A stretch of DNA of 64,000 bases from Piromyces finnis finn (GCA_002104945.1 MCFH01000025.1:372001-436000); one strand, 5' to 3'; shown: positions 1-64,000, counted from the first letter of the stretch. Numbers and translations: made by a program. Notes: generated from the letters alone by a model not told the origin.

Positions 1-429
1 AATTTTATATTTATTAATTCATTAATTCTAATACTATGAATATAACCATTTTAAACATAACATTTAACTTTTTTTAAAAAAATATTTTCAAAAAAAAAAA
101 AAAAAAAAAAAAAAAACATTTTATTTATAATAATTCAAATATAATATATACGGTTTAAAAAGCAGGCAAATTACTTTACTTGCCATGTTTCTATTTTTTT
201 TTTTTTTTTTTTTAAATTTTTTTATTTTTGCTATAATAAAATTCATACATTGAATGTTTTATTCATTTCAATTATTTTAGTTGATATATATACTTTAATA
301 TGAATATGTTAATAATTTTTATGGTATTTATATTACCAATTTATTTTTTTGTACTTACATTCATTTTATTTTATTTTTTCTTTATATAAAAAGACTTTAA
401 AATTTTGTTTAATAATACTTTTAAAGGCT

Positions 430-469
<40 letters not shown>

Positions 470-1002
470 AAGTGTATTACTATTATTATACTATTTGATA
501 TAAATACTATAGTTAAATATATTCCAATTTTATAAATTCCTTATATATTTCTTTCTTTCCTTTGAGATTTTACTCAACAAAGCAGAAATAATAAATGGAA
601 TTCTTTTATTATTTTTTATTTTTAATAATATTTACACTTCTCTATTTTTATTAAAAATAAAGAAAAGTTCTCAAAACATAAATTAATTGAAAATTTTAAA
701 ATTAATTAAATCAAATATAATTAAAAGTAGATGAATAAATAATTATCCTGGATTTTTGGCAGAACCATTTTTTTTATGTAGAATTTACATAAAATATATA
801 TTTTAAAAAAAATTTTTATCAACTATTTATTATCAATAATGATTATCAATTAATTTTTTTTTTTAATAACAATATTATTATTTTATTTTATCATTTTACA
901 TACATATCATATATACAAAGGATTGAATAAATAATTCATTTTTATATAAATGCTAATAATGAATTATGAATTATTATAAAGTGACACTATTTGTATTTAA
1001 AC

Positions 1003-3390
<2,388 letters not shown>

Positions 3391-3789
3391 ATACTAAAAA
3401 TATAGGTTTATTATAATTATTATTATATAAATATTTTATTATAATAACTTTTAAAATTATGCCAATAATATTTAATATAAGACTTTATACTTCTCTTTCT
3501 CCTTTATAAAATAATAATGTATAATTTTTATTATAAAAAAAAATAAAAATAAAGAAATAACTAGAATTAAGAAAATATAATTATTATTTTTAAAATTTAT
3601 TATTATTGTAGATTTTAATTAATTAGATTTTAATTAAGCAGTATATGTTGTATTATATTTTATTATTATTAGCTATAAAAAAATTGTACAATAAACTTGA
3701 AATTATTGTATATATTTCATTATATATAAAAATATTTATATATTTTTTTATATACTTTTTTAATAAATAAAAATAATTGAATAATAATA

Positions 3790-4056
3790 ATGGAAAACTA
3801 TAATCAATATAGTCAAAATAGCTTTAGAGGAAGAGGAAATGGAAGAGGAAGAGGAAGAGGTAGAGGAAGACCTTATTTTAATAGACAAAATAATTTTAAT
3901 CATTATAATAACAATTTCAATAATCAATTTAATAATAATAATAATAATATGAGAAATAGAAATTTCAATAAATACTCAAATAATAATAATGTAAATTCAC
4001 ATTTCGAATTTACTTGTGATGAATTTGTCAAGGATCCTTGGTTTGATTTAATTTAA
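3790..4056 (+). CDS. Small 88-aa RG-rich/Asn-rich protein with C-terminal FxxDPWxxL motif (possibly MPLKIP/TTDN1-like)
   Basis: Intronless ATG-TAA ORF with RGRGNGRGRGRGRGR, an N-rich spacer and a non-low-complexity tail EFTCDEFVKDPWFDLI. Head-to-head with ATE1, 400 bp apart. Confidence 0.6.
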   Translation: MENYNQYSQNSFRGRGNGRGRGRGRGRPYFNRQNNFNHYNNNFNNQFNNNNNNMRNRNFNKYSNNNNVNSHFEFTCDEFVKDPWFDLI

Positions 4057-5408
4057 ACATTATATCATTTAATGTAATTTTTTTTTTTTTTCATTATAAT
4101 GTACATTATAGCACAGTATTCATTATTTAATGAAAAGTATTATATATTTATTTGATGAACATTTATATTTCTAAAATAATATATTATTCATTTATAAAAT
4201 AAAAAAAAAAAACATAAATAAAATGTTTTTATTAAAAAGAGCATAATTAAATATATTTAATTAATATTACATACATTTTTAATATAAACAAATAAAACTA
4301 AAATTATAAAATGCAGAATCATTTACCATTCTTTTTTATAGTTATAACAAGCATTTATAAAATTTAAAAATATATGATATTACTATCAATAATAAAGTTA
4401 AATTGTTTTATAATATTTAGTAAGTAATTATCTATTCATAAAGAATTATATTTAAATAGAATATTATTATTATAATAATATTGTAAATTTATTTTCTTTT
4501 AATACCACCTATCCTCTTCACTTTTTTTTTTGTCTGTTTGTTTGTTTTTTAAATATTGAATCTATAATAATAAACTATGTTTTTATCATAGATTTAATAT
4601 ATTTAATAATAATTATATTATTCACAACTTTTTAATATATTACCTTGGAGAAAGAAAGAAAAAAGTGTTAATTTTGTATTATACCAAAATGTTTATGTAT
4701 TTATCAAGTTGCTATCAAAAATATTCATCAATTTCTTAAAATTTTTGATACTTTTATTATAATATTTGATATTAAAAATGAACCAAATAGAATAAAAAGT
4801 AATTTAATAAAGATTTTAATCATATATTTTTGAATCTGAACCAATTAAAAATTATTTTTAAAGTACAATTTTATAAATCTACATACTTAAAAACATTCTA
4901 TCTACAGTTATTGTTTTTTTAATTACTAATAAATAAACTTGTTTTGGTAAACCACTTTTTTTTTTTAATATTACAACTTTTTATTTATTTTTTATTTAAT
5001 TTTTTTTTTTTTTTTTCAAAATATTTATATAAATTTTTATTGATAATAAAAAAATATATTATGGATACGATGTATTTATCGATAATAATAAATATCTAAA
5101 ATATTAAAGCAAACTAAATAAAAAAAATTTAATCAATTTTTTTGTTGTTGTTATTTCTTTCAATAATAATTTAATTTGTTTAATATTTTATGCTGTATTA
5201 ATAGATATAAGGTATTATAAGTATTTTCAACAATTGATATGTTATAAAAATATTAATATTTTTTTAAAAAATAATGGATATGCTATACAAAAATGTAAAT
5301 TTAATTTTATAAATTATAAAAAAAATGACTTTACACTATTAATTCATTATTAATTGATATTATTTTCTTTTAATATTAGCCTTTTATTTAAAGTTTATCC
5401 GAAACATC

Positions 5409-6070
5409 TTATTGAACATTTGGATAAAGTGGCTGTCCATATGGAGAAGGAGTTGGGTAAGATCCTTGTGGTGGTGGTGGGTAGGCACCTTGTGGTGGTG
5501 GGTAAGATCCTTGTGGTGGTGGGTAAGAACCTTGTGGTGGTGGTGGATAAGTACCTTGTGGTGGGTATGATCCTTGTGGTTGAACATCAACAACTTCTGG
5601 TTCACTACCATATGGTTTACCAGTAACAGCTGGAGTTTCAGATGGAATTTCATTATTTTCGTTCTTTCCTTTCTTCTTTCCAGATGAAGCAAGGCTACAG
5701 CAACCCAAACAGCAGCAGATACAAGTGACAATAATAATTGTAATAATTATAACAATTATAATAATAATCCATTTTGCTATTTTACCGAGTCCTTTTTTAA
5801 CAGCTGTATAATTTTTAAAAAGGATAATATTAATATTTAAATTTTAATAAATTATTATAGTTATAGACTATTATGTTTATATATAATATATATTATTATA
5901 CATTGTTTTTATATTTTACCTTTACCACCACTACTAACAGAAACTTTTTTAGAATATTTAGCATTTGGATCATTTAACTTTAAATCAGTTATTTCATTAT
6001 CAATAGCTAAACTATTGACAATAGTTAATAAAGTAGCAAAGAGACTTAATAAGAATAATTTGCTATTCAT
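5409..6070 (-). CDS. Signal-peptide, single-TM, Cys-cluster, Pro/Gln/Tyr-repeat membrane protein (2 exons: 6070-5920, 5803-5409)
   Basis: Exon 1 is MNSKLFLLSLFATLLTIVNSLA (signal-peptide-like). A GT..AG intron 5919-5804 keeps frame. Exon 2 is KWIIIIIVIIITIIIVTCICCCLGCC followed by (P)PPQGSYP repeats, ending PNVQ*. Confidence 0.8.
5445..5580 (-). repeat. Coding tandem repeat of 21-24 bp units (PPQGxYP)
   Basis: Repeated ccttgtggtggtgg(tgg)gta units on the + strand, about 6 copies. Confidence 0.85.
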
Positions 6071-7066
6071 TTTTATTATTTATAATATTTTATTTTTGAT
6101 TTATTTTATATATATATATATAGAATTATTATCTACTTCAAATTAAATTGATTAGTTTTACTTTATTTTTTAATATATTTTTACTTTATTTTAAAAAAAA
6201 AAAGTTTTCAAAGTCATAAAAAATGGTACTTTTTTTCTTTCTTTATATAATATTTTTTTCCTACATAATATATTATATAATAATATTATAATATTAAAGT
6301 ATTACTATTGTTACTCCAATAAACCTAATATTATTTTTTTTTTTTAAATTTACTATTTAAAAATCGACAGCTTTTTCCAATAATTTATTATAACAAACTT
6401 TAATAAATAATAAAGTCTTAAAATTAATTTGTGTTCAAACCATAATTAATAATAAAATATACTATTTTTTAATAAAACAAATTAATTCATATAAAATTTT
6501 ATTATTAAAAATTAATTAAAATAATATATTCAAATAATTAATTGTAAGGTATATAATATATATTATATATATTATATTTGATTTCCACCAGGTTTTTTTA
6601 AAACGATCCAATTTTACAATAGCAAATGTATTTTGCAATATATTAGAATATATTCCAACCAATGGTAATGATAAAAATATTAATAACACTAAAGGAAGGA
6701 AAAGAAAAAAGATTAAAGTAATACCTACTATATAATATAATAATATATATATACTTTTATTCTTTAGAAAAAAAATATTTATAATAAAATGAATGAACAT
6801 TACTTTGTTAAAAAATATATATATATCTTTATTATATATATCTTTATATTTTCATGTGATAAAAATAATAAATATAATAATAATTAACTATTAAAATGAA
6901 TTAATAAAAAAAAATAATTAATTTGTAATAAAAAATAATTTATGAAAATTGTTTCTTTTTCAATTTAATTAAAATTAACCATAAACTTTTAATTTTCATT
7001 TATCAGCAATAATGTTCAAAAATGCTCAATAATATTTCTGTAGTAAAGTCTGTTGCTTTTTTCATT

Positions 7067-7139
7067 AAAAGTAATTAACAATAATGGTATATTTATTACG
7101 ATGGTATCAAAAGTAATTAACAATAATGGTATATTTATT
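7067..7139. repeat. Direct repeat, 31 bp x2, period 42 bp
   Basis: aaaagtaattaacaataatggtatatttatt at 7067-7097 and 7109-7139. Confidence 0.85.
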
Positions 7140-8347
7140 TCGATACTAATAAAACCAAAATCAATAATATCATATAATTTTTAATGGTTTCATTTAAATA
7201 ATATAGACATTTCTTCAATATCTATAATTTATGATATATATTCTATCCATTCCTACACAAAGACATAATAGTTTTAAAATAAATAGTAAAACATAAATGG
7301 ATTGAATTGGTTGATGATACAAAAGATATAATAATAAATTAATATAAAAAAACATCTTTGAAATTATCAAATAACATTTTTTTTAAAAAAAAAGAAAAGT
7401 TCATATATATTAATTGGAATCTTAAATAAATTATAATATGAAACGATATTAATTTTTAATATTCTTATTACAATATTCAAATATGTTAATTAACATTATT
7501 AACATTATTATAAAATAGAATAATTGAACTTTATAAAACTTTTAATCATTCGTTTAAATATAATGTTATTGATTTATTAAATGAATAATTCAAATATAAA
7601 TATATATTTATTATATATTTTGTTAACCTTTTTTAAAATTTTAAAATGAAAAGTTAGAAATTTTTTGTACATTAATGATCTTTGATAACATTAAAATCCT
7701 TGAAAATATATAATTATAATATTTAATATCGATAAAATCTTTGATATATTTTATATTTTATAATACTATTTATAATAGGACTCTTTAATAATAATAAAAA
7801 TCCTTGTTTTTACAATATAAATAAACAAGCAAGTAAAGTTTTTATGTACTGTTTTAATTACAAAAAAAAGTTACACAAATGTTACATTTTATTTTTATGT
7901 TTATAAAAAACTAATAAATAATAATATTAAAAATTATTATTTAATAATTTATTTAAATTTTAATAATATCATTATTTTTTATTATTATTAAGTAAAAAAA
8001 AAAAAAAAAAATATTTTGATATAAATTTAATTATAATATTTATTAATTAAAATATAAACAACAAAAAAATAAAAAATATAAAAAAAACAAATTTCAAAAT
8101 TTCAAATTTCAAATTATAATATGTTTTATGAAAAAAAAAAAAATTAAATTAGATTGGCTTCATTATATATAATAAAGTAATATATAAAAGTTTAAATATA
8201 TAAAGGTATCTTTTTATATATTAAAAGAAAAAATACTCGACAATAAAAATTAATAAATAATATTTTTTAAAATGTATTAAAAAAGTTTTTAATAATTCAA
8301 CAAAACTAAATAGCATTTAAATATATATATAAATATTAATAGTAAAA

Positions 8348-15156
<6,809 letters not shown>

Positions 15157-16310
15157 ATTTTATTGACACTTCATTTCAATAAATTAAATATAATTAATAA
15201 TATTAAAAAATAATAATATTAATATTTAAGAGAATATGAAAAAAAGTTTTTTATTATAAAATGTATAAACTATTTTATAAATATAACAAATAAAGATATA
15301 TAAAATATATAAAAAAATGTTTACTTTAAAGAAAAAAGTTATTTACTACTTAACTTTAAAAATAAAAAATTAAAAAATTAAAAAAAAAAAAAAAAAAAGA
15401 TTATTAAAAAAGATTAAAATAGGAATTAATTAAATTTAATTAAATTAATAACTTTAAAAATTAATATAATTTTAAATGGTACGAATTAGAATAAAGATCT
15501 AAAATGGGTATGAAATAGATTAACTTTAAAAAAAAAAAGAAAATTCAATATAATATTTATAATATTTTTATTTAAAATATTTACTTGTTATATTTTATAA
15601 TAATTCAACTTTATCCTTTTAAGAAATAAAGAAAATTAACTTTTAAAATACAAATATTATCTTTGTGTTAAAAAGTAATTAACATTTTAATATAAAAATT
15701 TCTGGAAATATATTACCAATATACTTTTAATATATATAAAATTTTATATTTCATTATAAAAAAATATTATTGTCTATCTTATAGAATTTTTTTTATATTT
15801 AATATAATAATAATAAATAATAATTATATAAAATTGAATAATAATTATTGAAAATTTTGAAATAAAAAAAAATTAAATTAAATTTTTATTATTTAAATTT
15901 TATTATAATTTTTTTTTTTTTTTTTTACTTTTTTTTTTCGAATTCACAGTCATCAATTATAAAAATTTACTTTATATAATTGCCAATAAAAGATTAAAGA
16001 TTAGTTTGATTGTAAAATATATAGATAGATAGATAGATAGATAAAAAATAGAGAGATATAATATAAAAAAATTAATATCAAAATATTAATATTTAATGTT
16101 AAATTATAAAAAAATTTAAAGTCATTTTCCATGAAAATTTAGAAAAAAAAATATTAAAAAATATTAAAAATTATATAAAGAAATTACAAATTTTATAAAG
16201 TTTTAATAATTCATAAATCTATTATATTTTATTATATAATGATAAATAAATTTAAAAAATACTTTATATTCATATAATAAGAAGTAATAATTGTAGATAA
16301 TTATAATACT

Positions 16311-19300
16311 ATGGAAGTTGATAATGATAATAATACTCAAATTCCTTCAGTACCCCAAAAAATTAAAAAGGAAATTATTGAGGATAATGCATCAATGTCA
16401 AATAAAACCCCATCAACTATAAATATAAGTTCACCAACACCTACAACACCTTCTATTCAGAATATCCCATCTTCTTCAATACAAAATGTAAACAATGTAC
16501 CTATAAAATATTTGAGTGAAGAAAAAGATTCCTATGTAAATATTCTTGAAGAACAATTGGAAAAAGCTATTGAAAAAATAGACCAATTGGCTGTCGAAAA
16601 AAATGAATTAATTCAAAACTATCAAAATCAACATTCTTTAAATTCAGAAGATAACATCCAGATTTCTAATGAAATAAATAATTATCAAGTTCAAACTGCT
16701 GAAGAATTATCTTCAAAAATAAAAGATTTAGAACAACAATTAAAACAAGAAATTTCAATCAAAGAAGAAGGATTTAAAAATTATGAAAGTCGAATGGAAG
16801 AATTACAGAAAAATTATGATACCATTACAAAAAATAATGATATGAAATCAAAAGAAATTGATACATCCTTTAATGCTATAAAAGATATTCAAAAGAAATA
16901 CGAGCAGGAACTTTTGAAAAAAGAAAATTACAAACGTCAAATCAATAAAGTATATACAGATAATGTAAATTTAAAAAAGGAAAATGAAGAAAATAAAGAA
17001 AAAATAGAGGAAATGAAAAATGAAATTGAACAGCTCAATAAAAATATTGAGTCATTAAAAGAAAATATTAAAACGCTGAATGATTCAAATTCTGAAAATA
17101 AAGAAAAAGCAGAAAACAATGATGGTAATGGTGAAACGATACAACAATTAAAAGAAGTAAAACAGGAATATGAAAAAAAAATGGAATATCTTAAAAATAA
17201 ATATGAAACATTAAATAATTATCATGAAGGTTTCAAAACCAAAATCTATGGCCAACTCGATCAGCTTTTTCAAGATTATAAAAATAAAGAAGATAAGTAT
17301 AATAATGAAATTAATGAAAAAAATACAGAACTTTCCTCTGCTTTAACTAAGAATAAAGAATTGATAGAAGAAACAAAATCAAAAGATGACCAAATCAAAG
17401 AGTTAAATTCAAAAATTGAAAAACAAATTATTGATTATAATGATTTAAAAAAAGAACTTGATAAAAAAGAATCTGAATATAAGATAAAAGAACAAGAAAT
17501 TATAATGATAAATGCAAAATATAAAGAATTAATTGAAAATAAAAATAATACAGATAATGATTATGCCGGTAAATCTAAAAATGAAGAGGATAAACTAAAA
17601 GAGCTGGATATACTAGAAAAATATAAAAATGAATTAGAAAATAAAAATCATGACCTTAACACTACTCTCGATGAATTAAAGGAACTAAAACTACAGTTTG
17701 AAAAAAAGAATACTGAAATTAACGAATTATCAATACAAAATGATAAATTGAATGAATATTTAGAAGAATTGAATGAAATGGAAAGCAGTAACGAGAAATT
17801 AACAAAGGCATTGGAAGAATTAAAACAGTATAAAGAAACATCCTTTCAAAAAGAAAAGGAGATTATAAATTTAAATAAAAAGATTGAAGAGTTAAATAAA
17901 GTTAATGAAAGCATCAGTGAAAAAGATCAAGAAATAACAAAATTAAATCAAATGGTAAATGAAAAAGAAAAAAATCAAAGTGAATTTGATAAACAAACAG
18001 AACAAATTAAACAATTAAACGAAAAAATTGGAGAATTAAATACTTTTGAAATGAAATTTAAAGAAAAAGATCAAGAAGTAAGTTCACTTTATGATAAAAT
18101 CAAAGATTTAGAACAAGAGAAGATCCAGTTGCAAGGCGTCGAGAAGAATCTCAAGGATGAATTAGCCACATTAGCAAGTGAAAGTAATGTTAGAGACGAG
18201 GAAATTGAACGTCTTACAGAAGATAACAAAGCTTTAAGAAAAAAAGAGCAAGAATTTAAAATTAAAGAGGATGAATTTATTAGTCGCATTCAAGAATTAA
18301 AAGAAAATGAAATAAAGTATAGACAGGGATTCATGAGAAAAGAAGATTCACTACAGGTAACTATTAAAGAATTGAATAATAGGCTTCAAAGTCAAGAAAT
18401 TGCAAAGAGTAATGAATATAAAAATAAGGTTACTGAATTAAATAAAGTTATTAAAGATCTAGAAGCCGACAAAGAAGGATTTGCAAAAAAAGAAGAAGAA
18501 TTAAAAAATGATCTGGATAATAATTTGAAAATACTGAAAGAAAAAGAAGGATACTTCAAAGAATTAGAAGAAGACTATGAAAAAAAGAAAAAAGAACTAA
18601 CTAATCTAAGGGATAAGTCAGATAGAAATGATGAAGAGATTGAAAATTTAAAACAATTAAATAAAGATTTAAATATTAATAATGAGTCTTATAAAAAGGA
18701 AATTGGGGATTTGAAACAAAAATTCATGGCAATATCTGAAGATAATGTAATGAAAGAAAATAAAATATTAAGTTTAAATAAGAGTATAGCGACCAAAGAA
18801 GAGGAAGCAGAAAGTGCAAAATCTAATTTAGGTAAGAAAGAAAAAGAAGTGGAAAAAATAATAAATCAAATTGATCAAAAAAATCAAGAAAATGAACAGT
18901 TAAAGCAAAAATTAATAAATGTTGAAAAAGAATTAGAAATGGTAAAACAAGAATCTATTGATACTAAACAGAGATTCATTCATAAAGAAGATGAATGTAA
19001 AGAATTAGCCGAAACTGTAATACAACAAAATACTAAATTATTAGAAACAGATGAAAAAATAAAGAAATTAGAAGCAAGCATACTTTCTAAAGAGGAAGAC
19101 TATATTTATCTTAAAGAATGTTACACCAAAACAGAGCAATCACGGAACAAATTAAAAGAAGATAATAAAAGTCTACAAAATAAAATTAATGAATTAAATG
19201 AGAATAATTTTAAACAAGAAATAAAATTAAAGGAAGAAAAAAGGTATGAAAAACTTATTGAGGAATATAAACAAAAAGAATTTGAATACTGTGAAAAAAT

Positions 19301-22300
19301 TAAAGAATATGAAAAAGCAAGTGTTTCCTGTCTTTCAAAGCTTCATGAATCAACGATAAAAGAAAAAGAATATTTAAAGCAAATTGAAGAATTCAAAGAA
19401 AATTTAGAAACATGGGAAAAAGAAAATGATAACTATAAGAATGAGATAATGGTCTGTAAAAAAGAAAATGATGAGTATAAGGAAAGATTAAGATCCGCAG
19501 AAAAGAGAACGGATGATTATAGAGAAAAGTTAAAGATTTCAGAAGAGGAAGTAGATAATTATAAAATGAAATTGAGAACATCAGAAAATATAAGTGATGA
19601 ATACCGTGAAAAATTAAGATCCTCCGAAAATCGAATCGACGAATATAGAGAAAAATTAAGATCCTCTGAGAAAATGGTAGATGACTATAAAGAAAAGTTA
19701 GTCTCTACCGAAAAGCAATTTAAGAATAAATCAGAAGATTTCGAAAAAGAGATAGAACAATTAAGAAATAAATTGACAGAAGTAAAAAAAGAGAAAGAAG
19801 ATATTGAAAAAATATATAAAGATAATGAAAATAAGGATAATATTGTTATAATTAAAGGTAAATATTATTGATTTTATATATTATTTGTTAGTAGTATGAT
19901 GTATACGTATATTTCTATATTAATTAAATACCTCTGTTATAATTAACTATTAGATACTACAGAAAATAATTCCAGAATAATCTATGAAAAAGAAAAAATT
20001 AAAAAAGAAAATGAACAATTAAAGAATGTCATTGTACAAGTCAACGAAATGGTAGAAAATCTTAAACGTCAACTTATTGTTAAAGATAATGAAATCCAAA
20101 ACGAAAAAATAAAGCAAGAAAAAATACATCATGAAATGGAAGATAAAGAAATTGAACACAAAAAAATTGTTGATCAACACTTATTAGAAATAAAAATAAA
20201 AGAAGTGGAATTAAAGAATCTTATTATGAAATATACAGCATTGAAACAAGGAGAGAATGATGAGGAGAATGAGGTCAATGTAGATTTCATTAATATCAAA
20301 GAAGAGATTATGGGTATTAAAAAGAAGGCCGAAGAGGATGTTAAATTAGAACTCGAGTATGAAAAGAGTATCTATATTAAAAGAAAAGAACAAGAATATC
20401 ATAAAAAAAACGATGAACTTGAAAACAAAATGAAATTGGTAGAAATTAAGGCACAGGAAGAAATTGAAAACTTCAAAAATAAACTTAAAGAAGATGCCCT
20501 TAAAGAAATTGAAGAATTCAGAAAGAATTATGAAATTATTCAATTTAACGAAATTCGTCAAAAAGAATTAGAAATTGAAAATAGATACAAAGAAGCCATA
20601 TCTATTAAAAAGCAAGAATTAGATCAGCAAGAGAATAAATTATTAAAGATTAAAAAGCAAGAAATTGAAAGTGCTTTCAATCGTATCATACGAGCAAAAC
20701 AGCACGAATTTGAAGAAAAGTATAAAAGAAAAGTCATGAATCTTAAACTTTTAAACAACAATGATTCTCAAAATAATATTTCTGATGTCAATAAAAATAT
20801 TGTCAAAATCATTAATGATTTAAAAGACCAAATAAATTCCTTGACCAATAGTTTACAATTAGAAAAACAAATCAATGAAAATAACCATAAAAAAATTCAG
20901 ATTTTAGAAGAAGACCATACGAACAAAATACAAATAATACTTCAAAATCACTTTAATCACATTAATAACAATACTATCTTTAATAATAAAACACTCTCCC
21001 TCTTTGATAAAAATGAGTTAGAAAGAATATATAATAATATTAATACTCGATTCCTCGAAAATCTTGAAAGCGGTAATAGTTTTGGTCAAATGAATGAACA
21101 GTCATATTCAATAAAAAAACTAAATGAAATTTTAGCAGCCTTCCAGATCTATTTTTGGAAGTTGAAGGAAACTGTTCAAGACTACGAAAATAAAATAAAG
21201 GAAGTTAATTGGAGTAAAAAGATGAACGAAACAAGAAATGAAAGTGATGAAATTATTAGAAGAGAAAATAAGTTCAAATTATTAATGAGGGAAAAAGAAA
21301 GTGAATATTTAAGAATATTAACAGAATTAGAAATAGAAAATTATTTAAAGGAAAGTAATTTGATTGAAAATGGACTGTATATGAAGAACAACAGCTTTGA
21401 CAAGAATCATTATGAAAATCGTCTTAAAACACTTGAAGTACAATACAATAATTGTATGAATATTTTAGAAAGTGAAAAGAAAATATCTACTCGCCTATTG
21501 AATGAAAACAAAGAGCTTAGTCATCATTTAATGAAGGAACAAGAATCTTCCAAGGACATTGCTAAAACAACCCAAAAATACAAAGATTTATGTAATCAAT
21601 ATCGTCAAAAGTTAAGTGCCTTAGAAGATAAATACAAGAGCGAGTTAAAGAAACGTAGTAAGATTATTGAAAACTGTATACGTCAAATGAAGCAAAAACA
21701 AAGTAAACATAGTAAAACAAAAACTGCGGAATTTGTTAATATTGATGGGGTCGTCAATACCTACAAAAGAGACGATGATGGTAAAACAGAGGATGAATCA
21801 CGCCAAAAGTATCATTCTGATTTAACAACGGGTGACTTTGCCACATCCCTTTACACAGATCGATACACAAACAGAGAAAATGATGACGAAGAAGACGATA
21901 GTGATGAAAACAAAAGTAAAAGTGATTCAAGTGAAATTGAAGATGAAAAAGAATCAGACTCTCTTCAAACAGAGTCTTTTAATACTACTGTAAGAACCAC
22001 CGAAATGACCACTGAATTAAATGATTCTGAAGAAGAAGAAGACAATGGCAAATCAAACTCCAATGAAACTAGCAATAATAATGAAAAAGATGATGATGAT
22101 GATGAAAATAATGATGAAGAAAAGCATCATACTCGTGTATACAAAAGTTATCATGAATCATCCTCAGAAGAAGGTAATGATGATAATGATGATGATGATG
22201 ATGATGATGATAGCGATTCATATCAAAAAAAGAAAAGCAAAAAGGAAAAGAAAAAGGCACATAAAAAGAATAACAAAAAAAAGAGTAGTGGTCATGATGT

Positions 22301-24721
22301 AGAAAAAATAAAAGAAAAGAAGGAACATAAGAAATCAAAATCTAGTAAAAAAGAAAAGAAGAATGAGGACTCCAAAAAAAAGGATATGCCTAGTGAACCT
22401 TCCATTAGTAAAGAAAATATTATACCCAATGATGATAGTCAAAAGAAATATGTTTTGAGAAATAAAGATAATAAAAATCAAGTCTTAGAACTCTACGATT
22501 CTGATGATTTGGAATCTTCCGAAATTGAGGTTTCAGATAGTATAAAGGAAGAAATTAGATCATTGTTAGAAGATATACCCGAATTAAAGAGTAAATATCA
22601 AATTTTAAATAAAACAGGAGAAGGTATATTATATATTTTATAATTTTAAAAAATGAAAAAAAAATGAAAAAATAATTAAAAAAAAAAAAAAAAAGCAATA
22701 ATAGTAATAATAATAATAATAATAATTTTTAATTATTAGTTATTAGTAGTAGTTTTAGTAATTATAATAGTAGTAGTAAATTTTCATTTATTTTATTTAT
22801 TTCAATCTTTATAAATACACTCATTATTAATATATTTTATGGGTTTATTATTATCATAAACAGGAACCTTCAGTTCTGTATATAAAGCCTTACGTATTGA
22901 TGAAGAACGAAAGAGAAAGGAAAGAATAAAAAAGAAAAAAGAAAACAAGTATTATGCTAAACCGATTAAAAATAAAAAATACTATGCACTCAAACGTATT
23001 TATGCTACAAGTAGTCCACAACGTATTGAAAATGAAATTGGTATCCTTCATGACCTACGAAAAAAGAGTAATATTGTCTCAATTTACGGTTGTGTTCGTT
23101 ATGAAGATCAAGTTATCTTGGTTTTACCATACATCCAGCATAATGATTTCAGAGTATGTTGATGATATAAAGAAATAATTAATTATAATAATAATAAAAA
23201 TTTTTAATATAATAGTGTAAAATAAATTTCATATTTTTAATAGAATATTGTTATCTAATTAATATTTTATAATTTTTAAATATTTAAAAAAAAAAAAAAA
23301 AAAAAAAAGAATTATTTCAACATAATGACAATGAATGATATTCGTTTCTATATGATTTCAATTTTAACTGCCTTGAAACACTGTCATGAATTATATATTA
23401 TGCATCGAGATATTAAGCCAAGCAATTTCCTGTATGATGTTAAAAATAAAACAGGTGTATTGGTTGATTTTGGTTTAGCACAACGTATGGATGAAGCAAC
23501 GATTGCCGCATCTAAAACAGAAATGATGAATAATAAGCGTCCTCTAACGGAATTTAGTCATTCCAATTCCGAAACTTTCAATAAAAAGCAGAAAACAAAT
23601 AAATCCACATCAAAATCAGTAAAGTCAAAATCAAAAGAAGAAGATAGTAATTCGGATAGAGAAAATGAAGAATTTACCACAAATGAAAATAGATTTGTCC
23701 CTGACATTAATAATGAAATTCCAATTGATATACCCACCTACAATAATGGAAAAATTCATCCACTTAGTGTTATGGCCACCATGCCAAAATATGGTAAACC
23801 TGGTTATATAAAGAATGATGTTAGGTAATTTTTTTTTTTTTTTTTTTCATTTTACAATATATTTATTTATATATATGTATATATATATACTGAATAAATT
23901 AATTATACAAAAAAAATACTAATTTTTTTTTAATCCTAAAATATGATATTATTAGACCTGCTATAAGAGCTAATAGAGCAGGAACAAGAGGTTTTAGAGC
24001 TCCAGAAGTCCTATTTAAATGTGTTAATCAAACAGTTGGTAAGTGATCACCTTTTGTTTTTCCAAAAAAAAAAATAATAATAATAATAATAATTAAAATA
24101 ATATATATATTAAAATATATTTGATTATATGAATAAATAAATTTATGCATCAAAACATTTATTAATATATTTTAATGTATATTATGAATAAATAATTATA
24201 TAATAAATAGCTATTGATATATGGTCCGTTGGTGTAATTCTTCTCTGCATATTTACCCAACGTTTCCCATTCTTTAATTCTAATGATGACTATGAAGCCC
24301 TTCTTGAATTAGGATGTATTTTTGGTAAAAAAAAGATGAAATATGTTGCTTATGTTTTAGGTAAATAATCATTAATTATTAAATAATACTAATTTTTAAT
24401 TCACCATTGTAAAAAAAAAAAAAATAAAATAAAAAGCTAATTAATTTTTCTTTTAAAATAATAATAACAATAACATTTTTATATCATTTAGAACGAACTT
24501 ATGAAACAAATATTCCTTCTATTAAAGATAATTGTATATCATTCCAAGATTTATGTGGTAATTTAAATCCATCTAAACATATACCTAAAGAAGGATTTGA
24601 CTTCTTAAATCGTCTTTTAACATTAGATCCAAAAGCAAGAATTACGGCAAAAGATGCTCTTCATCATCCATTTTTAACACATTTTGATGACGAAGATTCA
24701 ACTAGCGAACATAGTAGTTAA
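16311..24721 (+). CDS. Predicted 2,494-aa protein: very long E/K-rich coiled coil, charged linker and C-terminal CDC7-family kinase (exons 16311-19857, 19954-22623, 22864-23153, 23310-23824, 23956-24038, 24211-24360, 24492-24721)
   Basis: The two giant ORFs (1186 aa and 864 aa) are joined in frame by a 96-nt GT..AG intron. The second ORF runs without a stop into the kinase N-lobe (YQILNKTGEG|TFSSVYKA). Exon lengths sum to 7,485 nt, a multiple of 3. Confidence 0.7.
19422..19715 (+). repeat. Coding repeat, 7 x 14 aa (42 bp) within the coiled coil
   Basis: ENDNYKNEIMVCKK / ENDEYKERLRSAEK / RTDDYREKLKISEE / EVDNYKMKLRTSEN / ISDEYREKLRSSEN / RIDEYREKLRSSEK / MVDDYKEKLVSTEK. Confidence 0.85.
22501..24721 (+). 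CDS. CDC7: CDC7 (DDK catalytic subunit) Ser/Thr kinase domain
   Basis: GEGTFSSVYKA, YALKRIYATSSPQRIENEI, HRDIKPSNFLY, VLVDFGLAQ, a long kinase insert, RANRAGTRGFRAPEVLFKC, DIWSVGVILL, FPFFNSNDDYEALLEL and RITAKDALHHPF are CDC7-specific signatures. Confidence 0.95.
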
Positions 24722-26603
24722 AAATAATAAACTTGTAATAATAATACATCTCAAACACCAAACAACATTGCATTTAACTAAAATGAAATATTAAATATAT
24801 AGTATATTTAATATAAAACTACATAATCATAATTATCATTCCTTTGAATATATTTATTTTTTATAATTTTTATTTTTCAAATATTTAATCTTATTTAATT
24901 TTATAAAGAATCTTTATATAGATATCTTTATTTTTTTTTTCATTTTTTCTTTATCAAAAAAAAAAAAAAAAAAAAAGTATTATCTTATCAATTTTTTATA
25001 TATAAATTTTTTTTTTTTTAATTCTTTTTATAAGAAAAAAAAAAAAGTCTTTGTATAAAATTAAAAAAGTACTAAACAAATAATAAGCAAATTCCTAAAA
25101 ATAACAAAATTCATTGACAATGATTCCTTTCATTTCAAATAAAACCATCAATTTTCAATGACAAAAAAAAAATAAAAGAATAGCTCTTTTTTTTTTTTTT
25201 TACCAAATATATATACACTATTATAATATATACATTTTATATATAATATATCAATATCTTTAAAATATTGTAAATATTAAAAAATAATAAAAAAAAAAAA
25301 ATAAGCATTTTACATATCTTTATAAACATTCAATTATTGCCGTTGATTAAATTATTATTAATACTCTTTCAAAGGCAGTTATTCATAAATTTTAATTTTT
25401 TAAATAATAGAGTTTGTATAACAAGAAATTTCTGAATATATATATATTTATATATTTATATTTATTACTTTTTATATTATATTTTTTTGATTTATAAATT
25501 TACTAGGATAAATATTATGTAATAATTGTAGAAGCGTTTAGTCTTTCATTTATCTTCTTTGTAAATGTTTTTTTTTTTCTATTTCTTACTCTTAATCTCT
25601 GTTTAATTTAAACTTTCTTGCTGTTACTACTTCATGTATTTTAATAGATTTTTACAGGAATCAATAATTTTGTGTGTAATGTTACATTTATTATGCAGAA
25701 TTTTTTTTTTTTTTTTTTTTTTTTTTGATAATAGATATGGCAATTCTTTATTTATTGATTATTAATAAACTAATAAAAAAGGTGTTTTCATTTATAATAA
25801 TAAAATATAATAGAAATAGTTATTAACATAAAAAAGAAATTAACACCTTTTTTAAAGCCTAAAGACTTTAAGAAAAAACTTTTCAGAATTATAATGCTAT
25901 AGTTATAATATATTAGTAATATATTGATAATATATTTCAATTATATAGTTCTATTTATTTTTATTTTTGTGAAACATACAAATTAAGATATTTTAATTCT
26001 TCAATGATTATCATTTCAATTGATGATGATCACCAAAAAAGGAAAGTAATAATATTTAAAAAAAAAAAAGACAGCAATAATTAAATCACAAAATCCACCA
26101 AGAAAAATTTTATTTGGGCAGAAATTCTTAGTACAAATTTTAAAAAGAAAAAAAATTTTTTATTCTATTAATGAGGCTAATTAAAAAATAAAATAAATAT
26201 AAAAAATATATCTTTTTTTTTTTTTTTTTAATTTTACATTACTTAAATTTCAATATATATTTATTAATTCATACCTAAATTGATGATAAAAAATAGAGTA
26301 TTTTTTAATAATAATAATAATAATACTCTTTAAATAAATTACCAAATTACTATCTCATAATATCTATTATAATCATAAAAAAAAAAAGGTAATTATAATT
26401 ATTATAATTTTTGAATATTTTTACAACTATGTAAATATAATGTTATAAAGTTATTAAACTGACTTAAATTTTATTTTTTACTAATAACATCGAAAAAAAA
26501 AATAATTTTACAAATTATCATCAAATATATATATATATATATATAGTTTCAGAATATTATTACTACCATTATTATTTCAAATATATTAATATAAAAAATC
26601 AAA

Positions 26604-29312
26604 ATGGGAAACTCACAAAGTCATGGAAACGACTATCCAATGCCAAATTTCAATGAAAATGAATATGAACAATTAAAAACTATTATTGGTAATACTACCC
26701 AAAGTAGTATGAATGAATTCATTCCAATTTCAACTGAATTAATTAAAGTACATAAAAAATAAGAAAAAAAAAATTTTTTTTTTCTTTTATTATCATTTAA
26801 TTATTCTATATTCAATATAACATATAATTTAATGTATATAAATATAATAAATTTTAAATAATTATACCTTTTCTTTTAAATATAAAATAAAAACATTTTA
26901 TTACAACATTAAATAGGAAAAACTTCCAAATTTCACAGAAAGATTTAAAGTCACATTCTTCAACTTAGCTAAAGAAGAGGAAAAACTTTTAAATATTAAA
27001 TATAAAAATATTAAAAAAAGTAAAAAGAAGGCATTTGAAAAATCCCTTTCTTCTGTAAGTCTAACTTTAGAAACTTCAAACGAAATTTTATCTCGTAGTA
27101 CTTTACTCAGAATTATTGAAAGTTTATGTAAACCAAATAAAAGTGATCCTGAACACAAAATAATAAAGCGTTTCATTCAATTATACGCTAGTTCTTTTTC
27201 AAATGATAATGATAATAATAATAATAATGAACAAGAAAAAGTTGATACCAATAAATTTATACAGGAACTTACTAGTATTGCTTTAACTTATTATGTTGCT
27301 GCTGTTCCAAGAATTAAGACAGTTGAAGAAGATGGTGTTCAAAAAGAAATTATTAAAGAAGGACCACCACCAAAATTCATCGAAGCTTCCGATCGTATTG
27401 TTTCCTTTGTTTTAAGAGATATTAAAAAGGTTTCCTATAAAGAAGATCTTTCAAAACCAGTTACTTTTGATGATAATGAAGATGAAGAAAAAAATAAAAA
27501 AAATGAACCAGTTGTATTAAGTTGGGAAGAACTTATCACAAACTCAATACAATCATCAGTATTTAATTTATTATGGGAAATTGCTTTCTGTTCTGCTTTT
27601 ATTACTACACCAGTATTCAAAGTAAAGAAAAATATCCTATTTTTTATATATTTTCAATATTCAATAATTCAATTTATTTTATCAATCAAGAGTTCATTAT
27701 TTACTAAAATACTTTTTCATAATTTATACTGTTTATTATTTATTTTTTCTATTATTTTTTTTAAAAAAAAAATCTATATAATATTACCAAAATAATGTAT
27801 ATGATAATTGGAATAATCCAAATTTAATTAATCTATCATAGACCAAAAACTTAAAAAATTATCGTTTGAAAGCTATGACTAAACCAAGATTAAATCCAAA
27901 TAGATCACGTCTTTTAAAACCAGAAGACCTCTTTGTAATTGATTTATCTATTCCATCATTTCATATCAATACTGTATGGAATCAAATTTATGATAGTTCC
28001 AGTAGTGGTGAAAATTGGACTGTCTTTGCTAATTGTATTGAAGATCAAGGTTCAACTATTATTATTGTTAAAGGTATTTAATATTCTTATTAAAATAGTA
28101 TCATATTATATTTTCTTTATCTTTATATATAAAAGAAAATATGAAATATATATATATATATATATATATATTAATAACAAAATTAAATTCATTGTAATAT
28201 TAAATTTAAATAGATAAGGATGATAATGTTTTTGGTGGATTTGCATCAAATGTATGTACTTAAAACAATAATTAATATAAAGAGTAAATATATATATTTA
28301 TTTAATGAAATTTTATTTATTTTATTTTATAATATTTAAACTATGAAGGAATGGGATCACAAACCAAAATTCTATGGTGATAATCGTTCGTTCTTATTTA
28401 CATTAAGACCAGAAATAAATATCTATAAGGCTACTGATATTAATGTAATTATAAAATATATATATTAAAGTAATAAATTTAAGACCACGCAAATTTAATT
28501 CCTCCGTTTTTTTAAAAAAAAAATAATAAAATTATTAAATGAATATAGGATCATTATCAATACTTTAATGATCAACAACAATCATTGCCAAACGGTTTAG
28601 TAAGTATAATTATTTGAAATATATATAGTAAATATAAATATAGTAAAAATAAAATTAATTTAAATGCTATAACTATATATTAGGGTATGGGTGGTCAATT
28701 CGATTATTTTGGTTTCTTTATTAGCTCTGACTTTATTCATGGTCATTCAAAAGGCGTTTCCACAACTTACAATAATCCAAATTTAAGTAGTAAACAAGAA
28801 TTTGAATTAGAAGCTGTAGAAGCTTGGTTAGTTAAAGAAAAAGAAAGAGATGATCGTTTAATTGACGACAGAAAGAAAAAACAAGGATCTGTTATGAGTA
28901 GAATGGGTAATTGTCTTTTTTATATTTTAATTATACTTATTATGATATGATAAAATATAAAAATCATAAAAGAATATATTAATAATATAAACTTTTTCTC
29001 TATATATATTGTTTTAATATTATTTACTATTTTATTTTATGATTTTACAGAGGATATGACTTTCTTAGAAATGTCTGGTATTAAGGTAAATAATAAGCAA
29101 AAAATCAATATATTATTATCACTCTTTTAATATTAATGTTAATTCAAAAATATATATAATACATATATATTATATATTTTTTATATATGTATTTTCCTTT
29201 TTATAAAAATATTATTTTAAATTATTAATAGATGTATAGTAAAGATATTAAAGCTCAACCAAATGCTGATGATGATTATTGGAAGGAGTCAGAATTTGAA
29301 TCTAATTACTAA
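26604..29312 (+). CDS. N-myristoylated TLDc-domain protein (MEAK7/TLDC1- or Rtc5-like), multi-exon
   Basis: Starts MGNSQS. TLDc motifs WNQIYDSSSSGENW, QGSTIIIVKDKDDNVFGGFAS, FYGDNRSFLFTLRP, GMGGQFDYFGFFISSDF and FELEAVEAW. C-terminus FLEMSGIKMYS...ESNY*. Confidence 0.88.
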
Positions 29313-29704
29313 ATAAATGAAGCTAATATTCATTCATTTTAATATAATATTCAGAATATATCATTAATTTAATAAATATTTTAATTACGGAGTACAAATT
29401 AATAAAAATCAAGATTTTTTTTACTTTATTTTTCTTTCAATAATAATCAAAAATGAGCAATAATAATATATTATAAATATATATATATAATAATGAAAAA
29501 AATATAATAATAAATAATTAACTATTGATTGATTAATAATCAATCTAATAATTTTACATATATACAGCTTTTTATCATACCAATATTAAAGCTAATATTT
29601 AATAATTATCTCAAATAATAACAATATTTTATATAAATGTAATATGTTCACTAAGCATAGAATGTTGATCATTAAATTTATAAAAAATATTAAGAGATGA
29701 TGAA

Positions 29705-29747
<43 letters not shown>

Positions 29748-30457
29748 TTTTATAGATATCAAAAAAAAAAAAAGAGGGGAAAAATTTAAAATTTTAAAAT
29801 TCATTTTTTCAGATTTTCCAAAAAAAAAAAAAAAATCCATCATTCTTTAATAATCAAAAAAAAATTAGAGCAGATATAAAAATGAAAAATATCTTTCTTT
29901 CTTTTTTAATTATTAAACAATGAATAAAAATGTAATTTCAATTAAGATGCACAATTACAATAATATATATATATATATATTTTTAATTTTTTTAATAACA
30001 ATAACTTTTTTAATATTTAACATTAAATAAATTATAATGTCTTATTATTGTTGTTGTTATATTAATTTATACATATTGATTAATATCGATTTCACAGTTT
30101 AAATCTTTAAACACGTCACTAGTATAAAACTAAAATTTAATCAATTAATATATATAGCATGAATAATTTATATATATATATGATGTATGTATGTATTTCC
30201 TAAATAAAACTAAAAACTATAAAAATAATAATAATAATAATAAAAATTTTTTTCTTCATATTAATATGTAAAGTTATTTCATGGTTAATAATTGTTTTCA
30301 TCGAATTATTATATAGCAATTATTTTTTATTGTATTATTAAAAGGAATAGTACAACATTGTCTTAATTTTTTTTTTTTTTTCAATCACTTTATTAGTAAT
30401 CTTATCATTATACTACTATTGTTATTATTGTCTATTAAGGGTTTTTTAAGAGTTATT

Positions 30458-32155
30458 CTATTCACAAGCAATCTTTGTATCCAAACTTGTTAATGCTATT
30501 GCAAATGCCAAAAGTGCTGAGAAAGGATAACGAAAATCTAATGTAAATATATTCTTCTTCTTTTTACCGAATTGCATAATAATATAATCCACTGAAATTT
30601 AATATTTTATTGTATTTATATAGTATTATTTTAATATAAATTAGATATTGACATAATTGTTATATTTTTATTAGTAATGATTTTAATAAAGCTAATTTAT
30701 TTAATTACTAAAACTTACAATCATCATTATTAACAATTTGGAAATTTTTCACTGAAGCTATTCTTACACGATGATTGAAATTTAATACATAAGATTGGGT
30801 TTCTAAAAAATTTTTCAAAAAGAAAACAAAATATATGGATATATAATAATAAAATAAAATTATAAAAAATGAATATGAATATTAATATTAAAAGTAACAT
30901 ACTATAGGTTTATATTTTGTTATAATTAATTTAAAAAAAAAAAAAAGTTTAAAATATTTATATATATATATAATATAAAATATTTTTATTAACCTTCATT
31001 CCATTGTGGAGATTTATTATACAAAACAAGCATTTCTTTATCAAATGGATCTTTGGATCTTTCTATTAATGTTTCTTTTGCCTATTCAGTATATAAACAA
31101 AATACAAAAATAAAAGAATAATAAATAATGGTGATGATGATGATATTAATAACAAAGATGAATGCAATAGATGTTAATAATAATGTAGATTTAAAATTAA
31201 CATTAAAAAATTATGTTGATTTTATTTTGTTTGTTTGTTTTTTATTACATGATGTGGTTTGCACGGTATAAAATCGCCATTTTCATCTAATCTAGTAGTT
31301 ATTACTTTCATTTTTCTTGGACCTTTAAAACCTAATATATTTGGTTCCTAAAATTTTTAAAAAGATTATAAAAAATGCGAAATTTTAAAATTAAAAAAAT
31401 TATAAAAAAAATAATAATAATAATTATAATAAATAATAATTTTATTTACATATAAGACAGCACCTAATTCAGCTCTTAGTTCATCTTCATTATCTTTTTT
31501 AACATATTTTTTATTATTGTCATATAATACAAACGCCGTTCCTACAAAATTTGATCTATAATTGAAAATGTAAAAAATTAGAAAAAGAAAAAGTAGTTTT
31601 GATGCTATTAATATTCATATTAAATAGAAAAATAAAAAGTTTAATTAATACTACTTTAATCTTCCAATAATTTCTGATTCATCAGGTACACTAGTTGTAA
31701 ATACTTTTCTCGTTATTACATATTCATTATGGTTGCCAATTCTAACTTTTCGAGAATATAACAAGAGTGAAAAGGTTGAATCTGTATGCTCTATATATAG
31801 TTCATAACTTGGTATATTTTTCACTTTTGAACGAATTAAAGTGCATTTTATACTTTGATCAAGTGATACTGGTCTAATATTAATTATATAATATGAAATA
31901 ATATAAAAATAATATATATAATATTATTATGATAAAGTACATGAATATTTTATTCACTAATATATTTTGTGATATTATTTGAAATATTAACTAATGAATA
32001 ATAATAATGTATGTATGTATATGTATATATTACTTTAATATAATATCTTCTAAATTTTTTGGAGTATATCTCAATCCTAATAATGAACTACTACTTGATT
32101 CAGCCTTTTATTTAATTTTTTTTCGAGTTATTGAATAAAAAATTAATTTAGATTA

Positions 32156-32215
<60 letters not shown>

Positions 32216-33041
32216 CATGAGAATAATTAAAAATTTAAATATAGTCTATATATATTATATAGTTAGAGATTCTATATAAATAAACATATAGTCCAATACT
32301 TCGGTAATACCTACCAATCGTTCAATATCAACTCTATCTGAGGAATCGTTATTACCAGAGTTATTACTTTGATGAGAAGTATTTGGTAAATTATGATTAA
32401 AATGTATATTTAAGGGTGGTTCATCATTATGATGGGATGAAGAAGCTGCTGCTGCTGATTCAAGAAGAAATTCTAATGATGAAGATGATGAAGAGGAATG
32501 AAATACAGTGAATGGGCCTTCCACAACTGCTGAAGGACCCTTTCCATATTCGATTTTATTATTATTTTTATTATCTTTGTTTTTTGATTTATTTTTTCCA
32601 TTTTTTTTATGATCCTCATCTTCCTTACCAGCGTTGTCATTATTTATATTAGTAATATTGGATGAAGCTAATCCCATAAATTCATCTCCTTCATCGACAG
32701 TTTCCGATAAATTTGCTGCACTATTTCTAATTTCGTCAATCTCTTGTTCTTCTTCTCCTTTAGCTTTGCTTTTTCCTTTTGATTTCTTTTTTTGTTCATG
32801 ATGAGATGATTGTGATTTTGAGTTGGAATTATTTAATGAATGTGATGATACCGAATTTTTAATATTTAGTACTGAAGAAGTAGCATCATTTTCTGAACTA
32901 ACAATTACGGAAGAAGATGCAGTTTCTAACGTAGTAGACAAAATGGGTTTTGCTTTTGATATATTATGTGAAGTTGTATTTTTTTTTTCTATATAGAACA
33001 TAAAATATATAGAATAATTGATGAAAAAAAAAAAAAAAAAA

Positions 33042-33078
<37 letters not shown>

Positions 33079-33531
33079 GATATAAAAGTATTAATTTCCG
33101 GGAAAAAAATATTATAATATTGTATTATATTATAATATATGAAACATATAAATACCAAAAGTATTATTTATTTGTTTTTTTTCTAATATTAATGTCGTTG
33201 ACTCTGTAACGGCTTTCGAATCTTTAATAGTTGAAGAATTTAAAGAAGATAGTGAAGCTTCGGACGAAACATGACTTTGAGAATTATCAGAATGAAATAT
33301 AATTTTGGAATTAGAATTCTCTATACTTTCATTATGTATATTATCATTTTTGTCTTTGAAACTTTGATTCTCCTTTGTTTCTTTTCTTATATTTTCCTTC
33401 TCTTTACTCTCTTTACAAGTTTTCATTTCATTCTCCTGTTGATTTATAATATCAGTTTTACTATCATTTACATTTGAATTGGACCCTTCATTCAAGTCGG
33501 TTTCTAAGCAAATGTCCTTACCTTCAGACAT
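30458..33531 (-). CDS. Tubby-like protein (long low-complexity N-terminus plus tubby C-terminal domain), multi-exon
   Basis: [73 protein letters not shown] and [26 protein letters not shown] are tubby-domain signatures. Intron 33155-32989 joins the N-terminal exons in frame. Confidence 0.92.
32159..32216. repeat. (AAT)n microsatellite in a tubby-gene intron
   Basis: About 19 uninterrupted units. Confidence 0.9.
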
Positions 33532-35306
33532 AATATAGATTTATCAATATATGTTTTTCTTCTTACTAGGTTAAAATAAAGTGTTTAAATAAATAATATT
33601 TATTGTTTTACTCCAGAAGAAACAATAAATTAATTTATAATGTTATTTTATAATAGTTGTAAAAAAATTGAATTGTCTGATTTAATTGTTATTTAATAAA
33701 AGAAAATATATGTATTGGTCTTCTTGATATTTTATTAATATTGTAGCGCTAAATAATATTGAATTTTATTATAATTTAAAATAAAAAGTAATTTCAATTC
33801 TTATTACTAATAAAGATATTTTTTTAATAAATTATTTTATATTTATTCTTTCACATATATTTAATCTATTTAAATTAAAAAAATAAAAATAAAAAATTTA
33901 AAAATTTTTCCTTTTCTTTTTTTGGCTATTTAATAAATTTTATTAAGGAAGACTATTTTAATTATAAAATTATAAATGCTATTATAAATTAATTAAAAAA
34001 AGAAAAGAATCAATGTAGTTTACAATAACTGAAGAAAATAGACTTATAAAAAAATAATATCACTTTTTTTCTAATAATTGTTTTTATTATATGTGAAGAT
34101 TTTACTTGCTTTCAAGCATACTAAATTTAAAAAAAAAAAAAAAAAAGGGGAAAAAAATACTAAGAAACTGTAAATCATATTTTTTTAGATATGAAACAAT
34201 TTTATTTATTAATAAAAAAAAAACATATAATAATATTATTAATAATAATAGTTTCTCTATTTATCTAATTTTAAAAAGTACTTTTTAATCAATATCATTG
34301 TTAACTTGTAAAAATATTGCTTTTAACTATTACATTTCGATTTATATATATATATATGTACTAATAATATAATTATTGATATCATGGAGGAAGTTTTTTT
34401 TTTTTTAAAAATAATAAATATTTTAACCTTTTAATTGCATATTTAAAAATAAATTTAAATTTTAAAAAATAAAATTCATTAAATACAAAGAAATAAATAT
34501 AAAAAAAAAAGAGTATAATGTATTCTAATATAAGAAGGCCACGATTCTACTGAAGTATAATTATTGTAGTTAACTTTCATAATGGAAATTATAATTTCTA
34601 TTGGTTTTGTTGAGTCTATTGACCTTGTTACTTTAATTCTTTTGAACATCGACCATGGTTGGGCAATAACATAAGGCATTATTATAGTTAAAAGTCCCAC
34701 ATTGACCATCAAAAATTATTATCCTTCCAAAATTATTATAAATATAATATGTGTAATATTGACATTTTATCATTTTTATTTCCTATTTTCTACTTTTAAA
34801 ATATATATATATTTAATACACACATTATTTCAAAAAAAAAAAAAAAAAAAATATTAAATTAAAAGTATTAAAATTTTATTAATTATTTATCTATTATTTA
34901 GATATAAAATGAATAAAGTAAATTCGAGAAGATTTCAAATATTTTTTTTTTTGTTTTTTGAATTTAATACCTTTCTTTTTATATATTAATAAAAAAAAAA
35001 AAAATAAAAATAAAAATATAAAAAAAAAAAGTTATTGTTTTTTTTTTGTTGTTGTTGTTGTTGTTTGTTTTTGGTTTTGGTTATTTAATTTCTAAATTTT
35101 TAAAAATTTTAAATAATAAATTTACTTTTTTTTTTTATATAAAAGAATATTTTACTACTTTAATATATAAATTAATTACGATTGTTTATTTAGAGAATAC
35201 TAATTATGAAATATATTATTTTATGAAGTGTTAGAATTTTGTAATATTGGTAGGCAAAAGTATTAATTTTAAATTATTTGTTATTATTTGTTTTTAACTA
35301 ATAAGT

Positions 35307-37867
<2,561 letters not shown>

Positions 37868-40217
37868 GCTATATTAATTTTTATAAAAAAAAATAATATT
37901 AATATTATTTTTATATATTTAATAACATGTTAAACTTACAATTATTCCATAAAAAAAATATTTTATTATTATGAATATTAAATAATAAATTATGTTTAAA
38001 TTATATATATTAGAATAAACATTATTAATTATCAAAAGATTAGAATTTCAATGTTATTCAATATATTTTCTTTATTTATATATTTGTTTTTTATTTATTT
38101 TAATTTTTATTTATTGTTTCTAATTTACATTTATTTGCATATTAGTATTCAGCATATTTTACAATATTATTAATTAATTAACTCATTAATCCTAATTCAA
38201 CATAAATATAATTACATAGTTACCTTCAATTTTTTTTTTTTTTTTTTGTTAAAAAGAATAAAAAATATTTTAAAATTTTTAATAATTATTTACCTATACG
38301 AAAATATCTACAATTAATTTATATATAGTATATAATAAATATACTATTAATATATATTGATATATAATAGGAGGATTATTATATATATTTTTAATTTATT
38401 TTTCATATATTTAATATTAAATTCCAATATAATCAACTACAATTGTATTTGTTTTATTTGTTTGTATCTAAACTACAAATAAAATTTTTGTAATTAACTT
38501 TATTTAATAATAAAATCAAATTATAATTAAATAAAAAAAAGGAGGAAAGAAACGTTTTAAAAGAAGTTATAAAATATTGCCATAAAAATAAAAAGCAATA
38601 TCCTAATGACTAGTAAGTATTAAAAAATAAAAATAAAGTAAAATAAAATAACAATTAAATATTATACATTTAAAAAAAAATAGTACACCTGTAAGAACCT
38701 CTTTGATATATTATTTCAAAATTTAATAAAATTTTAATATAATATTCAAAAATAGTTAAAAATAACAAGATGATAATAATATAACGATAATTATTATTAT
38801 TAAATTAAATAATTTGTATTAACATTGGCATTAAGGATATTCAAATAAATATATAAAATATTTATATAAAAATATTTAAAACTAAAAAATTGTTCACTAA
38901 AAAAAAATAACATTCCTATCACATTCATCATACATTATTGATAGAATTTAATGTACCATTAATATTTATAAAATAATATAAACCATTACATTAATTACAT
39001 TAAATAACACCACCATCACCACTACACTCTTATTCCTATTTTAAAGCATCAATAATGATAATGAAACGAAAATCATATTACCGAAAATTAGCTCTTTTTT
39101 AAATACTATTGAATTAATAAAAAAAAATTAATAATGGATTTGCAACCAATCATGTTATGTAATAGCAATATCAAAAAAAGATAATGAATTTTAATGAGAA
39201 TTATAATTATTATCAATTAGTTGAAATATGTATTACTATATATCACAATACATTACATTAATTTATTTAATATATTGCATTGTATATTATTTAATTATAA
39301 GATTTTATGTTACACGAATGAAAAAGAGCATTGATGTATAAATTAGTTATTAATTTTGGATGAAAAGAAACTATTTTAGTCTATAGACTTTGACACTTTT
39401 TAAATTTAAATGTGAATAATTCCGCAAAGGCAATCATAGTATTCTATAGCAATAATTTTATATATGCGTAAAAAGGAAAAAAAAATATTTTAAAAATAAA
39501 ATAATTTAAACTTAAAAAGGTCAACAATCTGTTTTTATATATGCATATTAATATTTTTTTAATATTAATATTGCAAATTAGCATATAATGATAAAAAAAA
39601 TATTTATATATATAAAAAATACAATAAAAACTGAAAAATAAATATGTTTCTTGGTTAATATAAGTATAACACATCGGTGTTTTACAATAATCTTATTTAA
39701 GAAAATGTGCAATTGTTTGGTTTGTGGATGTATAAAAGAATGGCTAATGATTATATAATAATTCCAAAAATATATAATACTAATAAATGAAAAGAACCTA
39801 AAAAATTATATATTTATATAATATATATGGTAATTTCATTATTATCATTTTTATAAAAACGAATTTTATATAACAAGTATAAAGTAAAGCAATCTAAATC
39901 CTAAAAGTTAAGATTTTAATACTTGTATGGATCATTAATCAAAACATTTTTTAATATAAAATATTTATTTAATAAAAAATAATAAATATATTAAAAGAAT
40001 TAAATAGGGGTTAGGAATTATTTATTTGTTTGTTTATTTATTTATTTATTTATTTACTTATTTACTTATTTATTTATTTATTTATTTTAAACTTAATGAA
40101 AATTGTAACACTAAATACATATATTGTACATATTCAAAAAAATAATGTATTTATGTATATTTTAATTTATTTTCTATTTTTCTTTTAAGTTTTTTTATTT
40201 TAAGAAATAATAAGAAA

Positions 40218-42053
40218 ATGATTTCAACAAATTCATTCAGTAAAGTCAGTAGAGGTACTCAAAAAAATTTAAATAATATTAATGCCTCTATTAAAGAAGG
40301 AAAATATTATGAAGCACATCAAATGCTTCATTCTGTATCTCAAAGGTAATATTTAATTAATCTTATTGTACTAAATTTATAAACAGATTTCAAAAAAATT
40401 ATTTCAATTTTATTAATTTTTCCTTTTTTTTTTCTTTCAAAAAAATAAAATAAACCAAAAAAAAAAAAAAAAGAAAAAAAGAAAGAGAGAAAGAAAAATT
40501 ATATTTATTATTAAACTTATTACTAACTTTTTTTTTATTTTTATTAATAATAACATTATATTTTTGGATTAATTAAATTTTTCAATAACTAAACAAATTT
40601 ATAAAAAAAAATAATAAATAAATAAGATATGTAAAACAAAGAAAAATCAATGATGCTATTCATTTATTACATAATGGAGCTAAGTCCTTATTAAATTATG
40701 ATCAAGAGGGAAGTGCTTATGATTTATTTAAAAGATTAATTAATATATATAACAATGAATCTGTTATGGTCACTGAAGAATCAGTTGGTAAATAATTTAA
40801 TTATTATAATATTGATATCCAGAAGCAATATAAATGTTCTAAATAAATAATAATAACCAACTTAAATTATAATTTCTCTTTAATATATATGTATTTTAAA
40901 TATTTTAGGAAGATTAATTGATATCTTAAATTCATTCAAATCTATTAATAATTTTACAGAAGATGCAATGAAATTATCAATTGCGTATATATCATTAATG
41001 ATTAATAATTAATAACATCTTAAAAATAGTAATAATATTACAAATAATAACATTTAACTTTATTTTTTATCAAATAAAAATGTTAGTTGGTCAATTAAAT
41101 TCGGTAACACTCAATTTGGAGATCAAAGCATTCATCATGCTTATGGTTTAAAATGTCTTAAAGGTATATATTTTTTAAATCTCTAGTATTTATTTTTTAT
41201 AAATAATTTAAAATTAATTATCTATTATTAATTATATTAATTATATAATAGAAAAAAAATTCTATAACGCTGAAATGCACTTTGTATTTGGTAATCTTGA
41301 TAGCGCTAAAGCTTTAGGTATTATGGATTATCAATGGTCAACTGAAGGTTACACTAGTGATTATGGTCACTTCATTGCCAGAGCTATTTTACAGTAATAT
41401 ATTAATATATTAAAAAAAATAATTTTTTATTATTAAATCAAAAAAATTAAAAAAGATAAATTGTTGTTATTTTTTCACTTAACTTAAATATTAATATTCT
41501 ATTTATTTTTCTTTTTAAAAATAATAATAACAAAAAAAAAAAAAAAGATATTTAGCTATTAAAAAACTTTCTAATGCCCGTACTTGTTTATCAAGTTTCT
41601 GTGAAAAAATAAAAGCAAACAAACCTGATTGTATTATACACAATACCAACAATGTAGATTTATATTCTTCTTCTTTATTAAATTATTGTCAAGTATTAAT
41701 TTTAATAATAGAAAGAGAAAATACTATTGAACAATATCAACAACTTAATCAAAAATACGAAGAAACTCTATATAAAGCTGACCCATTTTTAACTGAAGTA
41801 ATTGAAAATATATATTATAATTATAATTACTTATTACAATTCACATATAATTATATAGTCATATTAATCTTGTTTTTGGTTTTATTTTTTAAAAAAAAAA
41901 AAAAAAATAAAGTTGGTTGAACATATTTCTGAAATTTTCTTTAATATCAGAAAGCAAAAGCCACATAATATGTTTGAAGATTTAATTAACAGTTTCTTTG
42001 GACCAGCACCAAGTAATAACGCCTTAACTTCTGAAAATAACGCCTTAGATTAA
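40218..42053 (+). CDS. GET4: Golgi to ER traffic protein 4, multi-exon
   Basis: EGKYYEAHQMLHSVSQRY, WSIKFG...GDQSIHH, AEMHFVFG, FIARAILQYLAI, LLNYCQVL; C-terminus NMFEDLINSFFG...LD*. Confidence 0.9.
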
Positions 42054-43386
42054 AAAGAAGAAGAAGAAAATTGCTATAAAATATAAAAATATTAAAAGAG
42101 AATATGTAATGACTTATGAAAATGTTCTTGTAAAAAAAAATAAATAAAAAAATCAAATAAGCATACTAATTTTTATATGAATTAATTGTATTATTATATT
42201 AATAATATTATAGAGAATATTTTTATTTATTATTTTATTTATTATATTTATTATATTTATTATATATATTTAATTATAAATGTTTGTTGTGTTGTCGCTG
42301 TTGTTTTTGGCAGTATTTCCTAGAAAATAGAATATCAATTTTAATTTTAATAATTGTTCATAATTTATATTGTGGCAAAATATTTTATTTTATTACTAAA
42401 CCTTATTTATGTATTATTGAAACAAGCCACAATTTTTTATTATTTATTTTTTGTTATTTTTTTTTTTTTTTTTTTTTTTTTATTAGAAACTTATAATCTA
42501 ATAAAAAAAATTAAAAAAAAAAAAAAAAAAGAAGAAAAAAGAACAAATAAATAATAAAAGTATTGTATTCAAATAGTAATGTTTAATTGTTAACATTTTT
42601 TGCTTAATTTTGCTTAATAAGAGAGGGAAAAAAAAAAAAAAAAGTTCTTGCATCATTAAATTATCAAATTTCAATTTTTTTAAAATTTATTAATTTATTA
42701 AGGTGAATTAAAATTCTATTATATCTGAAGTTCTAACAAGAGAAATAATAAAATTATATTTTATTTTATCATAATTACCCTTACTCCAATAAGGGAATAA
42801 AAAGCAATATTACAAGAAGTTAGTATTCATATGGATAAACTTCGAGGTTAAAAATAAAAAAAAAAAAAAAAAATAAAATAAAATAAAATAAAATAAAATA
42901 AAAAAAGTAAAAATGTATATTTTATTTTTCATTAAACGTATTTATTTGTATGAATTTTTGAAATAAAATATATGTTTTTTAATTTTGTTTTTAAACTTGT
43001 TTTAATTTCAAGAAATTGTATTTTTTTTTTTTTTTTTTATTTTATTTTATTACTATTATTAATATTAATTATGAAAAATGAATTATAATTTTAATTAAAA
43101 TTGTTTTAAGTTATAAAAGTGTTTAATGAAATTATTATTGTTGTTGTTATTAAAACATAAATTTAATAGATTAACAGAACTATCTTAATATAATATGTAT
43201 TTTTTATTTTTTATTTTTTTTTTTTTTTTAATATTAATAAATAACACAAATAACTAATAATCAATTACCATCTATATACATTATATATAAATTTTTATTT
43301 TATCACTATTTTTGAACAAACCAATAGCGTCTTCATTTTCTTTCATATATAATTCTTTTGTTTGTTTGTTCTGTAAATTATTCAAA

Positions 43387-44051
43387 ATGTTTGGAAATAA
43401 TATGTCAAATAATATATCAATGACACAAGAAAAAGATAGTGTTATGTCTGATGGTAATAAACCAAAAGGACCAAGAGGAAGAGGTCCAAATAAATTCAAT
43501 GGACATACATCAAATAACAGACCTATTTCTGAAAGATTAGGTTCAAAACCTGGTTTAAAAAGTAGAATGAAAGATAGAAAAGGTGGATTCCAAGGAAAAG
43601 ACGATAAAAAAAATAAGTTGTAAGTTTGTTCAAAATAGTTTCTAAAGCTCGAATTTAACATATTTTTTTATTAAATCCATCTATCCACTACATATAAATT
43701 TTTAAACAGAAATCTATACAAAAATAATGGCAAACCAAATTTTAAAGATTTTCATAAATCAGTACATGAAAGAGTGATTGTATGTTAAACTGTTTTTATA
43801 ACAATATTATAAAATAATCTCTGTAAATTATATTTAAAATATTATATTATTTAGAAATTCAATTAATTTTTTTCAATAAAATTAAAATAATTTAATAATC
43901 TAAAAAAGGCATCAAATGCTATTGGTGATATAGGAGAATTACAACAATTAATAAAAAAAAAATCTAAAAGACCAATCAAGATTTTAAAGGTATTGGGAAA
44001 AAAAAATAATAAAAAGGAATTACCAGATTATAAATTTTAAAAAATAAAAAA

Positions 44052-44082
<31 letters not shown>

Positions 44083-46900
44083 CATTCTATTAAATTAAAT
44101 AGGCTGAAAGAAAAAATGATAGTATTATTAGTTTCTTAGTAGAAAATAAAGGACATGCAAAAGCTTTATTAGAACTATCAGGAATTAGATTTAATGGAAA
44201 TACTGTAACATTTGCAATTCAAAATAGAAAAGGCATTACCACAGCTTCTGACATTAAGAATTCAATATCTATTATTGAAAATTTAAAGCATTTAATAATG
44301 GGACGTTACAATCCAGAAAATCAATACTTAAATTTAGAAAATATAAATAATGATCCAGCTTTAGGTGATAAAAGAGGTTTAGTAGATTTAAATAAATCTG
44401 AAAAATTAGGACAAGTTATCTGTAAACTTATTAAGGAAAACTTTCCAGATGTAATTATATATATATATGCATACTAATACTAATTATGAATCACAACATT
44501 AAATAGCAATAATAATTTGTTTTTATTAATCTATTAATCTATATATTATATATTGATTACAATTTACATTTATGTTAAATTAATTACATCATGGAAATAA
44601 AGGTTAAAACAATATCATTTGCTAATAATAATTTAAGAAATTTAAGAGCATTAAGTAAGTTGCATCAATGGCTACCAGATGTTATGAATTTATCCTTTCA
44701 AAATAATCAATTAGCTACCTTAAGAGATATAGAACCAATAAATGGTGATAAATTTACAGGCCTTCGTGAATTAGTTATTTCAGAAAATCCTGTTAAAGAT
44801 AAAGAAATGCAAAAATTCGGAAATTTTGAAAATCTTAAAAGGTAAAATTCCTGGTATTTTTTTTTTTAAGATTATTTTTTTTTTTAAAAAAATAGTTATA
44901 AATATTCATATATATTCAGAAAAGTAGTAAATGTAAAAATAATATTTAATAATAATATTTAATAATAATATTTAATAACAATAATAATGTTATGTAATTT
45001 TTATTATTATTATTATTATTTATATTTATATTTATATTTTTATAGTCAAATAAAATCAATGTTCCCATCTTTGTTAATTTTAGATAATGAAGAATTACCA
45101 GAAGGTATATCGTTTGATGTTGGAAAAAACATAAATTCAAAAACTTTACCATTACAAATTATGTCATCGTTTGTTGATTCTGATGTCACTGCAAACACTA
45201 TACAAGACTTCATAGTAAAGTAAGTATAAAATATGAATTGTATATAGCATATAATAATAATAATATATTAAATATAAAAAATTCATTAATAATATAAATA
45301 TTAATATCTTTTTTTTTTTTATTTTATTTTAATAATTGGAATATAAAGATACTTTACATTATTTGATACTAATCGTGTTGGATTATTGGATTTATATGAT
45401 GACAATGCTTTATTCTCATTAAGTATTAACAATAATATTCCTTCATGGAGAAAACGTTTTGAAAGAGGAAATATGTCAAATTGGAAAGCTTATGATCGTA
45501 ACTTTAAGTCTACTAGACAATGTAATATATTATTATTTTAATTGTTTTTTAATAGCATAAATTTAGATAAAATGTTGAATGATATTTAAAACTTTTATAA
45601 TAATGTACTAATAATAATTTTAATTATATTTCATTTAAAAATAAAATATTCTGGTAAATTAGCACTTCGTGACAATTTATTAAGTAAAGGTAAAAATGCC
45701 ATTATTCAAACTATAGCCAAATTACCATCAACGAAGCATCCATTAGAAGACAATTCAAAATTTATTATTGATTCATGGCAAATTAATGTTGCACCACAAC
45801 AAATTTTGATATATCTTAATATAAGTGGTGAATTTAAAGAAGGTAATGAAAAATATTCAATTTGAAAAGATCAATATATATAAGCAATCATATGGAAGTA
45901 TATTTAAGATTAATAAAAAAAATACTTATATATTTTTAAAAAATATCACTTTTCTTTCAATAAAAATAGTTGATGTAAAATTAAATAAGTCATTCAGTAG
46001 AACCTTCTTAATAGCACCATCACAGCCACAATCAAAGTAAATTATAAAAGTTTAAAAAACTGTATAAAAATGATAATTAATAACAATACTTAAATTAACT
46101 TGGATTATAACATCATAATATAATATATATTCATCTTTTTATATTTTTATATTAATAAAAATTTATAGTGCTGCAAATGCAGGATGGGCCTATACTATAT
46201 TTAATGATCAAATGACAGTTCGTCCATGGTCAGGAAATAAATCCTTCGATAAAGCTAAGGCTAATCCAATTCAAATTGATATTAGTGGTTCAGCTAAGAT
46301 GCTTAATAATAATAATAATAATAGCAATACATCCAATGTATTTAATGCTGCTGCACAACTTAATACAAATATTCCTGTATCAAATGGACCTCTTGAATTT
46401 ACCCCATTACAACTTCAAGAACAAGAACAACTTCGTATACAGCATGGATTGGTAAATATATTAAATATAACGCATCATTTATTTATTCTTTTTAAATATA
46501 AATTCACTGTTATTTATATACACTTCATTAATTAATGAATTAAATATAAATTTTCTCATAATATAATATGTATATAGAATGAAATACAGCATCAACAAGT
46601 ACAAGAACTATCACGTCAAACTCGTTTAACCTATTTATACAGTATACAATGTTTAAATGAATTCCAATGGAATTTTGCTTCTGCTTTGGAAGGTTATCAA
46701 AAAGTAAAGGTAAATATTTCAAAAATAATAATAATAATAATAATAATAAAACAAAATAAAGAGTTAATATAGAAATGATTTTTAATTCAAAATGAAAAAA
46801 AAAATTAACATAAACATTTTTATCTTTTTTAAAAATTTATTCAATTTATATTATAAAATATATACAGAACCAAGTTCCACCAGATGGCTATTATCATTAA
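43387..46900 (+). CDS. MEX67: mRNA export factor Mex67/NXF1 (RG-rich N-terminus, LRR, NTF2-like, TAP-C), multi-exon
   Basis: LRR ISFANNNLRNL..LSFQNNQL..LRELVISENPV; NTF2-like FIVKYFTLFDTNRVGLLDLYDDNALFSLS and SRTFLIAP; TAP-C QVQELSRQTRLTYLYSIQCLNEFQWNF. Confidence 0.9.
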
Positions 46901-47758
46901 ATAATAATCAGTTTTTGATAAATATAAATTACCATTATATTTTTTATATATTAATATTTTTAATGATTAATGATCTTTAAAACTACCTTAAAGCTATATT
47001 AAATTATACATTAAACATAATTAATAGTAGTAATTAATGACATATCTATATTCTATTCTATATATCTTTTTATTTTTATTTATTTATTCACTATTTTTTC
47101 TTTTTTAAAAAAAGTATATATTCTTTTATATATATAGTTGAACATTTATTATATATATATATTTTTCATTTTTTTATAAAAAGAAAAGTAATTCTTAATA
47201 ATAAAAAATAATATATATATAAAACAAATCATAGAAAATAAAATATAATTATAATAACAAAAATACTTTCATTTAATAAAATGTTTATTTTCAAGGCGTC
47301 ATCAAATTTTAAATAGTAGGATTTAGATGTTAAATCTTCATATATTTATGTATTTTTTCCATAAATTGGGTTTTATTAAGAATTGTCACGTTTTAATACT
47401 AATTATTGATTGGTATTATTTTTATTAGACCAATAAAAATAAATTAAAATACAATCAACTATTTTGATATAGCATATTTAAAATTTTTAAGATTTGCTCT
47501 TTAAAAAATTATAAAAGGAATCAAGGTTTGGCATTATTTTAATCTACTAACAATGTCACACAGATGCATTAGAGTCTCAATCTATATGCTAAAAAAATTA
47601 GTTATGATAACGTTGTGCTCAAGTGTCTGTAATATAGACCTTAGCTAGTGAATACTGGTTGTATTCTAATAATTATTTATTATTTTAATATATTGTATTT
47701 GTTAGCTTAAATTACATATTAAATAGTTTATAATCTTATTGAAATTAAAAATTAAATT

Positions 47759-47797
<39 letters not shown>

Positions 47798-50700
47798 TTT
47801 GAGTAATTGATTAATTTGTTTGTTTTAATTTAACCCTTTAAATAATAATATTAATATAGTATAGTTTATTTTACATATTATATAGTTTAAATAAACATCA
47901 TTTGTTATAAAAATATAAATGAATTAGTTTAGAGATTTTTTTATTATTAATATCTATATAATTAGATAGTTAACGTATTTTATATTTTATTATTTAATTA
48001 TTGCCTATATCAATAAGATATATTTTTTATAGTGTAGATAATAATTAATATAGGTAAATAAATATTATGTATTAATTTTAATTTATTTTTAAAATCATAA
48101 CCCTTTGGTGTTTAAAGGATTAGGATATTTAAATTCAACAAGGTTAAATTTATTTTTAATCTTTTATTATATATATAGTGTTGAAAATACTTCTTTTTAA
48201 ATGTAGAAAATTGATTAAGTAATAAATAAAATATATAATTTCTTAATAATTAATATAATTTATATTTAATATATATATATAATCTTATACTCTAAAAAGT
48301 GTAATTCAATTTTTAATAGTATAATACAGTTGTATTAAAAATCACCATTCTTTAAAGCATATTTTATTACATGAAATAATAATTATTTAAACTATTAATT
48401 TAACATTTTTGTTCTTAAAAGGAAAAGAAATATTTATATCCTTTATTATTTTTTAAAAAAAAAATAATATTATAAAAATTATTATATAAAGTAAGAATTA
48501 TATTTTATTATTAAAATAACTGTAATAAAGTAAAAACTAAAATTTGAAAATTATATAATAATAAAATATAAAATAATTATGTTGACAAATATATAGAATA
48601 TAGAATTTATAATTATTGATGTTGTAATTATTATTATTTATGTTGTAGTACTATCTATTCAGTTGTCATAATTTGTATAATAAATGTAATAAATGATAAA
48701 GTATAATACAATATTTAAGAGTTCAATATATATATATGCATTATAAAATATAAAATATAAATTTTTAAATAAAAGTTATATATATATTTACTTTATTAAC
48801 ATCATAATTTTTATAATATTATTACATATAATTATTTTTAGTATGTTAAAAGATTGAAAGCTTTATGATCCATTATATAGTTAAAAAATTTTCATAATCA
48901 TTAAACTTATCTATAGGTAATAATATAATAAAATATAGTTTATAAATGCCCTATATATGTATCGATACCATACTTAAATTAATAATTGTTTTTTATATAT
49001 AATAAGATTTATTTAAAAATAATTATCTTTATATATATAGAGTTTTGATTTTTCTTACTTTTTAATCCATAATTTATATAATTTATTAAATAAAATTATA
49101 ATTAGAATATATTATTTTACAAATGCAATAATGTTATAATTATATGATTTTTATTTTTATTTATATATAGTTATTTTTAGTTTAAACTCTTTTTTAATAT
49201 AAATTATAATTATTATAAAAAATAAAATATAAAATATTATTTTAAAAATAATTATATAGTATAATAAAAATAATCATTTATATTCAAATACTACTACTAC
49301 TAGTAATAAAAAATAATAATAATAATAATAATTATATTTTATATGTATTTTTATTATATATTTCTTAAATTATAATAATTATAATTATACTTATTATTCT
49401 TATTAATAAAATAATTTAGGAAAATTTTTTTTAATATTATTTTTTCTTGTATTATTATTAATAAAAAAAAAAAAAAAAAGAAACTTGAAGATGATTAATA
49501 ATTTGATTTAATATTATTTTTGAAATTATTTTATGACATTATAATTGCGGGAAGATTATTTATCATAATATTGTTGAATCTATTTTTACAATTCATACAT
49601 AACATAATAAATAATCATTTAAATTATAAAATTAAAAATAAATATTTTCAATATTATAAAGATATTATAAAACATCACAATTAAAGATAGGCGATAAAAT
49701 AAGAAACAAACAAACAAACAAAACAAAGAAGTAATAAAAAAATTGAAGAGAAAGTAAAGAGTGATATATTATATAACACATATCAAAATACTTTGGATAT
49801 TAAAATAGAATTATTTTTTAAATAGACAACTTTTCGAGTACTGTAATAATATCAAAATATAAATATAAATGAGGAAATAAAAATAATTCAAAAAAAAAAG
49901 TCCCAATATATATAAGAAATAATATCTATTAGATATATAAAATATTTTAAAGAAAAGGTGATTACTTTATTAATATTAAGTAATAATAAATAAAAAATAA
50001 AAATATATAAATATACAAAGAAAATGAAAAAGAATTATTTAAAATAATATTAAATATTTATTTTTAAATTGAATTTAAAAATGAATTATAAAAGTTTTTT
50101 TAACATAAATTTATAAAAATATTATAAATTATAACAATGTTCATTAATAAATTATAAAAATATAATACTAATAACGCTTTCTTATTTATTATATTAAATA
50201 ATATATTATTATTAAAAACTTCATATTTTTCAAAAATAAAAAATTATTTTATAAAAATAACAATATAATATAACACATAATAATATAATTCATTAAAAAT
50301 AAAATCGACCATTTAAAAATAATAAATGAATGATTAAACATATAAATAATATATACATATAAATAATATAAATAACACAAACAACAACAATATGATACAA
50401 TATTTAATGAAAATACCCAAATATTATTAATAAATATTGAACATAACAACGAATGTGATTATGGAAAATATTAAAATAAATATTCCTATATGAATATTAA
50501 TATAATACAATTAAAATAAATATAATTATATGTATGTATAACGTTTTTTTCTTCTATTTATTATTATTATTATTCTATCAATAATAGGCACTTTATTAAT
50601 ATTAAAATAACCATTAATTTTAGTGTTATATTATATCTTTTAAAGTATTTTGAAAGGATAAAAAAAGAAGATATTATTTTTTATTTTCTTTTTTCTTCCT

Positions 50701-51547
50701 TTTTTTTCACTTCTTTTTTTTTTTTTTTTTTTTTTTAATTATTTGTTATTGTTTGTTTGTTATATATTATATATAAAACCTACAATTAATAAATATTATT
50801 CCAGAATCTTTTTTGTTTTTATTCTTCCTAAAAAGAAGCTTCTTCTTTTTTTTTATATTTACACAAAGTTTAATTTAATATAAATTAAAAGTGCTAATAT
50901 TACTAAAAAAGGAAATATAAACAAGTTTTATTGTAAAAAAAAAAAAAAACCAAATAATATTCCTTACTTGGATGATATTATTAAGATAAAACAATTTTGA
51001 TATAAAGAGAGCTATACGGAAAATATTTTTGTAAATATACAGTAATAAAAAAAAAAGAAGAAGAAGGAAAAAAAAGAAACAAAGAGAAACCATTTATATA
51101 TAATATAAAGTGTAAAAATAGAAGTTTTATAAATATTATATTATAAAAAAGGAAAAGAAAATAAGATAAAAAAAAAAAAAACAGGTATTGAAAAAGTTTT
51201 TTTTTTTTTTCTTCTTTATATAAGAATATTAATATTAATGATATAATTATATAAAAGTTATTTAATTATTAATTAATTATGTATATATGTCTATTTTATT
51301 ATAATCTTATATAATTTCATAATTATATTCACTCAAAAACAACAACAATAACAAACATGCAACATATTAGTAATAGATAATATTTCTTTTAAAAATACTA
51401 TTATAAATTATATTAGACTTTATTTATTTTAATTACATATCTTTTTCATTAGAATATTTAGAATATTTAGTACTTGTTAGATACAGTTTAATATTTTAAT
51501 TTTACATATTATTACATTGTAATTATAGTCAGTTTCTTTTCTTTCTT

Positions 51548-51596
<49 letters not shown>

Positions 51597-51786
51597 TATT
51601 TTTCTTCTTCTTATCTTTTTCTTTGTTTTTTTAATAACGATAAAGTAAAAATAATATTATTGTATTTTTGTAAATTATATATTTTCATTTTTACTTTATT
51701 TAATACCATTACCTTTTAAGAACTTTCATTTTTTTTTTTCATTTTTACTTTTTTATTTTTTTTTGATATGAACAATATAATATACA

Positions 51787-53585
51787 ATGGGTGCATGTAT
51801 GAGTAAAAATTCTTATTCTCAAACAAAAGAAGAAATAAAAATTCATAAAGAAATAGAAAGAAAAATTCAAGCAGAAAGAAAAGTATATGAAAAGGAAAAA
51901 ATAGATAATAATAAACTACTTCTATTAGGTAAATATATTAAATAATATTATTTAAAACACAATAATTATAACAATAATAAATAAATAAATAATAAAATAA
52001 AAAAATAGGTCCTGCGGAGTCAGGAAAGTCAACATTACTTAGACAACTAAAGTTTATATATGCCAAAGGTTTAACGTCGGAAGAACGAGCAAGCTATCGG
52101 TCTCCTATATTACGAAATCTAATAGAAAGTATGCTTTCATTGTTGGAAGCTATAAATCGATTTAATCTAAAAATAGAAGATGAAGAAAATCAAGTAAATA
52201 TTTTTTTAAATACTATACTAATATATATAATATACATCAATATTATAATAATTACCTTTCAAATTTATAAAAATTATTAAAAAAAATTAACAATAAAATA
52301 AAAATAGGAATATGCAAAATATATTAAAGATAATGCAGTTGTAGTTTTACAAAATTATGAAAAAGAATTTAAAATTCCTAAAGATTTTGCAGATAAGATA
52401 AAAAAGGTGTGGGAGACTGAAAATGCAATACAATTAGCTTATGCAAGAAGAAATGAATTTAATTTAAGTATGTATTAAAAAAAATTAAAATAATTTATAA
52501 CTAATTAAATATAATATTAATTTTTTTTTTTTATATATATAAACAGTTGATTCAGCAAAATAGTAAATATATTAAATATTATTATTAAAATGATAAAAAA
52601 TATCAAAAGAATAATCAGTTATTAATATTATTATTTCTATAGTTATTTAGATGTTGTAGATAGAATATGTGTTGATGATTATGTCCCTACAGATCAAGAT
52701 ATATTGCAAGTGCGTATAGTAACGACGGAAATTTCCGAGACAAAAGTAACAATTAATAGAGTAACATATAGTGTATATGATGTCGGTGGTCAAACTGGTT
52801 ACAGAAAAAGATGGGTAAGTAAAAAAAAATTTTTTAAATACTTTAAAGAATTAGACTATAAGCTATTACTTAAATAAATAAAATAATTTTTTAATTAATA
52901 ATTTATTAAAATTATTATTATTTTTATAGATACCTTATTTTGATGATTCAAGAGCTATTATATTCATGGTAGCTATTAGTTCTTATGATCAGATGCTTGT
53001 AGAAGATTCAACTATAAAGTAAGTTTTTTTTTTTTTATTTTCATTTTCGGATCTTATTTTTATAAATTAATAATATGAATTGAATAATCTAAATAATAAA
53101 ACTATTTATAATAAAATATAATAGTCGTATGGATGATGCTCTTCATTTGTTTGATGAAATCTGTAATAATGATATATTTAAGAAAACGGCAATTATGCTG
53201 TTTTTAAGTAAAATTGATATCTTTCGGGAAAAAATTAAAACATCAAGTATTTCAACATATTTTCCAAGTTTCAAAGGTATTAATAATAATAATAAGGCTA
53301 ATAAATATATAAATATATAATTATAATTGTAATTATTATATAATATTGAAGTTAAAAAAATATGATATTAATTATACCTATAATCATAATTAAAAAGGTG
53401 GTTCAGATTATACAGCTGCTACTACATATTTTGGAAGAAAGTTTATTAAATTAAATAGAGATCCTGATAAACAAATTTATACACATTTAACATGGGCTAC
53501 TGATACAAATCAAGTAAAAGTTGTCATGGCAGCTGTAGCAGATATTATAAGAAGATTTAATTTAAGAACTGCAGGACTAATGTGA
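51787..53585 (+). CDS. Heterotrimeric G-protein alpha subunit with divergent motifs, multi-exon
   Basis: MGACMS (myristoylation/palmitoylation-type N-terminus), KLLLLGPAESGKSTL, DQDILQVRIVTTEI, DVGGQ, LFLSKIDIF, THLTWATDT, ending LRTAGLM*. Confidence 0.95.
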
Positions 53586-54916
53586 TTTCTATATATAACT
53601 AAAATATTACTACAATACAATAGTAATATGATACAATGAAATACCATAAAAATAACATATCCCTTTTCATTATAAATTTAACATTAAATCAACAAATATT
53701 AAAAGAAAGTGATCAACAATATTTTAAAGATATATTTAAAACAAAATATATAACTTAAATTTTTATATTATTATTATTATAAAATTTATCAAATATATAT
53801 ATAAATATATAAATAGATATTCAATGAAATCATATAAACAAAGATTTTTTTTATTGAAAACAAAAAAACAAAAAAACAAAAAAAAAACAAAAAAACGAAA
53901 AACAAAAAAAAAAACAAAAAAAAAAAAACAGAAAAAAAATACATAAAAATATATAATTAAAACTTTTTTTTTTTTAAATAACAATAATAAATAATTAATA
54001 TAAAATAATGAATAATATATTTCTATTTTCATAATAAATCTATACATCTATATATAATAATTTAGTGAAGAAATGAAAAAAAAAATTAATTATTTAACAA
54101 ATATCCAAAAATAAATAAATAAAAAAATAATAAAAATTAATTATAAAGAAATATATTAATATATTATTTATCATTCATTATAAATACACACATATATATT
54201 TAAGATATTAAGTTCAAAAGAAATGAAACAATAGGGAAATTTAAAGTAAGAAAAAAGATCCTATAAGTAAAAACAAAACAAAATAATATTAATAAATCCA
54301 AGATCTCTACAAAAAAACATATAAAAAAACCAAAAAAAATTTAAAAATAGTAAAAAAAACAAACAAAAATAATTTTTATGTACAATTTTATCATTGAATA
54401 AAATATTAATTATTTAATGTAAAATTTTATTTAATGTAAATTTCTAATATATATATTTTTTAAAATAAAAGTAAACTATAAAATATACAATCTATTTTTT
54501 TTTTTTTTTTTCGTAATGTTTAATATGAGGATAAAATATAAAAAAACTGAAAGATACTAAAAAGTAAAAAAAAAAAAAAAAAGAATAAAGTGAATATATT
54601 TGATCAGTAAAGAAAGTATAGGCAGGAATAGATGTATTTTTTTTTATTAAAAAGATATTATATTGGCTGTAAAAAGTAAAAGCTTTAGTAATATTTTTTT
54701 TTCTTAAAATTCTGCAAAGCATTTGTAAAAAAAAAAAAATCTAAAATTGAATCAGAAATTCAGGCTTTTTTTTTTTAAACTCTTAGGTTTATATAGATAA
54801 AGTAGTAATTATGATAAATGTTATTAGGGTTAGTGAAAACTAAAATAATAGTGTTAAATAATATTAATAAATATAATTAATATAATTATTATATATATTG
54901 TTATATTTTTTTTTGA

Positions 54917-55216
<300 letters not shown>

Positions 55217-55889
55217 TTTATAAATTATCATAATTTATAAAAATTTATATAAAAATATTTATTTTTATATTTTTATTTATATATCTATATAAATAGTTCA
55301 TAAAAAAGTAAATTTAAAATTTTAAAATTTTAGTAATTTTAATAATAGTTAAATATTTATATATTTTTATTAGATAAAATTTAAAAGCTAAAAATAAAAT
55401 ACCTTATTTTTTTATTTTTTTTAAAATTATATTATTAATAATTAATATTCTATAAAATGACTATAAAGATTTCTTAAACAATAATTTTAAATGTTAGAAA
55501 ACTGTTACACTTAAAATGTTTACTATTTTATAGTAATTTTTATTATATATATCATACTAAATAAGATAATAAATTCATTCATTTTCAAAAAATTATTATA
55601 TGTCATTAACTAAATATTATGCTAATGCTTATTGTTATTTCATCTATATGAAATAACACTCGTCATTAGTAGGATGTATTTGTAATTATATATATATAAA
55701 ACCAAATACTATATTTGAATTCTTTAAGTGAATGATGTTTTATATCTTTATATAATCTTTATATAATAGAAAAAATTTAAAGGTATTTTTAAATATTTTT
55801 AAATATTGTTTATCTAAAATAATGAAGTCCATGATTATATGAACAATTAAGATTTATAGTAATATTTTAATATGTATATTATTAAAGGA

Positions 55890-55925
<36 letters not shown>

Positions 55926-57933
55926 TATTATTATTATTTTTCATTAAATCAACTATAATATATAATATTTTAAAAAATTTAAAATATTATTATTACCAAT
56001 TATCCCATAAAAAAACATAGAAGTTTAGTTTTGTTTCTGTATTTGTATTGAATAACATTTTGTTATATATACTAATAAAAAAAAATATTTTGTATATATT
56101 TAGAATTTTATATAAAAGTTTGGTTATATTTTTTTTTTAATATTAATTATTGTGTAAAGAACCTATTATAGTAATATTTCAATTGTAATAATGTAATAAC
56201 TATTTTAAATTAATCTACTATTCAATTTCGAAAAAGAAGCAAAAAATGCATTTTATATCCTTTCAATTTTTATTTATGAAGAAGAAAAAATGAAACTAAC
56301 TTAAAATATAAGATATGTATAATTTATTATGTAACTGACTTTTATATATTATGGTTCATTTAAAAAAATTCAAAACTAAAACTTTTTTTTTTATATTATA
56401 TTAAATCATATCACATAATTGAAAAGTTTATTTAAATATAATATATCATTAGTTAAATTTTATTATATAATCGATATAAATATAAAACATTATCTTAAAT
56501 ATAAAGACAAAGGCAAGAAAAATTAAACAGCATAGAATCAATGATCCTTTATTATTATAGAAATGTTTATACTTAAATATATATATAAACAAAATGTATA
56601 TAATATAAAATCAATATATTTAACTTTAATACTTATTCCTATTAAATATTTTACCTTTATTTAAGCCCATTAGATTGTATTATATAATAGTAATAGTGTT
56701 TAATATACAATTAATTATTTATAACAAAATTATCATTTATTTCTATTTAATGCTTTAATTATTAATTTTAAATATTGTTATTTATCTTAAATTAGAAGAT
56801 ATTATGTATATTATTTATATTAAATTATAGTGTGAAATAAATGCAGTATTAAAGGAATCAACTATTATTATGTAAAGTATATATAGTTTAATTGAAGAAC
56901 TTGTGATATTAACATATATTTTAAAATAAAACTATATTAAAAGTTTTGATTGATTCACTAAATGTTTAAATGATTAAAGTAGATCTATTAAAATTCATTT
57001 TAATTTTATAAAAATCGAAAAAAATTAAAATGCTTTTTATTAGGAATATAATAAATAAACATTGTATTTTCCATAAAGTAATTAGATTTCCTGTTTAACG
57101 GAAGTATGGTATAAAAATATTTAAATATAGAATATCATTGTTTTGCTAAAATTCATTAGGAAAGAGAAAAATCTTTGATTAGTACAATTAGAATAATAGA
57201 ATCTTCTAATTAATACATTATTTAATAAAAAGTAAAGAAATAAAATATTACAAATGTATCTAAACCTTATTAATAATGATACCTCTATTATAAATTAAAA
57301 TAAAAATAAAATAAATAGCATTATTATTACTTTTTTTTTACTTTATTTTTTTATTTTTTTTTTTAAAGTATTAATGTTTAAGATTCTTATAGTGTTTTTA
57401 ACTTGAATAAAACTAAACTATAAATGTATATATAATATAGGCATAAACAATTAAACATATATAATAAATGTGCTTAATAAAATGAGAAAAAAATGTATAA
57501 ATATAATAGATAATAGATGTTTTTTACCAATTAAAAGTTTTATCAAATATAGGTGATACAAATCGTTAACCCTTTTTATTTATATATACATATTTATATT
57601 TATAAATAAATATATTATAACACAGTTTCATAAAATATATTATGTATGCTTTTTATAATTTGTTATAGCAAATAATAATAGATGTTATTACTATGTTTAT
57701 ATAAAAATGAAAAAAATTCTTATGAAAATTTTATAAAAAAAGATTGTAAATCGTTACTTGACTAAGCCTATTAATTAGTTAATAATTATATTTATTGTTA
57801 TGATTGTTGTTGCTTTGTCAATATTAACTGTGTTTAAATATTTATAGTCAATGTGGTATGGTATTTATTATTATTCTGAATACTTTATATACTTTTCAAA
57901 ATGGACTTAAGGTAATAGTAATTGAATATAATC

Positions 57934-57965
<32 letters not shown>

Positions 57966-58809
57966 GATGTCTAACAATATGAATTTATATTAAAAACCAT
58001 AATAATATATTCAATTAATATCATATCTTCTTTTTCATGGATTTTATGTAGGAAAGAATTTTAAAAAAACAATTAATAAATTATATAGAAATTGTTCTTA
58101 TAATATTAGTTACAGTATAAGGATATATTCTTTGAATAGAATTATCAGAAAGTTACTAGAATAATTTAGGAATTATGAATTCAAATAAGGTATATATGAT
58201 TAAGTCTTTTTTGATATATAAAAAATGATAAATTTATTTATTAATAATATTATTATTTTAAAATATAAAAAAATATAGAATACAATAATATAATAATAAT
58301 ATAATATAATAATAATAATAATAACAAAAAAAAAAAACAAAACAAAAAAAAAAAAAAACATAATATAAAAATAATTTCGATGTATAAAAATAAATGTCAA
58401 ATTGATTTTTATTAATAATAAAAAAGCAAATAATATATAAGTATTTTGAATATACAAATTTAAAATTTCATTTAATAATGAAATGCTTTTCTTTATAAAT
58501 ATATTTTTATTATTTATGTTATTTATAATAATAGGTTTGCTAAATCCATAAATGAATATGATAGAGTATGATAATATTGTTATCTTTTTTTTCTATATAT
58601 ATATATTTTAAACTATATAATACATATACATATATAATATATAATATATACAATTATAATTTTTTACTTTTATTTTGTATATTTATATGTTTAATAGCTG
58701 GTATAATAAATATTTTCTATCTTATTTTATCTTGATTTTTATATATTTTTATACATATATTCTATATAATTTATATTTTTTTAATACTTAAAGTTGCTTG
58801 TTATTATCT

Positions 58810-60269
58810 TTATTTTTTTTCATCATCTTTATTTTTTATCTGCATTAATGTTTCATTATTATTTAATAGAGATGAATTTATTTCATCTTCTAAATTATTT
58901 GATAATGATTGAGTATTAGAAATACTAGAAAACTCAGGGATTTCATTTAATATTTTTGATAATTCTAAATTTGGGTTAATTAGATCATTACTTAAAGATA
59001 CATTTGAGTTATCATTTAAGATTTTCATTATATTTGATAGTTCTGGTTCAAGATAATTTATGCCATTAATATTATTAGTTGCACTATCAGTAGTTTCAGA
59101 AATATTATTAATATTTTTGATATTAATGTCATTATTATTAGATAAATCAATATTCAAAAGATTTATATTATTATTATTATTTATATCATTATTATCCATT
59201 GTTTGAGAAATATTATTATTTATGGCATCAATTCCAATGTTATCAATATCTAATAAGTTCATATCAAAGTCAATATCTAAATTCATTAAATTTGGATCTA
59301 ATGCATCCAAATTTTCAATATTTTCAAGATTAAATGGTGATAATGAAAAATCACCTGGAGATAATGAAAAGGGTTCATTAGTATTATTTACTGAATCAAA
59401 ATTGAATGCATTATTAAAATTACTATCATTTTCCGAATTTGGATAACTGAAGTCAGTGCTTTTGTTTTGGGCATTAAAAGTAGAATCATTAGAAGAAAAT
59501 ATATTTGAAGCTAAAGAGTATGTCAAATCGTTATTATTTATGTTGTTATCTATGTTAGCACTAATATAATTTCCATTTATTAATTCTTGTTTTCGTTCTT
59601 CCCATTCTTTTTGTGCTTTTTCAAATAATTTTATATGTTTTTCATTTCCATCTTCTTCAATGTCTTCTTCTTTATTATCATTATTTGAATTATACTTTTT
59701 ATGGAGAAAATTTAAACTTTTTTCTTCGTCCTTAAAAAAGTATATAATCAAAAGGAGTAAAGAACAATTATTTAAAATTGATAAATTACTATATTAAACT
59801 TATTTAATTAGTCTTTATTATAATTACCTTTAATTTTTTTAATTTATATTCAATTTCTTTTTTCAATTGTGTAAGTGTTTCATTCTGTATTATCAAATGT
59901 CCCAATATATTGCTGTAATCTTTTTCAATTCTAAATATAATTAAATTTATTAAGTGAAATTTTAAAATTACATTTTAGATTAATTATTGTATTTATATAT
60001 TAAACATTGTAAAAAAATATTATACTTTATTATATTTATATATCTTATCTATATATACAAAATTTTCTCTGCTGGTTTTCTATCTAAGTATATTTGTATA
60101 GTTTTGTAAATATAATAATTTAGATATTGAATGAGGTGATAATTAAAATTTAAAAAGATTGTGGATTATATTCATTACGTGTAATTTTCGAAGGTCTTCC
60201 AATATTAACTGATATATCTTTTTTTTGTAATTCTGGTATTGAATCCGGTTTAAAACAATTATTATTCAT
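58810..60269 (-). CDS. Uncharacterised 379-aa protein: N-terminal helical/coiled-coil segment (SNAPC5-like?) and an Asn/Asp-rich low-complexity tail (exons 60269-60179, 60083-60059, 59930-59828, 59730-58810)
   Basis: Four exons with GT..AG boundaries splice in frame (1,140 nt). The last exon corresponds to the 313-aa ORF in the track. Confidence 0.65.
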
Positions 60270-60829
60270 TTTTCTATTAAATTAATTAAATATTATTAAC
60301 ATATTTTATATATTTTAAATTTTAGGATTAAATGTGAAATTTTGGATTTCAAATTATGCTTTTTTATTTTTTCTTTAATTTTTTTTAAGTTTTATTTTAT
60401 TACAGTTATTGTAATTTTTTTTTTAATATTATTTAACTAATAAAGTTTAATTAATAATAATTTATTCAATTTGAATAGTATATATTTTAATATATAAATG
60501 CATTTTCTTTGAAAAATTATTATTATTAATTAAAAATCAAATTAAAAAAAAACTTATAATAAATTTAGAAATAATAAAAAGTAAATATAATTAAATTAAA
60601 ACAAAAAATAAAATCAAGTAATAAAATCAAAACAATTTAATATATAATCTCAAATTTCAACATATTAGGAATATATATTAAATAAAATAACAACAGTGAA
60701 TAAAGCGAGAAAATATAATTGTTAACAAATTTAGCTTAGCATATTATTTTAAATTGTTATTTTTATTTTTTATTTTTTTTTATTTTATTTTTAAAACAAA
60801 AACCATTAAATTAAAACCTTTAAATTAAA

Positions 60830-61394
60830 ATGAGGTATATGTTTATTTATTTAAAATTATTAATATTACCAAACAACAGTCTTAATGACACTATATTATT
60901 ATACAGTTATAATAGAGGTGGAAATTCTAATGAACAAAATGCTTATTTATTAGAACAAGAAAATGATAGATTAGTCGCTAACGAATTAGCAGGAAAAATT
61001 TCAGCAATTAAAAATGTAATTTTAACAATATTATTAATACATATTAAATATGAAATTAATATTAACTACAAGTCTATTATATAGTTAACAATAAGTATAA
61101 ATGATGAAATGGAAGACCAAAACAGACTATTAAATAATATGGTATTTAAATATTATTATCATAATATTATTATATTATATATCACATTTTAAGTAACTAT
61201 TTATTTTTGTAAAATTTAAAAACAATATTAAGAATGATTCTTTTGATAATGCCAATACAAATTTTTCATCTGTAGCTAGATATTTGGATACTGTTATAAA
61301 AAGCGCAAATAATCGTTCCTGCATATATATAGCTATTGGAATAACAATTATTTTATTAATTGTATTTTATGCAGTTACTTCTAGTCAAAGTTGA
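60830..61394 (+). CDS. BET1: Qc-SNARE Bet1/Sft1-like, multi-exon
   Basis: MS|YNRGG...LLEQENDRLVANELAGKISAIKNLTISINDEMEDQNRLLNNM (SNARE motif) and a C-terminal TM segment CIYIAIGITIILLIVFYAV. Confidence 0.82.
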
Positions 61395-61736
61395 GTTCAA
61401 ATTTTTTTAAACTAATCTACAACAAATAAAATAACTTATTTAAACCTTTTCTCACTATTAAATTATCAATAAATAATAAGTAAATAAATTATTAAAAAAA
61501 TTTAAAATATAGAATAAACTTTAAAAATATAAATTATTAAACAATACAACAAAAAACAACAACATTAAATAAAATACATAACTTAACCCATAATGATTTT
61601 ATAAAAATTAAATATACCATAACCAAATTCGATAATTACATAAACATTTTAAAAATAAATTTATAACCAAATAATTTGGTTTTGCAAAAATTTCACTATG
61701 TTTAAAAAAATTTTAGTGGCTGATTATTTCGATCTG

Positions 61737-61813
61737 ATTGGCTAATCATACACGTGACTATTCACTTTTTATCACAAAGATACTCTAAAAAAATTAATTC
61801 TTTCTCTTTTTCC
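61737..61813 (+). promoter_or_regulatory. Putative RPS4 promoter: reverse CCAAT (ATTGG 61737-61741), E-box CACGTGAC (61751-61758), pyrimidine TCT-like tract (61804-61813)
   Basis: Clustered GC-containing motifs within about 110 bp upstream of the RPS4 ATG in otherwise AT-rich DNA. Confidence 0.4.
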
Positions 61814-61844
61814 ATAGACCATAATTATTTGTTAAATTTGCAAG

Positions 61845-62929
61845 ATGGTATGAAAATGTTATTAATGTTTTTATTATTTTTAATATGAAATGAAAAATGT
61901 AATGTTTAAAATTTTTTTTATTATATTGCTAATGAAAAACTGTTTTATTGCTATGTATTATTATGAATATTAGGCACGTGGTCCAAAACATCATTTAAAG
62001 CGTCTCAATGCCCCATCCCACTGGATGTTAGATAAACTTACTGGTACTTGGGTATATATTGATGATGGATGAACAATCCTATAAAATATAATGTTAAGCT
62101 TTAAAGAGAAATAAATTATTAATATTTACAAATAAATAATAGGCTCCAAAACCAAGTGCTGGTCCACACAAGACTCGTGAATGTTTACCACTTATGGTTT
62201 TCATTCGTAACAGATTAAAGTATGCTTTAACTAAGAAGGAAGTTGTCAGCATCCTCATGCAACGTCTTGTTAAGGTCGATGGTAAGGTCAGAACTGATGC
62301 TACCTACCCAGCCGGTTTCATGGGTAAGAATTAATAAATCATTATAATTATTAAGAAAGTATAGAAATTACGAAATAAAATAAACTAATATAAAAACCAT
62401 TAATTTTATAGATGTCATCACTATCGAAAAGACTGGTGAAAACTTCCGTCTTCTTTTCGATACCAAGGGTCGTTTCACTATCCACAGAATTACCGCTGAA
62501 GAAGCTAAGTACAAGCTCTGCAAGGTCAAGAAGGTTCAACTCGGTGCTAAGGGTGTTCCATACATGGTTACCCACGATGGTCGTACCATCCGTTACCCAG
62601 ATCCTTTAATCAAGGTTAACGATACTGTCAAGCTCGATCTTGAAACCGGTAAGGCTGCTGAATTCATTAAGTTCGAAGCTGGTAACCTTTGCTGTATCAC
62701 TGGTGGACACAACGTCGGTCGTGTTGGTGTTATCACTCACCGTGAACGTCACCAAGGTGGTTTCGATATCATCCACGTTAAGGATTCCCTTGAACGTACT
62801 TTCGCCACCCGTTCCTCCAACGTTTTCGTTATCGGTAACGGTAACCAAACCTGGATTTCTCTTCCAAAGGGTAAGGGTGTCAAGTTAACCATTACTGAAG
62901 AAAGAGACCGCAGAAGACAACAAGCCTAA
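61845..62929 (+). CDS. RPS4: 40S ribosomal protein S4e (first exon is the ATG alone)
   Basis: M|[26 protein letters not shown]|[17 protein letters not shown]...[13 protein letters not shown]...[19 protein letters not shown]. Strongly C-ending codon usage typical of highly expressed genes. Confidence 0.99.
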
Positions 62930-63497
62930 ATGTAAAAATTAATTTTTAAATAAAATTTTACAAAATAAATGATGGTTTTATAAAAAAATTATCGGTCAAT
63001 ACTTTTTTTGTTGAATTGAAATTAATTATTTATATAAATTAGAAATAATTCGAAAACAAACAATCTTTATATTATAATAAAGCAATTATAGAATCAATTT
63101 TTTTTGAAATCGGAGAAGTTATTTGAATATTTTTTTTGAAGGAGTAAAAATACAATAATGGTCAAAATTAGTAAAAAAAAAGAGGATGTTGAGTTCGAAT
63201 TGTGGAAATTATAAAAATTAGCATATTGAGGATTATCATAAATAATTTATATATATATAATATTTGTAGCGAGGATATAAATAGTATTTTTTAATATAAT
63301 CATAGTTTAAATCGAAGTAAAATTGTATTTTAATTAAAGGATGTTTCTTTGTATTTATTTTAAGAAATAAATGTGTAGTAAAGTATCTTGATAATAATTT
63401 TAAATTTGTAATAAAGGTTTTAAAGTATTTATTGCAGTTAAAAAAAAGTAATTAAAATAGATTTAAAAGTAGTATAATAATAAAGTTTAAAATATTT

Positions 63498-63792
63498 GAC
63501 CCTCTTGGGAACGTGCCTTCATTTATTTAATAAATGTAGTTTCTCAAGGGGGTCTACTCATGCTCATGGTACTGAGAGAGTAGAAAGAATTAAATCCAAG
63601 TATTGCGCAATGGATGCTTGGTGCCCTCTTAGGAATGTGCCTTCATTTATTTAATAAATGTAATTTCTCAAGGGGGTCTACTCATGCTCATGGTACTGAG
63701 AGAGTAGAAAGAATTAAATCCAAGCATTGCGCAATGGATGCTTGGTTAGTCTTCAAGGGAAAATTATTAGGACTAAGCTCATGGTACTGAGC
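63498..63792. repeat. Structured tandem repeat: 2 x 124 bp (4 substitutions) plus a partial third copy, composed of multiple hairpins
   Basis: Units start at 63500 and 63624. Hairpins gaccctcttgggaa/ttctcaagggggtc, ctactc/gagtag enclosing ctca-tggtac-tgag, and ccaagc...gcttgg around attgcgcaat. A third gctca-tggtac-tgagc hairpin lies at 63777-63792. Confidence 0.9.
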
Positions 63793-64000
63793 GATTAAAA
63801 AACATTTTATTCATCAAATTTAAGTATTTGATGAATAAGTGAATGTTTGATTTTTCAGGTAAGTTTGTATAGTATTTAATTAGAAGAGTAATACATTTTG
63901 TTGCTGTATTTTTTCTTTTATTCATGTATTCATGTAGTACTACTCTTCTCTTGTAAGAATCCAATGTAGTCAACTTTAGCATTTGCATTGTACTTTTATA
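63779..64000 (-). other. 3' end of an unidentified ORF open to the window edge (possible mobile-element protein)
   Basis: YKSTMQMLKLTTLDSYKRRVVLHEYMNKRK...KYLNLMNKMFFNRSVP* has no stop up to position 64000. Its TGA lies inside the terminal hairpin. Confidence 0.35.

Follow-up and report, generated by a model that had tools for sequence, protein, structure and literature searches.

DDK, the Cdc7/Hsk1-Dbf4 kinase of yeasts and animals, triggers origin firing universally and has been studied intensively, and its targeting is supplied by Dbf4. To our knowledge, every system studied so far has a small DDK catalytic subunit, with Dbf4 deciding on the site of action. The CDC7 proteins of yeast and human start approximately 10-40 residues before the pre-kinase helix, whereas about 2,050 residues precede this helix in the protein that we describe here from the gut fungus Piromyces finnis. 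The window, i.e., the whole stretch of DNA that was analysed, comprises 64,000 nucleotides (GCA_002104945.1, MCFH01000025.1:372001-436000), and the locus occupies positions 16311-24721 on the + strand with seven exons, which sum to 7,485 nt and hence to 2,494 aa plus stop. This figure is arithmetic on the exon coordinates, as the searches and folds were made exon by exon. We consider it probable, at roughly 0.8, that the locus is one seven-exon gene for a single 2,494-aa protein, in which the sole CDC7 kinase stands behind a lineage-specific N-terminus of about 2,050 residues. The features are:

16311-19857, + strand: exon 1, beginning with ATG, 1,182 codons plus 1 nt, a frame with 0 stops
19858-19953, + strand: intron 1, 96 nt, phase 1, GT..AG (AAG/GTAAAT...TTAG), read directly from the sequence
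19954-22623, + strand: exon 2, 889 whole codons, ending in ..YQILNKTGE+G
19954-21707, + strand: helical part of exon 2 (exon aa 1-584), predicted long helices with weak heptads and several invariant motifs
21708-22532, + strand: predicted disordered linker of exon 2 (exon aa 585-859), acidic and then basic
22533-22623, + strand: end of exon 2, covering the pre-kinase helix of CDC7, the beta-1 strand and the Gly-rich loop's first half (..KTGEG)
22624-22863, + strand: intron 2, 240 nt, phase 1, seen in the sequence
22864-23153, + strand: exon 3, with (G)TFSSVYKA, the catalytic Lys (ALKRI) and the alpha-C Glu; Pfam Pkinase match
23310-23824, + strand: exon 4, with the HRDIKPSN catalytic loop, DFG and the long CDC7-type insert; Pfam Pkinase 2e-15
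23956-24038, + strand: exon 5, with the end of the activation segment (RAGTRGFRAPE), 96% identical to a relative
24211-24360, + strand: exon 6, with DIWSVG, C-lobe
24492-24721, + strand: exon 7, end of the C-lobe, stop TAA at 24719-24721

The preliminary description of this DNA had proposed that a 1,182-codon exon is spliced in frame to a second long frame, which then runs directly into the CDC7 Gly-rich loop and gives a predicted protein of 2,494 aa. The exon coordinates agree with this, their sum arrives at the same length, and exon 2 ends inside the Gly-rich loop, which is divided by intron 2 (GEG/TFS) so that its first half closes the exon 2 frame. Both long exons of the gene, with 1,182 codons in exon 1 and 889 whole codons in exon 2, are free of stops, although the probability of a stop at the local base composition is about 0.10 per codon. 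The probability of such an open frame by chance has a log10 P of -55 for exon 1 and -38 for exon 2, in line with the earlier judgement that a stop-free frame of this kind is improbable by chance. Each of the other five frames contains 40-206 stops, and for exon 1 the numbers are 47-206 versus 0. Chance is therefore excluded as the source of both long frames. The spacer 5' of exon 1 is AT-rich, with a GC content of 10-13%.

The kinase comprises approximately the last 450 residues of the protein, and all catalytic motifs (GEG/TFS, ALKRI, IENE, HRDIKPSN, DFG, APE, DIWS) are found in the exons. Exon 4 has its best match to a solved structure in human CDC7 (4f99, 9.5e-13). The orthologue P0003, to which the exons of the window are 68-96% identical, matches with its residues 880-1367 yeast Cdc7 at 2.7e-72, human CDC7 at 6.7e-62 and CK2 at 2e-36, and the alignment of its counterpart of the exon 2 end with yeast Cdc7 begins at yeast residue 9. 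DFG and APE are 134 residues apart, which corresponds to a large kinase insert, and the match of the orthologue to yeast Cdc7 splits into two stretches that flank this insert. The locus is the sole CDC7-like one in the genome, with the next match only at 7e-6. Moreover, a Dbf4 gene is present at G000:C179:199198-200180, where motif M and zf-DBF lie on one strand and in the right order, all domains scoring over the cut-off (Dfp1_Him1_M 51.7 bits; zf-DBF 31.1 and 26.2 bits). By homology, the kinase is a true member of the CDC7/Hsk1 family and the only copy in the genome.

Both long frames and the first intron recur at four further loci in the genomes of other gut-fungal lineages, and the identity of exon 1 with these four lineages is 44-67%. 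One of them, L016 (GCA_002104975.1), is of the Neocallimastix type and has the same long frames and the same kinase exons, flanked by the same neighbours as in the window, RAB3GAP2 and a TLD gene. The exon 2 family includes six further proteins, three of which continue into the kinase, and the Orpinomyces model P0005 crosses the junction between exon 2 and exon 3. The linker frame is open in every lineage examined. The dN/dS values are 0.20 for exon 1, 0.07-0.12 for the helical part of exon 2, 0.19-0.20 for the linker and 0.03-0.05 for the pre-kinase end of exon 2. At the level of sequence, these regions (rod, linker and pre-kinase helix) are demonstrably under purifying selection and evidently translated in this frame throughout. 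The preliminary description had raised the question whether the N-terminal coil sits in frame with CDC7 elsewhere, and it does so at the other gut-fungal loci as well as on contigs. The fusion is common to both sampled gut-fungal clades, and by homology the N-terminal rod before CDC7 is conserved clade-wide among gut fungi rather than peculiar to one species. An AT-rich, low-complexity locus can mislead assemblers, so that unrelated genes might have been misjoined here, or the locus might be a pseudogene; nothing else was found in favour of either. Both are effectively refuted, since order and frames of the fusion recur in assemblies made independently from nine samples or more, a second reference genome has the same flanking genes, and the frames are unbroken, their dN/dS being far below 1. 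That the fusion is no assembly artefact is borne out by the five genomic loci together with a complete single-ORF contig of a relative, which we describe below.

Across the five genomic loci, intron 1 is 96, 143, 153, 241 and 241 nt long, with a homologous donor and the first in-frame acceptor, and its length and the offset of the long frames from each other vary in step. This length is not divisible by three at three of the five loci, and removal of the intron restores the frame at all five. Four contigs from four samples of a relative (L004, L005, L017, L018) contain all seven exons in order and lack introns at every splice site of the window. They group within the clade of the intron-bearing L016, and in exon 3 the L004/L017 lineage is 92% identical to the window. 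As introns are absent and the contig ends match the gene, we infer that these contigs are derived from mRNA. L004 and L017 pass through the intron 1 site in frame, and exactly a single codon is split where exon 2 meets exon 3 in the mRNA-like contigs. L017, with 8,021 nt, holds one complete ORF (65-8011) of 2,648 aa that reaches from the coil to the kinase, and its leader carries in-frame stops. For P. finnis itself, the splicing of introns 1 and 2 is probable on the grounds of this homology and of word share: three runs (X1-X3) contain 0.87, 0.87 and 0.86 of the words of the stretch, where 0.868 is expected from the seven exons only. The same word share could also be produced by DNA assemblies in which AT-rich introns are lost.

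Another reading of intron 1 is that of an intergenic spacer between two adjacent genes. Exon 1 alone would then be a coiled-coil protein of 1,186 aa with its stop at 19869-19871, and a second gene would start from the ATG at 20049 and encode exon 2 plus the kinase with about 1,310 aa. Each frame does have its own ATG, the unspliced exon 1 does have its own stop, and bacterial-style gene callers separate the frames on every genomic contig. However, the spacer is merely 96-241 nt long, its consensus donor is conserved at one and the same codon, the frame is restored at every locus once the spacer is taken out, even where its length is not 3n, and the mRNA-like contigs cross the junction in frame without it, which makes two separate genes very improbable.

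It is also conceivable, though unlikely, that one locus gives two main products, i.e., that a long mRNA is made, yet the bulk of CDC7 is a short, ordinary kinase from an internal promoter or start in exon 2. The rod would then mainly be a product of its own, encoded for instance by transcripts ending in intron 2. In favour of this, the N. californiae model P0007 (489 aa) begins at an ATG within and in frame with exon 2, so that a short isoform may exist if this start has transcript support, and a Met is present in the window 75 aa before the Gly-rich loop. The position of the last Met before this loop differs among the lineages (75, 305, 205, 91 and 50 aa upstream), and because of this variation between 50 and 305 aa there is no conserved internal start. 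Furthermore, the linker is open and subject to purifying selection in all lineages, although neither a 5' leader nor the tail of a coil-only protein needs this, and P0007 drops part of the linker that the mRNA-like contigs retain. In two of the four mRNA-like contigs (L004, L005), an extra A in an A-run breaks the frame, which would leave an ORF of 1,367 aa for exon 2 plus kinase. The break is, however, an A10/A9 length variant that is missing from L017 and L018, and L017 has the complete single ORF. We considered this frame break also as a gene boundary or a recoding site and rejected both, since L017 and L018 are otherwise identical and have A9 instead of A10. With a single long protein as the preferred reading, the annotation of at least one reference genome, that of N. 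californiae, truncates the protein, and therefore surveys of kinomes or replication factors in early-diverging fungi would miss the long CDC7.

The first approximately 2,050 residues of this long protein consist of four parts, a head, a coiled coil, a further helical region and the linker, and about 1,700 of these N-terminal residues are predicted to form a long helical rod. The head in exon 1 has 71 aa and is disordered and rich in S/T/P/N. It is followed by a coiled coil of about 1,100 aa (AF2 helix 72-1171), near the end of which lies a tandem repeat of the 'D-Y-R-E-K-L-R-S-S-E' type. The N-terminal part also has a conserved motif, K-D-S-Y-V-N-I-L-E-E-Q-L-E-K. The heptad a/d excess of exon 1 in the best register is 0.62 versus 0.36 in shuffles, with 45% of the residues exceeding the shuffled 99th percentile. 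For residues 1-584 of exon 2, AF2 gives helices over 2-584, but heptads are weak (0.43 versus 0.37 shuffled); this helical part has invariant columns across seven sequences. The linker of 275 aa has a pLDDT below 50 over 582-859, and helices reappear over 861-887 at the exon end. All AF2 folds are monomer models only, with a pTM of 0.18-0.24. The idea of a coiled coil of about 2,000 aa in the preliminary description therefore holds for roughly 1,100 strongly heptad residues of exon 1, whereas the rest is composite. A coiled-coil prediction, likewise suggested there, gave strong heptads for exon 1, but weak ones for exon 2 residues 1-584 and disorder over 585-859.

No named scaffold family (myosin tail, centrosomin/CM1, intermediate filament, SMC) matched the rod above the curated threshold; in Pfam, exon 1 has only sub-threshold matches to Filament, Fez1 and ATG16, and exon 2 has no match to a scaffold family. 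In the ESM Atlas, residues 270-640 of exon 2 found generic coiled-coil neighbours only (0.90-0.92, few shared features). The exon 2 profile retrieved no relative beyond the gut fungi among 1.84 billion representative proteins, and a search for a separate paralogous rod gene in the P. finnis genome found none. A word search using exon 1 gave no match at E <= 1e-5, a blank that carries no information, since orthologous ORFs demonstrably exist and low-complexity candidates probably swamped the search. The rod, as predicted, is a lineage-specific addition to CDC7. Since it has no detectable relatives, it would be an example of a large, constrained and lineage-restricted addition to a core cell-cycle enzyme.

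How such a protein could work can be proposed from its parts. The linker passes into the CDC7 pre-kinase helix with neither a stop nor a conserved start codon in between. The rod may dimerise in parallel, as is usual for long heptad coiled coils, so that two kinase heads would sit on flexible leashes of 275 aa at the tip of a filament exceeding 150 nm in length. In this way the rod might determine where in the nucleus DDK sits or how far it reaches, and activation of the kinase would still depend on Dbf4, which the genome encodes. Going further, a constitutively dimeric, filament-anchored DDK might replace the free DDK throughout the Neocallimastigomycota, an extension that we regard as speculative and rather improbable. 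The rod would then fix CDC7 to a nuclear landmark, with the spindle pole or nuclear-envelope MTOC, a kinetosome-associated centre or a chromatin domain as candidates. The preliminary description had likewise suggested the centriole, the nuclear envelope or chromatin as possible tethering sites. If this is true, origin firing would be spatially gated, and the gating could serve rapid synchronous nuclear cycles in the multinucleate sporangium before zoospore cleavage.

Compared with the known Cdc7/Hsk1-Dbf4 kinases of yeasts and animals (7p5z, 4f99, 6ya6), the kinase domain is orthologous and the long insert between DFG and APE is shared. The nearest annotated counterpart is the N. californiae CDC7 model P0007 (GCA_002104975.1, MCOG01000229.1), which lies at the orthologous locus and has the same kinase exons. 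However, its start is the internal in-frame ATG at L016:10001, so that the conserved open frame before it, about 6.2 kb (L016:3790-10000), has no annotation, and the model treats part of the linker as intron; the long form is missing from the annotation of this species. CDC7 had been said to be normally 500-600 aa long, which is too narrow a range, since many fungal CDC7s have 750-1,200 aa. Long forms occur in Mortierellomycota (900-1,200 aa), Kickxellales (about 830 aa) and some Microbotryomycetes (1,600-1,730 aa), but none of them matched the exon 2 profile in the search of the 1.84 billion representatives. Several of the longest fungal CDC7s also contain Pfam domains of unrelated kinds, and their models may be mergers. 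The rod-bearing arrangement appears, by sequence, in no other CDC7 found in this analysis, and a literature search turned up no mention of gut-fungal CDC7s that are long or contain a coiled coil. ROCK, MRCK/DMPK and citron kinase are AGC kinases whose N-terminal kinase domain is joined to a long dimeric coiled coil. The principle may be alike, namely a catalytic head that is spaced from its anchor by a long parallel coil, whereas the kinase lies at the opposite end and there is no sequence relation to the gut-fungal rod. In contrast to the known DDKs, the gut-fungal catalytic subunit itself bears a very large extra module, and a fungal phylum with its sole CDC7 welded to a helical module of about 2,000 residues would be a natural experiment in DDK targeting.

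On the plus strand of the window, at 16311-24721, a pair of very long open frames precedes five short kinase exons, and every intron of this CDC7 gene has GT..AG ends. The gene and its neighbors are arranged as follows:

10153-14804, + strand: RAB3GAP2, several exons, upstream flanking gene
16311-19857, + strand: exon 1, ATG start, ends at the consensus donor AAG/GTAAAT
19858-19953, + strand: intron 1, 96 nt, stops inside; with it removed, exons 1 and 2 connect in phase 1
19954-22623, + strand: exon 2, end reads ..YQILNKTGE plus one G
22624-22863, + strand: intron 2, interrupts the Gly-rich loop
22864-23153, + strand: exon 3, continues GA-ACC-TTC..
23310-23824, + strand: exon 4, kinase exon
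23956-24038, + strand: exon 5, kinase exon
24211-24360, + strand: exon 6, kinase exon
24492-24721, + strand: exon 7, TAA at end
28687-28947: TLD-domain gene, downstream flanking gene

The ATG of exon 1 is preceded by a spacer of about 1.5 kb with 10-13% GC, and as exon 3 opens with GA-ACC-TTC.., the Gly-rich loop across intron 2 reads GEG/TFSSVYKA. The seven exons sum up to 7,485 nt, corresponding to 2,494 aa plus stop, which is the protein length already predicted in the preliminary description. Stop-free frames this long had also been regarded there as very unlikely by chance, and this is borne out: at local base frequencies of 0.49-0.52 for A and 0.24 for T, the stop probability per codon is about 0.10, and log10 P is therefore about -55 for the 1,182 codons of exon 1 and about -38 for the 890 codons of exon 2, while the other five frames over the long exons contain 40-206 stops each.

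Six relatives were retrieved when exon 2 served as query in a word search. Their contigs, L006-L011 (65-71% identical) as well as L013 and L012, have the same two long frames with a short intron at the identical codon, and these frames terminate in ..KTGEG/GT like exon 2 of the window. The whole locus is present in L016, a contig (MCOG01000229.1) of GCA_002104975.1, which we take to be Neocallimastix californiae; here frames of 1,382 aa and 892 aa, separated by a 241-nt intron, lead into the kinase exons. Since RAB3GAP2 lies upstream and the TLD-domain gene downstream there as well, synteny of the CDC7 locus extends across genera. Splicing from the homologous donor of intron 1 to the first acceptor would join both long frames in phase in each of the five genomic loci, at intron lengths of 96, 143, 153, 241, and 241 nt and with the frame offset shifting to match. 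Neocallimastix has an additional intron (L016:11165-11282) within the counterpart of exon 3, the remaining kinase intron positions being common to both. In the closest relative, the L006 group, intron 2 contains a very long stretch of T, at least 70-110 nt (L006:9280-9363, ends of L007-L011), which ends six independent metagenome assemblies; the homologous window intron has A-rich places at 22636-22676.

Four contigs of 7.6-8.0 kb from four JGI samples (L004, L005, L017, and L018, one relative) match the seven window exons in order, with nothing or exactly one split codon between them. Since they are intron-less, yet fall into the same clade as the intron-bearing L016, the simplest reading would be that they represent processed mRNA. 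L017 has a leader of 64 nt containing in-frame stops, followed by one open frame (65-8011) of 2,648 aa with the kinase domain from 2204-2370 onward. An A-run in the coding part of the rod is A10 in the contigs of two samples (L004:3430-3439 and L005:3311-3320, frame broken) and A9 in those of the other two (L017:3755-3763, frame intact). Apart from this extra A, L004 and L005 show 0 mismatches to L017 in 7,696 nt, and the extra A leads to the gene caller's split into ORFs of 1,147 aa and 1,367 aa. The difference could be due to assembly or sequencing error, or to slippage at the A-run. L018 has a second indel of this type near 1037-1079. The five genomic loci and the single frame of L017 place the coil in frame with CDC7 in relatives and remove the concern that the junction is an assembly artefact. 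Judged from these sequences, the rod-CDC7 fusion is real and conserved across gut fungi, and the rod-linker-CDC7 arrangement arose before the two gut-fungal clades sampled here diverged.

Searches and structure predictions of the window's gene were done one exon at a time and not with the joined protein, using AlphaFold2 on family alignments for the long exons. In exon 1, residues 1-71 are predicted to be disordered and 72-1171 to form an almost unbroken helix, with strong a/d periodicity in the heptad test (0.62 vs 0.36 in shuffles). For exon 2, long helices are predicted for 2-584 with a weak a/d signal (0.43 vs 0.37 in shuffles), disorder for 585-859 (pLDDT below 50), and pre-kinase helices for 861-887; the family alignment shows several invariant motifs in the helical region. 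The N-terminus can therefore be described as a coiled-coil rod of ~1,100 aa, a helical region of ~585 aa, and a flexible linker of about 275 aa, which is first acidic and then basic. Thus, the coiled-coil scaffold of ~2,000 aa assumed earlier holds clearly for the ~1,100 aa of exon 1, less clearly for the ~585 aa with weak heptads, and not for the ~275 disordered residues. At the end of exon 1 (19460-19720), a unit of 14-15 residues resembling ..D-[DE]-Y-[RK]-E-K-L-[RK]-S-S-E.. is repeated in tandem about six times; the copy number varies by lineage, with shorter arrays in L005 and L012.

Comparing the window with two relatives gave dN/dS ratios, approximate as dS is near saturation, of 0.20 for exon 1, 0.07-0.12 for the helical part of exon 2, 0.19-0.20 for the disordered linker, and 0.03-0.05 for the pre-kinase helix. 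The linker value shows that the connection between rod and kinase is translated in this frame and constrained. The main alternative, that CDC7 activity comes mostly from a short isoform initiated internally, appears improbable: the last methionine before the Gly-rich loop lies 75, 305, 205, 91, and 50 residues upstream in five lineages, and no conserved internal start was found among them. In three sequencing runs of the same organism 0.87, 0.87, and 0.86 of the sampled words of this stretch are present, and 31-mers wholly within the seven exons make up 0.868 of it. These shares fit a fully spliced full-length mRNA but would also fit DNA assemblies losing AT-rich introns, and are therefore weak evidence; for P. 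finnis itself we infer splicing and the transcript 5' end.

Pfam assigns a protein kinase domain to exons 3, 4, 6, and 7, and gave no match above threshold for exons 1 and 2. Exon 4 alone has human CDC7 as best match (4f99, 9.5e-13). The complete kinase region of the orthologous protein P0003 (880-1367), which is 68-96% identical to the kinase exons of the window, matches yeast Cdc7 with 2.7e-72 and human CDC7 with 6.7e-62, the next family being CK2 with 2e-36. The complete set of catalytic motifs is present, and the DFG-to-APE distance of 134 residues corresponds to a CDC7-type insert. No second CDC7-like locus was found in the genome (56.46 Mb, 232 contigs), the next match reaching only 7e-6. 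By its motifs, this CDC7 is catalytically intact, and it is the sole one in the genome. A Dbf4 ortholog is encoded on the minus strand of contig C179 (199198-200180), with motif M (Dfp1_Him1_M, 51.7 bits) directly followed by a zf-DBF that is interrupted by an intron; the open frames around these motifs, 372 and 714 aa long, suggest a large Dbf4.

The exon 2 family profile had four matches among 1.84 billion representative proteins, all gut-fungal, and neither long exon has a paralog in the window's genome. The textbook size of CDC7 is 500-600 aa. As a norm, this proved too narrow: when CDC7 kinases between 750 and 2,400 aa were searched for, many fungal orthologs had 750-1,200 aa (among others in Mortierellomycota, Kickxellales, Kwoniella, and rusts), and fungal CDC7 length variation looks under-described. 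However, the rod is still unique, as none of these matches except P0003 is gut-fungal or has the rod module. A few fungal models of 1,600-2,200 aa, in which Pfam domains of unrelated families occur, may represent merged genes. The public N. californiae model P0007 (489 aa) looks truncated: its start codon is an in-frame ATG that lies 615 codons into the frame of exon 2, part of the linker is treated as intron, and the conserved open frame of about 6.2 kb upstream of it (L016:3790-10000) has no annotated gene. Hence, at least one reference annotation has missed the rod fusion, and a literature search found no description of such an architecture.

The long rod, the flexible linker and CDC7 share a single reading frame, and Dbf4 is encoded in the same genome. 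A coiled-coil helix rises about 0.15 nm per residue. By analogy with long heptad coiled coils generally, the ~1,100 residues of the rod would dimerize in parallel over a length of more than 150 nm, carrying two kinase heads, each on a leash of about 275 residues; conserved motifs of exon 2 and of the rod start could serve for docking. The most likely role of the rod would be to fix the location or reach of the Dbf4-dependent kinase (DDK), with Dbf4 still activating; the basal body, nuclear envelope, and chromatin suggested in the preliminary description would be candidate anchors. In the P0003 alignment, residue 9 of yeast Cdc7 aligns with the helix coded at the extreme end of exon 2. Where a usual CDC7 begins, the protein encoded in the window already extends over about 2,050 residues, and this new DDK variant adds a lineage-restricted, unexplained module of that size to the known kinase.
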